From Gammaproteobacteria bacterium (GTDB lineage Bacteria > Pseudomonadota > Gammaproteobacteria > Steroidobacterales > Foliamicaceae): 64,000 nt of DNA. The position numbers were made by a program, and so were the translations under genes. Of the stretch, positions 1 to 64,000 are shown one piece after another (the first letter of the stretch is position 1; each line of letters opens with the position of its first letter). The stretch lies in the NCBI GenBank assembly GCA_009844425.1, contig VYBN01000003.1, positions 24,435 to 88,434 of the forward strand. Reading direction: 5' to 3'. A model generated the notes under the pieces. That model searched no databases. It was not told the origin of the DNA and was given only the letters and a program-made list of their open reading frames with translations.

Positions 1-588
1 GCGGAACAGCACGCAAGAGAGCGATCCGGCTGGGACTGGCATTGGCTGGTCGATCCGCTCGACGGCACCCGCGAGTTCATTCGCGGCGGCGAGGAATTCA
101 CCGTGAACATTGCGTTGATCCGGGGCAAGGCTCCGGTGCTCGGGGTGGTGGACGCTCCGGCCAAGGGGATCGTGTTCTTCGGTCATGAGGGCGGCGGCGC
201 TCATTCCTGCACTGCGGATTCCGATACTCCGGCGCCGATTTCGGTCCGGCGGCCGCCCGCGGATCCGTTGCGCGTGCTTGCCAGCCGCTCGCATGCCGGC
301 TCGGCGCTGGAGCTTTACATCGGCGCGCTGGGGCCCACGCACCGGCGAGCCATCTCAAGTTCGCTCAAGTTTTGCCTGATCGCACGCGGGGAGGCGGACG
401 TTTATCCGCGCATGTGGCCCATTTCGGAGTGGGATACGGCCGCCGGGCAAGCCGTGCTTGAGTGTGCGGGCGGCGCCGTGTTCGATTTGCAGGGCAGGCG
501 GCTGCGTTACGGCAAGGACTCGATCCGCGTTCCGCCGTTCATCGCCTGCGGCGACCCCGCACACGACTGGCTCGACTACCTACCGTAG
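1..588 (+). CDS. cysQ: 3'(2'),5'-bisphosphate nucleotidase CysQ; N-terminus lies outside the window
   Basis: Frame 1 is open from nt 1 (WLVDPLDGTREFI ... WDTAAGQAVL), which are inositol-monophosphatase family motifs. Same frame as track ORF 103..588. Confidence 0.85.
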   Translation, partial: AEQHARERSGWDWHWLVDPLDGTREFIRGGEEFTVNIALIRGKAPVLGVVDAPAKGIVFFGHEGGGAHSCTADSDTPAPISVRRPPADPLRVLASRSHAGSALELYIGALGPTHRRAISSSLKFCLIARGEADVYPRMWPISEWDTAAGQAVLECAGGAVFDLQGRRLRYGKDSIRVPPFIACGDPAHDWLDYLP

Positions 589-602
589 CTTTTAGTCGCG
601 GG

Positions 603-1457
603 TCAGTCGGCCCAGGCGAGGACGTCGGGGATGTAGCGTTCGGCTTCGGCGAGGTAGGCGGGCGTCAGTTCGTGAAATCCGTGGGTCTTGCGCCCGACCG
701 CATGCCAGACGGCGTGCCCCGCCTTTTCGGGCATCGCAAGAAAGCGTTGCCAGGGAGCCAGATAAACGGAAGAAAAGACCGCTTCCACGCGGCTGGGTCC
801 CGGGTCGTTCAGCGCCGGCACGTCCACTACCGTCGTGCCGTACTCGGCCAGCGGTATCGGACGCTCCTCGGGATAGTCCCGCGAGCCAACCATCAGCAGC
901 TTGTCGCCGCTGCGCACCCAACTCAGGTCCAGCGCCTCGGGATCGCCTCCGGCCGTCGGCCGTTCGGTAATGCGTCCCTGGTCGTCGGGTTCCAGAATCA
1001 TGTGCGAGCCGATCACGTTGGGTTCCACCTGGTTCATCTCGCCGGTAAACGGATTGCGGTATTCCTTGCCGTTGAGAATATCGCCCGTTTCGGGATCCTT
1101 GAAAACGGTCATCACCTTCGACCAGATTTCGTAGCGGTTCTCGTCCAGGCGTTCCACGCGCTTGGTCTCGCAGCCCTCGGCGGCGAACAGCACGCGCGGA
1201 TTGTCATCCGGCGTCACCGCCACGTAAACGCCGCTCCACCACCAGGGCGAAACGCCGCCGTTCAAATCCGCGCGCACCCGAACGAAATTGCGGAACAGGC
1301 TCTCGGGGGTGGCGCTCCAGGCGTCGCTCAGGTCTTGAGTGGGAGCGCCCTCGTCCCCCGGAGTGCCGGGAGCGCAGGCCGCCGCCAGACCGCCAAGCGC
1401 AAGGGCCGACACTCCAAGCAGGTCCCGGCGGTTCAATTCGCGGTTCGATTCGGGCAT
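603..1457 (-). CDS. Tat-signal secreted protein, probably DUF1838 family
   Basis: 284-aa ORF with an N-terminal twin-arginine signal (NRRDLLGVSALALGG). The DUF1838 resemblance is from memory only. Confidence 0.7.
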   Translation of the reverse strand: MPESNRELNRRDLLGVSALALGGLAAACAPGTPGDEGAPTQDLSDAWSATPESLFRNFVRVRADLNGGVSPWWWSGVYVAVTPDDNPRVLFAAEGCETKRVERLDENRYEIWSKVMTVFKDPETGDILNGKEYRNPFTGEMNQVEPNVIGSHMILEPDDQGRITERPTAGGDPEALDLSWVRSGDKLLMVGSRDYPEERPIPLAEYGTTVVDVPALNDPGPSRVEAVFSSVYLAPWQRFLAMPEKAGHAVWHAVGRKTHGFHELTPAYLAEAERYIPDVLAWAD

Positions 1458-1515
1458 GGGCGTTTCCTCTGTTTCGAAGGGGCCTTATAGTAGCGCGGCG
1501 CGAACGAGATGCTTG

Positions 1516-2973
1516 ATGCACGAACGGGCTCCATTCCATATCAAGGCGCTGCACGGGTTCACCGGATCGGTGGGGAACCTGGTGTTCGTGGTGTTCGAGC
1601 TGTTCGTGCTGTTCTTCTATCAGCGCGTCGTTGGCCTGGACGGCCGTCTTGTCGGTCTGGCCATTTTCATCAGCCTGGTCGTGGACGCCCTGACCGATCC
1701 CGTCATCGGCGATTGGTCCGACCGTCTGCGGGCCAGGTTCGGACGTCGGCACACGATGATGTTCGGTTCGGTGCTGCCGATGGGACTGTTCTTTTTCCTG
1801 CAGTTCACCCCGCCGGCGGGCCTTTCGCAGCAGGGCCTGTTCCTGTGGCTGCTGGTCATGTCCGTCGGCGCTCGCGTGATGTTGACCTTCTTCGACGCTC
1901 CTGCGGCGGCGGTTACGGCCGAGGTGGCTGTCCGCCCGGCCGATCGGGCCGAAATGGGCATTTATCGCCAGGTGGCGGGATTGGTTGCCTACCTGGGCAT
2001 CCTCTACCTTGCCTTCAGCGTTTTCTTCAACACCACCGAGGCGTTTCCGGTAGGCCAGGAGAACCCCGCCGCCTACGCGCCGTTCGGCGCCGCTGCCGCC
2101 ATCGCGCTGATGGTGTTCATGATCGTGGCGTCGGCCGGAACCTACCGGCACATCCGGCGCTTTGAAAACAGGCTGCCACCGCCCTCCAGGACCCGGTTCG
2201 ACTGGATGAAGACGCTTCGGTCCTGGGGCGAGCTGATCCTCCAGGTGCGCAATACGCGGGCGCTGTTCTGGGGTCTGCTGCTGGCCACGACCATGGGCTC
2301 CTGCTTCCGTTCGCTGAATCTGCATTTCGGCCCGTATCTCTGGGGGCTGACCACGGAGCAGATGCAGGCCTGGCAGCAGGCGGTGCCCTACGGGATGCTG
2401 GCCGCCGCCGTGGGCGCGCGGTTCATCGTTACGCGGACCGAGCCGAAATATCTCTATCTGACGGGCTATACGATCCTGCTCACGTCCTATGTGGCGCCGC
2501 TGTTTCTGACCCTGCCGGGATTGCTGCCCGAATTCGGGAGTGGCGCTCTGGCTGGTGTCCTGTTCGGTTTTCAGTTGGCGGCCGGCCTGGGCGCGGGCCT
2601 GCTGATGATCTGTTCGCTGATCATGTTCGCCGAAACGACCGACGAGTACCGGTTCGTGCGCAACGTTTCGCGCACCGCGCTGATTCTGGGCCTGATCACC
2701 TTCGGCAACAAGCTCGCCAGCGGCCTGGGCAAGGTGGTCTCGGGCTGGATTCTTGAGTGGGTGGGCTTCCCGGACGTGAAGTCCGGCGTGGAGGTGACTC
2801 CGCAGGTGGCGAGCGACCTTGCACTCTACGCCGGGGTGTTTTGCGCGGTCGCCGGCCTGGCCGGCCTGGCGGTCCTGTCCACTTTCCGCCTGACGCGGAC
2901 CCGCCATGCCGAAATCGTCGCCGGCCTGCGCGAACGGGACAGGATGATGCAGACCGAGGCGGCATCGGGATAG
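1516..2973 (+). CDS. MFS transporter of the glycoside-pentoside-hexuronide:cation symporter type
   Basis: ATG at 1516; the longer track ORF from 1339 would overlap the divergent upstream gene. Multi-TM protein. VVDALTDPVIGDWSDRLRARFGRR fits the D-x-x-D-P-x-x-G-x-x-x-D-R signature of GPH transporters. Confidence 0.85.
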   Translation: MHERAPFHIKALHGFTGSVGNLVFVVFELFVLFFYQRVVGLDGRLVGLAIFISLVVDALTDPVIGDWSDRLRARFGRRHTMMFGSVLPMGLFFFLQFTPPAGLSQQGLFLWLLVMSVGARVMLTFFDAPAAAVTAEVAVRPADRAEMGIYRQVAGLVAYLGILYLAFSVFFNTTEAFPVGQENPAAYAPFGAAAAIALMVFMIVASAGTYRHIRRFENRLPPPSRTRFDWMKTLRSWGELILQVRNTRALFWGLLLATTMGSCFRSLNLHFGPYLWGLTTEQMQAWQQAVPYGMLAAAVGARFIVTRTEPKYLYLTGYTILLTSYVAPLFLTLPGLLPEFGSGALAGVLFGFQLAAGLGAGLLMICSLIMFAETTDEYRFVRNVSRTALILGLITFGNKLASGLGKVVSGWILEWVGFPDVKSGVEVTPQVASDLALYAGVFCAVAGLAGLAVLSTFRLTRTRHAEIVAGLRERDRMMQTEAASG

Positions 2974-2979
2974 AAGACC

Positions 2980-3789
2980 ATGCCGACCCTTACGCCGGAA
3001 CAGGCCCAGCGGGCCGCCGAGCGCCTCGACGAGGCGGAGCGGACGCGGCGCCAGATGGCCCCGCTTACCTTCGACTATCCGGACATGGACCTGGTGGACG
3101 CGCACGCCGTGCAGGACGCCTGGATCCACATGAAGGTGACTCGCGGCGCAAATATCCGGGGACGGAAGGTGGGATTGACATCCAAGGCGATGCAGCGGGC
3201 CATGAACATCGGTGAGCCGGACTACGGCACCCTGCTGGACGATATGTTCTTCGGCGATGGGGCGGAAATCGAAGCGGCCGGCTTTCTTGATCCGCGGGTG
3301 GAAGTGGAGATCGCATTCGTGCTCGGCAGGCCGCTTGCGGGAGAGAACGTAACGGTAGATGAGGTGCTGGCGGCCACGGAGGCCGTGTATCCGTCGCTGG
3401 AGTTGATCGCGGCGCGCAGCTACCGGGTCGATCCTGAAACCGGACGCACCCGAACGGTGATCGACACCATCGCCGACAACGCGGCTTCCGCCGGCGTGGT
3501 CCTGGGCGCCAGGGGCTTCGAACCGGGCGAAGTGGACCTTCCCTGGTCCGGCGCGATTCTCTACCGCAACGGTGAAGTGGAGGAAACCGGTCTTGCGGCC
3601 GGGATCATGGGGCACCCCGCCAACGGCGTGGTCTGGCTGGCGCGCCGTTTTGCGGCGCACGGCATCGCCTTGCAGGAGGGCGACGTAATCCTGAGCGGAT
3701 CGTTTACGCAGCCGGTGGCGGCGCGCGCGGACGATGAATTTCTGGCAGACTTCGGCCCGCTCGGGCGGATTGGCTGCCGATTTATATAG
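2980..3789 (+). CDS. hpaH: 2-oxo-hept-3-ene-1,7-dioate hydratase / 2-keto-4-pentenoate hydratase family
   Basis: 269-aa ORF resembling the HpaH/HpcG/MhpD family (KVGLTSKAMQ, EVEIAFVLG, SGSFT). Lies immediately upstream of an HpaI-type aldolase gene. Confidence 0.8.
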   Translation: MPTLTPEQAQRAAERLDEAERTRRQMAPLTFDYPDMDLVDAHAVQDAWIHMKVTRGANIRGRKVGLTSKAMQRAMNIGEPDYGTLLDDMFFGDGAEIEAAGFLDPRVEVEIAFVLGRPLAGENVTVDEVLAATEAVYPSLELIAARSYRVDPETGRTRTVIDTIADNAASAGVVLGARGFEPGEVDLPWSGAILYRNGEVEETGLAAGIMGHPANGVVWLARRFAAHGIALQEGDVILSGSFTQPVAARADDEFLADFGPLGRIGCRFI

Positions 3790-3798
3790 AACAGGAAG

Positions 3799-4566
3799 AT
3801 GGAATTACCGAAAAACCGATTCAAGCGCGCGCTGAGCGAAGAAGGCGTGCAATTTGGCCTGTGGCTGGCCCTCGCGTCGCCGGTGGCCGCGGAACTGTGC
3901 GCATGCGTCGGCTTCGACTGGCTGCTGATCGACGGCGAGCATGGAGCCGACGATTTTCGCTCGACTTATTCGCAATTGCAGGCCATCGAGGGCGCCGGGA
4001 CGCCGGCCATCGTGAGGCTGGCGGACGACGATCCGGTCCGGATCAAGCGCTACCTGGACATGGGCGTGCAGTCGCTGCTGATACCCATGGTGGACACGGC
4101 GGAACAGGCGGAAAGGCTGGCGGCAGCCGTGCGCTATCCGCCGCGCGGCATCCGCGGTCTGGCCACTTCGATTACCCGTGCCTCACGCTGGACTCAAATC
4201 GAGGACTACGCCCGCCACGCCGACGAGCAGATCTGCCTGATCGTGCAGGCGGAAACCGTTACCGCGCTGGACAATCTGAAGGCCATCGCTGCGGTGGACG
4301 GCGTGGATTCGGTGTTCGTCGGACCATCCGACCTGTCGGCATCCATGGGCTACCTGGGCCAGCCCGGTCATCCGGAGGTGCAGGCGGCGATCGCCCAGGC
4401 GTTGCGGGACATTGCCGCCTCGGGCAAGGCACCGGGAACCCTGGCCGGCTCCCCGGAAGCGGTTCGCACGCACACGGCCAACGGCGCGAAGTTCCTGGGC
4501 ATAGGGAGCGACACCGCCCTGCTGGTCGGCGGCTCCAGGGGTCTGCTGAATTCAGTCGCAGGCTGA
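3799..4566 (+). CDS. hpaI: HpcH/HpaI family 2,4-dihydroxyhept-2-ene-1,7-dioate aldolase
   Basis: 255-aa ORF. N-terminal NRFKRAL...FGLWL, then DWLLIDGEHG, PMVDTAEQA and YPPRGIRG are typical HpaI motifs. AGGAAG lies upstream of the ATG. Confidence 0.85.
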   Translation: MELPKNRFKRALSEEGVQFGLWLALASPVAAELCACVGFDWLLIDGEHGADDFRSTYSQLQAIEGAGTPAIVRLADDDPVRIKRYLDMGVQSLLIPMVDTAEQAERLAAAVRYPPRGIRGLATSITRASRWTQIEDYARHADEQICLIVQAETVTALDNLKAIAAVDGVDSVFVGPSDLSASMGYLGQPGHPEVQAAIAQALRDIAASGKAPGTLAGSPEAVRTHTANGAKFLGIGSDTALLVGGSRGLLNSVAG

Positions 4567-5061
4567 CAGAAACAGCCTGAACAGGCCCCGGATTTCTTCC
4601 AGCGCTTCGGTCAGCGAGTGGCCGGCGCGCAGAAGATGCAGGCGCGCCTTGTTGGCGCGCGCGAACTCGATGCTCCATTGAGGAGGAACGATGTCGTCCT
4701 CCCAGCCGTGCACGACGAAGGCTGGCGCGTCCACTGTGTCCTCAAGCGGCGGCCAATCCGGCACTGCCAGGGCCGGCGCCATCAGGAACAGCCCGGCGGC
4801 GGGCTGCCGCTGAGCGGCGGCCACGGCCACATAGCCGCCCATGCTGCTGCCCACCAGCAGGATCTCATCGTCTGATTCGCGCATCCGCGCAACCAGTTTC
4901 GCGGCCCTTTCCGCAGGATTGGGCATACCCCGGTAGTCGATCGAATCCACATCCAGGCCGGCGTCGCGGGCATCCTGTGCGAGCGCCGTGATCTTGGTTC
5001 CCCAGGGGCCGCTCTCCTGGCCGTGTGAAAACAGAACGATGCGGCGTTGACTCACCCGCAC
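4552..5061 (-). CDS. small alpha/beta-fold esterase (YqiA-like)
   Basis: About 167 aa with the nucleophile elbow VGSSMGG. The more likely start is GTG at 5055, forming a GTGA overlap with the stop of the upstream hydrolase gene. Confidence 0.7.
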   Translation of the reverse strand: MRVSQRRIVLFSHGQESGPWGTKITALAQDARDAGLDVDSIDYRGMPNPAERAAKLVARMRESDDEILLVGSSMGGYVAVAAAQRQPAAGLFLMAPALAVPDWPPLEDTVDAPAFVVHGWEDDIVPPQWSIEFARANKARLHLLRAGHSLTEALEEIRGLFRLFLSACD

Positions 5062-5876
5062 TCGGCCGGCGTTTCGGGCAGGCGGTCCCGGTCGAAGAAC
5101 TCCCGCAGCATGGCGCCGGCAATCGGGGTGTACGCATCCAGAAACCCATGCCCCCAGCCGGGCAGGTTCACCATCCCGCCATTTCTGATCAATTCGGGCG
5201 CGCGCAGGCTTTGCTTCCAGAGGTCGTCCTCGGGGTTGAGGACCAGCAGCGGAACCTTAAGGGTCGGCATCCTTTCCCACAAGGGATAGTTGAAGGCGGC
5301 GCGATGGCCCCACCAGTACTTGTCGCCGCCGCGCAGCGATTCGGTGAACATGGCCGCGGCCTTTTCCAGGCCGTGGTGTTTCCGATGCCAGCGGATGAAT
5401 CCCTTCCAGCGCATGACCAGGTGTGATCCGTCCTCCGCGATCGGCTTGGCGGCGTAGAGGCTTCTGTGCTCGTCGAGTTCCTCTTTGGTGAACAGCGGCG
5501 CCGAGATCATCACGACGTGGCGTACCTGCTCGGGCCGCCGCAACCCCAGTTCAACGGCTGTTTTGGAGCCTGTGTGGTAGCCGATCAGATCGAATTCGTC
5601 CAGGCCAAGCTGGTCGGCAACCGCTTCCATGGCATCGGCGTAGTCTTCGATCTCCGGCGGCTTGGCAGGTGCGTCCGAAGCGCCGAAGCCCGGCGTGTCC
5701 GGAGCCACCGCCAACCGGTCCCGCCCCAGCTCCGCAAGAATGCTCTCGTAAACCAGCCCCGAATTCGGACTCATGTGAAAACACATAACCGACCGCCGTC
5801 CCGAGCCTGCCTCGGCGCCCGCCACGCGCAGATGCACCTGCCCGTGCGGCCCATCCACGTACTGCTTGCGAATCAT
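5052..5876 (-). CDS. alpha/beta-fold hydrolase
   Basis: ATG at 5876 is preceded by AGGAGGAATA; the track ORF starts at a TTG at 5906. Contains a GYHTGS nucleophile elbow and a C-terminal GHG. Confidence 0.8.
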   Translation of the reverse strand: MIRKQYVDGPHGQVHLRVAGAEAGSGRRSVMCFHMSPNSGLVYESILAELGRDRLAVAPDTPGFGASDAPAKPPEIEDYADAMEAVADQLGLDEFDLIGYHTGSKTAVELGLRRPEQVRHVVMISAPLFTKEELDEHRSLYAAKPIAEDGSHLVMRWKGFIRWHRKHHGLEKAAAMFTESLRGGDKYWWGHRAAFNYPLWERMPTLKVPLLVLNPEDDLWKQSLRAPELIRNGGMVNLPGWGHGFLDAYTPIAGAMLREFFDRDRLPETPAECG

Positions 5877-5906
5877 GCTGTATTCCTCCTGGTCAGGGAA
5901 CTGCAA

Positions 5907-6701
5907 CTACGCTGAGGCGTTCACCACCGGATAGCGAGGGTCACCCCAGTCCTCATCGGGATTCTGGATCAGCAGATAAATGACGCGCGGCGTCAATTCG
6001 CCGAGTATGGCCGCCCCATCACGAATCTGCTCCCGGTTGACACTGCTTCGCCAGGTGGCGCCGCCATGCACCAGTTGATTGCGCAGGGTATAGAGGCGGG
6101 CAAGAACGATCGCGAGCACGGTAGCCGTCTGATTCTTGTTGCCCAACGCCCTGAAGGCCGCCCTGTTCGCCCGCTCGAATTTTCGTTTCCATTCCTCTTG
6201 CCCGATTCTTCCATTGTGGGAGTCCCAGAAAGACTGAAAGACGAACTTGTTTTCGAGCAGCATGCGAATCGGCCCCGAGAACCTGTTCCACACCAGCGTG
6301 TAAAGCAGGTTGTCTTGGTCGAGCGAAACAAGCCTTCTCAGGAACCGCTGTAGCGAGACCTGTTCCCCTTCGTCCGCAGCGCGCTGGATTTCGTCGGCGT
6401 AGGCGGCATTAAGTGCAATCCACAAGAATATGAACCGTGCGTCCTCATCGTCTTCGCACAACTCGGCCCGCTTCAGCCAACTCAATGCTCGGTGAACGCG
6501 CAGTCCAAGGTGGTCGGAACGATCCTGCGTGATTCGCTCGGCCCGGTCCCTTAGCGCAGCGTGGTCGAAGCGCATGGCCTGCTCTAAGTCATCCTGCTCC
6601 TGCAGTGCGATATCCGCCTCCGTTGTGCCGTCCACGACTGCCGGGTTGATCCGTCCCTTGGGGAAGGTTGAGGGATCAGCAGGATCAATCCTGATGCGCA
6701 T
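5907..6701 (-). CDS. HEPN-motif protein (putative RNase toxin / abortive-infection type)
   Basis: 264-aa ORF. C-terminal LYTLRNQLVHGG carries the R-x4-H HEPN motif, preceded by the helical segment FIFLWIALNAAYA. The gene looks AT-richer than the flanking backbone. Confidence 0.6.
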   Translation of the reverse strand: MRIRIDPADPSTFPKGRINPAVVDGTTEADIALQEQDDLEQAMRFDHAALRDRAERITQDRSDHLGLRVHRALSWLKRAELCEDDEDARFIFLWIALNAAYADEIQRAADEGEQVSLQRFLRRLVSLDQDNLLYTLVWNRFSGPIRMLLENKFVFQSFWDSHNGRIGQEEWKRKFERANRAAFRALGNKNQTATVLAIVLARLYTLRNQLVHGGATWRSSVNREQIRDGAAILGELTPRVIYLLIQNPDEDWGDPRYPVVNASA

Positions 6702-6964
6702 CGCCCTTATGGTATCCGACCGGCAGGATTCCGTGCGAGAATGAGCGCGAAGCCGCCGAGGGTGGTTCCTGCCTAGGATTTGTGACCCCTACGGCGCTGG
6801 TTCGATTACTGCGCTTCGCTCCGTTGGCTTCGCGCTCCCGCCGGCGGCTTCATGCTCGCCGCCAATTGTAGCCTCACTACCGTACTGGAATGCGATTACA
6901 CTGCTGTTGCTTCAATTGCTTAACCCTCGACGGCGGGGCGGCAGCAACTGCCAGTGGCCTGGAT

Positions 6965-7438
6965 TTAGTCGTCTTTCGTGCGACCGCGAACGAAAGCCGT
7001 CAAGATACCTGCCAGCACGGTGCTAACAGATGCGCCGGCGACAAAAGGTCGATCCCAAATCGCGCAAATCACAGCAACTATCAAACCCATGATACCGAGC
7101 CCGAATCCCATCCATTGCCCCCTGCGGATGTCCAACTTTTGTGATCTCAAGGCAGTCATTTCCCAGTCCTGGCGATGGAATTGTTCCTTTTCCGCCAATC
7201 GAAGGATGCGCTCCGCCGCTCCGGGCAAAGTTGACTCGTAACCTTCGAGCAGGCTTGGTGGTGGGAGAGGCCCTATGAACGACGCAGCTTCAATGTATGC
7301 CACCCGCGTTCGATCGGGCAGGCTTTCCAGTATCTCCTTGGGCAGGGCCTGGTAAGGCTCTTGCCTGCCTTGGCCTTTGTGCGCGGGGATGCGTGATTTA
7401 GCCGAACGCGCGTGTTTGCTTTTCGTGCGATTTGACAT
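6965..7438 (-). CDS. DUF2335 family membrane protein
   Basis: 157 aa. LPPPSLLEGYESTLPGAAERILRLAEKEQFHRQDWE matches the DUF2335 signature as I remember it. Two C-terminal TM helices. AGGAGG lies 8 nt upstream of the ATG. Confidence 0.7.
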   Translation of the reverse strand: MSNRTKSKHARSAKSRIPAHKGQGRQEPYQALPKEILESLPDRTRVAYIEAASFIGPLPPPSLLEGYESTLPGAAERILRLAEKEQFHRQDWEMTALRSQKLDIRRGQWMGFGLGIMGLIVAVICAIWDRPFVAGASVSTVLAGILTAFVRGRTKDD

Positions 7439-7773
7439 TCCGTTGCCTCCTGACCGCGCGCCACATGTCTCTGCCGATCGCTTCCATATCGTCCCCGTAG
7501 GAACCTGGGTACCTCGTTGGCGAAAAACCTGAGGGATACAAAAGGCCCATTGACGTAATGCCGTCTGTGAAGGCCAACGTGAGCGATCGTGTCCTGATGT
7601 CCCGCTTGTAGCGCATGGCGTGTCCCTGCTTCAGTTGCAGTGAAGCATATCACTTAACGCACGCTCCGAGGCGCCACTTGCATCCGATCGGGGCGCTAGC
7701 TGCCTTGCTCATTTCATGGTATGAATTGATGCTCCCTTTCCCAAACTCAAGCGCGTAGAACGAGAAGCAACGC

Positions 7774-9327
7774 ATGCCGACATTGACGTGGCTCACGCGA
7801 GAACAGGACATCGGCGCGACGAAGCGTGTACCCTATCGTTTGCTCGAAGAGGTTTCAGAGCATTCCGCGGGCGACCGCAGTACCGGCAACATGCTGATAC
7901 AGGGCGACAATCTCGAAGCGTTGAAGGCGCTTCTGCCGTTCTACGCCGGCCGGGTGAAGTGCATCTACATCGATCCTCCGTACAACACGCGATCGGCCTT
8001 CGAGCACTACGACGACAATCTTGAGCACACCAAGTGGCTCGCCATGATGTGGCCACGGCTGGAACTGTTGCGCGAACTGCTGTCGGAGGACGGTTCGATC
8101 TGGGTTTCCATCGACGATAACGAAGCGCACTACCTAAAGGTCGTCATGGACGAGCTATTGGGCCGCAAGTCGTTCGTAGCTGATATTGCTTGGCAGCGTA
8201 CACACACACGAGAAAATCGTACCGATATTTCCAACGTGCATGACAACATCCTTGTGTATGCGAAGAACCGCGATACTTGGCGTTACCTAAGAAATCCGCT
8301 TCCCAAGTCTCAGGAACAACTGCAACGGTTCAAGAATCCAGACGACGATCCTCGTGGAAGATGGTCATCTCTTCCCATTCACGCAAAAGCTGAGAAGGGG
8401 CGTCGAAAGGAACAGTTCTTTACGATTACTCTTCCTTCGGGAAGAAACATTGATCCACCGCCGGGTCGTTGTTGGTTGTACACAGAGGAGAGATTTCGGC
8501 AAATGTGCGCCGACAATCGAATATGGTTCGGAAAGCAGGGCAATAACGCGCCACGGCTCAAGAACTTCTTGTCTGAAGTTCAGAGTGGCTTGGTTCCCTC
8601 AACGTATTGGTCGCACAAAGACGTTGGAACTACCGGTACGGCCAAGAGCGAGGTTGTAAAACTATTCGGAGGCCAGACACCATTCTCAACTCCCAAACCC
8701 GAAGCGCTAATCGAGAGAGTTATTCATATTGCAACCAACCCCGGCGACCTTGTTCTTGATTCTTTTCTCGGTTCTGGAACGACGGTAGCCGTCGCTCACA
8801 AAATGAACAGGCGCTACATCGGTATTGAGATGGGAGATCATGCGATTACGCACTGCGCGCCGCGGCTTCAGAAGGTAATCGACGGGGAACAGGGAGGCAT
8901 TTCCGAGAGCGTCGGTTGGAAAGGTGGCGGCGGATTCCGCTTCTATCGGCTGGGCCCGCCCGCGTTCGACGCGGACGGACGCATACGGCCGGAAATTGGA
9001 TTCCCTGTGCTTGCCGCGCATATCTGGTTCTCCGAAACGGGCGCTCCGTGGGATGGCATCGGCGACTCACCGTTGCTCGGAATTCACGACGGGCGGGCCT
9101 TTGCGCTGCTCTACAACGGAATCCTGGGCGATAAAAGCCCCGGAGGCGGCAACGTGCTGACCCGAGGGACACTCGCCTTGATTCGCAAGGCGTTAACGGA
9201 AGCCTCCCAAGACTTTTACGGGACGCTGACCGTGTATGGTCAGCAATCACGGCTCACTCCTGCAACGCTGGAACGTGAGCGCGTCGCCTTCAAACAGACA
9301 CCCTACGACATTCACTCGCGAACCTGA
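7774..9327 (+). CDS. mod: Type III restriction-modification DNA methyltransferase (Mod)
   Basis: 517 aa. IYIDPPYNT (motif IV) precedes DSFLGSGTT (motif I), the beta-class order. A Res helicase-nuclease gene follows 8 nt downstream. Confidence 0.9.
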   Translation: MPTLTWLTREQDIGATKRVPYRLLEEVSEHSAGDRSTGNMLIQGDNLEALKALLPFYAGRVKCIYIDPPYNTRSAFEHYDDNLEHTKWLAMMWPRLELLRELLSEDGSIWVSIDDNEAHYLKVVMDELLGRKSFVADIAWQRTHTRENRTDISNVHDNILVYAKNRDTWRYLRNPLPKSQEQLQRFKNPDDDPRGRWSSLPIHAKAEKGRRKEQFFTITLPSGRNIDPPPGRCWLYTEERFRQMCADNRIWFGKQGNNAPRLKNFLSEVQSGLVPSTYWSHKDVGTTGTAKSEVVKLFGGQTPFSTPKPEALIERVIHIATNPGDLVLDSFLGSGTTVAVAHKMNRRYIGIEMGDHAITHCAPRLQKVIDGEQGGISESVGWKGGGGFRFYRLGPPAFDADGRIRPEIGFPVLAAHIWFSETGAPWDGIGDSPLLGIHDGRAFALLYNGILGDKSPGGGNVLTRGTLALIRKALTEASQDFYGTLTVYGQQSRLTPATLERERVAFKQTPYDIHSRT

Positions 9328-9335
9328 GCGGGGCG

Positions 9336-11978
9336 GTGGAACTCAAGCAGTATCAGACCGACACGCTTGGTGCCCTGCGCCATTTTTTCGAGGAATCGCG
9401 GATGGGCGGGCCGAAGAATTCCTACGAGTCCTTCACACAGGAACCGGAACAGGCCGGTCGGCTCGGTCCTTACGGAGGCGCTTACCAGCCGCTGAAAGGA
9501 CTGCCTGAAGTTCCTTATGTTTGCCTGCGTTTGCCGACCGGAGGCGGTAAGACGATCCTGGCGGCGCATGCCGTGAGCATCGTCCGCGATGCCTGGATCG
9601 AGAAGGACTGGCCGATGGCGTTGTGGCTGGTTCCGACCAACACGATTCGCCGCCAGACCGCGGAGGCGCTGAAGAACCACCGTCACGCCTACCGCCGTGT
9701 TCTGGACGAAGCCTTCAGTGGCCGCGTGCGCGTCTTCGACATCGCCGACTTCACGCATATCCGCCCGCACGACATCCGCGAGAATTGCTGCATTGTAGTA
9801 GGCACAATTCAGACGCTTCGCACCCGGAGCACCGAAGGCCGCAAGGTGTATGGCCATAACGAGAACCTGGAGGCGCATTTCTCGAAGCTGGCTGCTCACC
9901 CGCCCGGACTTGAGGAGGCGCCCAACGGTGGTCCGAAGTTCTCTTTCGCCAACCTGATGCATCTCCAACGCCCGCTGATGATCGTGGACGAGGCGCATAA
10001 CGCCGTGACGGGCCTGACCCGCGAAATGCAGGCGCGGGTCAACCCCTGCGCCATCGTCGAGTTCACCGCAACGCCCCGCACCCATTCCAACATCCTGCAT
10101 AGCGTCACGGCCAGCGAACTGAAAACCGAGGAGATGGTTAAGCTGCCGGTGATGCTCTCCGAGTACGACACATGGCAAAACGCGGTGAACGGCGCCGTCG
10201 CTGCGCGCATGTCGCTGGCCGAAACGGCCGCAGACGATCCCGATCACATCCGGCCGATTGTCCTGTTCCAGGCTCAGAAAAAGAACGGCGAAGTGCCGGC
10301 CGCGGCGCTCAAGCGGCACCTGATTGAAGTCGAGCAGATTCCCGAAGACCGAATTGCCATCGCGACGGGCGACCAAAGGGGATTGGATGGCATCGATCTG
10401 TTCGATCCCGACTGTCCCATCGAGCACGTCATCACAGTAGAGGCGCTAAAGGAGGGCTGGGACTGCTCGTTCGCCTACGTTTTTTGTTCCGTGTCGCGCA
10501 TACAGAGCGCGAAGGATGCTGAACAACTGCTTGGCCGCGTACTAAGGATGCCTTATGCCAAGCGGCGAAAGACGGACGCATTGAACCGGGCTTACGCCCA
10601 TCTGTCCGAGCCTTCGTTCGGCGCGGCGGCGAAGGCGCTGGTGGACAAGCTGATCGCCATGGGATTCGACGAAGAGGAGGCGCGCGAAAGCATCGAGCGC
10701 ATGCAAGCCGAGACCGATGATGCGGATAACGATTTATTTTCTCGGCGCAACGAAATCCTGCCGGTTTTCACTTACGCGCTTCCCGAAGGCCGGGGGCTGG
10801 TCTCACAGCTTGAGGCGCTGGACGGTCTCCTGGTGCGTGATGCCGATGACGGCGGAGTTGAAATCCGCATTCGGGGCCATTTGGACGCGAAAACGGAACG
10901 AGCAATTGCGGAACTGCTGCCGACCCGGGAACGCAAGGCGCTCACGAAGGCGGCCGCAGCCTATCGAAGCACGACTGATACCGTGCTGTCTCCGGCACAA
11001 CGGGGCGAGAGTTTTGCTCTGCCGCGCCTTATGGCCGAGGTGCAAGGTGTCATTGAATTTGCCGACACCGACATTCTTATGGAGAGCCACGACTGGTCGC
11101 TTCGCAATCACCCATGGAGACCGGGAGAGGGCGAGTTCAATGTTCGGGAAACATCCCGCAGTTTTGAGATTGATCTCGACGGGAACCGCATCGCCTACCA
11201 GTTCGCGTCGGAGGAAGAGCAGTTGGCCCTGGACGTAGAAGTCGAAGGCTGGACGCCGGAGGCGCTTGTGCTGTGGCTCGATCGCCATGTGAGACAGCCG
11301 GACATTGGCCAGAGCGACCTGGTGGGCTGGCTGAGCAGCTTGGTGAACCACCTGGCCGTGTCGCGTGGAATGCCCATTGCCGCTCTCATGCGCTGCAAGT
11401 TCATTCTGGCCCGCAGCGTGCGCGACAGGCTCGCCGCGATAAGGACGATTGAACGCAAATGTGTCTATCAACGGCATCTGTTTGAGCCGGGCGCCAAGCC
11501 GGAAATCTCGTTCGATCACGCTTTTTCTTTCAAGGATGGGATGTATCGGGGCCAGCAACGCTATCGAGGACGCTGGAAGCCGCTCAAGCACTTTCTCGGC
11601 CCCGACTGCGTTCCGGATTTTGATGGCGCCGAAGGCGGTGAAGAGTTTCGGTGCGCGCAGGAAATCGACCGCTTACCGGGCCTGAAGTTCTGGCTGAGAA
11701 ACGTTGCGAGGCACCGAGATTCTTTCTGGCTGCCCACGGCGGCGGGCAGGTTTTATCCAGATTTCGTGGCGATGCTTGAGGATGGCCGGCTGCTGGTAGT
11801 GGAATATAAGGGTGGTCACATTGCTGAAAGCGCAGCCACGGCGGAGAAGCGCAACGTGGGTGCGCTTTGGGAACGCGAGAGCAATGGCAAGTGCGTGTTC
11901 GTGATGGCCGAAAAATCGGTCAACGGGGAGGATGCCCGGTCGCAAATCCTTGCCAAACTGGCGCCGCGATCGATCTGA
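9336..11978 (+). CDS. res: Type III restriction endonuclease Res subunit (DEAD/DEAH helicase plus PD-(D/E)xK nuclease)
   Basis: 880 aa with a GTG start. Contains Walker A (LPTGGGKT), MIVDEAHN (DEAH box) and a C-terminal nuclease-like YPDFVAMLEDGRLLVVEYKG. Confidence 0.9.
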   Translation: MELKQYQTDTLGALRHFFEESRMGGPKNSYESFTQEPEQAGRLGPYGGAYQPLKGLPEVPYVCLRLPTGGGKTILAAHAVSIVRDAWIEKDWPMALWLVPTNTIRRQTAEALKNHRHAYRRVLDEAFSGRVRVFDIADFTHIRPHDIRENCCIVVGTIQTLRTRSTEGRKVYGHNENLEAHFSKLAAHPPGLEEAPNGGPKFSFANLMHLQRPLMIVDEAHNAVTGLTREMQARVNPCAIVEFTATPRTHSNILHSVTASELKTEEMVKLPVMLSEYDTWQNAVNGAVAARMSLAETAADDPDHIRPIVLFQAQKKNGEVPAAALKRHLIEVEQIPEDRIAIATGDQRGLDGIDLFDPDCPIEHVITVEALKEGWDCSFAYVFCSVSRIQSAKDAEQLLGRVLRMPYAKRRKTDALNRAYAHLSEPSFGAAAKALVDKLIAMGFDEEEARESIERMQAETDDADNDLFSRRNEILPVFTYALPEGRGLVSQLEALDGLLVRDADDGGVEIRIRGHLDAKTERAIAELLPTRERKALTKAAAAYRSTTDTVLSPAQRGESFALPRLMAEVQGVIEFADTDILMESHDWSLRNHPWRPGEGEFNVRETSRSFEIDLDGNRIAYQFASEEEQLALDVEVEGWTPEALVLWLDRHVRQPDIGQSDLVGWLSSLVNHLAVSRGMPIAALMRCKFILARSVRDRLAAIRTIERKCVYQRHLFEPGAKPEISFDHAFSFKDGMYRGQQRYRGRWKPLKHFLGPDCVPDFDGAEGGEEFRCAQEIDRLPGLKFWLRNVARHRDSFWLPTAAGRFYPDFVAMLEDGRLLVVEYKGGHIAESAATAEKRNVGALWERESNGKCVFVMAEKSVNGEDARSQILAKLAPRSI

Positions 11979-12017
11979 GGACCTTTCCTGCCAAGTAACA
12001 GCGCTCGCAAAACGGCA

Positions 12018-12051
12018 TTGCCGTGATATGGTGGAATCCCTATAATCCACC
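12018..12051 (+). promoter_or_regulatory. putative sigma70 promoter with inverted-repeat operator for higBA
   Basis: TTGCCG (12018-12023), a 17-nt spacer, then TATAAT (12041-12046). The arms GGTGGA (12030-12035) and TCCACC (12046-12051) bracket the -10 box. Confidence 0.4.
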
Positions 12052-12063
12052 GCTATAGGTACC

Positions 12064-12420
12064 TTGTTGAAACCCCTCCGATGGGTCGGTTCGAGCAAGG
12101 GGGATCTGAGGCGGTTTCCCGATGCCGTGCAAGACTGCATGGGCTTTGCGATCTACCAAGCACAGATCGGCCTTCGGCACCGCGATGCCAAGCTGCTCAA
12201 GGGCTTTGGTCCGGGCATCCTTGAGGTCGCGGCGCGCCACGACGGAGACACCTACAGGGCGATCTACACCGTGCGGTTCCAAGCTGCGGTATATGTGCTG
12301 CACGCCTTTCAGAAGAAGGCGAAGCGGGGCATCGCCACGCCGAAGAAGGAACTCGACCTCGTCCGGCAGAGGCTGCGCATAGCCGACAGGGATCACCGCG
12401 GCATACAAGGCAGAGGATAA
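12064..12420 (+). CDS. higB: RelE/ParE-superfamily toxin, HigB / Gp49-like
   Basis: About 118 aa with a TTG start at 12064 or 12067. KPLRWVGSSKGDLRRFP ... VYVLHAFQKK is typical of HigB/DUF891 toxins. An XRE antitoxin gene follows. Confidence 0.8.
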   Translation: MLKPLRWVGSSKGDLRRFPDAVQDCMGFAIYQAQIGLRHRDAKLLKGFGPGILEVAARHDGDTYRAIYTVRFQAAVYVLHAFQKKAKRGIATPKKELDLVRQRLRIADRDHRGIQGRG

Positions 12421-12424
12421 GAAC

Positions 12425-12763
12425 ATGACAACATCCGACTCGAACGTGGAACCAGGTAGCGGCAACGTGTTTGCAGACCTCGGTCACCCGGGGGCCGAGG
12501 CTCACCTGCTGAAGGCTGAGCTCGTCGCCCGCATTGATGGCCTCGTGCGGCAGCGCGGCATAACCCAGTCCGAGGCCGCACGCCTTCTCGGCCTTGCCCA
12601 GCCCGATGTATCACGGCTGTTGCGCGGCGACTTCCGCGAATACTCTCTGGAGCGCCTGTTCCGTTTGCTGACCGCTCTCGGCCGCGATATCGACATCGTG
12701 ATCCGCCCGCCGCGCTCGACTGACGGAGGCAGGCTGCGCATCGCGGCTGCCGACACAGGCTGA
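12425..12763 (+). CDS. higA: XRE-family helix-turn-helix antitoxin (HigA-like)
   Basis: 112 aa. GNVFADLG ... ITQSEAARLLGLAQPDVSRLLRG ... FSLERL is the common HigA-type pattern. Starts 4 nt after the toxin gene ends. Confidence 0.8.
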   Translation: MTTSDSNVEPGSGNVFADLGHPGAEAHLLKAELVARIDGLVRQRGITQSEAARLLGLAQPDVSRLLRGDFREYSLERLFRLLTALGRDIDIVIRPPRSTDGGRLRIAAADTG

Positions 12764-12779
12764 TCCAGCTCGATGCGTG

Positions 12780-13748
12780 TCAGTCGGAGTCCATGGGCGT
12801 TTCGCCGTCCACGACGCGGCGGGCCGGGCCGGCTATCAGGGCGTCGGGGCCGCGGACGACTTCGCGGTCCTTGTCGGGATAAGGCAGCTTCATCAGGAAG
12901 TGCTGCAGGGCGGCGACACGGGCGCGCTTTTTGTCGTCGGACTTGATAACCGTCCAGGGCGCATCGGCGGTGTCTGTATAGAAGAACATCGCCTCCTTCG
13001 CTTCCGTGTAGTCTTCCCACTTGTCCAGCGATGCAAGATCGATCGGCGAGATTTTCCACTGTTTCAGCGGGTCGGTCCGGCGGCTGTCGAACCGGTGCGC
13101 CTGCTCCTCCTGGGAGACGGAAAAGTAGTACTTGAAAAGATGAATGCCGCTGTTCACCAGCATGCGCTCCAGGTTCGGACACTGGCGCATGAATTCGAGG
13201 TATTCCGCCCGGGTGCAGAAGCCCATCACCCGCTCCACGCCGGCGCGGTTGTACCAGGAACGGTCGAACAGCACGATTTCGCCTTCAGCGGGGAGATGCT
13301 GGATATAGCGCTGGAAATACCATTGGCCGCGCTCCCGGTCGTTGGGCTTTTCCAGGGCCACGACGCGCGCGCCGCGCGGATTCAAGTGCTCCATGAAGCG
13401 CTTTATCGTTCCGCCTTTGCCGGCGGCGTCGCGTCCTTCGCACAGAACCAGCACCTTTGCGCCCGATTCCTTGACCCAACGTTGAGCCTTGAGCAGTTCG
13501 ACCTGCAGCGAGGCTTTGTGCGCCTCGTATTCCTTGCGCCGCATCTTGTCGGTATAGGGATAGACGCCCTCTTGGAATACGCGCTTTATGGCGTCGGCGG
13601 AGTGGGGAGCGCTCGGGAGACCGAGGTCCGCCTGCGCCGCGGGCGCTTTTTCCTCCGTGGCGTTCGGCTGCTGTGCGCGCAGCTGCTCGCCTGTCCCGCG
13701 AGCGGCCTGATCGCTCCCGTTGCCCTCTATGCCGGCCTCCCGGTTCAT
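12780..13748 (-). CDS. ppk2: polyphosphate kinase 2
   Basis: LCEGRDAAGKGG (Walker A) and FDRSWYNRAGVERVMGF are PPK2 hallmarks. ATG at 13748; the track ORF starts 6 nt upstream at a GTG. Confidence 0.9.
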   Translation of the reverse strand: MNREAGIEGNGSDQAARGTGEQLRAQQPNATEEKAPAAQADLGLPSAPHSADAIKRVFQEGVYPYTDKMRRKEYEAHKASLQVELLKAQRWVKESGAKVLVLCEGRDAAGKGGTIKRFMEHLNPRGARVVALEKPNDRERGQWYFQRYIQHLPAEGEIVLFDRSWYNRAGVERVMGFCTRAEYLEFMRQCPNLERMLVNSGIHLFKYYFSVSQEEQAHRFDSRRTDPLKQWKISPIDLASLDKWEDYTEAKEAMFFYTDTADAPWTVIKSDDKKRARVAALQHFLMKLPYPDKDREVVRGPDALIAGPARRVVDGETPMDSD

Positions 13749-13833
13749 GACCACCCCCCGATCAGTACGGTCGCCCGATTATAGAAGACCGTGCGCCAAC
13801 CTCTGCGAGTACCGTTGGGGTACGATTCAGTGT

Positions 13834-15066
13834 ATGCGAACTGGGAGTGAGGCAAGACAAGTGAACGGGTTCTCCAGCAGGTTCCGCGCGTTGTTGCTGA
13901 GCACGGCGCTGCTTGCGGTGCACGCTTGGGCCCAGCCGAGCCTGGATGATTTCCGCTCCCCGGAAGCTCCGTGCCATGACCGCAGCCGCGGTCCGCAGAC
14001 CGCGGTTGTCGATACCCACGTGCACTTCCGACCGTTCGGCGGGCCCGCCGTTTCCTTTGAAGACATGGTTGATTTTCTGGATCGATCAGGGGTTCGGTTC
14101 GCCAACGTGTACGGCATCGGGCAGATGCTGCCGGTGGGCTCGCCTTGCACCTACTACCTCGATTGTCCAGGCGAGCCGGTGCTGCCCACGCTCAAGAACG
14201 ATTTCGTGAATGCGGCCAACTTCGCTTCGGCCCGGCCCGAAAACGTGCACCTGACCCTGTCCATGACCTTTCCCGATCTGGCGCGTCCCGAGTCGGTGCT
14301 CGCCCGAATGGAGCTGCTCGACCGGGAGTTTCCAGGCGTGTTCGGCTGGATGGGGGAGGTCAACCTGGTGAAGCAGGCTTTGTTCGCGAATGCACACCGG
14401 GCGGTCCCGCTTGAAGCGATCGCCGCCTGGGCGCCCTTCATGAAGAGGCTGCGGGAACGCAACATTCCATTTGCGGTCCATTCGGACCTGGGCCGCGATG
14501 GCCAGCCCTTGCATTACCTGCCCTGGATTGAGGAGGTGCTCAGGCTGTACCCACACAATCCGATCGTGTGGATGCACCTGGGCCTGTCGCGCGAACTGAC
14601 CCGAATCAACCCGGGTGTGCATCTCGGAGTGCTGCGCCGGCTGCTCGATCGCTATCCCGCGCTGATGGTGGACATTTCCTGGCGGGTCATCCACGACAAC
14701 GTCTTTTCGCGGCCCGAATTACGGGCCGCCTATCTGCCGTTCATCGAAGAGTATTCCGCCCGAATCCTCCCCGGTTCGGATTTTCTGGCCTCGGCGGACA
14801 AGAATTTCGATGTCTATTCGGAGGAACTGCGTGTTACCAGCGAAATCCTGGCCGACCTGAGCGACGAGGCATTCCGCAATATCGCGCTGGGTGAAAACTA
14901 CTTCCGCCTCCTCGGGCTCGGCTACAGCGCGCCCGAAATCTGCCCGGCTGGTCCGTCCTCATCGGCGCAGCCGGAAACTTCGGATGCGAAGGCTTCCCGG
15001 CTTCCGTCCGTGAACGAGGGCGTCTCACCTTCGCGGGGGGCGGGACGCCCCCCCTCCCAGGGCTAG
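13834..15066 (+). CDS. secreted amidohydrolase-family protein
   Basis: ATG at 13834 and a signal-like segment FRALLLSTALLAVHAWAQ. VVDTHVHF is a metal-binding motif of the amidohydrolase_2 type. The C-terminal tail is low-complexity. Confidence 0.7.
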   Translation: MRTGSEARQVNGFSSRFRALLLSTALLAVHAWAQPSLDDFRSPEAPCHDRSRGPQTAVVDTHVHFRPFGGPAVSFEDMVDFLDRSGVRFANVYGIGQMLPVGSPCTYYLDCPGEPVLPTLKNDFVNAANFASARPENVHLTLSMTFPDLARPESVLARMELLDREFPGVFGWMGEVNLVKQALFANAHRAVPLEAIAAWAPFMKRLRERNIPFAVHSDLGRDGQPLHYLPWIEEVLRLYPHNPIVWMHLGLSRELTRINPGVHLGVLRRLLDRYPALMVDISWRVIHDNVFSRPELRAAYLPFIEEYSARILPGSDFLASADKNFDVYSEELRVTSEILADLSDEAFRNIALGENYFRLLGLGYSAPEICPAGPSSSAQPETSDAKASRLPSVNEGVSPSRGAGRPPSQG

Positions 15067-15101
15067 CTCTCGCACGGGCTAATCACGCGAGTGCGCGATA
15101 G

Positions 15102-16211
15102 GTGACTGTCAACTTGCGATCGCGTGCATGGTGGCTGGGCCTGGCGCTGGCCGTTGCGGTTGCGCTCCTGGCCGGCTACTCGGCCGATTGGATCGGCGAG
15201 TCGGTGTTCGGTCTGGACAGGAGCCCGGTAAGCGCGATCATGCTGGCCATCATTCTAGGCATGATCCTCTCCAACTCGCTGAACCTCGCGCCGCTTGCAG
15301 CCGACGGGCTGAAGTTCTGCTCCACGACCATTCTGCGCATCGGCATCGCCCTGCTTGGAATTCGCCTGAGCCTGTTGAGCGCCGGCAAATTCACGCTGGT
15401 CGCATTGCCCTTCGTGGTTCTGGCGATAGCCGCCGGCATGACGGTTGTGGGTTTTCTGGGCCGACGACTGGGGCTGTCGCGGAGGCTGGGGGGATTGATC
15501 GCCATCGGGACCAGCATCTGCGGCGCCAGCGCCATCGTGGCGACCGCGCCGTTGATACGGGCCAGGGAATCCGAAGTCAGCTACGCGATCGCCTGCATAA
15601 CGGTTTTCGGAATTGCTGCGATGTTCGTCTACCCGATACTGGCGCACGGCTTCTTTGAAAATCGACCTGAGCTCGCCGGCCTTTTTCTCGGCACGTCGAT
15701 ACATGAGACGGCGCAGGTGGCCGGCGCCGGAATGATGTACCAGGCTCAGTACGACGCGCCGGTGACGCTCGATATCGCGACGGTGACCAAGCTTGTCCGC
15801 AACCTGTGCATGATTGCGATGATCCCTCTGGCGGGCATGCTTTTCGGCGCCGAACGCGGGGCGGGCGGCGGCCGGACTGCGGGAGACTACCTGAGAATGG
15901 TGCCCTGGTTCGTGGTGGGATTCGCGGTCTTTTCGGCGCTGCGGACCGCGGGTGACGCCGGAGACCAGGCATTCGGCTTTCTCGATCCCAACAGCTGGGC
16001 GCAAGCCGTGTCCCTGCTCCGGAGCGCGGCCGAAATCTGCCTGCTTGTGGCAATGGCCGCAGTCGGCCTGAACTCCAGCCTTGCCGGAATTCGCAGTATC
16101 GGATTGCGGCCCTTCCTTCTCGGGCTGTTCGCAGCCGCGGCGGTGGGCGGGGTCAGCTTCCTGATGATCTCACTGTTCGCCCCGGTGCTGCTTGACATGA
16201 CCGGCAACTGA
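15102..16211 (+). CDS. yeiH: YeiH/UPF0324 family membrane protein (putative sulfate exporter family)
   Basis: 369-aa polytopic membrane ORF with a GTG start. GTSICGASAIVA and GTSIHETAQV are characteristic of the YeiH family. Confidence 0.8.
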   Translation: MTVNLRSRAWWLGLALAVAVALLAGYSADWIGESVFGLDRSPVSAIMLAIILGMILSNSLNLAPLAADGLKFCSTTILRIGIALLGIRLSLLSAGKFTLVALPFVVLAIAAGMTVVGFLGRRLGLSRRLGGLIAIGTSICGASAIVATAPLIRARESEVSYAIACITVFGIAAMFVYPILAHGFFENRPELAGLFLGTSIHETAQVAGAGMMYQAQYDAPVTLDIATVTKLVRNLCMIAMIPLAGMLFGAERGAGGGRTAGDYLRMVPWFVVGFAVFSALRTAGDAGDQAFGFLDPNSWAQAVSLLRSAAEICLLVAMAAVGLNSSLAGIRSIGLRPFLLGLFAAAAVGGVSFLMISLFAPVLLDMTGN

Positions 16212-16299
16212 TCCGGCAGGACAGGCAATCGGCTGTTGGGACCGGGCGGCGGTCCGCTGGTGCCGGCTGTTGGATAGCGCCCCGGCCGGCGCCGGGGAA

Positions 16300-16515
16300 T
16301 CAGGCGTTCAGATCCGGAATCTGTTCACTTTCCAGGCGCGTGATCATGTCCTTGAGGCGCAACTTGCGCTTCTTCATACGTTTCAGCATGAATTGATCGG
16401 CGCTCGCGTGTTTTGACATTTCCGCGATGGCGAGATCCAGATCCCTGTGCTCGTCCCTGAGTTGCTTGATTCTTTCCCGATTGGCAAAAACCTGTGTTTC
16501 GACGTTTGAATTCAT
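16300..16515 (-). CDS. DUF465 (YdcH-like) small protein
   Basis: 71 aa from the ATG at 16515. EHRDLDLAI ... LKRMKKRKLRLKD is the DUF465 pattern. The longer track ORF runs into repeat DNA. Confidence 0.8.
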   Translation of the reverse strand: MNSNVETQVFANRERIKQLRDEHRDLDLAIAEMSKHASADQFMLKRMKKRKLRLKDMITRLESEQIPDLNA

Positions 16516-16629
16516 CTGGCCTTGAATGCAATGGCGCAGGCGCCCCGAAATCCGCTCCCGGTTTCCTGCCCCGCCTACCCTGCATTGTAGCGCGCCGCCG
16601 CCCACTTGCAACGCCGCCCCCTTTCTAAG

Positions 16630-16972
16630 GTGCTTCCTCGCCCTTTCTTCGCCCCCGTCCTCGTTGGAGGCGCTGTTCGCGCCGGGGCATCGGCGCTCAC
16701 TGGCTCGATTCTCGCTGTCCCTGCTCCCTCGCCCTTCGTTCGTCCCCCTCCTCGTTGGAGGCGCCATCCCTGGCTCGATTCTCGCTGTCCCTGCTCCAAC
16801 GCTCCCACGAGGAGGGGGCCGAACGAAGGGCTTTAGTCGGCGCCGCCGGCTGAAGGTTTCTCTTGCACACCGGTTCCGGGAACGTCGGAGGCAGGATGCC
16901 GACGCCGAGCCCACAGGGATGTGCTTGTTGGCGGTTCCCGGAACCGGTGTGCAAGAGGAACCGAGGGTTGCG
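16630..16972. repeat. composite palindromic intergenic element (truncated B1 copy, full B1 hairpin, B2 hairpin)
   Basis: B1 arms 16732-16755 and 16807-16830 (24 bp, 1 mismatch) flank a ~51-nt core. B2 arms 16855-16883 and 16934-16962 (29 bp, 1 mismatch) flank a 50-nt core. A truncated B1 copy lies at 16641-16727. The whole unit recurs at 54557-54810. Confidence 0.9.
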
Positions 16973-16993
16973 AAGGGTTAAACTCGCTCGGCT

Positions 16994-18016
16994 ATGGTGG
17001 AGGCCGTATTGAGGGTGGTCCCGGGATTGGCACTGTGCGCGTTGGCGGTTTTGCCTGCGGGCGGAGCGTCGGCGGATACGCTGTCCGATGTGCTGGAGCG
17101 CGGCATGCTGCGCTGCGCCGTCATCGAAGCCAGTCCCGGCTTCAGTTCCATCGACGCCAACGGCCGAAGGTACGGCTTCGACATCGACAACTGCAGAACG
17201 GTGGCGGCCGCGGTCCTGGGCGACGCCGATGCGATCGAGTATGTGCCCATCAACCCCAATACCGCGTTCACCACTTTGCAATCCGGTGGCGTGGACGTTT
17301 TCCCCGGAGGCGCCACCTGGACTTTCCTGCGCGACACTTCAATGGGGCTGGATTACACCGGCGCCTACCTGTACGCGGGGCAGGGTTTCGTGGTGCGCCG
17401 CGCATCCGGCGTATCGAGTGTTCCGGACCTGGAAGGCGCCACGATCTGCGTGGCGCAGGGCACGACCAACGAACAGAACCTGGCGGACTATTTCCGCGCC
17501 CGCCGCATGAAGTATTCGATCGTCACGTTCGCCGACGTGGAGCGCGGCCTCAACGCCTACCTGGCGGACCGTTGCGACGCCTTTACCACCGAGGTGTTCT
17601 CGCTGGCCGGGCGGATCGTGGCGCTGAGGAACCCCGGCGAGCACCGGATTCTGGGCGATGTGATTTCCAAGGAGCCGTTTTCCGGCCTGGTGCGGCAGGG
17701 AGATCCGCGCTGGCGCGACATCGTGTTCTGGGCCTTCAACTCGCGCTTGGCGGCCGAAGAATTCGGGCTGACCACGAGCAACGTGGAAGAAATGCGGGCC
17801 ACGACCGAAGATGCCGAGATACGCCGGTTTCTCGGTGTGGAGGGCGGCTTCGGCCGGCAGCTCGGCTTGCGCGACGACTGGGCCTACCAGATTGTCGCCC
17901 AGGTCGGCAACTACGGCGAAGTCTTCGCCCGGCATTTCGAGCCCCTGGGTCTTGAGCGCGGGCTCAACGCGCTGTGGCGCGACGGCGGACTCATGATCGC
18001 CATGCCGTATCGGTAG
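16994..18016 (+). CDS. aapJ: general L-amino-acid ABC transporter substrate-binding protein
   Basis: 340 aa with a signal peptide. Overall resemblance to AapJ/BztA. Followed by two permease genes. Confidence 0.8.
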   Translation: MVEAVLRVVPGLALCALAVLPAGGASADTLSDVLERGMLRCAVIEASPGFSSIDANGRRYGFDIDNCRTVAAAVLGDADAIEYVPINPNTAFTTLQSGGVDVFPGGATWTFLRDTSMGLDYTGAYLYAGQGFVVRRASGVSSVPDLEGATICVAQGTTNEQNLADYFRARRMKYSIVTFADVERGLNAYLADRCDAFTTEVFSLAGRIVALRNPGEHRILGDVISKEPFSGLVRQGDPRWRDIVFWAFNSRLAAEEFGLTTSNVEEMRATTEDAEIRRFLGVEGGFGRQLGLRDDWAYQIVAQVGNYGEVFARHFEPLGLERGLNALWRDGGLMIAMPYR

Positions 18017-18083
18017 GCGCCGGTCCGGCGGCTGTAACCCATGCATGCGCGGGAACTCCGGCTTGCGGCGGCAACGCCTGGCT

Positions 18084-18110
18084 GAGGGCGAGACGCCCTC
18101 GCTCCCGGGG
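18084..18110. repeat. REP-like short hairpin (C family, minimal form)
   Basis: GAGGGCG-aga-CGCCCTC followed by GCTCCCGGGG. It ends directly at the aapQ ATG (18111). Longer relatives lie at 41339-41410 and 53433-53499. Confidence 0.75.
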
Positions 18111-19076
18111 ATGCGCAAGAATTCCGCCTTCTGGCTGCAGTGCCTGCTGGGCCTGGCGCTCGTGGCGCTGGTCGTCCTGGTTTTCCGCACCACCCAGTCC
18201 AACCTGGAACTGCTGGGAGTGCAGTCCGGCTTCGATTTCCTGTGGAAGAAAGCCGGTTTCTCGATTTCGCAGCACCTGATTCCGTACACGGAGGACTCGC
18301 CAATCTGGGTTGCGCTGGCCGTGGCAATCCTCAATACCCTGTTGCTGGCCGTGTTCTGCATCTTCCTGGCCAGCCTGCTGGGCCTGGCCGTAGGCATCGG
18401 CAGGCTGTCCTCGAACTGGCTGGTTTCCAGACTGTCGCTGGCCTACCTGGAACTGTTCCGCAACATTCCGGTGCTGCTGCAGATCTTCTTCTGGTATTAC
18501 GTCGCACTGCGCGCCCTGCCGTCACTGGAGTCCAGCATCTTCATCACCGACTACCTGGTGCTGAACAACCGCGGCCTCTATTTCCCGTTCATCGAGTTCG
18601 CCAACGGTTTTGCCATCAGTCCGCCTGTGCCGGGACGTTTTGCGTACGAAGGCGGTTTCTATTTGATGCCGGAGTTCCTTGCGCTCTGGATCGGCCTTTC
18701 CTTGTATAACGGAAGCTATATCTCCGAGATCGTCCGGTCGGGCTTTCAGTCCGTGGCGCGCGGTCAATGGGAGGCCGGAGCCGCGCTGGGGCTGAAGCCG
18801 GCCACCGTCCTGCGCCGGGTGGCCTTACCGCAGGCATTGCGGGCCGTGCTGCCGCCGTTGACGACGGTGTATATGAACATGTTCAAGGCGACTTCGCTGG
18901 CGGCCGCGATCGCCTATCCGGAAATCGTCTCTGTGTTCGTGGGCACGGTCAACAACCTGGCCGGCCGGCCGGTGGAAGTGATGGCCGTTTCGCTGGTCTT
19001 CTATGCCGGCGTCAGCTTCCTGGTGGCCTGGCTCATGGGCCGCTGGAACAAGCGGGTAACGATGCGTGGCCAGTGA
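18111..19076 (+). CDS. aapQ: amino-acid ABC transporter permease
   Basis: ATG at 18111; the upstream part of the track ORF is repeat DNA. Polytopic, with an EAA-like loop (ALGLKPATVLRRVALPQALR). Confidence 0.8.
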   Translation: MRKNSAFWLQCLLGLALVALVVLVFRTTQSNLELLGVQSGFDFLWKKAGFSISQHLIPYTEDSPIWVALAVAILNTLLLAVFCIFLASLLGLAVGIGRLSSNWLVSRLSLAYLELFRNIPVLLQIFFWYYVALRALPSLESSIFITDYLVLNNRGLYFPFIEFANGFAISPPVPGRFAYEGGFYLMPEFLALWIGLSLYNGSYISEIVRSGFQSVARGQWEAGAALGLKPATVLRRVALPQALRAVLPPLTTVYMNMFKATSLAAAIAYPEIVSVFVGTVNNLAGRPVEVMAVSLVFYAGVSFLVAWLMGRWNKRVTMRGQ

Positions 19077-20169
19077 ATTGACGACATCCGCTGCCCGCCA
19101 ACGCGCCGGCTTGTCCGGCTGGCTCAGGCGCAACCTGTTCTCGTCGTGGTGGAATGCGGCGGTCAGCCTGGTCCTGCTGGGTTTGCTGGCGATGCTGGCG
19201 GTCAGGCTTTTCCAGTGGCTGATCATCGACGCGCAATGGGCCGGGAGCGCCCCGTCCGCCTGCGCCGACACCACCAGCCTTTGCTGGCCTTTCGTGCGGG
19301 CGCGCTGGCCGCAGTTTCTCTACGGCCTTTATCCGTCCGAGGAGGTATGGAGAGTCAATCTGGGCCTGGCGGCAGGCGCGCTGCTGGGAGCGGCGCTGGC
19401 CGTTCGCCGTATGCCGGCCCGGCGCTGGATTGCAGCATTCCTGCTGCTTGCCTATCCGCCGTTGGCGTGGTGGCTTTTTCGCGGCGGAACGTGGGGACTG
19501 ACTCCGGTCCAGACGTCCCTGTGGGGCGGTTTTTTCCTCACCCTGGTCGTGACGGGATCGGTGTTCTGGGTTTCGCTGCTTGCCGGAGTCCTGCTGGCCC
19601 TGGGGAGACAGAGCCGCCTGGCGCTGGTGCGTCAGGCCTGCACGGTGTGGATCGAGTTCTGGCGCGCGGTGCCGGTGCTGGTGCTGCTGTTCGTGGTGAT
19701 CATCATGCTGCCGCTGTTCCTGCCGGCGAACATCGAGATCGACAAGCTCGGCCGGGCGATGATCGCATTCGCCATCCTCATGTCCACCTACCTGGCCGAG
19801 GCCGTGCGCGGCGGATTGCAGAGCCTGTCCGCCGGACAGTACGAAGCGGCCCGGGCGCTGGGCCTGAATTGGCGCCAGTCGCGCCTGCACGTGGTGCTGC
19901 CTCAGGCCCTGGCGGTGTCCTTGCCTCAGATCACCAGCAATTTCATCGGGCTGTTCAAGGAGACGACCGTGTTGCTGGTGATCGGCCTGTTCGATCTGCT
20001 GGGAGAGGTGCAGCGCGCGGCCAGCGATCCCCAATGGCTGGGAACGGGCACGACCGCGGCCGGCTATATTTTCGTGGCCGTTTTCTTCTGGACGGCCTGC
20101 TTCTGCCTTTCGCGCGCCAGTTCGCGCCTGGAGCGGCGCATTACGCGCTACCGGGCCGCCGCCACCTGA
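19066..20169 (+). CDS. aapM: amino-acid ABC transporter permease
   Basis: 367 aa. The GTG start overlaps the aapQ end by 11 nt. EAARALGLNWRQSRLHVVLPQAL is an EAA motif. Confidence 0.8.
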   Translation: MASELTTSAARQRAGLSGWLRRNLFSSWWNAAVSLVLLGLLAMLAVRLFQWLIIDAQWAGSAPSACADTTSLCWPFVRARWPQFLYGLYPSEEVWRVNLGLAAGALLGAALAVRRMPARRWIAAFLLLAYPPLAWWLFRGGTWGLTPVQTSLWGGFFLTLVVTGSVFWVSLLAGVLLALGRQSRLALVRQACTVWIEFWRAVPVLVLLFVVIIMLPLFLPANIEIDKLGRAMIAFAILMSTYLAEAVRGGLQSLSAGQYEAARALGLNWRQSRLHVVLPQALAVSLPQITSNFIGLFKETTVLLVIGLFDLLGEVQRAASDPQWLGTGTTAAGYIFVAVFFWTACFCLSRASSRLERRITRYRAAAT

Positions 20170-20230
20170 CAAGGCCAGGCGACAACACCCTTGAGCCGCA
20201 GCGCGGCTAATGCGCCGTGGCGAGAGAAAA

Positions 20231-20261
20231 AATCCCCTTGCGCACCAGGCGCAAGGGGATT
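20231..20261. terminator. bidirectional rho-independent-type terminator hairpin
   Basis: The 13-bp perfect stem AATCCCCTTGCGC / GCGCAAGGGGATT has a 5-nt loop. It is preceded by AAAAAA and followed by a T-rich stretch (TCGTTATTTCC). It sits between two convergent genes. Confidence 0.7.
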
Positions 20262-20279
20262 CGTTATTTCCGTGGGCGA

Positions 20280-20600
20280 TTAGCCCTTGACGCGGTTCCA
20301 AGTCCTCATGACCAGCACCGAGGCTACGCCGGAATACAGTGCGATCGACGCCGCGTCAATGATTCCGTCCAGATAGCCACCTACCGCGGGAATGTTCGCG
20401 AGGGCGTCCGAATACCCGGCCATTCCAACGCCGATTGCAACAGCCAGATAGGCGGTCGCATCTTCCGCGTCAACGCCCATGAATCCCCAGATAATGCCGA
20501 GAATTGCAAGAGCCATCGGAACGCCGGGAATCGCTTCGGGCAACAAGCCCTGCAATAAACCGCCTAGCGCTATCAGCCCTACGACTACTCTATTTCCCAT
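20280..20600 (-). CDS. small hydrophobic ORFan membrane protein
   Basis: 106 aa. GGGAGGATCAAA precedes the ATG. Gly/Ala/Ile-rich with predicted TM segments. AT-richer than neighbours. No family recognised. Confidence 0.6.
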   Translation of the reverse strand: MGNRVVVGLIALGGLLQGLLPEAIPGVPMALAILGIIWGFMGVDAEDATAYLAVAIGVGMAGYSDALANIPAVGGYLDGIIDAASIALYSGVASVLVMRTWNRVKG

Positions 20601-20782
20601 TTTGATCCTCCCAAGTTGCAGGTTGAAATTATTGAGTTGTCCAGTTCAAAAGAACCTGTTCAACTCGTCCCCATTGCGGAGAAAGACTCAACGCTGCTAT
20701 CTATTTAGCACGGATTGACGCCGGAAGCAAACGCTATGCGCTCCGCCCCTGTGGCGCCGATGATCGCCAGGCGCGAATATGA

Positions 20783-21532
20783 CTATTGCCGCAATTGACC
20801 GAGAAAGGTCTTCAGGCGTTCGGTTTCTGGATTTTCGAAGAACTGTTCGGGACGCGAGTCCTCAAGAATCTCTCCGCCGTCCATGAACACCACGCGGTCC
20901 GCCACCTGGCGGGCGAAGCCCATTTCGTGGCTTACGCAAAGCATGGTCATGCCCTGGCGGGCGAGTTCCACCATCACTTCCAGGACTTCCTGGACCATTT
21001 CGGGGTCCAGGGCCGAGGTCGGCTCGTCAAACAGCATGATCTCGGGTTGCATGCACAGCGCCCTGGCGATCGCGACGCGCTGCTGCTGACCTCCTGAAAG
21101 CTCGGCGGGGTACTTGCCTTCCTGGCCATCCAGGCCCATGCGCCGAAGCAGTTCGGCGGCGCGTTCCTCGGCGGTCTCGCGCTTCAGTCTGCGGACCTTG
21201 ACCGGCGCGAGACACAGATTGTCCATGACCGAAAGGTGAGGGAAAAGGTTGAACTGCTGAAAGACCATCCCGACCTTCAGGCGAACCCGGCTGCGCGCGG
21301 CGTCGGAGTCCAGCGCGATGCCGGCCACTTCCATGACGCCCTCCTGGTACTCCTCAAGGCCGTTCATGCACCGGATCAGCGTGGACTTGCCTGATCCCGA
21401 CGGACCGCAAATCACGATTTTCTCGCCCGCCCGCACCTCGAGATCAATCCCGTTGAGCGCCCGGAATTCGCCGTACCACTTGCTGACCCCTCGGGCTCGC
21501 ACGGCGGCTGTCGCGGCCGGCTGAGTACTCAT
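20783..21532 (-). CDS. aapP: amino-acid ABC transporter ATP-binding protein
   Basis: GPSGSGKST (Walker A), [15 protein letters not shown] (signature) and [11 protein letters not shown] (Walker B). ATG at 21532 forms an ATGA overlap with the SDR gene stop. Confidence 0.85.
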
Positions 21533-22365
21533 TCCGGCTCCTCTCCGCGTATCCACCAGCCTGCGCTGGCCGCTTGCAGGGCAACCCGCCTGGCCCGTTC
21601 GCGCCGGTCGATCTCCAGGCTTGCAAACACCTGCTCGGCCACCGGTCCGATCGGAATGCGCAACCGGCCGGGCGGGTCATCCACGACGGAAGCGATGACC
21701 GCGGCGGCGTTTCGGGGCGGCTCACCACTGCGCTTCTGCCCGAGCAGCGTGCGGTGCAGAGGCTCGTAAGCCGCGCCATGGCGGCTGGAAGAAAGTTGAT
21801 GCAGGGCGCTTTCGTCGCGGCGGAGCATGTCGGTGTCATAGGGACCGGCGTCCAGCAGGGTAACCCGAACGCCGAAGCGCTGCACCTCCAGCGCCAGCGA
21901 CTCGGACATTCCTTCCAGCGCGAACTTGCTGGCCGCGTACTGGCCGTCCGCCGGCAGTCCCACCAGGCCGGAAAGAGACGAGACCATCAGGATGTGGCCT
22001 GAACCGCTCGCCCGCATGTCGGGAAGGGCCGCGCGCGTGAGTCTCCAGGCGCCGAGCAGATTGACCTCCAGGAGCTCGCGGAGGCGCGCCTCGCCGGCGG
22101 ACTCCAGCGCGCCGAAAGCGTGCAGCCCGGCGTTGTTGATGAGCACGTCGATGCCGCCGGTCTCCCGCCGGACCCGCTCCATCGCCTCGTCCACGGACGA
22201 TTGCGAGGTCACGTCAAGCAGTAATTCGTCGGCGCCGGAATCGGCGGGCAGAGCGCCGGAAGCGCGAACTCCGGCGAAGACCCTGTAGCCGCGCGCCGCG
22301 AGTTCCCTGGCGGTTGCGAGGCCCAGTCCGCGCGAGGCCCCGCTGATCAGAACGCTGCGAGACAC
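21529..22365 (-). CDS. short-chain dehydrogenase/reductase (SDR)
   Basis: [13 protein letters not shown] (cofactor-binding glycine motif) and YAASKFAL (YxxxK). Confidence 0.85.
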
Positions 22366-22374
22366 GGGACCAGC

Positions 22375-23271
22375 CTATCGCATGATCAGCAACAGGTAGT
22401 GGTCGGCAAGAAGCACCGCAAACAGCGCGCACAGGTAAACCATGGAGTACCCGAACGTGGGCATGGCCAGGGAATCATCGCCGCGCCGGTACATCCGGAA
22501 TGCGTACCAAAGGAACCGGCCTCCCAGTATCACGGCCCCGAGCAGGTAGAGCGGGCCGCTCATGCCCACCAGATACGGCAGCAGCCCGAACACGAACAGC
22601 AACACCGTGTACAGAAGGATATGCAGACGGGTCAGTTCGACTCCGTGGGTGACGGGCAGCATGGGCATATCGACCTTGGCGTAATCCTCGCGCCGATGGA
22701 TGGCCAGCGCCCAGAAATGCGGCGGCGTCCATACGAAAACGATGGCGAACAGCACTGCCGCCCCGGGATCGAACTGGCCGGTCACGGCGATCCAGCCCAG
22801 CAGCGGCGGGGCCGCGCCGGCGGCGCCCCCGATCACGATGTTCTGGGGCGTGGCCCGTTTCAGGAACATCGTGTAGATCACGGCGTAGCCCAGCAGCGAG
22901 GCAAACGTCAGGATTGCGCACAATACGTTGGTGAAGGTCAGCAACAGCCACATGCCGGCCACCGCCAGCAGCGCGGCGAAAGCGAGCACATGCCGGGTTT
23001 CCAGAACGCCGCGCGGCAGCGGGCGGTTGCGGGTCCTGGCCATGACCGCGTCAATATGCTGATCGACCACCTGATTGATCGAGGCCGCGGCGCCCGATAC
23101 CAGCGCAATCCCGAGCGAACCGAAAACCAGAACGGTCCAGGGCGGAAACGGCTCCGCGGCCAGCAGCATGCCCACGGTTGCCGTGAAGGTGAGCAGCGCC
23201 ACGACTTTGGGTTTAGTGATTTCCAGGTAGTCGCGCCACCTTTCGGGCGCCCGTAATATTTCTGTATTCAT
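22375..23271 (-). CDS. ctaB: protoheme IX farnesyltransferase (heme O synthase)
   Basis: ATG at 23271 forms an ATGA overlap with the ctaA stop. [13 protein letters not shown] and [21 protein letters not shown] are UbiA-family CyoE/CtaB motifs. Confidence 0.9.
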
Positions 23272-24269
23272 GCTCCAGTTCCCGTGGGCCGCAGCCCGTG
23301 GGCCATCGTCACCAGCGCCAGTACCAGGAGGGCCGCGCAGGCATTGTGGGCCAATGCGCTGGACATGGGCAGGTAGAACCAGACGTTGGCAATGCCGAGG
23401 CCGATCTGGACCAGCGTCAGCGCGCCCACCGCCGCGCCGACGATGCGCACCTTCCTTGGGGATGCGAAGCACGCGCTACGCACCGAAAGCCAGCCGACAT
23501 ACAGCAGGACCGCCAGCGCTCCAAGCCGGTGCGTCATGTGGATGGCCGTGCGCGCGGCATAGTCAAGCACGCCGTATTCGTAGTTCGTCCCCAGCCCCCG
23601 CCACATCACGAAGGCTTCGGCAAAGTCCATTTCCGGCCACCACTGCCGCTGGCAGGCCGGGAAATCGGGACAGGCCAATGCCGCGTAATTGGCGCTGGTC
23701 CAGCCGCCCAGGGCCACCTGAACGATCACGATGGCGAGAGCCGGATGAACCCAGCGGTACAGGCGGCGGTCCTCGCCCTGCGCCCAGGCAGCCGCGGCAG
23801 GGCTTTGCCGCAGGATCAGCCACCACATCAATGCCAGCGTTCCGAACCCGCCCAGGAGGTGCGCCATGACCACAATCGGCTTCAATTGCCAAGTGACCGT
23901 CCACATGCCCAACAGCCCCTGAAAAACGACCAGTGCTACCAGGGACAAGGCCGTGGCGAGTACGGCGTCCGGCTCGCGGCGCTGCCGCCAGGCCAACGCG
24001 CCGATGGCGAGAATCAGGAGTCCCAGCGTCGCCGCGGCGTAGCGATGGATCATTTCTATCCAGGCTTTCGTAACGTCCACCGGCCGATAGGGGAAAGCGG
24101 CGTTCGCCGATTCGATTTGCTCGGCGCTTTGCGGGACGTCGATGCGGCCGTAGCAGCCGGGCCAGTCGGGGCATCCAAGTCCCGCGTCGGAAAGGCGCAC
24201 GAACGCGCCCAGGACGATCACGGCCAGCGCCAGGGGCATGGCCAGCAGCGCCAGTTTACGTATATTCAT
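23268..24269 (-). CDS. ctaA: heme A synthase (COX15/CtaA)
   Basis: ATG at 24269. [21 protein letters not shown] and multiple His-containing TM helices. Confidence 0.85.
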
Positions 24270-24341
24270 GCCGCCGGATCGAAAAATTTTCCAGCAATGC
24301 AATAGGCGCTACGCTGGACCGGCAGGGTCGGGCGGAGAACG

Positions 24342-26567
24342 TCACTGCGCTCGAAATTGCAACGAAACGCCGTAGGTCCGCGGCGGAGTGTAGTGCGCCC
24401 AGCTCGCGTCGGCGAAGCTGATGCGCTGGTCGGCGTACAGCGTGTCGCTCAGGTTTTTGCCCCAGGCCGTGACCCTCCAGCGCCCGGCAGGCGAACTCCA
24501 GGCAAGCGAAGCATTGGCCACGCCGTAGGCATTCTGCAGCGAAGCCTGGCGCTCGAAGCGTCCGGGCGCGTTGTCGCTGTGAAACCAGAAGTGGTGCTTC
24601 CAGCCGTAATCAATACTGAAATCCAAGCCGCCACGGTCACCCAGTTCCATCCGGTAGCCGGCCGCCGCACTTACGGAATGCCGGGGCGAGTGCGGATTGC
24701 GGTTGCCGTCCCGGCGGATGTCGAAACCCTGGATTGTGCCCACCAGAAACTGGTCAAAGCGCGCATTCAGGTAGCCGTAGGCAAGGTTGAAGAGCAGGCT
24801 GGCGGACGGCGCCCAAGCCAGATCCAATTCGGCGCCCTCAATGCTGGCGCGGGCGGCGTTCTTCACCCTAAGGCCGTCGAATACGCCGGACACTTCGTCG
24901 AACAGCAGAGTGACCCGCTGCAGATCGTGGAAGTCAGTAAAGAACACCGACGCGTTCACCTGCAGCGAATCATTCAGCCAGCGGCTCTTGAGGCCCAATT
25001 CGAAATTGTTGGCGATTTCCTCCCGGATTGGCCGGCCGGCCTCGGAGGCCCGGCTCACCTTGCTGTCGAATCCGCCGGACTTGAAACCCTTCGACCAGCT
25101 TGCATAGGCCATGATCTCGTATTGGTTAAACGGTCGCCATTCCGCCACCAGCCGCGGCGTGAGTGCGTCGAAAGACGCCTCCGCCGCCACGTCGTAGCTC
25201 TCGAAGATGATCTGCAGAGGAATGCCGGGCACAGCGTCGTCGGTGAGTGTGCCGATGGTGCGATTGTCTTTCCTGTCCAGCGTATAGCGCAGGCCGGCCC
25301 GGAGTGTAAGCGCCGGCCTTGGTTCCCACGCTGTGTCGGCAAACGCGGCCCAGCCCGTGGTGGTGGAAATGCCCAGCCAGTCGCCGCGGCTGCCGTTCAG
25401 CACTCCGTTTTCGTTCACCACGATTTCCTCGTATTCGAGCCGATCGACGGCCTCGCGGATGAAATACAGCCCTGCGATCGCTCGCAGGCTTTGGGCCGGC
25501 TCAAACGCAAGGCGCACTTCCAGGCTGAACTGGTCGGCGAACTCGTCCTGGCCGAAGAGGTCGTCGTACCTCTGGCCTACGGCGATACTGCGTGCGCCCC
25601 ACTGGTCTGCGGTTACTGAACTGACATCGCGGTAGGCTGCCAGCGCGGTAAGCTCGGCGCGCCGCAGCGGCTGCTTCAATCGAGCGGAAACTCCCCACTG
25701 CGAGGCGTCATAGCCGATCGGCAGGCCGTGCTCGGAGCGCCGCGGCCGGCCGGTGGAGGCCGAGGGAGGATAGCGGTCCCACCGGGTTACGCTGCGGGTC
25801 TGGCTGCCGTTGTCCTCGCGGCTGTAGTCGGCGCTGATCAGAATATCGCGACCGCCGGCGCCCGCTACCCGCCATTGCGCGCGCAGGGCCAGCAGATTCT
25901 CGTCGTCCGATTGGGCGCCGCTCAACAGGTCCATGCCGTAACCGTCGCGGGTCTTGCGAACCAGCGAAAGCTTGCCGCTTGCATTGCGCGTCAACGGGGC
26001 GGACAGCACGCCTTTAAGTTCCGCCGCATTGTACGAACCGTAGCCCACCTGCAGCCTTGCTTCCGCGTCTTCAAGGCTGGGCGCCCGCGTAGTGAGGCTC
26101 ACGGCGCCTCCCGTCACATTTTTTCCGAACAGAACACCTTGCGGGCCGCGCAGCACCGCTGCCTGCTCAAGATCAAACAATTCAAAGAAGTATGCTGTGG
26201 GGCGGGCGATATAAATCTCATCCACGAACAGGATCACCGACTTCTCCAGGGCGCTGCGCAAGGTGGTGTGGCCGATTCCGCGCACGGAGAGCGCCGGGCG
26301 TCCGCTGCTGAAGGTGGAGTAGGACAAATTCGGGATGCGCAGCGCGAGGTCGCCGATCTTTTCCACCCGGCCTGCTTCCAGCGCTTCGCCGTCCAGCGCG
26401 CTGATGGACATCGGCACGTCCTGAAGGTTCTCGCTGCGCTTCTGGGCCGTAACCACGATTTCTTCCAGCACTCCGTCGGCGCGCGCCGTGAGACACACGG
26501 CCGCGCATGCGATCACGATCACAAAATGCGGAAAGGTGAAGAGACGGGTCAGCATCGGAACAGTCAT
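24342..26567 (-). CDS. TonB-dependent outer-membrane receptor
   Basis: Signal peptide, plug motifs (EEIVVTAQKRSENLQDVPMSISAL) and a C-terminal ...YGVSLQFRAQ beta-barrel terminus. The start is uncertain (26567 or 26555). Confidence 0.85.
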   Translation of the reverse strand: MTVPMLTRLFTFPHFVIVIACAAVCLTARADGVLEEIVVTAQKRSENLQDVPMSISALDGEALEAGRVEKIGDLALRIPNLSYSTFSSGRPALSVRGIGHTTLRSALEKSVILFVDEIYIARPTAYFFELFDLEQAAVLRGPQGVLFGKNVTGGAVSLTTRAPSLEDAEARLQVGYGSYNAAELKGVLSAPLTRNASGKLSLVRKTRDGYGMDLLSGAQSDDENLLALRAQWRVAGAGGRDILISADYSREDNGSQTRSVTRWDRYPPSASTGRPRRSEHGLPIGYDASQWGVSARLKQPLRRAELTALAAYRDVSSVTADQWGARSIAVGQRYDDLFGQDEFADQFSLEVRLAFEPAQSLRAIAGLYFIREAVDRLEYEEIVVNENGVLNGSRGDWLGISTTTGWAAFADTAWEPRPALTLRAGLRYTLDRKDNRTIGTLTDDAVPGIPLQIIFESYDVAAEASFDALTPRLVAEWRPFNQYEIMAYASWSKGFKSGGFDSKVSRASEAGRPIREEIANNFELGLKSRWLNDSLQVNASVFFTDFHDLQRVTLLFDEVSGVFDGLRVKNAARASIEGAELDLAWAPSASLLFNLAYGYLNARFDQFLVGTIQGFDIRRDGNRNPHSPRHSVSAAAGYRMELGDRGGLDFSIDYGWKHHFWFHSDNAPGRFERQASLQNAYGVANASLAWSSPAGRWRVTAWGKNLSDTLYADQRISFADASWAHYTPPRTYGVSLQFRAQ

Positions 26568-26635
26568 CAGGTTGTTTTGATTGCAAGGCGGTTTTTGCCC
26601 GTTTGGGGGTACTGTAATGCGGCGCTCCCCGGATT

Positions 26636-29059
26636 TCACAGTCCGGCCTTCCTCAGTCTCAGCGCGTTGCTGATGACCGAGACCGACGAAAGGCTCATTG
26701 CGGCTGCGGCAATCATGGGCGACAACAGGAGGCCGACGAACGGATACAGCACTCCGGCCGCCACGGGCACGCCGACCGAGTTGTAGATGAACGCAAAGAA
26801 CAGGTTCTGCCTGATATTGCGCATCGTCGCATGCGCCAGCCGGCGGGCCCGGACGATCCCGTTCAGGTCGCCCTTCACCAGCGTGAAGCCCGCGCTCTCG
26901 ATCGCCACGTCGGCGCCCGTGCCCATCGCGATCCCCACGTCCGCCTGGGCCAGTGCGGGCGCGTCGTTCACGCCGTCGCCCGCCATCGCGACCCTGGCGC
27001 CGGATTCCTGCAGCTCCCTTATGATGCGGGCCTTGTCTTCCGGAAGCACGTCGGCGCGAATCTCATCGATCCCGAGCCTGGAGGCCACGGCCTTCGCGGT
27101 GCGTTCGTTGTCGCCCGTGACCATGACTATGCGCAGGCCTTCGGCATGCAGAGCCTCCAACGCCTGCGGCGTCGTGTCCTTGATTGGATCGGCGACGCTC
27201 ACAAGCCCGGCCAGCCGACCCTCGACCACGACGAACATGACCGTCTCGCCCTGGTCGCGGCGCCGGTTCGCCATTTCGCTTGCCTTGCCGCCGTCGAGCC
27301 CGAGGTCGGCAAGCAGCCTGGCGTTGCCCAGCGCAACTGCCTTGCCCTCGACCTGTCCCTTGACGCCTTTCCCGGTGATCGCCTCGAATTCTTCCACTCT
27401 CGAAAGGATCAAACCACGATCCTCGGCTCCCGCAACGATCGCCTCGGCCAGCGGGTGCTCGCTGCCCCGTTCGAGCGACGCCGCGAGCCGCAGCAACTCC
27501 GCCTCGTCAATCCCGGCCTCCGCGACCACGTCCGTCAGTTTCGGCCTGCCCACGGTCAGCGTGCCGGTCTTGTCGACGATCAGCGTGCCGACCCCGGCGA
27601 ACCGCTCGAGCGCCTCGGCGTTCCTGATCAGCACACCGGCCTGCGCGCCCCGGCCGGTCGCCGTCATGATGGACATGGGCGTGGCAAGGCCAAGTGCGCA
27701 GGGACAGGCGATGATCAGGACCGAGACCGCCGCAACCAGGGCATAGGCCATGGCGGGCGCCGGTCCCAGGTTCGACCAGACGACAAACGCCGCCACCGCG
27801 ACCAGGACGACGGCAGGTACGAAGTAACCGGCCACCACGTCGGCCAGTTTCTGGATCGGCGCGCGGCTGCGCTGCGCCTGCGCGACCATCTCGACGATTT
27901 GCGACAGCATGGTGTCGGCGCCGACGCGCCTGGCCTCGATGACAAGCGTGCCGCTACGGTTGATCGTTGCTCCAGTCACCGGATCGCCGAGGGCCTTTTC
28001 GACCGGCACCGGCTCGCCGGTCAGCATGGACTCGTCAATCGAAGAATGGCCTTCGGCAACCACCCCGTCCACCGGCACCTTCTCGCCGGGGCGTATCCGC
28101 AGGCGATGGCCGACCTGAACGTCGTCGAGCTGGATTTCCTCTTCGCGGCCATCCGGGCGGACGATGCGCGCCGTCTTCGGCGCCAGGTCCAGTAGCGCGC
28201 GGATCGCGTCGCCGGTCCGCTCCCGGGCGCGCAGTTCCAGCACCTGGCCGAGCAATACGAGCACCACGATGACGGCCGCAGCCTCGTAATAGACCCCGAC
28301 ATGGCCTCCGGCGTCGCGGAAGCCGGCCGGAAATATCCCCGGTGCGACCGTCGCGACCACACTGAACGCATAGGCCGCCCCGACGCCCATGGCGATCAGC
28401 GTGAACATATTCAGGCTGCGGTTGATGACGGACTTCACTCCGCGGACGAAGAACGGCCAGCCCGACCAGAGGACGACCGGAGTAGCCAGGACGAGTTCGG
28501 CCCAACCGGCGATCGTCCCGCCGATCCACTCGCGCAGGGGCAGACCGACCATCGGACCCATCGCGAGCGTCAGCACGGGAACGGTCAGCGCCGCCCCGAT
28601 CCAGAAGCGGCGCGTGAAATCCGCGAGTTCCGGATTGGGTCCCTGGTCTCCGGCCGGTACGCCCATGGGCTCCAGCGCCATGCCGCAGCTCGGGCAGTCG
28701 GAGGGGCCGTCCCGGACGATCTCCGGACACATGGGACAGGTGTAAAGCGTGCCCTCGGGCACCGGTTCGGGTTCGGGGAGACCTTCCAGATAAGCGGCAG
28801 GGTCTGCCTCGAATTTCTCCTGGCAACGCGCCGCGCAGAAATAGAAGCGCTGGCCGGCGTGTTTGGCGACATGCCGGGCGCTCGCTCGCGCCACGGTCAT
28901 GCCGCAGACGGGATCCTCGGCTTGAAGGTAGTCTTCCGGCGATGCCGCGAACTTGTCGCGGCATCCCGCGCAGCAGAATCGATAGACGTGTCCGTCATGT
29001 TCGTAAGTCGGCATGTCCGCGTCCGGATCGACGGTCATGGCGCAGACCGGATCCCTCAC
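26636..29059 (-). CDS. copA: copper-translocating P1B-type ATPase
   Basis: 807 aa with CPC, DKTGTLT, TGDN and GDGVNDAP motifs. The N-terminus has two DPVC(A/G)MTV...C..C motifs (YHS/TRASH type) plus YTCPMCPE. The GTG start overlaps the htpX stop (GTGA). Confidence 0.9.
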
Positions 29060-29952
29060 GACAGCCGCCTGATCGAGTTGAGCGCCTGAATGCGGTCATC
29101 CAGAGGCGGGTGCGACATGAACAGCTGCCGGATGCCTGAGCGCGCCGCGGGCGAAATGCCGAACGCTGCCATTGATTCCGGCATCGTGCGGTCCTTGCCG
29201 TAACTGTGCTTGAGCGCCTGCAATGCGCTGATCATGGCGCCGCGCCCGGCCAGCCGCGCTCCGGCCGCATCGGCCCTGAACTCCCGGCGGCGCGAATACC
29301 ACATCAGAATCACGCTCGCCAGAATGCCGAAAACGATTTGCGCCGCAATCGTGGCCGCAAAATAACCCAGTCCGAAACCGCGTTCGTTTCGCAGCAGCAC
29401 ACGGTCCACAAAATGGCCGACGATCCGGGACAGGAAAATCACGAAGGTGTTGAGAACGCCTTGCAAAAGAGCCATCGTGACCATGTCGCCGTTGGCCACA
29501 TGACCGATCTCATGCGCCAGCACGGCGCGCACCTGCTCGCGGTTCATGCCGCGCATCAATCCTTCGCTAACCGCAACCAGCGACTTGTTGCGGCTGGCGC
29601 CGGTGGCGAAGGCGTTCGGCTCCGGCGAGGGAAAGATCGCCACTTCGGGAGTCCGTATTCCGGCCTGCGCCGCCAATTGCGCTGTAGTGTTCAAAAGCCA
29701 GCTCTCGTCGCTGTTTTGCGCTCGTTCGATCACCCGCGCGCGGGTCATGCGCTTGGCAATCCACTTGCTGATCAACAGCGATACGAACGCGCCACCGAAG
29801 CCCAGCACCGCGCTGAAAACCAGAAGCGACTCGTAATTGAGGCCGCCTCGCTCATTGAGCATCTGGTCCAGCCCAAGAAGGCGCAGCACCACCGCGGCCA
29901 CAAAAAGCACGGCCACGTTGATCAGAATGAATAGCGCGATGCGAGTGAACAT
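29056..29952 (-). CDS. htpX: zinc metalloprotease HtpX
   Basis: ATG at 29952. [10 protein letters not shown] (HExxH), TM segments and a C-terminal SHPPLDDRI. Confidence 0.9.
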
Positions 29953-30070
29953 GCGGGTACTCCGGTGCGTCGGTTCGGAACAGCAAGTATATGGGGACGG
30001 CCCCGCCGGTTTTACAGCTTCGGCCGATGCTTGCGGCGCCTCGCGCTCGCCGCCTACACTTGCCGGTCTG

Positions 30071-31645
30071 ATGTCGGATTTTGACGTGATCGTGATCGGC
30101 GGCGGGGTCAACGGCCTTGCCTGCGCGGCGACCCTGACGCGCGAGGGATTGAGCTGCTGCGTGCTTGAGCGCAACAGCTACGTGGGCGGCGGCGCGGTAA
30201 CGCGCGAAGTGACGCTGCCGGGATTCCGGCACGACCTGTACGGCTCCTCGCACGTATGGATTCACTGCAACGCCGACTTCAAGGCGATTCAGCCGGAACT
30301 CGAGCGGTTCGGGCTGAAATACATCGAGCCGGCAGATCACATCACCGGCCATCCGGACCAGGGTGGCGGGCCCGGCATCGTGGTTTACAAGAGCGTGGAG
30401 CGCACCTGCGAGTCCATCGCCGCGTATTCGTCCGCGGACGCGCGCCGCTACGCCGCGATCTGCGATGACTTCGAGCAGATTCGCGAGGGCTTCATCAAGG
30501 CCTTCTTCTCGCCCCCGACGCCGCCGAGTACGCTGCCACGCGCGCTGGAGCGGAGCGTGGACGGCCTGCAGCGCCTTCGCGAGTTTTCCATGTCGGCGCG
30601 CGCCTGGGTGGAGGCCAATTTCGAGAACGATTTCGTGCAGGCGATGATGCTGAACTGGGCGCTGGCGCCGCAGATACTCCCGGACCAGGAGGGCGCCGGG
30701 CAGTCCTTCTACATCATGATTCCTGCAATTCACCACTACGGCCAGGCGATCCCCGAAGGCGGGAGCCAGCAACTGCCCAGGGCGATGGCGGCCTTCCTGG
30801 AAGGCAACGGCAGCCGCGTCATGACTTCTTCCCCGGTCGAGCAGATCGTCGTGGAACAGGGCCGGGCCTGCGGCGCGCGTCTTCAGTCCGGCGAGACGTT
30901 GCGTGCGGGCCGGGCGGTCGTGTCCGCGCTGGAGCCGCGCCAGACTTTCCTGCGCCTGCTCGACGACGATTTGCTCGACGACGGTTTCCTGGAAATGGTG
31001 CGCGGCTATTCCTTCGGCAGGATCACGGTCTGCCGGGTGCACCTGGCGCTGAAGGAACCGCCGCGCTTCGTCAACGGCGAGAGCATGAGCCGCTGCGCCT
31101 TCCACCGCATGACCGACAGCATGCCGCAGCTATTGAAGTTCTACGGCGAAATGGCCATGGGCCTGCCGCCGTCGGACCCGTTCCTGTGGTCGGCTTGCTG
31201 GACGCTGCTCGATCCGACCCGGGCGCCCGACGGCGGGCATACCCTGATATTTGATACCTTCGTTTCCAATTGGCTGGCCAACGGGCGCACGTGGAGCGAA
31301 ATCGGCGAAAACTATGCGCGCGACGTGCTGCTGCCCAAGCTGCGCCAGTACGCACCCAACATCGCCGGGGACAACATTCTCGGACAGCATGTGGAAACCG
31401 GCGAAAGCCTGGAAAGCGCCAATCCGTCGTTCGTCGAAGGAACCACCAACGGCGGCGAACGGATCGCTTCGCAGCTCGGCTATTTCCGGCCGTTTCCGGG
31501 CTATGCGCACTACCGTTCGCCGGTGCGGGGCCTGTACATGACCGGGCCGCACTGTCATCCCGGCGGCGGGATCTCTGCCATGGGCACGATCACCGCGCGC
31601 GTCATGCTGGACGACTTCGGCATCCGCGAGGCGGACTTCTGGTAA
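30071..31645 (+). CDS. FAD-dependent oxidoreductase of the phytoene-desaturase (CrtI) family
   Basis: ATG at 30071. FDVIVIGGGVNGLACA is a dinucleotide-binding motif. About 524 aa with a C-terminal GPHCHPGGGISAMG. Confidence 0.8.
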   Translation: MSDFDVIVIGGGVNGLACAATLTREGLSCCVLERNSYVGGGAVTREVTLPGFRHDLYGSSHVWIHCNADFKAIQPELERFGLKYIEPADHITGHPDQGGGPGIVVYKSVERTCESIAAYSSADARRYAAICDDFEQIREGFIKAFFSPPTPPSTLPRALERSVDGLQRLREFSMSARAWVEANFENDFVQAMMLNWALAPQILPDQEGAGQSFYIMIPAIHHYGQAIPEGGSQQLPRAMAAFLEGNGSRVMTSSPVEQIVVEQGRACGARLQSGETLRAGRAVVSALEPRQTFLRLLDDDLLDDGFLEMVRGYSFGRITVCRVHLALKEPPRFVNGESMSRCAFHRMTDSMPQLLKFYGEMAMGLPPSDPFLWSACWTLLDPTRAPDGGHTLIFDTFVSNWLANGRTWSEIGENYARDVLLPKLRQYAPNIAGDNILGQHVETGESLESANPSFVEGTTNGGERIASQLGYFRPFPGYAHYRSPVRGLYMTGPHCHPGGGISAMGTITARVMLDDFGIREADFW

Positions 31646-31653
31646 TGCGACTA

Positions 31654-31763
31654 GCTGCCCGTCGTGTATGGCCATTCCGGGAGTGTGTGAGCCAGGGATG
31701 GCGGAACCAAGCTCCATGGATGGATTCATGCGTCTCCCGGAATGGCCATACACGACGGGCAGC
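31654..31763. repeat. A-family long hairpin (30-bp perfect stem, 50-nt conserved core)
   Basis: Arms 31654-31683 and 31734-31763 are perfectly complementary. The core TGTGTGAGCCAGGGATGGCGGAACCAAGCTCCATGGATGGATTCATGCGT matches the core at 48855-48904 at 48 of 50 positions by hand alignment. Confidence 0.9.
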
Positions 31764-31780
31764 GACATTGGAGGAATGAG

Positions 31781-32932
31781 ATGAGCAGAATCGAGAAATA
31801 CACGGGCATGGTGATACAGCCGCACGTTGTCGTCGCCGAGGACCGCGGCGACATCGAGCGCAACCTGGACCGGGTGCTGAACATGATCGACTTCGGCGTC
31901 GGTTATTTCTGGGAGTTGCCGGTGAAGCTGGTGGTGCTTCCCGAGTATTTCCTGCAGGGCGTGACCACGCCGGGCAAGGGCGAGCACGGCATCGAGGGCT
32001 TCATGAAAAAGGCGATCACCTTCGACGGACCAGAGATGCGCGCGCTCGGCGACAAGGCGCGCGAGTACGGTCTTTACATCTCCGGCGGGGGAGTGGTGGA
32101 GCAGGTTCCGGAGTTTCCCGACCGCTGGTTCAACGCCGCCTTCGTGATCGGGCCTTCCGGCGAGGTTGTCCTTCGCTATCACAAGTGGCACATCCCGGCC
32201 AATATCGGCCTGGGGACCAGCCCGCACGACCTGCTGGACGAATACCGTGAGGTGTTCGGCGCCGACATCAAGGACCTGTTCCCGGTGATCGATACGGAAA
32301 TCGGCAAGCTGGGCACTATGACCTGCCACGACGGCTGCACGCCGGAAGTCTCGCGCGCGCTGGGCTACAACGGCTGCGAAGTGCTCTGCCATCCCACCGC
32401 GCTGCAGGAGATCGAAGGCGTGAGCGAGCCGTGGGACTTCTGGACCTTCACCCGCCGGACGCGCGCGCACGACAACATGTGCTACCTGCTGGGTTCGAAC
32501 TGGGGCACGGTCGATTACGACTACTACCCCAGGGCCTTCTGCCCCGGCGGCTCGTTCATCATCGACTACACCGGCATGATGCTGCGCCACGCCAACTACC
32601 CGTCCGAGCAGGTGATCGGCGCCACCATCGACATCGAGGCGCTGCGCGAACATCGATCGCGTTGCGGCCACAACTGCTGGGTGGACGTGCGCACCGAGGG
32701 CTTCAAACAGATTTACGAAAACCCGATCTACCCGCCCAACCAGTTCCCGCCGGGCAAGCCGCCGCGCACGCTGGCGGACAAGATGGCGCCGCTGGACACC
32801 GTGTTCAAGGACATCTACGGCCGCGGCCAGTTCATGCCGCCCGCCGGCATGACGGTAGAGGACATGCCCAAGCTGCACCGCAAGCGCGTCGGCGCCGCCC
32901 AGGACCGTGGCACGCTGAAGAAGAGCGACTAG
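31781..32932 (+). CDS. carbon-nitrogen hydrolase (nitrilase superfamily, amidase-like)
   Basis: ATG at 31781 after GGAGGA. The catalytic-triad contexts are LPEYF (Glu), YHKWH (Lys) and GTMTCHDG (Cys). Confidence 0.8.
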   Translation: MSRIEKYTGMVIQPHVVVAEDRGDIERNLDRVLNMIDFGVGYFWELPVKLVVLPEYFLQGVTTPGKGEHGIEGFMKKAITFDGPEMRALGDKAREYGLYISGGGVVEQVPEFPDRWFNAAFVIGPSGEVVLRYHKWHIPANIGLGTSPHDLLDEYREVFGADIKDLFPVIDTEIGKLGTMTCHDGCTPEVSRALGYNGCEVLCHPTALQEIEGVSEPWDFWTFTRRTRAHDNMCYLLGSNWGTVDYDYYPRAFCPGGSFIIDYTGMMLRHANYPSEQVIGATIDIEALREHRSRCGHNCWVDVRTEGFKQIYENPIYPPNQFPPGKPPRTLADKMAPLDTVFKDIYGRGQFMPPAGMTVEDMPKLHRKRVGAAQDRGTLKKSD

Positions 32933-32946
32933 GCGAGGCCAGCGGA

Positions 32947-33294
32947 ATGCGCGTGAAAAGCGACCTGGCCGACCTCGATATCAAGCTCGGGCGCATCAGC
33001 CGCCAGGGCGATGAACTGGTGGTGGACAGCGCGCCGGGAAGCAGCCTGGACGCGCGCATCCGTATTGACGCCTCGGATGCGCGCAGCATGCTGGGAAAGG
33101 TGCTGAAGTCGGGCGCCGTCTGGAGCTTCCTGCTGCGCCTGCCGTTCTCGCGCCCGGCGCGCGCAACGGCAACGGCCCGGGGGCGTGTGCGTCCCGCCCG
33201 CAACGAAGGCGGGGACGCCGACGCTCCCGGTTCCTCCGATAATCCGGCCTGGCGCGAGCGGCGCGAGAGCACCGGGCTCAATAAACCTTGGTAG
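32947..33294 (+). CDS. hypothetical small protein
   Basis: 115-aa ORF starting 15 nt after the hydrolase gene. The N-terminal 60 aa have a protein-like composition; the C-terminal half is Arg/Ala/Pro-rich. The RBS is weak. Confidence 0.35.
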   Translation: MRVKSDLADLDIKLGRISRQGDELVVDSAPGSSLDARIRIDASDARSMLGKVLKSGAVWSFLLRLPFSRPARATATARGRVRPARNEGGDADAPGSSDNPAWRERRESTGLNKPW

Positions 33295-33326
33295 GCTATC
33301 CTCCGTATTGCAAAATACGAGCTAGA

Positions 33327-33432
33327 GGCCTTTCCATCACCCCTCTTGGGGGGAGCGTCGGCGACAGGAGTCGCCGACGAGCTCCATGGATGGGTTCATG
33401 CGTCTCCCCCCAAGAGGGGTGATGGAAAGGCC
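33327..33432. repeat. A-family long hairpin (29-bp perfect stem, partly replaced core)
   Basis: Arms 33327-33355 and 33404-33432 are perfect. The 3' half of the core (AGCTCCATGGATGGGTTCATGCGT) matches the A core. The 5' half is instead a nested hairpin, CGTCGGCGAC-agga-GTCGCCGACG. Confidence 0.85.
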
Positions 33433-33451
33433 GAGGGACTGGGAAATAGCT

Positions 33452-34456
33452 ATGGCGAAAATCACGGGATTCGGCGAAATCATGCTGCGGCTGGCCACGC
33501 CGCGCGGTCAGGTGCTGAACGGCGCCCAATCGCTGGAGGTGGATTTCGGCGGCGCGGAAGCGAACACGATCATCGCGCTCGCGCGCCTGGGCCACGACGC
33601 GCAGTTCGTGACCGGCCTGCCGGACAACGACTGGGGCCGCCGCGCAGCCGCCATGCTGGCTTCCGCCGGCGTGCGGCGCAGTACGAGGTATATCGACGGC
33701 GCGCGCATGGGAACCTACTTTCTGGAAAGCGGCGCCGGCCTGCGTGGCGGCAGGGTGATTTACGACCGCAGGAACTCGGCTTTCGCCGTCTGCGACTGGT
33801 CGGACCTCGATTGGTCACGGCTGCTTGCCGATGCCGACTGGCTGCATCTGAGCGGGATCACGCTGGCGCTTTCGGAATCTGCTGCCGACGCCTGCGAGAG
33901 TGCCGCGAGGGCGGCGCGGGAAGCGGGTTGCCGGGTGTCTTTCGACTGCAATTACCGCGCCGCGCTGTGGGCCGATACCCGTTCCTTCGGGGCGGCCTGC
34001 CGCAGGATCGTCGCGCTGGCCGACCTGGTGTTCTGCGGTTGCCGGGAGATTCGCTGGATCCTCGACCAGCCCCGGCCCGACGATATTTCACCGGACCCGG
34101 CGCACGGCTTCGGCCTGCTCGGAGACGTTGCCCCGCACATGACGGTGCTGGCGGGAACCCTGCACGACAAGGACGAAAGCGGCGCCCCCAAACTCGGCGG
34201 TTTCGCGACCAACGGCGAAGAGTCCGCCAAGCTGGATCCGCATGGCCTGGGCCAGATCGTGGATCCTGTCGGAGGGGGCGACGCCTACGCGGCGGGCGTG
34301 CTGCACGGCCTGGCGGAAGGCTGGCCGGTGGTCAGGGCCGCCGAGTTCGCCCTCGCCGCGGCCGCGCTGAAACACACCATCATGGGCGATCAGCTACGCG
34401 CCACGCCCGCCGAGGTCATGCGCTACGCAGTCAACGGGGGCGCCGTTTCCCGCTAG
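33452..34456 (+). CDS. kdgK: PfkB-family sugar kinase, probably 2-dehydro-3-deoxygluconokinase
   Basis: ATG at 33452; the earlier ATG in the track ORF lies inside the hairpin repeat. N-terminal GFGEIMLRL, and DPVGGGDAYAAG (PfkB signature 2). Confidence 0.75.
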   Translation: MAKITGFGEIMLRLATPRGQVLNGAQSLEVDFGGAEANTIIALARLGHDAQFVTGLPDNDWGRRAAAMLASAGVRRSTRYIDGARMGTYFLESGAGLRGGRVIYDRRNSAFAVCDWSDLDWSRLLADADWLHLSGITLALSESAADACESAARAAREAGCRVSFDCNYRAALWADTRSFGAACRRIVALADLVFCGCREIRWILDQPRPDDISPDPAHGFGLLGDVAPHMTVLAGTLHDKDESGAPKLGGFATNGEESAKLDPHGLGQIVDPVGGGDAYAAGVLHGLAEGWPVVRAAEFALAAAALKHTIMGDQLRATPAEVMRYAVNGGAVSR

Positions 34457-34475
34457 CGCGTTCGCGAAACTTCCG

Positions 34476-35216
34476 CTACCGCAGCGTAACCAGCACTTCG
34501 TTGCGGCGCAGCGGCGGGATCGTCCAGGGCGGGTTGTAGCCCGCTACCCGCCAATCGCCCTCGTGCTCCAGGCCGCGCTCATCCAGCCAGACGGCCAGCT
34601 TCGTGCGATGCTCTTCGGCAATTCTGTCGCGCCATAAGCCGCCAAAACGGGCGCTGGCCACCCGGCGCGGCGCCACGTCGCGAATTTTCACCATTGGGTT
34701 TGTTGGCGTGGGCGCCGTCTCCTTCGTGTAGCCCTCGGGCAGAACGAAAGCCATCGACCAGCTGCGGATATCGTCGCCTGCCAGTGTTGAGCTGCTCGCC
34801 GCGTCCGAATCTTCGGCGGGGCTCAGGAGCACCGGCGCGGTCATGGCGATTTTCTCGCCGCACGGCTGTAGTTCCACCGGCGCGGTCATCTTGATTTTCC
34901 GCTTGCCTTCATTGGCGCCGGAGATATATCGCACCAGCCAACGGAAGCCAACCCGGCTGGCGGAATCGAAATCACGCGGCACCATCGTTTCCGCGACGGC
35001 ATACCCGTCATAGTCGCGAATCTGAAAATCGCCGTCCTCAACAACAACACGAAAGGCCGGCTCTTCCGCCGCCTTTCCCCCAAAGGCGGAACACGCCGCC
35101 ATTGACATCGCCGTCGCAACGCCGATCACTCCGGCCGCAATGGATTTGCGCGGTCTCCCGGCCGCTCGTCGCAATTTGTTTACGGAATAGATTTGATCAG
35201 GGCTTGAAGTTTTCAT
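34476..35216 (-). CDS. SOUL heme-binding-family lipoprotein
   Basis: ATG at 35216 after GAGGA. Lipobox-like AMSMAAC. FRWLVRYISGANEGKRKIKMTAPV is typical of the SOUL/HBP family. Confidence 0.75.
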   Translation of the reverse strand: MKTSSPDQIYSVNKLRRAAGRPRKSIAAGVIGVATAMSMAACSAFGGKAAEEPAFRVVVEDGDFQIRDYDGYAVAETMVPRDFDSASRVGFRWLVRYISGANEGKRKIKMTAPVELQPCGEKIAMTAPVLLSPAEDSDAASSSTLAGDDIRSWSMAFVLPEGYTKETAPTPTNPMVKIRDVAPRRVASARFGGLWRDRIAEEHRTKLAVWLDERGLEHEGDWRVAGYNPPWTIPPLRRNEVLVTLR

Positions 35217-35305
35217 AGTCAAATCCTCAACCTCGCCCCCAATTCCCTACAAGAAATATACGCTTGTTTCCCGCGCCCGGATTCAAGCGGATCAGGTCAT
35301 CTTAT

Positions 35306-35335
35306 TTGTGACCATGGTCGTGACCATAGTATTAT
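35306..35335 (+). promoter_or_regulatory. putative promoter/operator of the Phd-VapC toxin-antitoxin operon
   Basis: TTGTGA, an 18-nt spacer, then TATTAT. GTGACCAT is directly repeated (35308-35315 and 35319-35326). The palindrome ATGGTC-gt-GACCAT spans 35314-35327. Confidence 0.4.
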
Positions 35336-35365
35336 CAGGCCATCCGTCGAAACCAGAACTTGGTT

Positions 35366-35650
35366 ATGGACACAAGCACGACAAAGGTGGCCGGTCAGGC
35401 CAGGACGATCAAGGCGTCCGAGTTCAAGGCGAAGTGCCTCAAGCTGATGGACGAGGTCGCCGAAAGCGGCGAAGAGATCGTAATCACCAAAAACGGCCTG
35501 CCGGTCTCGCGGCTCACGCCATATCGCCGCAAATCGCAGATGACTTTCGGCCGCAATCGGGACAATATTCGAATCTTGGGCGACATCGTCGAGCCCATGC
35601 CCGCTGAATGGTTCGAGGATACTGACCATTCCGGGGAAGCTCTTTTTTGA
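35366..35650 (+). CDS. Phd/YefM-family antitoxin
   Basis: About 94 aa. IKASEFKAKCLKLMDEVAESGEEIVITKNGLPVSRL is the prevent-host-death pattern. Its stop overlaps the toxin start (TTGA). Confidence 0.8.
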   Translation: MDTSTTKVAGQARTIKASEFKAKCLKLMDEVAESGEEIVITKNGLPVSRLTPYRRKSQMTFGRNRDNIRILGDIVEPMPAEWFEDTDHSGEALF

Positions 35651-36045
35651 TAGTCCTCGACACGCACGTACTGCTTTGGTATGAGCGCGGCGACCGAAGG
35701 CTGGGTGCAAAAGCCCGCCGCGAGATAGAAGGCGCGTTTCGGCAGCGCGACGCGGCGGTGTCTTCCATATCGTTCTGGGAAATCGGCATGCGAATCCAGA
35801 AGGGCCGGCTTGAGTTTCTCTTTGACCTGGACGCATGGCGCCGCGAACTTATGGGCCAGGGATTGAACGAGATTCCCGTGGATGGAGCCATCGCCGCGTG
35901 CGCAGGCCTGCTCGCCGAAATGCATGGCGACCCCGCCGACCGTCTGATTGTCGCCACCGCCCTGCAGGGCCATCAACTGCTCACGGCAGACCGCCGCATT
36001 CTGAATTGGCCCCGGAAGCTAAGCCGCATGGACGCCAGCGATTAG
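35647..36045 (+). CDS. vapC: PIN-domain toxin VapC
   Basis: 132 aa with a TTG start. IVLDTHVLLW, ISFWEI and DPADRLIVATA supply the acidic PIN residues. Confidence 0.8.
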   Translation: MIVLDTHVLLWYERGDRRLGAKARREIEGAFRQRDAAVSSISFWEIGMRIQKGRLEFLFDLDAWRRELMGQGLNEIPVDGAIAACAGLLAEMHGDPADRLIVATALQGHQLLTADRRILNWPRKLSRMDASD

Positions 36046-36087
36046 TTCCGCTGCAATGTCCCCAGTACGTGTCCAGGCCAAATCACT

Positions 36088-37059
36088 CTATTGGTCGAGT
36101 TTGGCCAGCCGTTCGATGAAGCGCTTCTTGCGGTGATGCCGGGTTCGCAGGCCCTTCAGGCGATTGAAAAATTCAGCCTGATCGTTGTCCTTTTCGGCCA
36201 GCGCATGCAAATCGAAAATCAGCTGTGCCGCACGGTCGTAGCTCGTATACGTGCGCTTCTCGGCCAAGGCTTCGATTTCCAGCCATGTTTCCGGCTCGCG
36301 CCCGCGAAGCTGATTGAGCCGGGAATTGCGCATTTTTTCGTCGAAGCGCTCCCGCTCCCGCCGCTCTTTTTCTCTCCGTTCGGCTGCCTCAGCGTGACGC
36401 GCCATCCTGATCGCTTCCACCCGCGCCCACAATTCGCCCACAGGCCGAAGTTGGTCAGGCGTTTGTTTTTCCGCGCTTTCCTTGATTAGCCTGATGAGTT
36501 CTGCCGCAACATGCGGGTCGGACTCGGCGACCCGCTGAAGCAGGCGTGTCTTCTCCGCATGCGGGATCGCCTCCAGGGCGGCTTGCATGGCGTTGCCGGA
36601 TCGCGTTTCCGCTGTCGGGATATCAGGCATCTCCGCCGCAGCGCACAAGAGATCACCATCGATTTGAAAGAATTCGGCCAGGGCCTCCAGGCCGCCGGTG
36701 AGCGGGCCAATGCCCGGCAGCGGCTCTGTATTGCTTTCCGCGATGCGTCCGTGTTCCACTTCCCAGAGCCAAAGTACGTATGCGAGCCGCATATCACCGG
36801 ACAACAGATCTCTCCGCAGCGGCGCCAATACGCCCATCCAGCCTTTGCCGTCGTCCCAATCCTCGTAATTCCTCGGCTCAAATTCGCAGAAGATATCGAG
36901 AATGAGGTTGTCCCTCGATTCGATGGCTTCCACAATTTTCGTGCCGCCCAGTACTCTTTCCAGTTCCGCGCGATTCACGAGTCGCTTCGGTAGCCGGATC
37001 ATCAAGTGCCGATAGGTCCCGCCCACCCCCACATACAGGTCGAACCAGCGCTTCATCAT
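36088..37059 (-). CDS. hypothetical protein with a Lys/Arg/Glu-rich coiled-coil C-terminal half (downstream part of a TAG-interrupted reading frame)
   Basis: 323-aa ORF with no family recognised by me. It is in frame with a 47-codon ORF just upstream, separated by one TAG and five sense codons. Confidence 0.7.
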   Translation of the reverse strand: MMKRWFDLYVGVGGTYRHLMIRLPKRLVNRAELERVLGGTKIVEAIESRDNLILDIFCEFEPRNYEDWDDGKGWMGVLAPLRRDLLSGDMRLAYVLWLWEVEHGRIAESNTEPLPGIGPLTGGLEALAEFFQIDGDLLCAAAEMPDIPTAETRSGNAMQAALEAIPHAEKTRLLQRVAESDPHVAAELIRLIKESAEKQTPDQLRPVGELWARVEAIRMARHAEAAERREKERRERERFDEKMRNSRLNQLRGREPETWLEIEALAEKRTYTSYDRAAQLIFDLHALAEKDNDQAEFFNRLKGLRTRHHRKKRFIERLAKLDQ

Positions 37060-37074
37060 CTCGAGAGGTTTGCC

Positions 37075-37218
37075 CTAGAAATAGCCCCAGTCATAGTGAA
37101 CCGAGAAGCCTGCAGAGGTAATGCGCGCCCGCGACGACAACTTGTGCAATGATTTCCTAGCGCTTTCGTCCAGCGGCTGATCTACCGCCTGAAACTCGTA
37201 ATACTCGTATTCATCCAT
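37075..37218 (-). CDS. 47-codon ORF (MDEYEYYEFQAVDQPLDESARKSLHKLSSRARITSAGFSVHYDWGYF), probable N-terminus of the 36088..37059 gene
   Basis: ATG at 37218 and TAG at 37075-37077. The same frame continues GKPLE-MMKRW... into the 323-aa ORF. Too short to appear in the ORF track. Confidence 0.45.
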   Translation of the reverse strand: MDEYEYYEFQAVDQPLDESARKSLHKLSSRARITSAGFSVHYDWGYF

Positions 37219-37306
37219 CTCTAGTTTCGTTCACTTGCGCCACCGAAGACAGTGCTGCTAGATGCAAATCTGGTTTGACGGCAAAAATTGGGGACTGATA
37301 TCGATT

Positions 37307-38572
37307 CTAGGCGGAGCGGGCTACGTTCAGGGCATGCCACCGTAGTGCTTCCCGATTGGGACGATGTTGCGCGCACGCGGGCTTCCTGAGCCGCCGCCCT
37401 CGAAATTGTCGCAGCCAGTGGTTGCGTGGGTTGGTATCAACTTCTTCGGCCAAGCCAACACGGAGGTCATCGTCGATCCAAAGCATTCCATGGTCGAATG
37501 CCCAATGAATCGTGCGGTTCAGCGCAAGTCCGTTATAGACCACATCTCTGCCGCCACGGGACACCGGTATGATGTGTGCCGCCTCAACCTCGAAGTGGCA
37601 TCCGGTTTCCATCCCTTGTGTGTGTGCAATTCCCAACCCAGATATAGCGCATCGAGAATCGTATGCGCCCAACACCGCAGTACGAAACATGTCGGACCGG
37701 ATCTTCATTCGGCGTTCCGTGGTTCCTCTGGTGCCCAACTTCTCAAGAAGGTCATTCAAATGCCGGGCGACCGATTGGCTATCTGGCAGCGCGCCAATTT
37801 TCCTCATCCCATCGAACGGTTGGAGTGACGGTTCCTGCCCAACTTCCCCGTTATTCAACCACGCTGAAAAATGTTCAGGGAGTAGCGCAATAATCGTGTC
37901 GGCTGAAAGGCTCGAAAGCTCAAAACAATCGGGCAGGTTGTTGAGGAATCTGCAGTAGGCGCGCAGTCCGTTTTCGTCATTGGAATAACCGCGTCTGGGG
38001 CCCCCCGCTTTGGGGTGTCCGTAAAGTCGGCTCGCCGCGATCAGCGCACCCGGGCTGGCCATTACCCGCATACGTTCGCCGAGGTGAGTAGCCGCGATCC
38101 CGTGTACCGGCAAGGCGTAAGACAGGAGGAGGTCCAACTCACCATTGGGGCCGCCGCTGTAACGGCGCAGCAACATGTAGGGGCCACGCAGAAGATGGCG
38201 GTGGCGTCTCCGCGCGTCGGGGTTTTCGAGCAAGTGCCGTCCGTCGGCACCCGGCTTTCGTACTCCGGCACGGCTTGCCGGGCACACGGCATCGAAGTAG
38301 TAGAGTGAAAGCCATTCCCACATGCCGTCTTCGTCGGCATCCGCTGTAACGCCGCCTTCCACGAACCGCCCATCGATGTACTCCGCGAACTCCCTTCGGC
38401 TTGCAAAGCTTCGCGGTTCGACAGCTATATTGCCGAGTACGCACGGAGCCGAGTGCACTGCGTCGGTCAGGAGCGCAACCGGCGGCGGCAAACTGCCGTT
38501 GCGTCTCAAGCGCGCCAGATATCGGCCAAACTCGCCAATGCCGCTGGCGGTCAAGATCCTGACCGTCTGCAT
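37307..38572 (-). CDS. HNH_2-type nuclease with an unrecognised ~290-aa N-terminal domain
   Basis: 421 aa. C-terminal CAISGLG...EAAHIIPVSRGG...NGLALNRTIHWAFDHGMLWID matches the HNH_2 (COG3440-like restriction endonuclease) pattern. The N-terminal domain is unknown to me. Confidence 0.75.
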   Translation of the reverse strand: MQTVRILTASGIGEFGRYLARLRRNGSLPPPVALLTDAVHSAPCVLGNIAVEPRSFASRREFAEYIDGRFVEGGVTADADEDGMWEWLSLYYFDAVCPASRAGVRKPGADGRHLLENPDARRRHRHLLRGPYMLLRRYSGGPNGELDLLLSYALPVHGIAATHLGERMRVMASPGALIAASRLYGHPKAGGPRRGYSNDENGLRAYCRFLNNLPDCFELSSLSADTIIALLPEHFSAWLNNGEVGQEPSLQPFDGMRKIGALPDSQSVARHLNDLLEKLGTRGTTERRMKIRSDMFRTAVLGAYDSRCAISGLGIAHTQGMETGCHFEVEAAHIIPVSRGGRDVVYNGLALNRTIHWAFDHGMLWIDDDLRVGLAEEVDTNPRNHWLRQFRGRRLRKPACAQHRPNREALRWHALNVARSA

Positions 38573-38592
38573 CTGTTCAATCGTCCGTTTCC

Positions 38593-39804
38593 CTACCAGT
38601 GCCAGAGGGTGCCGTCCTCCAGGCGGTTGACCGGTAGCGAAGCCGGGCGGTAGGGATACTTCGCTGCGAGCTTTTCATTGATATCCACGCCGTGGCCGGG
38701 CGCCTCGCCCGGATGCAGGTAGCCGTCCTCGAAGCGCCAGGCGCGGGGGAAAACGGCGTCGGTTTCGTCGGTGTGGCGCATGTATTCCTGGATGCCGAAG
38801 TTCGGCACCGACAGGTCGAAGTGCAGCGCGGCGCCCATGCTGACCGGGGAGAGGTCGGTGGCGCCGTGGCAGCCGGTGCGCACCTGGTGGAGCGCCGCGA
38901 GCGCGGCGATCTGGCGCAGGTGGGTGATGCCGCCGGCGTGGGGGACGGTGCAGCGGATGTAGTCGATCAACTGGTTCTCGATCAGGTCCTTGCAGTCCCA
39001 GATGGTGTTGAAGACTTCACCCGCCGCCAGCGGCGTGGTCGTGTGCGAGCGGATCAGCCGGAAGGACTCCTGGTTCTCGGCCGGCGTTGGGTCCTCCATC
39101 CAGAACAGTGCATACGGTTCCAGCGCCTTGCCCAGTCGGCCGGCCTCGATGGGCGTCAGGCGGTGATGCACGTCGTGCAGCAGGTGCGGCGTGAAGCCGT
39201 ATTCCTCGCGCAGGGCGGCGAACAGCTCGGGCACGGAGTTGAGGTATTTCTCCGACGACCAGACGTTCTCCTCCGGGAGCGCCGACGAGGCCGGTTCGTA
39301 ATACATTCGGTCCTTGCTTACGCCGTAGGTTCCCGCCAGCCCGGGTACGCCGCACTGGGCGCGCACGGCCTTGTAGCCGAGTTCCAGGTAGCGGCCCACT
39401 TCAGCCACGGTGTCGGCAACGGTCTCACCGTTGGCGTGGCCGTAGCAGAGCACACCGTCGCGGCTTCGCCCGCCCAGCAACTGGTAGAGCGGCATCCCGG
39501 CCGCCTTGGCCTTGATGTCCCAGAGCGCGGTGTCCACCGCGCCGATCGCGGTCATCGTGACCGGCCCCCGGCGCCAGTATGCGCCCCGATACAGGTACTG
39601 CCAGGTGTCCTCGATGCGGTCGGCCTCGCGCCCGATCAGAGTGGGGATCACGTGGTCGTTCAGATAGCTGACGACGGCCATTTCCCGCCCGTTGAGCGTG
39701 GCGTCGCCGAGGCCGTGGACGCCATCGTCCGTGACGATCTTCAGCGTAACGAAATTGCGCCCCGGACAGGTCACGATCACGCGCGCTTCGGCGATCCGGG
39801 GCAT
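38593..39804 (-). CDS. manD: enolase-superfamily D-mannonate/D-galactonate dehydratase family protein
   Basis: ATG at 39804. [33 protein letters not shown] and [15 protein letters not shown] are typical of the ManD subgroup. Confidence 0.8.
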
Positions 39805-39819
39805 TAGCGGGAACACGCC

Positions 39820-41310
39820 CTAGTCCATCCTCGCCATGATCGACTTGGTTTCCATGTAGATATTGAGGCCCTCCAGGCCGTGCTCGCGGCCCCAGCCGGA
39901 CTGCTTGTAGCCGCCGATCGGCATCGAGAGTTCCGGGATGCCGTGCGAGTTGATCCAGACGATGCCGGACTCCAGGCTCTCGGCGGTCTCGTGTCCACGC
40001 GCCAGGTCGCCGGTCCAGATGCTGGCCGCCAGACCGTATCGGCTTTGATTGGCCAGGCGGAGGGCCTCCTCCGCCGTGTCGAAAGGCGCTACGGTCACGA
40101 CGGGCCCGAAGACTTCCTCGCGCGTGATGCGCATCTCTTCGCCGGCATCGGCGAAAACCGTCGGCGGATAGAAATAGCCCTGGCCCGCGAGCGGTTCTCC
40201 GCCGGCGACCAGCCGCGCGCCCTCGCTCACGCCGGATTGAACGAGGTCGTGAACGGAATCGCGGTGCGAAGCGCTGATCAGCGGCCCCATCTCCGAGTCG
40301 GGATCAAGGCCGGGTCCCAGCCTGAGCCCGCGGGCGGTTTCCGCCAGGCCGTCAAGGACTTCCCGGTAAACGCTTTGTTCGGCATAAACGCGGGAGCCCG
40401 CCACGCATACTTGCCCGGCGTTGGCGAAAATGGCGTCGGCAGCTCCGGCAATCGCCCGCGGCAAGTCGGCATCGCCGAAGATCAATACAGGCGACTTGCC
40501 CCCGAGTTCCAGCGAAAGACGCTTCAGGTTGCCGCGCGCATCCGCCAGCAATTGCTTGCCCACCTCGGTGGATCCGGTGAACGCTACCTTGTTCACCTCC
40601 GGATGGCGCGCCAGGTGTTGTCCCAGCCTGCCGCCGGGGCCGGGCAGAACGCTCACCACTCCTTCGGGCACGCCGGCTTCCAGCAGCAGGCGCCCCAGGT
40701 ACAAGGCCGTCAACGGAGTGATTTCCGCAGGCTTGAGAATGCAACTGCAGCCTGCCGCCAGCGCCGGCGCCAGTTTCCAGGCGGCCATGACCAGCGGCCC
40801 GTTCCACGGCACGATCTGCACCGCGACGCCCACCGGTTCGTTGCGGATCAGGCCGTGGAAGCGCTGACCCGGAACCGAGGGATCGAAGGTGGCGCCGGGC
40901 AGCTTTGTGCACCAGCCGGCGTAGTAGCGGAAAGTCTCGGCGGCGTGGGCGACCTCGCCGTGCAGCGCGGCGGCGTAGAGCTTTCCGCCGTTGAGCGTTT
41001 CCAGTTCCGCCAGCGTCTGTGCATCCCGCTCGATCAACTCCGCCACGTGCAGCAGTACCCGCTGCTTGTGCGCCGGCGTCTGTCCGCTCCAGCGCCGGTC
41101 CAGGAAGGCCGCGCGCGCCGCTGCGACCGCGTCGTCCGCCTGCTCCAGTGAAGCGGGCGGAACGCTGGCGATCGGATTGCCATCCGCAGGATCGATAATC
41201 GGCTTCGCTTCGCCGCCTGCTCCGGCGACCCAGTCCTCGCCGACGAGCGCGCGATGCTCACCGGCCAGCAAGTCCAGCGCCGCTTGCGAAACCTTGTGGG
41301 GGGTGTTCAT
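39820..41310 (-). CDS. NAD(P)-dependent aldehyde dehydrogenase
   Basis: ATG at 41310. FTGSTEVGK, ELGGKSP and NAGQVCVAGSR (catalytic Cys) motifs. Confidence 0.9.
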   Translation of the reverse strand: MNTPHKVSQAALDLLAGEHRALVGEDWVAGAGGEAKPIIDPADGNPIASVPPASLEQADDAVAAARAAFLDRRWSGQTPAHKQRVLLHVAELIERDAQTLAELETLNGGKLYAAALHGEVAHAAETFRYYAGWCTKLPGATFDPSVPGQRFHGLIRNEPVGVAVQIVPWNGPLVMAAWKLAPALAAGCSCILKPAEITPLTALYLGRLLLEAGVPEGVVSVLPGPGGRLGQHLARHPEVNKVAFTGSTEVGKQLLADARGNLKRLSLELGGKSPVLIFGDADLPRAIAGAADAIFANAGQVCVAGSRVYAEQSVYREVLDGLAETARGLRLGPGLDPDSEMGPLISASHRDSVHDLVQSGVSEGARLVAGGEPLAGQGYFYPPTVFADAGEEMRITREEVFGPVVTVAPFDTAEEALRLANQSRYGLAASIWTGDLARGHETAESLESGIVWINSHGIPELSMPIGGYKQSGWGREHGLEGLNIYMETKSIMARMD

Positions 41311-41338
41311 TGCGGGGCGGTCACTGTCGTCTTGCTTT

Positions 41339-41410
41339 CGAGGGCGGGACGCCCTCGCTCCCGGGGTTGAGGGCGAGGACGCCGCGAGGGTCATGCCCTC
41401 GCTCCCAGGA
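41339..41410. repeat. REP-like C-family element (two hairpins)
   Basis: CGAGGGCG-gga-CGCCCTCG (41339-41357), then the core GAGGGCGAGGACGCCGCGAGGGTCATGCCCTCGCTCCCAGGA (41369-41410). It ends exactly at the ilvC stop codon. Confidence 0.8.
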
Positions 41411-42397
41411 TCAGTCCTTGGGCAGCCAGTTCATCATCTTGCGGAGGTCGGCGCCGACGGCCTCGATGGGATGGGCGGCCGTCTTGGCCCGCAGTTCGTG
41501 CAGGCGCGGTTCGCCGTTCTCGAATTCCTCGATCCATTCGCGGGCGAAGGCGCCGGACTGGATGTCGGCCAGGATCTGCTTCATTGCCTTGCGCGACGCG
41601 TCGCCCACCACCCTGGGTCCGCGCGAGTAGTTGCCGTACTCGGCGGTGTCGCTGACCGAGTAGTTCATGCGCTTGAGGCCGCCCTCGTAGTACAGGTCCA
41701 CGATCAGTTTCAGTTCGTGCAGCACTTCGAAGTAGGCGAGTTCCGGTGGATAGCCGGCTTCCACCAGCGTTTCGAAGCCGGCCTTGATCAGCTCCTCCGA
41801 GCCGCCGCACAGCACGGCCTGTTCGCCGAACAGGTCGGTTTCGGTCTCGTCCTTGAAGTTGGTCTCGATGACGCCCGCGCGGATCCCGCCAATGCCGTCG
41901 GCATAGCTGAGCGCCAGGTCCAGCGCACCGCCGGTGGCGTCCTGGTGGACGGCGGCCAGGCAAGGCACGCCGGCGCCCTGCAGGTACATCCGCCGCACCA
42001 GGTGTCCGGGGCTCTTCGGCGCCACCATGAACACGTCCACGTCCGCCGGTGGCTTGACCTGGCCGTATAGCACGCTGAAGCCGTGTCCCACGGCCAGCGC
42101 CTGACCCGCTTCGATGTTGGGCGCCACCGCCGATTCATAGACGCGCCGGTGGTGCTGGTCCGGGACCAGGATCATGATCACGTCGCCCCAGGCGGCGGCC
42201 GCGTCCATCTCGAGCACGCTCAAGCCTTGCGACTCCGCCTCTTCGCGCGAGGAGGAACCCTCGCGCAGCCCCACCACGACCTGCACGCCGCTTTCCTTGA
42301 GGTTCAGGGCATGCGCGTGCCCCTGGCTTCCGTAACCCAGCACCGCCACCTTGCGGCCGCGAATGATGGACGGATCGGCTTCGTAATGAATCTTCAT
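41411..42397 (-). CDS. ilvC: ketol-acid reductoisomerase
   Basis: 328 aa. [17 protein letters not shown] and class-I KARI features throughout. Confidence 0.95.
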
Positions 42398-42443
42398 GTT
42401 CGTTCCCTTATCTGGAATGTGCGGATCGGGGCGTCAACCCTTC

Positions 42444-42553
42444 GGTTGCTTCCGCATCCTGTTCCCCGGAGACGCCGACGAGCACATCCCTGTGGGCTCG
42501 GGTTCCGGCATCCCTGCCTCACAAGCTCCGGGGAACAGGATGCGGAAGCAACC
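42444..42553. repeat. B2-core hairpin in inverted orientation with a different stem
   Basis: Arms 42444-42470 and 42527-42553 are perfect (27 bp). The reverse complement of the 56-nt loop contains GAGGCAGGGATGCCGG..CGAGCCCACAGGGATGTGCTCG, the core seen at 16884-16933 and 54719-54769. Confidence 0.85.
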
Positions 42554-42576
42554 TTTAGGCGAGGCGACACCTGGAC

Positions 42577-43167
42577 TTAAATCTCGCTGCCGGCGGGTTG
42601 CAGCGCCCTTTGCATGGCCACGCGCCCCGAGCGCGCGACTTCCTCGATCCCGTGCGTTCTCATCAGATTGACGAAGGCATCGACTTTCCTGGTCGGCCCC
42701 ACGATCTCCAGCGCCAGGATGTCCGGCGTCACGTCCACGACCCTGCCGCGAAAGATCTCGTTGATCTGCAGCACCTCCGAGCGCTTCGCGCCGGTGCAGC
42801 GCACCTTGATCATGCACAGTTCCCGCTCGACGAAGTCCGTGCCGGTGACGTCGTACACGGCGATCGTGTCCACCAGCCGGTTGAGCTGGCGGATGATCTG
42901 GGAAATGACCCGGTCGTTGCCGCGCGTCACGATGCACATGCGCGAAATCGTCGAGTCCTCGGTTACGCCCACCGTCACGCTGTCCAGATTGAACCCGCGC
43001 GCGGAAAACATGTTCACGACCCGGATCAGCGCGCCCATCGAGTTCTCCACCAGCACGTTGATGATGTGCTGCTGGGACTGGGGCGGCCCGCCCGGCTCCA
43101 CCGGCTCGCCCGCCGCCCGCTTGCGGATGAGCTGCTGCGGCGTCAGCGTTATCGCTTCCTCGTTCAT
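42577..43167 (-). CDS. ilvN: acetolactate synthase small (regulatory) subunit
   Basis: 196 aa with an ACT-domain pattern (HIINVLVENSMGALIRVVNMFSARGFNLDSVTV). Its start forms an ATGA overlap with the large-subunit gene. Confidence 0.9.
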   Translation of the reverse strand: MNEEAITLTPQQLIRKRAAGEPVEPGGPPQSQQHIINVLVENSMGALIRVVNMFSARGFNLDSVTVGVTEDSTISRMCIVTRGNDRVISQIIRQLNRLVDTIAVYDVTGTDFVERELCMIKVRCTGAKRSEVLQINEIFRGRVVDVTPDILALEIVGPTRKVDAFVNLMRTHGIEEVARSGRVAMQRALQPAGSEI

Positions 43168-44960
43168 ACGAAGGTCTCCGGCGCGTGCCGGGAGGTGATC
43201 ATTTCGTCCGACGACTTGCCGGCCGGCACCATTGGGAACACCATCTCTTCCTTCACCACCCGGAACTCCATCACGACCGGCCGGTCGTTGATCTTCCAGG
43301 CCTTCTCGATCACTTCATCGACCTGGTCCGGCCGTTCGGCGCGCAGGGCGGCGCAACGGCTGGCGCGCGCCAGCTGCACGAAGTCCGGGTTGGTGTCGGT
43401 GAGATCGGTGTGGCTGAAGCGGTTCTCGTGGAACAGTTCCTGCCACTGGCGCACCATGCCCAGGAAGTTGTTGTTCATGATCACGACCTTCAGCGGGATG
43501 CCGTGCGCCGCCGCGACCGCCAGTTCCTGCGCATTCATCATGAATCCGCCGTCGCCGTTGATCGAGATCACCGTCTTGTCTATGCCGTAGGCGCGCAGAC
43601 CGAAGCCCGCGCCCAGGGCCGCAGGCAGCGAGAATCCCATCGTTCCCAGGCCGCCGGAAGTGATGTGCGTGCGCGGCTGGGTGAACTTCAGGTACTGGGC
43701 GGCCCACATCTGGTTCTGTCCCACATCGGTGCACACGACTGCGTCGCCGCCGCTCTTCGCCCGCAGCTTCTCGAGCACGTACTGCGGGCGCAGTTCGCCG
43801 TCGTCGGCGTAGGTCAGCGGGCACTCGTCGCGCCAGTCCTGGATATTGTTCAGCCAGCGCTTGACCTTCTTGGGCTTGACCAGCGGCCGCAACTGTTCCA
43901 GCACCGACTTCACGTCGGCATTGAACGCGAGGTCGGCGTAGATGTTCTTGGAGATGCAGGACTTGTCGATCTCGATGTGAATGATCGCGGCATGCGGCGC
44001 CCAGCGGTCCACCATGCCGGTGACACGATCGTCGAAGCGCGCGCCCACGGCGATGATCAGGTCCGCATGCTGCACTGCCTGGTTGGCCCACCACATGCCG
44101 TGCATGCCCAGCATGCCCAGCGACAGCGGGTCGTCCTCGGGGAACGCGCCCAGCCCATGCAGGCTCGTGGTGACCGGGATATTCAGATGGTGCGCGAACT
44201 CGGTCAGCACTTCCGCGGCGTTGGAATTGATCGTTCCGCCGCCCACGTACAGCAGCGGCCGCTGCGACTTCTCGATCATCCGCACCGCCCGGTGCAGACG
44301 GATCTCGTCGCACTCGTCCGGAACCGAATAACCGCGCATGTGGATCTCGTCGTCGAACTGGAACACGCCCTCGGCCATCAGCACGTCCTTGGGCAGGTCC
44401 ACCACGACCGGCCCGGGCCGGCCAGTGCGCGCGAGGTGGTAGGCCTCGTGCACGATCCGCGGGATGTCGTCCGGAGAGCGCACCAGGTAGTTGTGCTTGG
44501 TGATGCTGCGGGTCACGCCCAGCGTGTCGGTCTCCTGGAACGCGTCGTTGCCGATCAGCGGCATGGGCACCTGGCCCGTGAACACCACGATCGGTACCGA
44601 GTCCATGAAGGCATCGGCAATGCCCGTCACGGTGTTGGTGGCGCCGGGACCGCTGGTCACCAGGACGGTTCCGACCTGGCCCGTGGCCTTGGCGTAGCCC
44701 TCGGCCGCATGCGTGCCGCCCTGCTCGTGGCGCACCAGTACATGCTGGAAGTTCGGCTTCACGCGCGCCATTTCGTCATATACGTGAATTACCGCGCCGC
44801 CGGGATGTCCGAAGACAACCCGCGCATCCTCCGCTTCCAGCGCGTGTAGAAAAATCTCCGCGCCCGACATCTTCTTGCCGATGTATTGCTGCACGGCGTC
44901 CCTGCCTCGCAGGCGCTGCGGCGTTTCCGCCACCGCTGCGGCAGTGCTAGTGCTAGACAT
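43164..44960 (-). CDS. ilvB: acetolactate synthase large (catalytic) subunit
   Basis: ThDP enzyme motifs ([26 protein letters not shown]). ATG at 44960 after GAGGAA; an alternative ATG lies at 44975. Confidence 0.9.
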
Positions 44961-46686
44961 GGGTAAGTTCCTCATGACGTTCGGAAACCTTGCGCGTTTC
45001 GGCCCCTTCGGGACTGCCCACGCGCAGGATGGCGCCGGTGGAAGCGCTGGTCACGAAATGCGTGTAGCGCTCCAGCCAGCCACCCCTGATCTTCGGGCGG
45101 AACGGCTTGAGCCGTTCCCGCCGGCGTTCGAGTTCATCCGGGTCTACCATAAGGTCCACCCGCCGCTGCTTCAGGTCGATCACGATGCGATCGCCCGGCT
45201 CGACCAGCGCGATGGGACCCCCGGCGGCTGCCTCGGGCGAGACATGACCCACCGAAAGACCGCGGGTCGCGCCGGAAAACCGCCCGTCGGTCAGCAGCGC
45301 GGCGGCGGTATCCAGGCCCATGCCCGCGATTGCGGAGGTCGGCTGCAGCATTTCGGGCATGCCGGGACCGCCCCGCGGACCCTCATAGCGAATGATGACC
45401 ACGTCGCCTTCGCGCACCTCGCCGGCCATGATTCCCTCCACGGCTTCGTCCTGCGATTCGTAGATGCGGGCGCTGCCTTCGAACCTCTGCAGGTGCTCCG
45501 GCACCGCGCCGACCTTGATGATCGCGCCCTCGGGCGCCAGCGAGCCGAACAGCACGCTCAGGCCCCCGGTGGCGCGAAACGCGGTGGCGCGATCGCGAAT
45601 CACGGCGCGGTTTTGCACCTCGGCGTTCCTGAGCTGCTCGCCGAAGTTCCCGGCCACGGTGGGCCGGTCCGAGTTCAGAACGCCGATGGCGTCCAATTCC
45701 TTGAGGATGGCCTGCACGCCGCCCGCTTGTTCCACATCTTCCATGTGCACGTCCGGCGTGGCCGGCGAAACCTTGCAGATGTAGGGCACGCGGTCGGCCA
45801 TGCGGTTGATCCGGTCCAGGTCGTAGGGCACTTCCGCTTCGTGCGTGGCCGCCAGCAGGTGCAGCACCGTGTTGGTGGAACCGCCCATCGCCATATCGAG
45901 CGCGAAGCCGTCGTCGAAGGCGTCGGCGGTCACGATGTCGCGGGGCTTGAGATCCTGTTCAACAAGTTCCACTACGCGCGCGCCGGCCTTTCGCACCAGT
46001 TTCTCGCGGCGCGGATCCACGGCCAGGATGGAACCGTTGCCGGGCAGCGCCAGGCCCAGCGCCTCGACCAGGCAGTTCATGGAGTTAGCGGTGAACATGC
46101 CCGAGCATGAGCCGCAGGTGGGGCAGCTCAGTTGCTCGAGCTGGGCGAGTTCCTCATCGCTCATGTCGCCCTTCTGGTGGCGTCCCACCGCCTCGAACAC
46201 GCTGGCCAGGTCCACCTTGCCGCCGCCGGGCAGCTTGCCGGCCTTCATCGGACCGCCGGACACGAACACCGTCGGAATGTTGATCCGAAGCGCCCCCATC
46301 AGCATTCCGGGCACGATCTTGTCGCAGTTCGATATGCACACCAGGCCGTCCAGCCAGTGGGCCTGTGCCATGGTCTCGACCGAGTCGGCGATCAGTTCGC
46401 GCGACGGCAGCGAGTAGCGCATGCCGATGTGGCCCATCGCGATGCCGTCGTCCACGCCGATGGTGTTGAACTCGAACGGAACGCCGCCCGCTTCACGGAC
46501 CGCGTCGCGGGCGATGGCGCCGAGCTTCTGCAGGTGTACATGGCCGGGGATCAGCTCCACAAACGAGTTGCAGATGCCGATGAACGGGCGCTCGAAGTCC
46601 TCGTCCGAGCGGACGATGCCGGTGGCGCGCAGCAAGGAGCGGTGTGGCGCCCTTTCGATGCCACGTTTTACGGTGTCGCTTCTCAT
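44953..46686 (-). CDS. ilvD: dihydroxy-acid dehydratase
   Basis: ATG at 46686 ([19 protein letters not shown]...). CDKIVPGM and TDGRFSG motifs. The longer track ORF extends into palindromic repeat DNA. Confidence 0.9.
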
Positions 46687-46696
46687 TTCCCCAGGC

Positions 46697-46963
46697 TTAG
46701 TGCCGTGTCGAACAGATACCTTTGCATCAGCGCGTTCCCCATGGCGTGTGGCAAGGCGCGTCTCGCCGGGAATGGTGATTCCATTGCCCAGGGGCGCAAC
46801 GCGGCTACGGGCCATGGGGAACGCGCCCTTCGGGAGCGAGCGGGGCGCGCCACTGCGGCGTTGCAGCCCTGGGCAATACGTGCAGTATTCCCTGCGGTCT
46901 GCGCCTTGCATTGGCCCGCCCCGCTCGCTCTGATGCGAAGGTATCTGTTCGACACGGCACTAA
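46697..46963. repeat. 267-bp foldback/MITE-like element with 34-bp terminal inverted repeats and nested internal palindromes
   Basis: TIRs 46697-46730 and 46930-46963 have 1 mismatch. Internal perfect inverted repeats: 46731-46745 with 46811-46825 (15 bp), and 46844-46857 with 46917-46930 (14 bp). An imperfect cross-pair links 46784-46803 with 46858-46877. Confidence 0.8.
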
Positions 46964-47096
46964 TCTACCTGCGCCGGCGACTCGCGCCAGCGAAGCAAAA
47001 CATCTTACATCAGCAAGGGGTAGATTGAATATCCGCTAAATTGCGCAAGATATTGTGAATGGCTGTAAATTTACGGCTTCCGACCGGGAGTACTAC

Positions 47097-47957
47097 ATGA
47101 AGAAAACGCTGCTGCTCGCTCTGGCCGCATCGCTGCCGCTCACCTGGAACCAGGGGGCAATGGCGCAGGACTGGAGCAGGGAATACGAGACCACGAAGAT
47201 TTCCGATCGCCTCTATACCTTCTGGCGCAGGGGAATCCGCAATATCTTCGTGGTCACGGACGAAGGGGTCATCGCTACCGATCCGATCAGTCCGGAGGCC
47301 GCCGAAGTCTATCGGGCGGAAATCGCGAAGGTTACGGACCTGCCGGTGCGCTACGTGATCTACAGCCATGAACACTGGGACCACGTGCTGGGCGGACAGA
47401 TCTTCAAGGACGAGGGCGCCGAGTTCATCAGCCACGAGAATTGCCTGAAGTTCTTCTTCCGCAATCCGAACCCGGACCTCGTGATCCCGGACCGGACCAT
47501 CTCCGGAAACACGCTTTTCAGCCTGGGCGGCGAGAGTTTTCATCTGCGCTATCTGGGCGAGAACCACGGCGATTGCCTGCTGGTTTTCGACTTTCCCGAG
47601 GAGCGGGCGATCTACCTGGCGGACCTGGCGACCGACGGTTTCATAGGCCTGGGCACAATGCCGGATTACGACCTCATCGAATACCTGCGTTCGCTGCGCG
47701 AGATCGAAGCCATGGATTTTGACCTGATGATCGGCGCGCACGGACCGGCCCGAGCGGGCAAGGACGCGGTCGTGATCCGGCGCCGCTGGATGGAAACGAT
47801 CATTGACGCGGTGGGCCGGGAACTGGAAGCCGGCACGCCGGTTGCCGCGATCGCCGGCAAGCTGCATTTTCCGGAGTTCGAGCACCTGCGCGGCTACCAA
47901 TCGCAGTTGCCGGCCTTCGTGCTGCGAATGGCCCAGTTCCACGAGATGGGCTGGTAG
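47097..47957 (+). CDS. secreted metallo-beta-lactamase-fold hydrolase
   Basis: ATG at 47097, a signal peptide (MKKTLLLALAASLPL) and YSHEHWDH (HxHxDH). Confidence 0.8.
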   Translation: MKKTLLLALAASLPLTWNQGAMAQDWSREYETTKISDRLYTFWRRGIRNIFVVTDEGVIATDPISPEAAEVYRAEIAKVTDLPVRYVIYSHEHWDHVLGGQIFKDEGAEFISHENCLKFFFRNPNPDLVIPDRTISGNTLFSLGGESFHLRYLGENHGDCLLVFDFPEERAIYLADLATDGFIGLGTMPDYDLIEYLRSLREIEAMDFDLMIGAHGPARAGKDAVVIRRRWMETIIDAVGRELEAGTPVAAIAGKLHFPEFEHLRGYQSQLPAFVLRMAQFHEMGW

Positions 47958-47981
47958 CGCGCGGACCCGCGCGGAGGCAGC

Positions 47982-48797
47982 GTGCCCGAGCTGCCGGAGG
48001 TCGAGACGACCCGCCGCGGCATCGAGCCGCTGGTGGCGGGCTCTCGGGTTGAGCGGGTCGCCGTTCGCGAACGGCGGCTCAGATGGCCGATTCCCGGGGA
48101 GGTGGAGCGCCAGCTCACCGGCGCCACAATGCTTGGCGTCCGGCGCAGGGCCAAGTACCTCCTCCTGGAAAGCGAGCGCGGAACGGCCATTGCCCACCTG
48201 GGAATGTCGGGCAGCTTCTCCGTCGTGGCGGCCGGGACCGAGCCGGGCGTCCACGATCACTATGACGTGATTTTCGATGGCGGCAAGGCCCTGAGGTTTA
48301 CCGACCCGCGAAAGTTCGGCAGCCTGCTTTGGGGCGGCCGCGAACCCCTGCGCCACAAACTGCTGGCGGACCTCGGTCCCGAGCCCTTCAGCGCCGAATT
48401 CAGCGGAGCCTGGCTGAAGAAGCGCTCGCTTGGACGCAGGGTCGCCGTGAAGTCGTTTCTGATGATGCCGGCGGTGGTTGCGGGCATGGGCAATATCTAC
48501 GCCAGCGAGGCGCTCTACCGGGCCGGCATACACCCGCGCCGCGCCGCCGGCCGGATCGCATTGCGCCGCTACGAAGCGCTGGCCCGGGTCATTCGCGACG
48601 TGCTGGGCGAAGCCATCGAGTCGGGCGGGACCACATTGCGCGACTTCGCCGACGCAAGCGGCCGCCCCGGTTATTTCGCACAGCGGCTGGACGTTTACGA
48701 CAGGGCAGGGCGTGAGTGCCGACGCTGCGGCTCGGCGATCAGGCGGCGCGTCATCGGGCAGCGCGCCAGCTACTACTGCGCGCGCTGCCAGGGATAG
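47982..48797 (+). CDS. mutM: formamidopyrimidine-DNA glycosylase
   Basis: GTG start followed by PELPEVET. The C-terminal zinc finger is CRRCGSAI...YYCARCQ. Confidence 0.95.
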   Translation: MPELPEVETTRRGIEPLVAGSRVERVAVRERRLRWPIPGEVERQLTGATMLGVRRRAKYLLLESERGTAIAHLGMSGSFSVVAAGTEPGVHDHYDVIFDGGKALRFTDPRKFGSLLWGGREPLRHKLLADLGPEPFSAEFSGAWLKKRSLGRRVAVKSFLMMPAVVAGMGNIYASEALYRAGIHPRRAAGRIALRRYEALARVIRDVLGEAIESGGTTLRDFADASGRPGYFAQRLDVYDRAGRECRRCGSAIRRRVIGQRASYYCARCQG

Positions 48798-48825
48798 CAG
48801 GCGATGGAGGGCGGGACACTTCGTA

Positions 48826-48933
48826 GCCTTTTCTTCACCCCCTTCTTCCGGGAGTTTGTGAGCCAGGGATGGCGGAACAAAGCTCCATGGATGGATTCAT
48901 GCGTCTCCCGGAAGAAGGGGGCGAAGAAAAGGC
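48826..48933. repeat. A-family long hairpin (29-bp stem, conserved core)
   Basis: Arms 48826-48854 and 48905-48933 have 1 mismatch. The core is nearly identical to 31684-31733. It sits between convergent mutM and ggt. Confidence 0.9.
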
Positions 48934-48953
48934 GAAATCGAAGCGCTCCCGGA

Positions 48954-50675
48954 TCAGCGGACGTCGGAGCCGCCGTTGCGGCGGGGATCGCTGGCGGCCG
49001 TCAGCGTAGCGTCGGCGTATTCGAGGGTGATCGCCTGCATATTGCCCCAGGGACGGGAAGATTCCCGCAATTCGTGGCCCAGCTCCGCGAGCGCTGCCTG
49101 CAGATCCTCGTCCATCGCGCCGGCCTCGAACGACACCGAGTCCGGGATGTACTGGTGGTGAACGCGGGGCAGGCTGACGATGCCTTCCGCGTCCGCGCCC
49201 TCCATCCAGGCCAGCGCGCCCAGCAGCACCATCGTCACGATGCGGCTGCCACCCGGCGTGCCGAGGATCGCCAGACCGCGTCCGGACTCAAGGAAGGTGG
49301 GCGTCATGCTGGAGAGCATGCGCTTGCCCGGTTCGATACCGTTGGCGTGCGAGTGCACGAGCCCGAACGCATTGGGCGCTCCGCGCTTCACCGAGAAGTC
49401 GTCCATCTCGTTGTTCAGGATCACGCCGGTGCCCGGCGGGACGAAGCCGGAACCGAACAGCGTGTTGATCGTCTGCGTTACCGCGGCGCGGTTGCCGTCC
49501 TTGTCCAGCACCGAGAAGTGGCTGGTGTCGGTCCCCAGGGGCCGCTGACTGACCGGACCGGGCAGGGTGTCGCTGGGCGTGGCGCGATCCATGCGCACGC
49601 TGGCCAGCAACCCGTCGGCGTACCAGGGATGGATCAGCCGCTCGACCGGAACCGGAACGAAGTCCGGGTCGCCGAGATATTCGGCCCGGTCCCGGTACGC
49701 GCGACGGATTGCCTCGACCAGCAGGTGCGTCCGGGCCGGATCCTCGAGTTGCGCATAACCCCGGTGGCGGAGCATGTTGAACACCTGCGCCAGCGCCACT
49801 CCGCCGGCCGACGGCGGCGGCGCGGTGGTGACCTCGACCCCTCCGTAGTCGAAGCGGACCGGTTGCCGCTCGATAATCCGGTAGGCCGCCAGGTCCTCCA
49901 TGCTCCAGATGCCGCCTGCGTCACGCACGCCCGTGACGAGGAGTTCGGCCCTGGGACCGGTGTAGAAGCCCGCCGCACCTTCGGAACTCAAGATTGCGAG
50001 AGTATCGGCGAGGTCGGGCCGGCGGATCATTTCGCCGACGGGCGGCGTTTCTCCGCCCGGCATGAACATTTCGACGAACGCGGGCGAGGGCGAGCCCATG
50101 CGGGGAAAGGCCCGCAGCAGCCTTTGGGTCCCCTCGGTTACCGGCAGGCCCTCGCGCGCCAGCCGGATTGCCGGCGCCAGGCTTTGCTCGAGCGGCAGGC
50201 GGCCGTACTGGTTCGCGATGTGCTCAAGCGCCGCCGGCAGCCCCGGGATGCCCGCGGCCAGCGGACCGGACAGCGAGGCGCGCCGGACCGGCTCGCCGTT
50301 CTCATCCAGGTACATGTCGCGGGTCGCCGCGCCGGGCGCGGTTTCCCTTCCGTCGACAAACACGCTGGACTCATCGGCCGCCCTATGCAGAAGGAAAAAA
50401 CCGCCGCCGCCGATACCCGAGCTATGCGGCTCGGCAACCGAAAGCGCGGCGCTGACCGCAACGGCCGCGTCGAAAGCGTTGCCGCCCCGGGAGAGAATTT
50501 CGAAGCCCGCAGCGGTGGCGGCGGGATGGGCGCTCGCTATGGCTGCGTGCCCGGGACCGGTTGCCCTTGCAACCTTGCCCATCCCGTCTTCGGCGTGAGC
50601 GCCGCCGGCCGCGGCAATCCATAGCAGAAGGGCCGGCAGCAGGAATTGGCCGGCCCGGGGCAGAATCAATTTCAT
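48954..50675 (-). CDS. ggt: gamma-glutamyltransferase
   Basis: 573 aa with a signal peptide. The autoprocessing site context is GTDTSHFSV, plus a GGSRI motif. Confidence 0.9.
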   Translation of the reverse strand: MKLILPRAGQFLLPALLLWIAAAGGAHAEDGMGKVARATGPGHAAIASAHPAATAAGFEILSRGGNAFDAAVAVSAALSVAEPHSSGIGGGGFFLLHRAADESSVFVDGRETAPGAATRDMYLDENGEPVRRASLSGPLAAGIPGLPAALEHIANQYGRLPLEQSLAPAIRLAREGLPVTEGTQRLLRAFPRMGSPSPAFVEMFMPGGETPPVGEMIRRPDLADTLAILSSEGAAGFYTGPRAELLVTGVRDAGGIWSMEDLAAYRIIERQPVRFDYGGVEVTTAPPPSAGGVALAQVFNMLRHRGYAQLEDPARTHLLVEAIRRAYRDRAEYLGDPDFVPVPVERLIHPWYADGLLASVRMDRATPSDTLPGPVSQRPLGTDTSHFSVLDKDGNRAAVTQTINTLFGSGFVPPGTGVILNNEMDDFSVKRGAPNAFGLVHSHANGIEPGKRMLSSMTPTFLESGRGLAILGTPGGSRIVTMVLLGALAWMEGADAEGIVSLPRVHHQYIPDSVSFEAGAMDEDLQAALAELGHELRESSRPWGNMQAITLEYADATLTAASDPRRNGGSDVR

Positions 50676-51178
50676 TACAGGTGCTCCTTGAGCGCGGTCA
50701 CTACTACCGGATGTACGAAATTCGATACGTCGCCGCCCATTCCCGCGATCTCCCGGACCAGGGACGACGAGACATGGGCGTAGCCCTCCGAGGGTGTCAG
50801 ATATACCGTCTCTATCGACGGGTCCAGGCGCCGGTTCATGCTGGCGAGCTGGAATTCGTGCTCGAAGTCGCTGACCGCGCGCAGTCCGCGAAGGATCGCG
50901 TGCAGCCCGTTGGCGCGCGCATATTCCACCGTCAGACCTTCGTATCCTTCAACGCGCGCCTCGGGCACGTCGGCCAGCACTTCGGCGGCCAGGCGGATTC
51001 GGGTCTCCAGGTCGAACATCGGCGATTTCGAGGGACTTGCCGCCACGGCCACGACAACTTCGTCGAACAGCGCCGCGGCCCGGCTGACCAGGTCGGAGTG
51101 GCCGTTGGTAATGGGGTCGAAGGTGCCGGGATACATGATTCCCCGCCGGGCACCCGCGCTGCTCCGCCTTGCGTTCAT
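50675..51178 (-). CDS. coaD: pantetheine-phosphate adenylyltransferase
   Basis: YPGTFDPITNGHSDLV (T/HxGH). Its stop overlaps the ggt ATG by 1 nt (TAATG). Confidence 0.9.
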   Translation of the reverse strand: MNARRSSAGARRGIMYPGTFDPITNGHSDLVSRAAALFDEVVVAVAASPSKSPMFDLETRIRLAAEVLADVPEARVEGYEGLTVEYARANGLHAILRGLRAVSDFEHEFQLASMNRRLDPSIETVYLTPSEGYAHVSSSLVREIAGMGGDVSNFVHPVVVTALKEHL

Positions 51179-51201
51179 GTTTCTGGCTTGGTGTCGCGAC
51201 G

Positions 51202-51771
51202 CTAAGGCCGTTTCCGGCCGGCCAGCGTCATGCGTACGTCCCCGACAACTTTTTCGCGCAGCATTTCCAGTTCCAGCGGTAGTTCAATCAACGGGTCGCG
51301 CTTGCCGGCTTCCAGGTACAGGCGGCAATTGTCCGCGAGCCATCCGTTTCGGGCAAGCAGTTTACAGCAGCGCGCCGCAAGGCCGCTTCCGAAGGGCGGA
51401 TCCATGAACACGATGTCCATGCGCTTGCGCGCGCCGCATTTCTCGAGCCAACCGGCGGCGTCGGCCCGTTCGACTCGGCCGGCCACCTGCCACTCGTCAA
51501 CGACCCGCCGCAGCATCCCGGCCGCCGAGCGCCCCGACTCCACGAATACGCAATGAGCCGCGCCGCGCGACAGCGCTTCCAGACCCAGCGCACCGGCGCC
51601 GGCAAACAGGTCCAGGCAGTGCGCCCCGCGCACTTCCGGCGCGAGCCAGTCGAACAGGGTTTCGCGGGCGCGCACGGGCGTGGGCCGCGCGGTGGGCGGC
51701 ACTTCAAGCAGGCGGCCGCGCAGACTTCCGCCGGCGATCCGAACCTGGCCCCGATGTTTACTGGATGGCAT
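51202..51771 (-). CDS. rsmD: 16S rRNA (guanine966-N2)-methyltransferase
   Basis: 189 aa with DLFAGAGALGLEALSRGA and FMDPPF motifs. Confidence 0.85.
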   Translation of the reverse strand: MPSSKHRGQVRIAGGSLRGRLLEVPPTARPTPVRARETLFDWLAPEVRGAHCLDLFAGAGALGLEALSRGAAHCVFVESGRSAAGMLRRVVDEWQVAGRVERADAAGWLEKCGARKRMDIVFMDPPFGSGLAARCCKLLARNGWLADNCRLYLEAGKRDPLIELPLELEMLREKVVGDVRMTLAGRKRP

Positions 51772-51843
51772 GGCGCGAGAGTATCATTTCGCGCTCACGC
51801 CCGCTGTTGAAGCAAAGGCACCGGCAGGACGGACAGCAGGTCC

Positions 51844-52512
51844 ATGATTCGCCTTCAGGAAGTAACCATGCGCTACCGCGGGGGCGCGGAAGCGTTGTCG
51901 GAGGTCAGCCTCTCCGTCGATCCGGGCGAATTCACCTATCTCACAGGACCTTCGGGCGCCGGCAAGACCACGCTGATCAAGCTGCTGGCGGCGATAGAGC
52001 GGCCCACAAGAGGCCAGGTGTTCGTGCTGGGCCGCAATGTCGGACGGCTGAAGCGGCGGGCCGTCTGCAGTCACCGGCGTCGAATCGGCATCGTTTACCA
52101 GAACAACCTTCTGCTGGAGGATCGAAGCGCGTACGACAACGTCGCGCTGCCGCTGCATATTTCCGGCCTCGGTCCACGCGAGGTGCGGCGCCGGACCGAG
52201 GCGGCGCTCGATTCCGTGGGACTGCTGAAAAGCGCCCGCAGGTTCCCCAGGCTGCTGTCGCAGGGAGAACAGCAACGCCTCGGCATCGCCCGGGCTGTCG
52301 TGAACCGGCCGGAGCTTCTCGTGGCCGACGAGCCGACCGGCAACCTGGATCCCGAACTTTCGCGCGAGGTGATGAAGCTGTTTCGGCGGCTGGTGGGCTA
52401 CGGAGTGACCGCGCTGGTCGCGACCCACGATGTGGGGCTGATCGAGTCATTGCCCGCACGCCGAATCAGCCTGCTTAAGGGCCGGGTGGACTCCGGCACT
52501 TCGCCGTCATGA
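51844..52512 (+). CDS. ftsE: cell-division ABC ATPase FtsE
   Basis: GPSGAGKTT, LSQGEQQRLGIARA and LVADEPTGNLD motifs. Followed by ftsX with a 4-nt overlap. Confidence 0.9.
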   Translation: MIRLQEVTMRYRGGAEALSEVSLSVDPGEFTYLTGPSGAGKTTLIKLLAAIERPTRGQVFVLGRNVGRLKRRAVCSHRRRIGIVYQNNLLLEDRSAYDNVALPLHISGLGPREVRRRTEAALDSVGLLKSARRFPRLLSQGEQQRLGIARAVVNRPELLVADEPTGNLDPELSREVMKLFRRLVGYGVTALVATHDVGLIESLPARRISLLKGRVDSGTSPS

Positions 52513-53420
52513 ATCTGATGCGCTATCTCGAGCGGCACCTCGCCTGCTGCCGGTCGGAAGCCGTTCGGCTGGTCCGCCAGCCCATGGGCAGCCTGCTGAC
52601 GGTGGCCGCGATCGGTCTGCCGCTGGCCCTGCCCGCGGGCCTGAGCGCGGTATTGCAGAACATGGAGGGCCTGGCTGCGGCCTGGGGCGAAGCGCGCTCG
52701 TTTTCGATTTACCTCAAGCCGAACGTAAGCATTGCGGTGGCCGAACAACTGGCCGCCGACCTTCAGCGCAATCCCGCCGTCGGGGAGGTCCGGCGGATCA
52801 GCCCCGGGGAAGCCCTTGCGATCATGGAGGGCCGCAGCGAGTTTGCCGCGGCGATCGAGACCCTGGAGGAAAACCCCCTGCCGTGGACGCTCGTCATAGC
52901 GCCGGCGCCGGGCGCCTCGGAGAATGAATTCCTGGCGCTGCAGGACACCGCGGCAACGCTGGAGGAAGTGGACCAGGTGCGGGCCGACACGCAATGGCTG
53001 CAGAGAATGAGCGCCATACTCGCATTGGCCGGACAGGCCATGCTGCTGATCCTGGTCATGGTCCTGGTGGCGCTTGTCGTCATTATCGGGAACACGGTCA
53101 GGCTTGAAATACAGAGGCAGCGGGACGCCGTAGAGGTGATGTCGCTGCTGGGCGCCAGCCGCGGCTACCTGCGCCGGCCGTTCCTCTACCAGGGGTTCTG
53201 GTACGGCCTGGGGGGAGGCCTGCTGGCGGTCCTGCTGGTGCGGCTGGGCCTGTGGACGCTGGGCGGTACTTTCGCCGACCTGATGGCCCTGTACGAGAGC
53301 GACCGCGCGCTGAGCGGCGCCTCGTGGCGACAGGAACTGGCGATCCTGGGGATAGGCGCCCTTACCGGCTGGCTCGGCGCCTGGCGGGCGGTCGCCGGAC
53401 AGCTCCGCACTATCGAGTAA
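52509..53420 (+). CDS. ftsX: cell-division permease-like protein FtsX
   Basis: 303 aa with four TM segments and a large periplasmic loop. Its position after ftsE supports the call. Confidence 0.85.
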   Translation: MNLMRYLERHLACCRSEAVRLVRQPMGSLLTVAAIGLPLALPAGLSAVLQNMEGLAAAWGEARSFSIYLKPNVSIAVAEQLAADLQRNPAVGEVRRISPGEALAIMEGRSEFAAAIETLEENPLPWTLVIAPAPGASENEFLALQDTAATLEEVDQVRADTQWLQRMSAILALAGQAMLLILVMVLVALVVIIGNTVRLEIQRQRDAVEVMSLLGASRGYLRRPFLYQGFWYGLGGGLLAVLLVRLGLWTLGGTFADLMALYESDRALSGASWRQELAILGIGALTGWLGAWRAVAGQLRTIE

Positions 53421-53432
53421 TCGCGGCTACCT

Positions 53433-53499
53433 GGGAGGGAGGGCGTCCCGCCCTCCGCGAAGGCGAGACGCCGCGAGGGTCATGCCCTCGCTCCCGGGA
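53433..53499. repeat. REP-like C-family element
   Basis: GAGGGCG-tcc-CGCCCTC (53439-53455) plus the core GGCGAGACGCCGCGAGGGTCATGCCCTCGCTCCCGGGA (53462-53499). It sits between convergent ftsX and the ABC ATPase gene. Confidence 0.8.
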
Positions 53500-53514
53500 A
53501 AGTCGAGCAAGGCA

Positions 53515-54489
53515 TTACGCCTTCGCCGCGTCGGGCTGTTCGAGGGCGGACCCGGGTTCGCGGTCGGGCAGCTTGGGAAGGTCGGGCATGGTCAGGCGGA
53601 CAAACAGTTCTTCCAGCCGGTTGGTCTTGTGGCGGATGCTAAGCACCTGTATGCCAGCGGCGTTCAGCAACTCGAAGAACTCGTTGAGACTGCGCGTTGC
53701 CGGAACTTCCACTTCCATTTCATAGCGGCTGCGCCAATGAACCTGGAATCCCGCGAATTTCTGACCCGGGCTGGCCGCCTGCTGCAATGAAATAACGAAG
53801 TGCTGTTCCGGCAACTGCCGCAACACCTGCTCCATGCGGTCCTCGACCACGATTTCGCCCCGGTCGAGGATGGCGATACGCCGGCAAAGGTGTTCGGCCT
53901 CCTCGAGGTAATGGGTGGTCAGGATAATGGTCACGCCCCGTTCGTTGATTTCCTGCAGCAGGTCCCACATGGAACGGCGGATCTCGATATCCACGCCCGC
54001 CGTGGGCTCGTCCAGGATCAGCAGTTTCGGTTCGTGCACCATCGCCCGGGCGATCATCAGTCGCCGCTTCATTCCGCCGGAAAGCGTTCGGGTCAGCATG
54101 TTGCGCTCGTCCCATAGACGCACCGCCCTGAGGCACTTCTCGGCGTTGCGCCGGGCCTGCCGCGGGGTCAGGCCGAAGTACCCGGCCTGGTGCATCATCG
54201 TGGGCATCGGCCGCTCGAACATGTTGAGGTTCACTTCCTGCGGCGTCACGCCTATGCATCGTTTTACCGCGGCCGGGTTCGTATCGAGATCATGGCCATA
54301 CACGTGGACCTTACCGGCGGTCTTGTTGACCAGCGTGGTGATGATGCCGATGGCGGTGGTCTTGCCGGCGCCGTTGGGGCCCAGCAGAGCGTAGAATTCG
54401 CCCTCGCGCACGGTGAGATCGATGCCCTTGAGCGCCTCTACGCCGTTGGGATAGACCTTGGCGAGTCCTTTCAGGGAGAGTGCTTCCAC
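53515..54489 (-). CDS. ABC-2-type transporter ATP-binding protein (YadG/DrrA-like)
   Basis: GTG start. GPNGAGKTT, LSGGMKRRLMIARA and LILDEPTAGVD motifs, plus a C-terminal extension. No permease gene is adjacent. Confidence 0.85.
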   Translation of the reverse strand: MEALSLKGLAKVYPNGVEALKGIDLTVREGEFYALLGPNGAGKTTAIGIITTLVNKTAGKVHVYGHDLDTNPAAVKRCIGVTPQEVNLNMFERPMPTMMHQAGYFGLTPRQARRNAEKCLRAVRLWDERNMLTRTLSGGMKRRLMIARAMVHEPKLLILDEPTAGVDIEIRRSMWDLLQEINERGVTIILTTHYLEEAEHLCRRIAILDRGEIVVEDRMEQVLRQLPEQHFVISLQQAASPGQKFAGFQVHWRSRYEMEVEVPATRSLNEFFELLNAAGIQVLSIRHKTNRLEELFVRLTMPDLPKLPDREPGSALEQPDAAKA

Positions 54490-54556
54490 GGCGCTCCATT
54501 GTGCAGGCCCCGCCCGGTAAAGGAAAGTGGCTTTGTCGCTTTGATCCCGCCTTTTC

Positions 54557-54810
54557 GTGCTTCCTCACCCTTTGTTCGTCCCCCTCCTCGTTGGAGTCGC
54601 CATCCTGGCTCGATTCTCGCTGTCCCTGCTTCAACGCTCCCACGAGGAGGGGGACGAACAAAGGGCTTAAGCCGGCGCCGCCTGCTATAGGTTCCTCTTG
54701 CACCCCGGTTCCGGGAACGTCGGAGGCAGGGATGCCGACGCCGAGCCCACAGGGATGTGCTCGCTGGCGGTTCCCGGAACCGGGGTGCAAGAGGAACCGA
54801 AGGGTTTGCG
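54557..54810. repeat. composite palindromic intergenic element (B1 hairpin plus B2 hairpin)
   Basis: B1 arms 54568-54591 and 54642-54665 (24 bp perfect) flank a 50-nt core. B2 arms 54690-54718 and 54770-54798 (29 bp perfect) flank a 51-nt core. The unit is colinear with 16630-16972. Confidence 0.9.
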
Positions 54811-54845
54811 CTACGTTGCGTCCGCGGTTGCGCCAACAGGGATTG

Positions 54846-54861
54846 TGTGCATAATATGCGC
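54846..54861 (+). promoter_or_regulatory. possible ArgR operator (ARG-box-like palindrome) in an AT-rich promoter stretch
   Basis: The palindrome GCATA-A-TATGC (54849-54859) sits in the only AT-rich patch upstream of argR. Half-sites and spacing differ from the E. coli TGAAT-w4-ATTCA consensus. Confidence 0.25.
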
Positions 54862-54907
54862 CTTCTATTCTTTTTATGAGCATCTTATGCCAATGGGGAC
54901 GGACAGT

Positions 54908-55345
54908 ATGGCCCGCCGCCACGAGGTCATCGCAGACATCATCACGGGCCAGACCGTGGCCAGTCAGGCGCAACTCGGCCGGCTGCTGGCTGAGCGCGGC
55001 ATACGCGTTACGCAGTCGTGCATAAGCCGTGACCTGTCGGTCATAGGCGCGGTCAAGCGGGGCCGCGCGTACTCCGTTGCGTCCTCGGATATTTCCGAGG
55101 GGGACCGGCAAACGCTTGCCACTTATGTGCGCGGCCTGGCCAACGCCGGACCCAACCTCGCGATCGTGCGGACCGCGACCGGGGCGGCCCAGCGGATTGC
55201 GCTGTTCCTCGATCGCTGCGGCTGGCCCGAGATCGTGGCGACCGTGGCCGGGGACGATACGATCTTCGTCGCCACCCGCAACCGGGACGAACAGCGCGTA
55301 TTGCTGGCGCGCCTGCGCCGCGAAATGACCCCGGTTTTATCCTGA
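54908..55345 (+). CDS. argR: arginine repressor
   Basis: MARRHEVIADIITGQTVASQAQLGRLLAERGIRVTQSCISRDL is a winged-helix N-terminal domain. The C-terminal domain has GDDTIFV. Alternative ATGs lie at 54887 and 54893. Confidence 0.85.
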   Translation: MARRHEVIADIITGQTVASQAQLGRLLAERGIRVTQSCISRDLSVIGAVKRGRAYSVASSDISEGDRQTLATYVRGLANAGPNLAIVRTATGAAQRIALFLDRCGWPEIVATVAGDDTIFVATRNRDEQRVLLARLRREMTPVLS

Positions 55346-55370
55346 ACTCAAGGCAACGCGGCAACCACCC

Positions 55371-56597
55371 ATGAGCACCTCCTCAATAGTGCTGGCTTAT
55401 TCCGGCGGACTGGATACCTCGTTCTGCGTGCCCTGGCTGACCGAGAAGTATCGGCGCCCGGTGGTAACGCTTACGGTCAATACCGGCGGCATCGATTCCG
55501 GCCAGGCTGAATCGCTGGAGCGCCGGGCCCTGGCGTTGGGCGCCCGGCGGCATCTGCTGGTGGAAGCGCGCCCGCAGTTCTTCGATGAAGTGATCCGCCA
55601 TCTCATCGCCGGCAACGTGCGGCGCGGGCACACGTATCCGCTGTGCGTGGGCGCCGAGCGGAGCGTGCAGGCGAAAATCCTGGCCCGCACCGCGCAGGAG
55701 CTGGGCAGCGACACCGTAGCGCATGGCTGCACCGCCGCCGGCAACGACCAGTTCCGTTTCGAAATGGCCATGCGCGCGCTGGCGCCCGAAATCACCGTGC
55801 TGGCGCCGGTGCGCGACGAGTCCTTCCAGCGTCGCGAGCAGGTCGCGTACCTGGCCGAGCGTGGCGCGCCGCAACTTCCGCAGGGCGGCGATTACTCGAT
55901 CAACCGGGGGCTGTGGGGCGTGACGATCGGCGGCCGCGAGACCCTGACTTCCGCGGGCTCCATCCCGGAAACGGCCTGGGTGCTGTCCGCGGGTGCGCTG
56001 GAGGATCCGCTTCCCCGGGAGCCGCATGAACTGGAATTCGAGGCGGGGCTGCCGGTTGCCTGGGACGGCGAAGCCATGCAGCCCGTGGAGCTGATCGAAA
56101 CGCTCGAAACAGCCGGTGGCCGGTTCGGAATCGGCCGGGGCATCCACCTGGGCGACACGATACTCGGCTCCAAGGGCCGGGTGGCCTACGAAGCGCCGGC
56201 CGCGGAAATTCTCCTGTGCGCGCATCGCGAACTGGAAAAACTCACGCTGGGCGCCGGACAGATGCGGGTCAAGGACACGCTGGCGGCCGTCTACGGCGAT
56301 CTGGTTCACGAGGGCAGGCAACTCGATCCGGTCTGCCGGGACATCGAGGCCTTTTTCGACTGTTCGCAGGCGCGGGTATCGGGGCGCGTGCACCTGGCGC
56401 TGCAGCCCGGAGCGGTCTGGGTCCGCGGCGTCGAATCGCCCCATTCGCTGCTGGCCGCAAGCCGGGGCGTGTACGGGGAGAAGGCCGGGGAATGGTCTCC
56501 GCGCGATGCGCTGGGCGCGGCCCGGGTCATGTCGCTGCCCGGCATGCTGCACAGTCGCGTGGGCGAAATGGCTAAGGGAGGTGGCGGCGATGCGTAG
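55371..56597 (+). CDS. argG: argininosuccinate synthase
   Basis: The N-terminal motif is VLAYSGGLDTS. Product length is 408 aa. Confidence 0.95.
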   Translation: MSTSSIVLAYSGGLDTSFCVPWLTEKYRRPVVTLTVNTGGIDSGQAESLERRALALGARRHLLVEARPQFFDEVIRHLIAGNVRRGHTYPLCVGAERSVQAKILARTAQELGSDTVAHGCTAAGNDQFRFEMAMRALAPEITVLAPVRDESFQRREQVAYLAERGAPQLPQGGDYSINRGLWGVTIGGRETLTSAGSIPETAWVLSAGALEDPLPREPHELEFEAGLPVAWDGEAMQPVELIETLETAGGRFGIGRGIHLGDTILGSKGRVAYEAPAAEILLCAHRELEKLTLGAGQMRVKDTLAAVYGDLVHEGRQLDPVCRDIEAFFDCSQARVSGRVHLALQPGAVWVRGVESPHSLLAASRGVYGEKAGEWSPRDALGAARVMSLPGMLHSRVGEMAKGGGGDA

Positions 56598-57651
56598 CGT
56601 AGTGATCGACAAGATGGCCTCGGTCGCCTCGGGCCTGGACCTGGGGCGCGAATTGCGCGTGGGCGAGAGCATTCCCGGCGAGGAAGGCGTGATCGTGGCC
56701 GTGGAAGTCCTGAATGACAAATCCTCGTATAACCGGCTGGAACTGGCCAGCGGCCGCATGGCGCGCGTACGCAGCGGCGATATCGTGGTGGGCGCCCTCG
56801 GTCACCGCAAGGCCCTGTTCGGCTACTCCGGCCACCTGCCGGAGACCGTAAAGCGCGGCGACGTGCTGCAGTTGCTCAACATTGGCGGCGTGATAGGCGT
56901 GTGCGACTCCGTCAACGCCACAATGGGTTCGCCCTTTGACGTGCGCGTTCTGGGCGTGGTGCTGGAGTTCCCGTACCTGGGCCAACGGGTCGGCGTGCCC
57001 GCGCGGGTCGGCGGACAGGCGCTGGATGGCGAAGGCCCGGGCGAACTGAACCTGGGGGGCGTTCCGGTCGTGGCCCTGGCCGGAACCTGCATGAACTCGG
57101 GCAAGACCGCGGCAGCCTGTGCGATTATCGGCCGGCTGCGGCACGAGGGTTACGTGGTGGACGCCTTCAAGGCCACCGGCGTATCGCTGCGCCGGGACAT
57201 TCTGGCGATGGAAGACGCCGGCGCACGCAATACCGCGATCTTCACCGATTTCGGGATTGTCAGCACGGCGCCGGAGAACGCGCCGGCGCTGGTGCGTTCG
57301 ATGCTGCGGCAGATGGCGGCGGCAGCGCCCGACGTGATCCTGTTCGAGTTGGGTGACGGCATACTGGGCGCCTATGGCGTGGAGGCCATCCTCGCCGACG
57401 AGGGGATACGCTCGTCCATTTCCTGCCTGCTGCTTTGCGCCAGCGATCCCGTCGCCGCCTGGGGCGGGGCCCGGCTGCTCAAGGATCTTTACGGGATCGA
57501 GGTGGCCGCCGTTACCGGTCCGGCCACGGACAACCAGGTGGGACTGGACATCCTGGGGCAGCGAGTCGGCGTGCCGGGCTATAACGCGCTAACGCAAAGC
57601 GCGGAGCTCGGCGAGTTCGTGGCCCGCAACGTCTCGCTGGGGCGGCTGTGA
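56590..57651 (+). CDS. uncharacterised P-loop protein (GTxxxxGKT, BioD/CobQ/DUF1611-like spacing) embedded in the arg operon
   Basis: 353 aa. The ATG follows GGGAGGTG and overlaps the argG end by 8 nt. The TGA overlaps the argC GTG. The only motif I recognise is LAGTCMNSGKTAAA. Confidence 0.8.
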   Translation: MRSVVIDKMASVASGLDLGRELRVGESIPGEEGVIVAVEVLNDKSSYNRLELASGRMARVRSGDIVVGALGHRKALFGYSGHLPETVKRGDVLQLLNIGGVIGVCDSVNATMGSPFDVRVLGVVLEFPYLGQRVGVPARVGGQALDGEGPGELNLGGVPVVALAGTCMNSGKTAAACAIIGRLRHEGYVVDAFKATGVSLRRDILAMEDAGARNTAIFTDFGIVSTAPENAPALVRSMLRQMAAAAPDVILFELGDGILGAYGVEAILADEGIRSSISCLLLCASDPVAAWGGARLLKDLYGIEVAAVTGPATDNQVGLDILGQRVGVPGYNALTQSAELGEFVARNVSLGRL

Positions 57652-58697
57652 ACATTCCGGCCGTAATTCTGGGCGCTTCCGGGTACGTGGCGGGCGAACT
57701 GCTGCGCATCCTCGCCGGTCATCCGGACTTCCATATCGCCGGGGCGATTTCGGAAAGCAACGCGGGCAAGCCGGTGGAATCCGTGTTTCCCAACCTCACG
57801 GGCATCTGGCCGGAGTTCCGCTTCCGGCCCTTCTCCGAGCTGGGCGAGGTGCTCGGGGAGCGTTGCGCGGTTTTTTCCTGCGCTCCGCATGGCGCTAGCG
57901 CGGGTCTGATCGCGGCGGCGCTGAAGGTGGCCGACGACAGGGGCGCCCGGGTCCGCATCGTGGACGCTTCGGCGGACTTTCGCTTCGCCGACGCGGATGC
58001 GTACGAGCAGGTGTACGGCGCAGGCCACGGCGCACCGGAACTGCTGTCCTCGTTCTCCTGCGCCCTGCCGGAACATCGCGCGCAGGCCGCCACTCGCCAT
58101 ATCGGCCATCCCGGCTGTTTCGCCAGCGCATTGCTGCTGGCGTCGGTGCCCCTGATGCGCCACGGGCTCACCGCCACGCCCTTGTTCGCCAGCGGCGTTA
58201 CCGGCAGCACGGGCGCCGGCAAACAGCCTCTTCCGACCACTCATCATCCGGTCCGGCATTCCAATATGTTCGCCTATCGCCCACTGAAGCACCGGCACGC
58301 GCCGGAAGTCGAAGCCGTGTGCGAGGCGGTGAGCGGAGTGCGGCCGGACCTGCGTTTCGTGCCGCACTCGGGGCCGTTCGCGCGCGGCATTTACATGACG
58401 ATGCAGGCGGGGCTCAAGCAGTCCGTCAACGCGGAGCAGCTCAGGGAGGCCTTTGCGGATACCTATGCCGGAGCTCCGTTCGTGCACGTGATCGACGGGG
58501 CGCCGAAGCTCAAGGACGTGGTTGGAGGAAACCATGCTCATATCGGGCTCACTGCGGACCGGGGATCGGTGGCCGTATTCGTGGTTCTGGACAACCTCGT
58601 CAAGGGCGCGGCCGGCGGCGCCGTGCAATGGATGAATCGCCTGTATGGTCTTGAGGAAACCGCGGGCCTTGCGGCCGCGGGGCCGGCGTGGACGTGA
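57648..58697 (+). CDS. argC: N-acetyl-gamma-glutamyl-phosphate reductase
   Basis: VILGASGYVAGELLRIL (NAD-binding) and the active-site Cys context GHPGCFASA. Confidence 0.9.
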   Translation: MNIPAVILGASGYVAGELLRILAGHPDFHIAGAISESNAGKPVESVFPNLTGIWPEFRFRPFSELGEVLGERCAVFSCAPHGASAGLIAAALKVADDRGARVRIVDASADFRFADADAYEQVYGAGHGAPELLSSFSCALPEHRAQAATRHIGHPGCFASALLLASVPLMRHGLTATPLFASGVTGSTGAGKQPLPTTHHPVRHSNMFAYRPLKHRHAPEVEAVCEAVSGVRPDLRFVPHSGPFARGIYMTMQAGLKQSVNAEQLREAFADTYAGAPFVHVIDGAPKLKDVVGGNHAHIGLTADRGSVAVFVVLDNLVKGAAGGAVQWMNRLYGLEETAGLAAAGPAWT

Positions 58698-59899
58698 GCG
58701 TCGCGTCACGGACCGCGGCCGCCGCCGATGTGCGCGGCGCCGAGGCAGCGCACCTGGCCCAGGTGTACGCGCAATTTCCGTTCGAGGTCGTGTCGGGCGA
58801 CGGCGCTTACCTCAACTGCGCCGATGGCCGCCGCTTGCTGGACCTGTACGGCGGGCACGCGGTATGCGCCCTCGGCTACGGGCATCCGCGGCTTACGCAG
58901 ACCATCCGGCGGCAGGCCGGCGAGCTGCTGTTCGCCAGCAACGCGGTGGCTTTGCGCGTTCGGGCGCGAGCGGCCGACAAGCTCGCGGAGTTCGCTCCGC
59001 CGGGGCTTGATCGGGTTTTCTTCGTCAATTCGGGGGCGGAAGCCAACGAGAACGCGCTGCGCCTGGCCTGCAAGCTCACGGGGCGGTCGCGCGTGGTCGC
59101 CCTGGAGCACGGTTTTCACGGCCGCACCGCGGCCGCCGGCGCGGTCACCTGGGGGGCGCGGGAGCGCTGGTACGGGTTTCCGAATACGCCTTTCGACGTG
59201 GCCTTCGCGCCTCGCGACAACGCCGCTGCCGTGGTCTCGCACATCGACGGCGAAACCGCCGCGGTCATTCTCGAGCCCATACAGGGCCTCGCGGGCGCGT
59301 TCGCCCTGAGCGACGACTTTCTGCGCGACGTGCGCGCCGCCTGCGACAGGCACGGCGCGTTTCTGATCGCCGATGAGGTGCAGTGCGGTATGGGCCGAAG
59401 TGGCCTGCCGTTCGCCGTAATGCATTCGGGCGTGGCGCCGGACATGATCACTGCCGCCAAGTCCCTGGGCGCGGGCTTTCCCTGCGCGGCGCTGCTGATG
59501 CGCGAGGAAGTCGCGACCCAGCTCGTCGTCGGCGACCTGGGCACTACCTTCGGCGGCGGTCCGCTGGCCTGCGCGGCCATCGAGGCAGTGCTGGACGCGA
59601 TGGAAGAGGAACAACTTCCGGCGCAGGCCGCGGAGCGCGAGCGGCAGATCCGCTCGACCTGCATCGCGGGTCCGGTTGAGGCGATCGACGGACGCGGACT
59701 GCTGCTGGGACTGAAATGCGCCGGCGGCGCGCGGCCGGTTCGAGACGACCTGCTTGCGGCCGACATTCTTGCCGGGACCAGCGCGCTGCCCGAATGGTTG
59801 CGCCTGATGCCCCCGCTTAACCTGCGCGAAAAAGAGGCGGCGCTACTGGCCGCCGCCGTGCATCAACTCGGCTCTTGTCAGGAGCAGGCAAATGAGTGA
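58688..59899 (+). CDS. argD: acetylornithine-type class-III aminotransferase
   Basis: GHAVCALGYGHP, FFVNSGAEANE, DEVQCGMGRSG and TAAKSLG (PLP Lys) motifs. The start is GTG at 58688 or 58694. Confidence 0.9.
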   Translation: MDVSVASRTAAAADVRGAEAAHLAQVYAQFPFEVVSGDGAYLNCADGRRLLDLYGGHAVCALGYGHPRLTQTIRRQAGELLFASNAVALRVRARAADKLAEFAPPGLDRVFFVNSGAEANENALRLACKLTGRSRVVALEHGFHGRTAAAGAVTWGARERWYGFPNTPFDVAFAPRDNAAAVVSHIDGETAAVILEPIQGLAGAFALSDDFLRDVRAACDRHGAFLIADEVQCGMGRSGLPFAVMHSGVAPDMITAAKSLGAGFPCAALLMREEVATQLVVGDLGTTFGGGPLACAAIEAVLDAMEEEQLPAQAAERERQIRSTCIAGPVEAIDGRGLLLGLKCAGGARPVRDDLLAADILAGTSALPEWLRLMPPLNLREKEAALLAAAVHQLGSCQEQANE

Positions 59900-60908
59900 C
59901 ATCCAACGATTCGACGACCTCGCGGACTTTTCGCCCGAGCAGATAGCGGCGCTTCTGGCCCTGGCCGGCCGGCTGGAGAAGCATCCGGAACCGGAGGCCC
60001 TGAAAGGCAAGGTGCTGTCGCTGCTGTTTCTGAATCCATCGCTCCGAACGCTGGCTTCGTTTCAGGCTTCCATGACTCGCCTTGGCGGGGGGGCGTTCGT
60101 GATCTCGCCGGAAATGTCCATCCACGGGCTGGAGACGCGGCCTGGAATCGTGATGGACGGCGCCGCGGCCGAGCACGTCAAGGAAGCCGTGCCGGTGATC
60201 GCCTCGTACGGCGACGCGCTGGGCTTGCGGGCGTTCGCCGAACGCCGCGACCTGGTGGAGGACCTGGAAGACCGCGAGTATCGGAGCATGGCTGAGCTGG
60301 TTTCAACGCCCCTGATCAACATGGAGTCGGCCATCAACCATCCCTGCCAGAGCCTGGCCGACTGGAAGACCATGGACGACCTCGGCGCCCCGGTTTCTGG
60401 GGGCAAGTTCGTCCTGAGCTGGGCCTACCATCCGCTCGCGCTTCCGCTTGCCGTGCCGGCCGCCACGATCCAGATGGCGGCCATGCGCGGAATGGACGTG
60501 ACCGTGCTACGCCCGGAGGGGTTCGAGCTGCCGCCCCAGGTCATGGACAAGGCCCGCACGCTGGCCGGGCGTTCCGGGGGGTCGGTCAGTGAAACGGACA
60601 ACCGTGCGGAGGCGCTTGACGGCGCTCACGTCCTGTACGCCAAGTCCTGGAGTTCGACGGTCCATTACGGCGACAAGCACGAGGACTACCAGTTGCGCAA
60701 CCGGCACGAGGACTGGTGCGTCGACGAAGACTGGTTCGCACCGGCCGAAGAGGACTGCCGGTTCATGCACTGCCTTCCGGTGCGTCGCAACGTGGTGGTG
60801 AGCGAGGCGGTGCTGGACGGGCCGCGCAGCGTAGTGGTGCCGGAAGCGCGCAACCGGATGTGGGTGCAGATGGCCGTGCTCTACGCGATGCTGGGGCCGG
60901 GCCTGTGA
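59892..60908 (+). CDS. argF: non-canonical (N-acyl-ornithine type, ArgF'-like) carbamoyltransferase
   Basis: It has HPCQSLAD and FMHCLPVRRN. It reads NPSLRTLAS where canonical OTC has STRTR, and YAKSWSS where canonical OTC has DxWxSMG. Confidence 0.75.
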   Translation: MSDIQRFDDLADFSPEQIAALLALAGRLEKHPEPEALKGKVLSLLFLNPSLRTLASFQASMTRLGGGAFVISPEMSIHGLETRPGIVMDGAAAEHVKEAVPVIASYGDALGLRAFAERRDLVEDLEDREYRSMAELVSTPLINMESAINHPCQSLADWKTMDDLGAPVSGGKFVLSWAYHPLALPLAVPAATIQMAAMRGMDVTVLRPEGFELPPQVMDKARTLAGRSGGSVSETDNRAEALDGAHVLYAKSWSSTVHYGDKHEDYQLRNRHEDWCVDEDWFAPAEEDCRFMHCLPVRRNVVVSEAVLDGPRSVVVPEARNRMWVQMAVLYAMLGPGL

Positions 60909-61840
60909 ACCGTTCTCGTCCCAGCGGCACCGGCTTCGGCGCGCTGCGCGCAGCGGCGCCGTACCTGCGGCTGTACCGCGGCCGCGTTTTCGTCGTGAAG
61001 CTGGGCGGCGAGGTGTTGAGCCGCAGCAGCCGCATAGAGGCACTGGTCGAGCAGGCCGGGGTCCTGCAGGCGCTGGGCGTGCGCGTGGTGATTGTGCACG
61101 GCGGAGGACCGCAGTCGACCGAATTGACCGAGCGCCTCAAACACAAGGCGCGCATGGTGGCCGGCCGCCGCGTAACCGGGCCGGAGGACCTGAAGGTGGC
61201 CTCGTACGTGCTCAACGGCGAGGTCAACACGCAATTGCTCGCCGCCTGCCGGGCCTGCGGTATCCCCGCGGTCGGCCTGTCCGGGGTCGACGCCGGCCTT
61301 GTGACGGCCCATCGCCGGCCGCCGGTGAAGATGGAAGGCGCCGGCGGCGAGCCGGTGGATTTCGGTTTTGTGGGAGATATCGACGAAGTCGAGCCGGCGG
61401 TCCTCGATCTCGTACTCGGGCAAGGCCTGATTCCGGTCGTAAGCCCGCTATCGGCCGACGGAGAGGGCAACCTGCTGAATATCAATGCGGACACCGTGGC
61501 CGCTTCGCTGGCGGTCGCCATCAAGGCGGAGAAGCTGGTTCTCACGATGGCCGCGCCGGGCATACTCGAGGATCGTTCCGATCCGTCCACGCTGCTGTCG
61601 TATCTTGATCTCGCCGGATTGCGCAAGCTGCGCGAGCAGGGATCGCTGGGCGACGGCATGCTGCCCAAGGCCACGGCCATCGAATGCGCCATCACGGGCG
61701 GCGTTCCGCGGGTTCACCTGGTGTCCGGAAGCACGCAGGACGCGTTGCTGCGCGAAGTATTCACCAACGAAGGATGCGGAACGCTGGTCGTGCGCAGCAT
61801 CGATGCGCTCTCCGCGGCGGAGCAGGAGGCGGCGAAGTAA
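60905..61840 (+). CDS. argB: acetylglutamate kinase (kinase domain only)
   Basis: The GTG start overlaps the argF' stop (GTGA). VVKLGGEV, VIVHGGGPQ and NINADTVA motifs. 311 aa with no GNAT extension. Confidence 0.9.
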   Translation: MNRSRPSGTGFGALRAAAPYLRLYRGRVFVVKLGGEVLSRSSRIEALVEQAGVLQALGVRVVIVHGGGPQSTELTERLKHKARMVAGRRVTGPEDLKVASYVLNGEVNTQLLAACRACGIPAVGLSGVDAGLVTAHRRPPVKMEGAGGEPVDFGFVGDIDEVEPAVLDLVLGQGLIPVVSPLSADGEGNLLNINADTVAASLAVAIKAEKLVLTMAAPGILEDRSDPSTLLSYLDLAGLRKLREQGSLGDGMLPKATAIECAITGGVPRVHLVSGSTQDALLREVFTNEGCGTLVVRSIDALSAAEQEAAK

Positions 61841-63033
61841 TGACGCGCCTGTGGGACAAGGGCGGCAAGCTGGACCAAACGGTCCTGCGCTATACGGCCG
61901 GCGAGGACCATGTCCTGGACGCGCGCCTGGTCGAGTACGACGTGAAGGCCTCGATCGCGCACGCCGGCATGTTGCATGCTGCAGGCTACCTGACGGACGA
62001 GGATCACGCCGCGATCGTCGACGGTCTGGCAGAACTGGCCGCCGGTCACGCGGCCGGGGCCTGGGCCATATCGCTGGAAGAGGAAGACGTGCATACGGCC
62101 CTCGAACGGCGCCTTGTAGCGCGGATCGGCGACGCCGGCGCCCGCGTGCACCTGGGACGTTCGCGCAACGACCAGGTGCTGGCGGCCCTGCGCCTGTATC
62201 TCAAGGACGCCGCTTCGTCCCTGCGGAAGGCTGCCGAGGCGGTGGCCGACGCGCTGGACGAACTTGGTGGGAGCCAGGGTGAACTGCCGCTGCCCGGTTA
62301 CACGCACATGCAGCAGGCCATGCCGAGCAGCGTAGCCTTATGGGCGGGGGCCTATGCAGCGGAACTGCGCGACGACGCGTCCGGTTTTCGGTCCGCCGTG
62401 CGCCGACTGGACCGCAACCCGCTCGGCAGCGCCGCGGGCTTCGGCGCGCCCGGGCTGAAGCTGGATCGTGAACACACCCGCAAGGCCCTTGGTTTCGCCG
62501 AAGTGCATGAGCCGGTCACGGCCGTGCAGCTATCGCGCGGCAAGGCCGAAGCCGGGCTGGCGTTCGAATGCGCGCTGCTGGTCCAGGACCTGGGCCGGCT
62601 TGCCGGCGACCTCCTGCTGTTTTACACGCAGGAGTTTGCGCTCGTTGACCTGGCGCCGGAAGTGACCACCGGCTCGTCCATCATGCCCCAGAAGCGTAAT
62701 GCCGACGCCCTGGAGCTGGTGCGCGCCGCCGGCGCTACCGTGCGCGCTTCCTTGCTGGAAATCCTTGGCATTCCCGCATCGCTGCCTTCCGGGTATCAGC
62801 GCGACCTGCAGCGCATCAAGGCGCCGCTGTTCCGCACCATCGATCTTGCCGGCGAAAGCTGCCATGTCGTTTGCCGTATAGTGCGCGCTTTGCGCTTCAA
62901 CCCGGAACGCTGCGGGGAACTGACATCGGCCCGGGGCCTGCGCGCCGCCGAGCGCGCCAACCGGCTGGCGGTGGAGCAGGGATTGAGTTTTCGCGAAGCG
63001 TACCGGCAGGTGGCGGAGCAGGAGAAAGAGTGA
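61840..63033 (+). CDS. argH: argininosuccinate lyase (C-terminally short)
   Basis: The ATG overlaps the argB TAA by 1 nt. The fumarate-lyase signature GSSIMPQKRN lies at residues 278-287. The product is only 397 aa. Confidence 0.85.
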   Translation: MTRLWDKGGKLDQTVLRYTAGEDHVLDARLVEYDVKASIAHAGMLHAAGYLTDEDHAAIVDGLAELAAGHAAGAWAISLEEEDVHTALERRLVARIGDAGARVHLGRSRNDQVLAALRLYLKDAASSLRKAAEAVADALDELGGSQGELPLPGYTHMQQAMPSSVALWAGAYAAELRDDASGFRSAVRRLDRNPLGSAAGFGAPGLKLDREHTRKALGFAEVHEPVTAVQLSRGKAEAGLAFECALLVQDLGRLAGDLLLFYTQEFALVDLAPEVTTGSSIMPQKRNADALELVRAAGATVRASLLEILGIPASLPSGYQRDLQRIKAPLFRTIDLAGESCHVVCRIVRALRFNPERCGELTSARGLRAAERANRLAVEQGLSFREAYRQVAEQEKE

Positions 63034-63482
63034 GCGGCAGAATATGGCACCCCAGGGCGTTCGATCGTCCCGAGCAGCTCAACGCCCTGGAGAAGGACCG
63101 GATGCTGGGACATCTGGGCGTGGAGATTGTCGAGATCGGCGACGACTACCTGCGCGCCCGCATGCCCGTGGACTATCGCACCCAGCAGCCGTTCGGGTTG
63201 CTGCACGGCGGCGCCTCGGCGGTCCTGGCGGAATCGGTCGGAAGCTGGTCGTCCTACCTCACGACGCCTCCCGGCGAGTACCAGGTCCTCGGCCTGGAAA
63301 TAAACGTCAGCCACCTGCGCCCGGCGAAATCGGGTTACGTGTACGGCACAGCCCGCCCGGTGCGGCTCGGCAGCGTGGTACACGTCTGGGACATACGGAT
63401 CACCGACGAAGCGGACGTTCTGCTCAGCGTTTCCAGGCTGGCGACTTCCGTTCGTCCGCTTAAGCAATCTGGCGCGTCATAA
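63030..63482 (+). CDS. hotdog-fold (PaaI/YbdB-type) thioesterase
   Basis: GTG at 63030 overlaps the argH TGA (GTGA). LGVEIVEIGDDYLRARMPVD...GLLHGGASAVLAES is the PaaI-family pattern. Confidence 0.8.
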   Translation: MSGRIWHPRAFDRPEQLNALEKDRMLGHLGVEIVEIGDDYLRARMPVDYRTQQPFGLLHGGASAVLAESVGSWSSYLTTPPGEYQVLGLEINVSHLRPAKSGYVYGTARPVRLGSVVHVWDIRITDEADVLLSVSRLATSVRPLKQSGAS

Positions 63483-63511
63483 CCTTGCGCGCGCCCAAGA
63501 GGGAGAAGCTC

Positions 63512-63832
63512 GTGAAGAAATTACTCGTTGTCGCCTGCGCGGCCCAGCAGTCCGCGCTGCAATCCGCGGATGCCGATCCGGACGCGCAGCAGGCGCAGGC
63601 ATCCGAAGACTCGGCCGCCGCACGCCGGGAGCAGCGGCGCAAGAGCGATCAGACGTACGTGACCTCGCTGGAACGCAGGGACAAGACGGGCTCCCGCATC
63701 AATCGCGTCCGCCGCAGGGGCGAGCCGGAAGAGGACACTACCGCCGGCAAACGCGTCGAAACCATTAGCCGGGAAGAGCTTGAGGACATGGAGGAAAGGG
63801 GCGGGACCGTAGTGATAGGCGGCGAAGGCTAG
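63512..63832 (+). CDS. small hypothetical lipoprotein
   Basis: GTG at 63512 after GGGAGAAG. (M)KKLLVVAC is a lipobox-like signal. The mature part is charged and low-complexity. Confidence 0.5.
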   Translation: MKKLLVVACAAQQSALQSADADPDAQQAQASEDSAAARREQRRKSDQTYVTSLERRDKTGSRINRVRRRGEPEEDTTAGKRVETISREELEDMEERGGTVVIGGEG

Positions 63833-63855
63833 CCCGCATACTTCACCAGCGTAAG

Positions 63856-63951
63856 CTCGGCACTTGCCCCCTCCTCGCGGGAGCGTTGGAGCAGGGATAG
63901 CGAGAATCGAGCCAGGATGGCGACTCCAGCGAGGAGGGGGCAAGTGCCGAG
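63856..63951. repeat. B1-core hairpin in inverted orientation with a different stem
   Basis: Arms 63856-63878 and 63929-63951 are perfect (23 bp). The reverse complement of the loop is TGGAGTCGCCATCCTGGCTCGATTCTCGCTATCCCTGCTCCAACGCTCCC, which is the B1 core. Confidence 0.85.
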
Positions 63952-64000
63952 CGAGGAAACACGGAAAGACGCCGCGAAATACTCCCGGAAGAAGGGGGCC

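Follow-up and report, generated by a model that had tools for sequence, protein, structure and literature searches.

The three long hairpins in a 64,000-nt stretch of gammaproteobacterial DNA (the window) are probably members of a high-copy, non-autonomous palindromic repeat that is defined by its structure, and whose arms drift in sequence yet stay complementary by DNA-level copying from one arm to the other, while a tip of two small hairpins remains nearly constant. Changes at orthologous loci can be counted and provide direct evidence of concerted evolution of both arms in a bacterial repeat, double transversions included. Concerted arms, together with recombination of the tips, explain how arms of free sequence can carry a constant centre. 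About one in six of the sampled Gammaproteobacteria genomes contains the same tip design, which has no database name.

The three copies had been predicted from the letters of the window. Their number and coordinates, two differences among the 50 core positions of copies 1 and 2, and the stem mismatches of these copies (none and one, respectively) were all reproduced. The parts of the copies, their flanking motifs and three weaker matches to the tip profile are located as follows.

31654..31683, plus strand: 5' arm of the long stem P1 of copy 1, 30 nt, pairing perfectly with 31734-31763
31684..31733, plus strand: tip of copy 1, 50 nt, with covariation in P2 and P3; 94.7 bits with the covariance model
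31691-31702, plus strand: hairpin P2 of copy 1, loop GGGA at 31695-31698
31713-31724, plus strand: hairpin P3 of copy 1, loop TGGA at 31717-31720
31725-31733, plus strand: invariant 3' junction of copy 1, TTCATGCGT
31734..31763, plus strand: 3' arm of copy 1, 30 nt, reverse complement of 31654-31683 with 0 mismatches
48821..48825, plus strand: class-I left flank motif TCGTA of copy 2, missing in the empty allele of species G003
48826..48933, plus strand: copy 2, 29-bp stem (48826-48854 / 48905-48933) with one A.C mismatch, 50-nt tip at 48855-48904
48934..48945, plus strand: class-I tail motif of copy 2, GAAATCGAAGCG, kept in 34 class-I copies
33300..33326, plus strand: class-III left extension of copy 3, CCTCCGTATTGCAAAATACGAGCTAGA, ending in the motif ..GCTAGA
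33327..33432, plus strand: copy 3, perfect 29-bp stem (33327-33355 / 33404-33432), 48-nt tip at 33356-33403
16874..16926, plus strand: weaker tip-profile match, another core family, nhmmer E = 5.6e-5
42465..42533, minus strand: weaker tip-profile match, another core family, nhmmer E = 3e-6
54709..54761, plus strand: weaker tip-profile match, another core family, nhmmer E = 4.8e-6

The tips of copies 1 and 2 differ at tip positions 2 (G/T) and 25 (C/A), and their stems have only the tip-adjacent TTCCGGGAG/CTCCCGGAA in common. In copy 3, the 3' half of the tip is as in copy 1 and the 5' half consists of GTCGGCGAC-AGGA-GTCGCCGAC. The nested hairpin described at this position in the original prediction does replace the 5' half, but it is a common extended variant of P2 that keeps an AGGA loop rather than a foreign insert. 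Copy 1 is flanked by an amine-oxidase-like gene and a CN-hydrolase gene, copy 3 by the genes for CN-hydrolase and a PfkB kinase, and copy 2 by mutM and ggt. Since RNA fold stability reached a z-score of -12.8 versus shuffles, and core matches with stems were detected genome-wide, the hairpins are not obtained by chance. The elements at 16874-16926, 42465-42533 and 54709-54761 are hairpins with related but different tips, which the A-tip profile detects weakly.

The tip forms a three-way junction with two mini-hairpins, P2 and P3, carrying A(N)GGAU loops, and both helices covary among 127 distinct copies. P2 is GCCA-GGGA-UGGC and variants thereof, P3 is UCCA-UGGA-UGGA and variants. Pair 9-18 of P2 is GC in 60, CG in 51 and AT in 14 cases; in P3, pair 30-41 is CG (66) or TA (60), and pair 31-40 is CG (115) or AT (9). 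In an alignment of 32 sequences, 97.5% of the cells were paired compared to 80.8% after shuffling (0/500), and slid controls collapsed. The rod-like fold obtained by minimum-free-energy prediction, in which the stem is prolonged into the tip, was rejected: its pairs do not covary, and pair 4-46 is Watson-Crick in only 2%. The loop of P3 has the context AUGGAU in most copies, corresponding to AYGGAY, and AGGGAU in some, while the P2 loop is found as AGGGAU (ARGGAY) or AUGGAU, as AGGA in the extended variants, and without GGA in long P2 variants. Most tips present two GGA-bearing loops about 22 nt apart. Searches with the covariance model of the tip (R1) revealed matches in 49 of 301 evenly drawn Gammaproteobacteria genomes, belonging to 46 of 271 genera.

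In several tips, a P2 longer by about 20 nt (e.g. GTGAGCGCCG-ATGMCC-CGGCGCKMAC) takes the place of the GGA-loop hairpin, and one GGA site is lost. Such tips are located at C3:175188, C43:22280, C26:17291 and C50:113693 of the genome containing the window, and at locus k7 in G003. At orthologous loci, the long P2 alternates with the short form.

The genome from which the window is derived (G000, with the window on contig C3) is represented by a 3.03 Mb assembly of 64% G+C that is 94% complete. Searching all of it by short-word blastn with the tip as query yielded 93 core matches, 90 of which were verified to possess a stem of 27-37 bp, mostly 28-31 bp. Among the 2698 stem base pairs of these 90 copies, 97.4% are Watson-Crick, the deviations being 43 mismatches and 26 G:T pairs; the corresponding value for 70 copies from relatives is 99.2%. 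An nhmmer search of the genome with the tip profile gave 144 tip-like matches, and a scan for inverted repeats (stem of at least 22 bp, loop of 30-80 nt) detected about 190 hairpins, 125 with an A-type tip. The remaining ones mostly carry related two-hairpin tips from other families, and hardly any long palindrome in this genome-wide census lacks a two-hairpin tip. The density of such hairpins is about one per 16 kb in G000. Runs of N are left out of the inverted-repeat counts; those at C14:22129-22228 and C30:~173100-173200 give rise to spurious palindromes in repeat scans. At C6:15767-15920 and C50:182949-183179, elements are adjacent or overlapping, arranged head-to-head or as tandem pairs with one truncated copy, which recalls the doublets reported for TwoAYGGAY in Pseudomonas.

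The whole unit comprises about 110-150 nt and is composed of class-specific short flank motifs, the stem of 28-31 bp, and a tip of 48-50 nt, sometimes of about 70 nt. Class I is flanked by cgTA on the left and GGGATCGAAGCG on the right, class II by CTTGCGnTGTT and CGCCAG, with 31-bp stems starting with CGC, and class III by CGCCAGCTAAA and GAGGG. In the class-I left motif, conservation across the class is limited to the last one or two bases. The tip has an entropy of 0.09-0.17 bits per site; values are low in the inner 12-15 bp of the stem and reach 1.4-1.8 bits in its outer-middle part. Within classes, the outermost 3-6 bp are conserved along with the short flank motifs. The stems had been regarded as unrelated among loci, and this holds for the outer-middle part, which is truly free in sequence, but not for the inner 12-15 bp, which are conserved, nor for the loose consensus within classes. 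Conversely, a small number of stem families with MITE-like ends had been named as the result that would make the variability an artefact of sampling: classes with flank motifs do exist, but the outer-middle stem is free within them. By these definitions copy 2 is a typical member of the large class I, and copy 1 is an old copy with decayed flank motifs. There is no congruence between core subfamily and flank class: identical cores recur in class I, class II and other contexts.

Two features of stem and flank were recurrent. The sixth stem pair from the tip, in the CCGG context of TTCCGGGAG, is a frequent unrepaired mismatch throughout the genome, with the C of the 5' arm changed to A in 10 copies (A.G) or to T in 8 (T.G), and far rarer changes in the 3' arm. 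The mismatch arises again independently at orthologous loci, and a hot spot of methylation or deamination, or a tolerated bulge, may be its cause. The second feature is the class-I left motif GGCAC-N5-NA/GC, 12-16 nt 5' of the stem (e.g. at 48812-48825 of the window), which can form a short outer helix with the GCGCC of the tail. This motif was also considered as a sigma-54 promoter; the GG-N10-GC spacing is kept, but without the -12 TTGC, and no more than about 10 of 34 copies fit. The TAG, TAA or TGA found 5' of many stems is not the stop codon of the upstream gene but merely the edge motif RA/GCC, and a tRNA-like tail was discarded as the arms of GGGATCGAAGC fail to pair as a T-arm.

The relationship between the two arms was deduced from 18 orthologous comparisons, which are not phylogenetically independent of each other and cover 532 stem pairs. 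They revealed 34 changes compensated on both arms, 14 changes restricted to a single arm, and two affecting both arms but leaving them unpaired. Double transversions, such as A-T to T-A or T-A to G-C, account for 19 of the 34 compensated changes, indicating that no wobble pair was passed through as an intermediate. The orthologues of copy 1 in G013 and G011 show compensated changes only, apart from one additional mismatch in G011; two compensated changes and one single-arm change are present in the stem of the copy 2 orthologue in G013, and one compensated change in that of copy 3 in G007. Stem changes are clustered 15-28 bp from the tip, often at neighbouring positions. G:T pairs constitute about 1% of the stem pairs in G000 (0.9%) and 0.4% in the 70 copies from relatives.

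Overall, about 9% of the stem pairs were changed, while divergence of the flanks, which are mostly coding DNA, ranged from 1 to 20%, and hypermutation of the stem found no support on this basis. The outer-middle stem probably drifts at roughly the background rate, an approximate estimate given the mostly coding flanks, and is perfectly paired all the same. Rapid evolution of the arms under arm-to-arm correction, combined with a constrained tip, had been one of two initial proposals; the arms are indeed concerted (34 compensated changes versus 14 plus two), but fast evolution is not supported. Correction of imperfect inverted repeats, or quasipalindromes, by template switching during replication is established in E. 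coli and has been put forward as the process that keeps inverted repeats of proteobacteria perfect (PMC7202029, PMC5941160). The small number of G:T pairs and the transversion-rich compensation fit better to such copying of arms at the DNA level than to stepwise compensation at the RNA level. At the free positions of the 5' arm, A is found at 5% and T at 35% (110 versus 734), and 74% are pyrimidines. This polarity goes beyond what symmetric correction at the DNA level would produce and points to a constraint on a single strand of core sense, either RNA or ssDNA.

Orthologous tips differ mainly by toggling among variants, compensated pairs included, that are frequent at other places in the genome. 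Three forms of P2 are present on the same stem in three species at locus k6; at locus k7, G003 has the long instead of the short P2; and at locus k25 the site is taken in G003 by a different element, distinct in stem, in tip subfamily and in tail. A chimera was found at locus k26: in the copy at G013:C6:140322-140551 (locus L174), orthologous to C18:46246-46351 in G000, a 5' arm and 5' half of the tip of the G000 type continue into a 3' half-tip and a 3' arm from a different subfamily. The crossover is inside the tip, the arms are non-complementary, and both flanks and the tail motif are orthologous. The chimera is a snapshot of conversion between copies, and copies recombine within a conserved centre of about 80 nt, which is the reason for the incongruence of core subfamily and flank class. 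Conversion alone is insufficient to explain a tip conserved across 46 genera; selection or horizontal spread is needed in addition.

To follow gain and loss of the units, relatives were searched with joined flanks for 33 further loci and for the locus of copy 1. Of the orthologous loci, about 15 of 33 are filled in the closest species, G013, and about six of 33 in G003. At the locus of copy 1, G013 and G011 are filled, G018 has a core-type match, and most other species are empty; the locus of copy 2 is filled in G013 and that of copy 3 in G007. About 14 alignments of filled with empty alleles were obtained, in which the empty allele is devoid of stem, tip and the flank motifs extending 10-30 nt beyond the hairpin. 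None of these empty sites contains a palindrome, and no target-site duplication was visible in the same comparisons, the junctions being blurred by divergence. For copy 2, the empty alleles of G003, G007 and G006 lack the tail motif as well as the hairpin, and TCGTA, missing from the empty allele of G003, must also belong to the inserted unit. The left extension of copy 3 travels with its hairpin, both being present in G007 and neither in G003, G013 and G011. The unit is gained or lost as a whole, insertion as such being deduced from patterns of presence and absence only, and many copies persist across species of the genus. The spacer between mutM and ggt harbors copy 2 in G000 and G013 and is empty in three other species. 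In G016 (C46:3160-3420, locus L045), a B-type element with another tip and stem is located in the spacer orthologous to 48797-48954 of the window, and this spacer seems to be a site of repeated landing or replacement.

The other initial proposal was that a core unit of about 70 nt is the mobile part and enters the apex of old palindromes such as terminators or REP-like hairpins, from which the unrelated stems would follow. At the locus of copy 1, the empty alleles of five species do hold a short palindrome, GCTTTCCCGGCCGGGAAGC+GAC, with homology to the outer stem that G013 has in its filled allele, and filled and empty states do not track the relatedness of the flanks. This palindrome may be either the remnant of a deletion or a pre-existing hairpin. 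The incongruence of core subfamily and flank class, and the fact that the P2 apex is itself replaceable by a longer hairpin (k6, k7), are also in line with insertion at an apex. The other empty sites, about 14, hold no palindrome, however, and have no trace of the whole unit including its flank motifs, and the genome is practically devoid of long palindromes lacking a tip. Moreover, the stems have a fixed length of 28-31 bp, conservation of the tip extends to their inner 12-15 bp, and recombination between copies, as captured in the k26 chimera, accounts for the mosaicism of cores and flanks. Insertion of cores into old palindromes is rejected as a general rule, and we consider it very unlikely as an explanation of the hairpins. 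Mobilisation of a REP/REPIN-type repeat by a RAYT (Y1 HUH transposase), or descent as a MITE from IS110 or IS200/IS605, appears more improbable still. The hairpins are high-copy palindromes in intergenic DNA close to gene 3' ends, and the left edge (c)GTA/GCC of many class-I copies recalls REPs headed by GTAG. Yet no match to PF01797 (RAYT/Y1), which is detected in control genomes, or to PF01548 (IS110) was obtained in the 94% complete G000 assembly. The unit is three to four times as long as a REP, its centre and not its ends are conserved, and target-site duplications were not seen.

A functional RNA of the TwoAYGGAY type deserves more attention, although we regard it with doubt. The hairpins would then be transcripts with two CsrA/RsmA-binding GGA hairpins on a clamp stem, acting as a docking site or sponge in the Csr system or as stabilisers in 3' untranslated regions, and selection on the RNA would keep all three helices paired. 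P1, P2 and P3 all covary, and the genome contains csrA (PF02599, 86 bits, C7:32186-32341). The consensus for CsrA binding from SELEX is RUACARGGAUGU; the loop contexts CAUGGAUG, CAGGGAUG and UACAGGGAUGUA presumably fit it, and most tips, with GGA in both loops, offer the two or more loop GGA sites per molecule typical of CsrA/Rsm-type targets. Matches to Rfam family RF01731 (28-33.5 bits) are confined to the core-sense strand, the arms have a base composition of strong polarity with respect to the tip, and G:T exceeds A:C mismatches by 17 to 8 when the hot position is excluded. Sponging of Csr/Rsm has been proposed for TwoAYGGAY (preprint 10.64898/2026.09.22.753630). On the other hand, copies show no sense bias: by crude gene calls, 20 sense and 29 antisense copies are in tandem contexts, 35 are between convergent and six between divergent genes. 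G:U is nearly missing in all helices, which is unusual for a selected RNA, and more than half of the compensated changes (19/34) are double transversions. In addition, the copies are polymorphic in presence and absence beside unrelated housekeeping genes, and a promoter or terminator of their own is not evident.

For the preferred reading, a palindromic repeat whose arms are copied from each other in the DNA, the following mechanism may be envisaged. A mutation in one arm would either be reverted or be copied onto the other arm by intramolecular template switching in replication, so that the outer-middle stem could drift near the background rate with its pairing intact. Tip and inner stem, about 80 nt that are more than 90% alike between copies, would be kept uniform by purifying selection on a recognition module together with homology-dependent conversion, from which the diverged arms would be cut off. 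Arm correction and tip uniformity would jointly produce the observed pattern of an 'inside-out MITE'. The tip most likely serves protein recognition, as a module on one strand of core-sense polarity, with a double CsrA-type GGA site on RNA as the best candidate and the handle of a mobilisation system as the alternative. Because the polar arm composition goes beyond symmetric DNA-level correction, a bolder proposal may be put forward, even though it is rather unlikely: the elements, perhaps with a TwoAYGGAY-like superfamily, could be a distinct structure-defined mobile class that propagates or acts through a single strand of core sense, with a machinery reading only the tip and inner stem, the second arm templated from the first, and a double CsrA-type docking site as cargo.

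If the tip is a CsrA site or a transposition handle, a widespread orphan motif would be explained and a portable regulatory or mobile module identified. For annotation, the hairpins should not be read as terminators or regulators specific to an operon.

Among known repeats, classical MITEs have conserved terminal inverted repeats and duplications flanking the insert. In the hairpins, conservation resides in the centre and the short flank motifs, no duplication was seen, and the outer-middle arms are free in sequence. REP/BIME/REPIN-RAYT systems are likewise extragenic palindromes of high copy number, enriched downstream of genes and between convergent genes, but for the present hairpins a RAYT gene is absent, the unit is much longer, and the loop is conserved instead of the stem. 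REPs are palindromes of 20-40 bp whose head (GTAG/CGTC) and stem are conserved, while the hairpins have a variable stem and a partial (c)GTA/GCC edge in class I only. YPAL/RU-2, ERIC/RU-1 and Correia/NEMIS (PMC2229807, PMC2759123) are similar in their organisation, being intergenic long-hairpin repeats of 100-170 bp near stop codons that are inserted or absent between close relatives, non-coding and non-autonomous. Quasipalindrome correction, a mutational mechanism demonstrated in E. coli and not a family of elements, leaves the polar arm composition unexplained and would account for the perfect arms, the compensated double changes including transversions, and the scarcity of G:T in the hairpins.

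The nearest described family is TwoAYGGAY, an orphan RNA motif (RF01731; Weinberg et al. 2010, PMC2864571), for which extended forms in Pseudomonadota and extreme variation in copy number have been reported and a link to Csr/Rsm proposed (preprint 10.64898/2026.09.22.753630). At gathering thresholds, the window gave no match to Rfam, and at relaxed thresholds only generic miRNA-precursor hairpins, on both strands, and sub-threshold TwoAYGGAY were obtained. In the genome, 32 matches to RF01731 were detected at E<10, the best with 33.5 bits compared to a gathering threshold of 43; copy 2 scored 28 bits, on the plus strand only. With 28-33.5 bits the hairpins stay under the cut-off, and they differ from TwoAYGGAY by a compact tip of 48-50 nt and a uniform, perfectly Watson-Crick basal stem of 28-31 bp. 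The additional hairpins, the pseudoknot and the 5' arrays of GMTBT repeats of TwoAYGGAY in Pseudomonas were not seen. Nevertheless, TwoAYGGAY is the sole bacterial Rfam family that matches the hairpins, and does so on the sense strand only. In both, a shared basal stem carries a pair of neighbouring hairpins with loops of A(Y/R)GGAY type, and both are intergenic and multi-copy in Gammaproteobacteria, with copy numbers varying in the manner of mobile elements and CsrA/Rsm binding as the proposed function. The repeat is a sub-threshold relative of this motif.

Follow-up and report, generated by a model that had tools for sequence, protein, structure and literature searches.

Two co-directional genes on the minus strand of a gammaproteobacterial contig, one encoding an HNH_2 nuclease and the other a protein of a coiled-coil family, lie next to a phd/vapC pair. 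This arrangement raises the question of whether the two genes form a defence or addiction system and, if they do not, what the nuclease may be. In this study, we analysed a window of 64,000 nucleotides (the whole stretch of DNA examined). The features at the locus, in window positions, are as follows.

37307-38572, minus strand: HNH_2 nuclease gene, 421 aa (ORF list)
37853-38572, minus strand: N-domain, aa 1-240 of the HNH protein
37310-37651, minus strand: HNH_2 nuclease region, aa 308-421, beta-beta-alpha-Me (Pfam core aa 308-367)
36088-37218, minus strand: coiled-coil-family gene, 376 codons with an in-frame TAG
35647-36045, plus strand: PIN/VapC toxin (Pfam)
35360-35650, plus strand: Phd, a PhdYeFM antitoxin (Pfam)
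34476-35222, minus strand: SOUL gene (Pfam), flank of the islet
38593-39816, minus strand: manD, a ManD-type enolase (Pfam), flank of the islet
35223-38592, no strand: variable islet between manD and SOUL, where synteny breaks in relatives

The phd stop and the vapC start overlap within the phd/vapC pair (35360 to 36045). The spacing described in the original prediction was reproduced, with 20 nt between the manD stop and the start of the HNH gene and 88 nt between the HNH gene and the second gene. The second gene also reads as described: it begins with the ATG at 37218, opens with MDEYEYYEFQAVDQPL, runs to 36088 and closes with RHHRKKRFIERLAKLDQ. Both genes are AT-richer than their flanks, as had been noted. 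The GC content was 0.595 for the HNH gene and 0.58 for the second gene versus 0.67 for manD and 0.68 for PfkB, and the GC3 values were 0.65 and 0.69 versus 0.89 and 0.82, respectively.

The original prediction of a two-gene defence or addiction module hung on linkage of the two families in other genomes, and they were not linked elsewhere. No coiled-coil-family gene was found within ±8 kb of HNH-family genes (0/23 loci). At coiled-coil-family loci the N-domain was never found (0/87), and an HNH_2-type domain occurred once (1/87; L127, on the opposite strand). In a sample of 400 genomes from the class, no genome other than the source genome had both families. In close relatives (L014, L047, L050), one of the genes occupied the manD-SOUL site and the other was missing, and adjacency of both was limited to the window, the other assemblies L147 and L148, and one relative, L046; the genes were co-directional in all four. 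Neighbour clustering yielded no conserved partner of the HNH family, with no family present at more than 5 of 25 HNH loci. The Pfam tallies of 140 proteins flanking HNH-family genes were housekeeping, each family occurring in at most 4, and no methyltransferase was among the families common to at least two of these neighbours. HNH-family genes lie mostly amid housekeeping genes rather than in defence islands. These results indicate that the HNH and coiled-coil genes came to lie side by side by history and do not work as partners.

Suppose the two genes did form an uncharacterised defence or addiction system, in which the N-domain would act as the sensor and the coiled-coil protein would be a partner, a regulator or an antitoxin. 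Such a system would agree with the co-directional genes, their 88-nt spacer and common atypical composition, the same adjacency in L046, L147 and L148, and the presence of vapBC in the same islet. However, co-occurrence was absent outside this narrow clade, and each gene stands alone at the identical site in three relatives. The family sizes differ more than tenfold, with about 90 homologues against more than 1371 clusters. In the window it is the coiled-coil gene that carries a stop and the HNH gene that is intact, which speaks against an antitoxin role. The linkage test largely refutes such a pair, which we consider highly improbable; given the adjacency in four assemblies, a clade-specific functional link of the two genes may exist. 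Of the defence interpretation, the defence-type build of the nuclease (N-domain plus HNH_2) and the atypical islet beside vapBC held up, and the two-gene pair did not.

The coiled-coil protein, of about 376 aa, consists of an N-terminal alpha/beta domain and a C-terminal charged helical bundle (AF2 model, pLDDT 88). It had no match in Pfam, NCBIfam, PADLOC, a PDB profile search or Foldseek against PDB, and its family is widespread (>1371 clusters). The in-frame TAG is codon 48 (37075-37077). It is not fixed in the population: L147 and L148 have an intact, otherwise identical 376-aa allele at this locus. The contigs with the intact allele are 99.3-99.93 % identical to the window, and L148 has 99.93 % identity over 5.8 kb with 4 mismatches, one of which is the TAG. 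Recoding or read-through of the TAG was rejected because codon 48 is Gln or Lys in relatives and a sense codon in the near-identical contig. The TAG is either a variant that arose recently at strain level or an error in the consensus. Across 80 metagenome loci, the coiled-coil family had minority neighbours only and no conserved partner, with AEP-TOTE plus an SF2 helicase in 8 and DUF3024 in 5; a literature search on the TOTE conflict system returned no match.

The region between manD and SOUL differs among close relatives, which means that the HNH and coiled-coil genes come and go independently. L014 has the order manD-HNH-SOUL, and in L047, L048 and L049 the HNH gene is followed by 12 tRNA genes before SOUL. 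In L046, the HNH gene is read in two frames and is accompanied by a truncated coiled-coil gene and 7 tRNA genes. L050 has manD-coiled-coil-C5 MTase-REase-Vsr-IS-SOUL, and the HNH gene is missing with a clean break. In blastn and tblastn comparisons, synteny with L050 is lost at window positions 38590 and 37219 and synteny with L014 at 37324 and 35285. The phd/vapC pair is confined to the window's population (L147, L148) and absent in L014, L046, L047 and L050. The islet is probably a site where this gammaproteobacterial lineage acquires and loses unrelated accessory cassettes singly, and in the window it has three of them: the HNH_2 nuclease gene, the coiled-coil-family gene and phd/vapC. With its conserved flanks (manD, SOUL), variable content and atypical composition it resembles defence and accessory islets at hot spots. 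Unlike known islets, it has a very small size (about 0.4-5.8 kb), and neither an integrase nor att repeats nor a tRNA target was seen within the window.

In the HNH protein, a variable helical linker joins the N-domain to the C-terminal HNH_2 domain. The HNH_2 motif reported at the end of the 421-aa protein was recovered as Pfam HNH_2 (PF13391) at aa 308-367 with an E-value of 8.7e-10. C308, H333, N347 and H356 are invariant across 22 HNH-family members, and the catalytic His/Asn/His set required of HNH_2 beta-beta-alpha-Me nucleases is present. The PADLOC and Foldseek searches proposed with the original prediction were both run. In PADLOC-DB v2 neither protein had a full-length system-component match; the HNH protein matched at the level of its C-terminal domain only (PDLC04132, an HNH model, E 5e-16; PDLC03546), and the coiled-coil protein matched nothing. 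Against NCBIfam NF045808 (PT-DNA_restrict) the HNH protein scored 81.5 bits, below the cut-off of 180, and the alignment was confined to profile positions 155-282 of 284; the protein is thus not a whole-length member of that family, sulfur-binding domain included. In PDB sequence searches with the profiles of both families, the sole matches were to the HNH part, nearest to TagI (6ghs, E 5e-4) and also to VcaM4I (6yex). The AF2 model of the HNH protein had a mean pLDDT of 76 and was poor over aa 315-354 of the HNH core. About 90 full-length homologues were found, at 41-76 % identity. The dN/dS of the HNH gene against relatives was 0.12-0.17; taken separately, the N-domain gave 0.12-0.13 and the HNH domain 0.14-0.20. 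The gene is under purifying selection (dN/dS about 0.15), which marks it, on substitution rates, as functional.

The first ~290 aa had been said to match nothing, and indeed no Pfam, NCBIfam or PADLOC model covers that part. A modified-base reader (SRA, EVE/PUA-like, SBD or McrA-N) was not found in aa 1-290 by Pfam, NCBIfam, PADLOC or Foldseek. The N-domain has the conserved motifs GMWEWLSL-YFD--CP, RHLLRGPY and LLP--F and is predicted to be all-helical, with a pLDDT mostly of 80-97 that falls to 72-76 at aa 111-130. When the AF2 model was compared with PDB and BFVD by Foldseek, the HNH part alone was matched (best E 0.07-0.2); neither the N-domain (PDB and BFVD) nor the coiled-coil protein (PDB) had a match. 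Together with the PDB profile search, Foldseek detected no similarity of the N-domain to a DNA-binding or base-reading fold. The N-domain is an uncharacterised domain whose fold is confidently predicted and has no match in Pfam, PDB or BFVD.

The N-domain matched 906 representative clusters, mostly stand-alone proteins of about 240 aa. Homology of aa 1-240 to these proteins was evident from phmmer and alignment (E 1e-20 to 1e-35, 30-38 % identity, common motifs). In 8 contexts (L051, L136, L138, L140, L144, L145, L146 plus duplicates), the stand-alone gene is the third and last of an operon encoding proteins of ~630, ~255 and ~240 aa, and it is translationally coupled to the other two in each; one of the ~630-aa genes was called at 426 aa. 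The operon adjoins a C5 cytosine methyltransferase and Vsr in all 8. The ~630-aa protein partially matched the PADLOC candidate PDC-M33A (E 2e-21 to 2e-32). GHKL-like motifs were seen in it by eye, and Pfam and PDB profile searches returned nothing for a GHKL identity. PMC8011034 discusses paraMORC/GHKL-R-M associations, to which these operons are similar; the operons differ in that none of their proteins matched the Pfam families HEF_HK and Response_reg_2 described there. The HNH protein shares with the operons its aa 1-240, a homologue of the third operon protein. It differs in that this domain is fused to HNH_2 and in that the ~630-aa and ~255-aa partners, the C5 methyltransferase and Vsr were not found near any HNH-family gene.

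Type IV HNH restriction enzymes include TagI (SRA-HNH, PDB 6ghs), VcaM4I (EVE-HNH, PDB 6yex) and ScoMcrA/SprMcrA (SBD-HNH, NF045808). Like TagI, VcaM4I and ScoMcrA, the HNH protein combines in one polypeptide a non-catalytic domain at the N terminus, a helical linker and HNH_2 at the C terminus. Its HNH part aligns with VcaM4I, with TagI (E 5e-4) and with 128 positions in the C-terminal part of NF045808. Its gene is solitary, as in Type IV enzymes, with no adjacent methyltransferase and no conserved neighbour at 25 loci. Unlike in the three enzymes, the N-domain is not SRA, EVE, SBD or another known reader, modification dependence is putative, and unlike NF045808 members the protein stays at 81.5 bits against the cut-off of 180. 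A further difference is that its host has C5 methyltransferases of its own. The source genome encodes two, both on other contigs, which would make any general 5mC-dependent activity toxic to the host itself.

On these comparisons, the most likely identity of the HNH protein is a Type IV-like restriction nuclease that is self-contained in one chain and carries a new putative targeting domain. The C-terminal HNH_2 domain, with its invariant His/Asn/His set, is the predicted DNA cutter. The N-domain would supply target recognition or licensing, as the readers do in TagI, VcaM4I and ScoMcrA, a role inferred from architecture only. Since the N-domain is otherwise stand-alone in operons associated with C5 methylase and Vsr, the fusion looks like a shortcut that would wire an R-M-associated domain directly to a nuclease. 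We give a probability of about 0.6 to the joint reading, in which independent cassettes occupy a variable islet and the HNH protein is a single-chain restriction-type nuclease. The housekeeping surroundings, the lack of similarity to a reader fold and the weak AF2 model at aa 315-354 sit uneasily with it.

The same evidence may be read differently. The HNH gene could be a selfish, mobile, homing-like nuclease cassette that inserts between housekeeping genes and has no part in host defence. This would fit the clean presence and absence at the cassette boundaries of L050 and the window, and housekeeping neighbours that differ at each locus. It would also fit the occurrence of the family, at 41-48 % identity, in Pseudomonadales and in the distant Dehalococcoidia MAGs, and a dS ratio of 2-3 between the HNH gene and neighbouring manD when identical genome pairs are compared. 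However, the HNH gene is kept at the manD site although the relatives' proteins have diverged to 68-78 % identity, which looks like vertical inheritance, and purifying selection is strong on both domains. Flanking repeats and an intein or intron context are absent, and 50,697 phage and 72,556 plasmid records contained HNH_2-domain matches only and no full-length relative of the HNH protein. We therefore regard a selfish cassette as unlikely.

Two other proposals concern the N-domain itself. If it were a protein-docking or regulatory module, the HNH fusion would be an effector dependent on an ATPase complex acting in trans, similar to the ~630-aa and ~255-aa proteins of the stand-alone operons. 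The translational coupling of the N-domain protein to two partners in every stand-alone context is consistent with docking, as is the predicted all-helical structure with no nucleic-acid-binding fold match. However, the source genome (94 % complete) has no homologue of the ~630-aa partner, and the 25 HNH loci have no conserved neighbour; dependence on such a complex is thus improbable. More tentatively than the single-chain nuclease, we consider it possible that the N-domain is an undescribed DNA-targeting or licensing fold that also serves in an unrecognised multi-subunit restriction system and is HNH-fused here. That system would have five genes, for the C5 methylase, Vsr and the ~630-aa GHKL-like, ~255-aa and ~240-aa proteins, with the module present in about a thousand clusters.

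There is no two-gene system as proposed, and thus no new paired defence system to record. What is left standing is a reader-plus-HNH architecture whose putative reader is an uncharacterised domain. The manD-SOUL site is a compact natural case of cassette turnover that involves a nuclease, a TA pair, a Type II R-M system with Vsr, an IS and tRNA arrays, combined differently among close relatives. Through the N-domain, the solitary nuclease is connected with the three-gene operons, widespread and unnamed, that adjoin a C5 methylase and Vsr. Identifying the target of the single-chain HNH fusion would be the least costly way to learn what the larger N-domain family does. Because the N-domain is fused directly to HNH, the HNH protein would, if the N-domain is such a targeting or licensing fold, be the simplest handle on what that family recognises.

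The HNH gene and the coiled-coil gene beside it (the second gene) were delimited by ORF listing and translation.

37307-38572, minus strand: HNH gene, encoding a 421-aa protein
36088-37218, minus strand: second gene, a 376-codon frame with its ATG at 37218 and its end at 36088

The second gene lies downstream, with 88 nt between the HNH gene and its ATG, and the HNH start lies 20 nt from the manD stop. This layout, the two spacings and an in-frame TAG in the second gene were confirmed. The flanking genes were assigned by Pfam to Phd, PIN/VapC, SOUL and ManD-type enolase. As originally predicted, both genes are AT-richer than their flanks, with a GC of 0.595 (HNH gene) and 0.58 (second gene) against 0.67-0.68, and a GC3 of 0.65 and 0.69 against 0.82-0.89. 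The HNH_2 motif was recovered by Pfam at aa 308-367 (E 8.7e-10), and aa 1-290, described earlier as lacking a known relative, matched nothing in Pfam, NCBIfam or PADLOC. Nor did any part of the second protein have a match in these three collections.

The TAG is codon 48 of the second gene (37075-37077). In relatives the codon is CAG or CAA (Gln) or encodes Lys, and the exact read-through protein is encoded on two public contigs from other samples with the gene order of the window. L148, one of these two contigs, showed 4 differences from the window in 5822 bases, and L147, the other, showed 59 in 8482. Since near-identical contigs carry an intact gene and relatives carry Gln or Lys codons, the TAG either arose very recently or is a consensus error.

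The original prediction joined the two genes into a candidate defence or addiction module, to be dropped if the families were not linked elsewhere. Full-length HNH-family proteins form about 90 clusters (41-76 % identity), against more than 1371 for the second family. The HNH-family alignment was scanned against one genome per GTDB species, which yielded 23 full-architecture loci, all in MAGs labelled Pseudomonadales, Gammaproteobacteria or Dehalococcoidia. In tblastn with five second-family members as queries, the second family was found within ±8 kb of the HNH gene at 0 of 23 loci. When all neighbours were clustered, the most widely shared family occurred at no more than 5 of 25 HNH loci, and the 140 proteins flanking HNH genes held only housekeeping Pfam families (sulfatase, TauD, COX, LpxB and others), each in at most 4. 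The N-terminal domain of the HNH protein (N-domain, aa 1-240) was present at none of 87 second-family loci (80 metagenome loci and 7 others), and an HNH_2-type domain occurred at one, L127, on the opposite strand. Across an even sample of 400 genomes from the class, only the window's own held both families. The co-occurrence analysis therefore ran against the pairing, and the two-gene module is refuted by this lack of linkage elsewhere.

A SOUL haem-binding gene adjoins the HNH gene in four lineages, in differing orientations (L022, L024 ~7040-7830; L014:9452-10420). This adjacency is probably residual synteny and not function.

Close relatives share the two flanks, KARI-Aldedh-ManD and SOUL-PfkB, and differ in what lies between them.

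Content of the manD-SOUL islet in contigs of close relatives
L014: ManD, HNH gene, SOUL
L047, L048, L049: ManD, HNH gene, array of 12 tRNA genes, SOUL
L046: ManD, HNH gene read in two frames, second gene truncated at 286 aa, 7 tRNA genes, SOUL
L050: ManD, intact second gene, C5 methylase, Type II REase, Vsr, DDE transposase, SOUL; HNH gene absent
L147, L148: gene order of the window

The L046 contig resembles a long-read assembly, and its HNH frameshift may be an error. In blastn against the window, the L050 alignment skips from 38590 to 37219, exactly the HNH cassette, and that of L014 skips from 37324 to 35285, a gap that takes in the second gene and vapBC. Because islet content differs with such clean breaks, the HNH gene and the second gene are independent cassettes in a short islet of variable content. 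Outside the window's population, they adjoin in one relative only.

In L050 (9307-13390), a complete Type II R-M system and the DDE transposase directly follow the intact coiled-coil gene; the REase matches PADLOC PDLC03501 (E 1e-132). The tRNA arrays (L047:9818-11039 and L048:9818-10884, 12 genes each; L046:10763-11454, 7 genes) have spacers mostly of 1-17 nt, with one longer gap per array. No tRNA gene was found in the 64-kb window, which has vapBC at this site, and the arrays are possibly sets of accessory tRNA genes. tRNA is a frequent target of PIN toxins.

In the AF2 model of the second protein (pLDDT 88), an N-terminal alpha/beta domain (aa 1-112) is followed by a helical middle part and then by a long, charged bundle of helices; the protein had no PDB match by sequence or by fold. 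Neighbours of its family vary between loci. An AEP-TOTE primase-like + SF2 helicase protein (~800 aa) adjoins it in 8 of 80 metagenome loci (L053, L057, L062, L064, L065, L070, L111 and L130), or in 6 of the 41 whose flanks extend to 2.5 kb or more; orientations are mixed, with a co-directional overlap in two loci. DUF3024 directly adjoins the family in 5 further loci. The C-terminal bundle of one relative, P0192 (aa 317-374), weakly matched the C-terminus of the PADLOC candidate PDC-S62 (E 4e-6); the window's protein was below every threshold.

The HNH gene is under purifying selection, with a pairwise dN/dS of 0.12-0.17 against four relatives (N-domain, 0.12-0.13; HNH region, 0.14-0.20), relaxed only in the linker at aa 246-290. 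Its dS of 0.98-1.6 exceeds that of the adjacent manD (38593-39816; 0.33-0.62) by a factor of 2-3 in the same genome pairs, which hints at older or recombined alleles, or at weak codon-usage constraint. C308, H333, N347 and H356 are invariant in 22 family members. The likeness to known nucleases lies in the catalytic domain: in the PDB, the family profile gave a match to TagI (6ghs, E 5e-4) and a weak one to VcaM4I (6yex), and the protein aligned only to the C-terminal HNH part of NCBIfam PT-DNA_restrict, below the cut-off. In an AF2 model built with 22 sequences, the N-domain consisted mainly of helices, with a small sheet at its N-terminus, and had a pLDDT mostly of 80-97, falling to 72-76 at aa 111-130; confidence was poor at aa 315-354. 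Foldseek gave no match for the N-domain fold in PDB or BFVD, and phage and plasmid collections held no full-length relative of the HNH protein.

Exhaustive phmmer with aa 1-290 matched 906 cluster representatives. HNH fusions are a small minority of these; most are stand-alone proteins of 235-260 aa, which share the motifs G-W-WL--YFD--CP, YRHLL-GP, KRG and LLP-EF with the N-domain. In eight independent gene contexts (L051, L136, L138/139, L140/141, L144, L145, L146), the ~240-aa gene always closed a set of three overlapping genes (~630, ~255 and ~240 aa; the first was called at 426 aa in L146), and a C5 DNA methylase and Vsr always stood beside the triple. All five genes are co-directional in L145 (3089-8185), and L138 and L140 additionally carry an MvaI_BcnI or EcoRII-C nuclease. 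In L144 (10354-14212), a second, unannotated triple (645, 272 and 369 aa) is mirror-imaged across the same C5 methylase/Vsr pair; its 645-aa and 272-aa products share just 16-17 % identity with their first-triple counterparts.

None of the ~630-, ~255- and ~240-aa proteins had a Pfam match. The ~630-aa protein partially matched the PADLOC candidate PDC-M33A (E 2e-21 to 2e-32), and by eye its N-terminus has motifs like a GHKL N-box and G1-box (EGIQNSLDA, EDFGTTGLTG), an assignment that Pfam and PDB profile searches did not confirm. Associations of paraMORC/GHKL proteins with C5 methylase, Vsr and HNH_2 have been described (PMC8011034); the operon setting recalls them, but the Pfam families of that report were not matched. 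No ~630-aa partner is encoded in the window's genome, which has two C5 methylases, both on other contigs.

The five-gene set is possibly a multi-subunit restriction system that has gone unrecognised. From its sequence, the HNH protein is best interpreted as a predicted solitary Type IV-like restriction nuclease, and what is new in it is an uncharacterised N-domain common to a widespread operon tied to a C5 methylase and Vsr.
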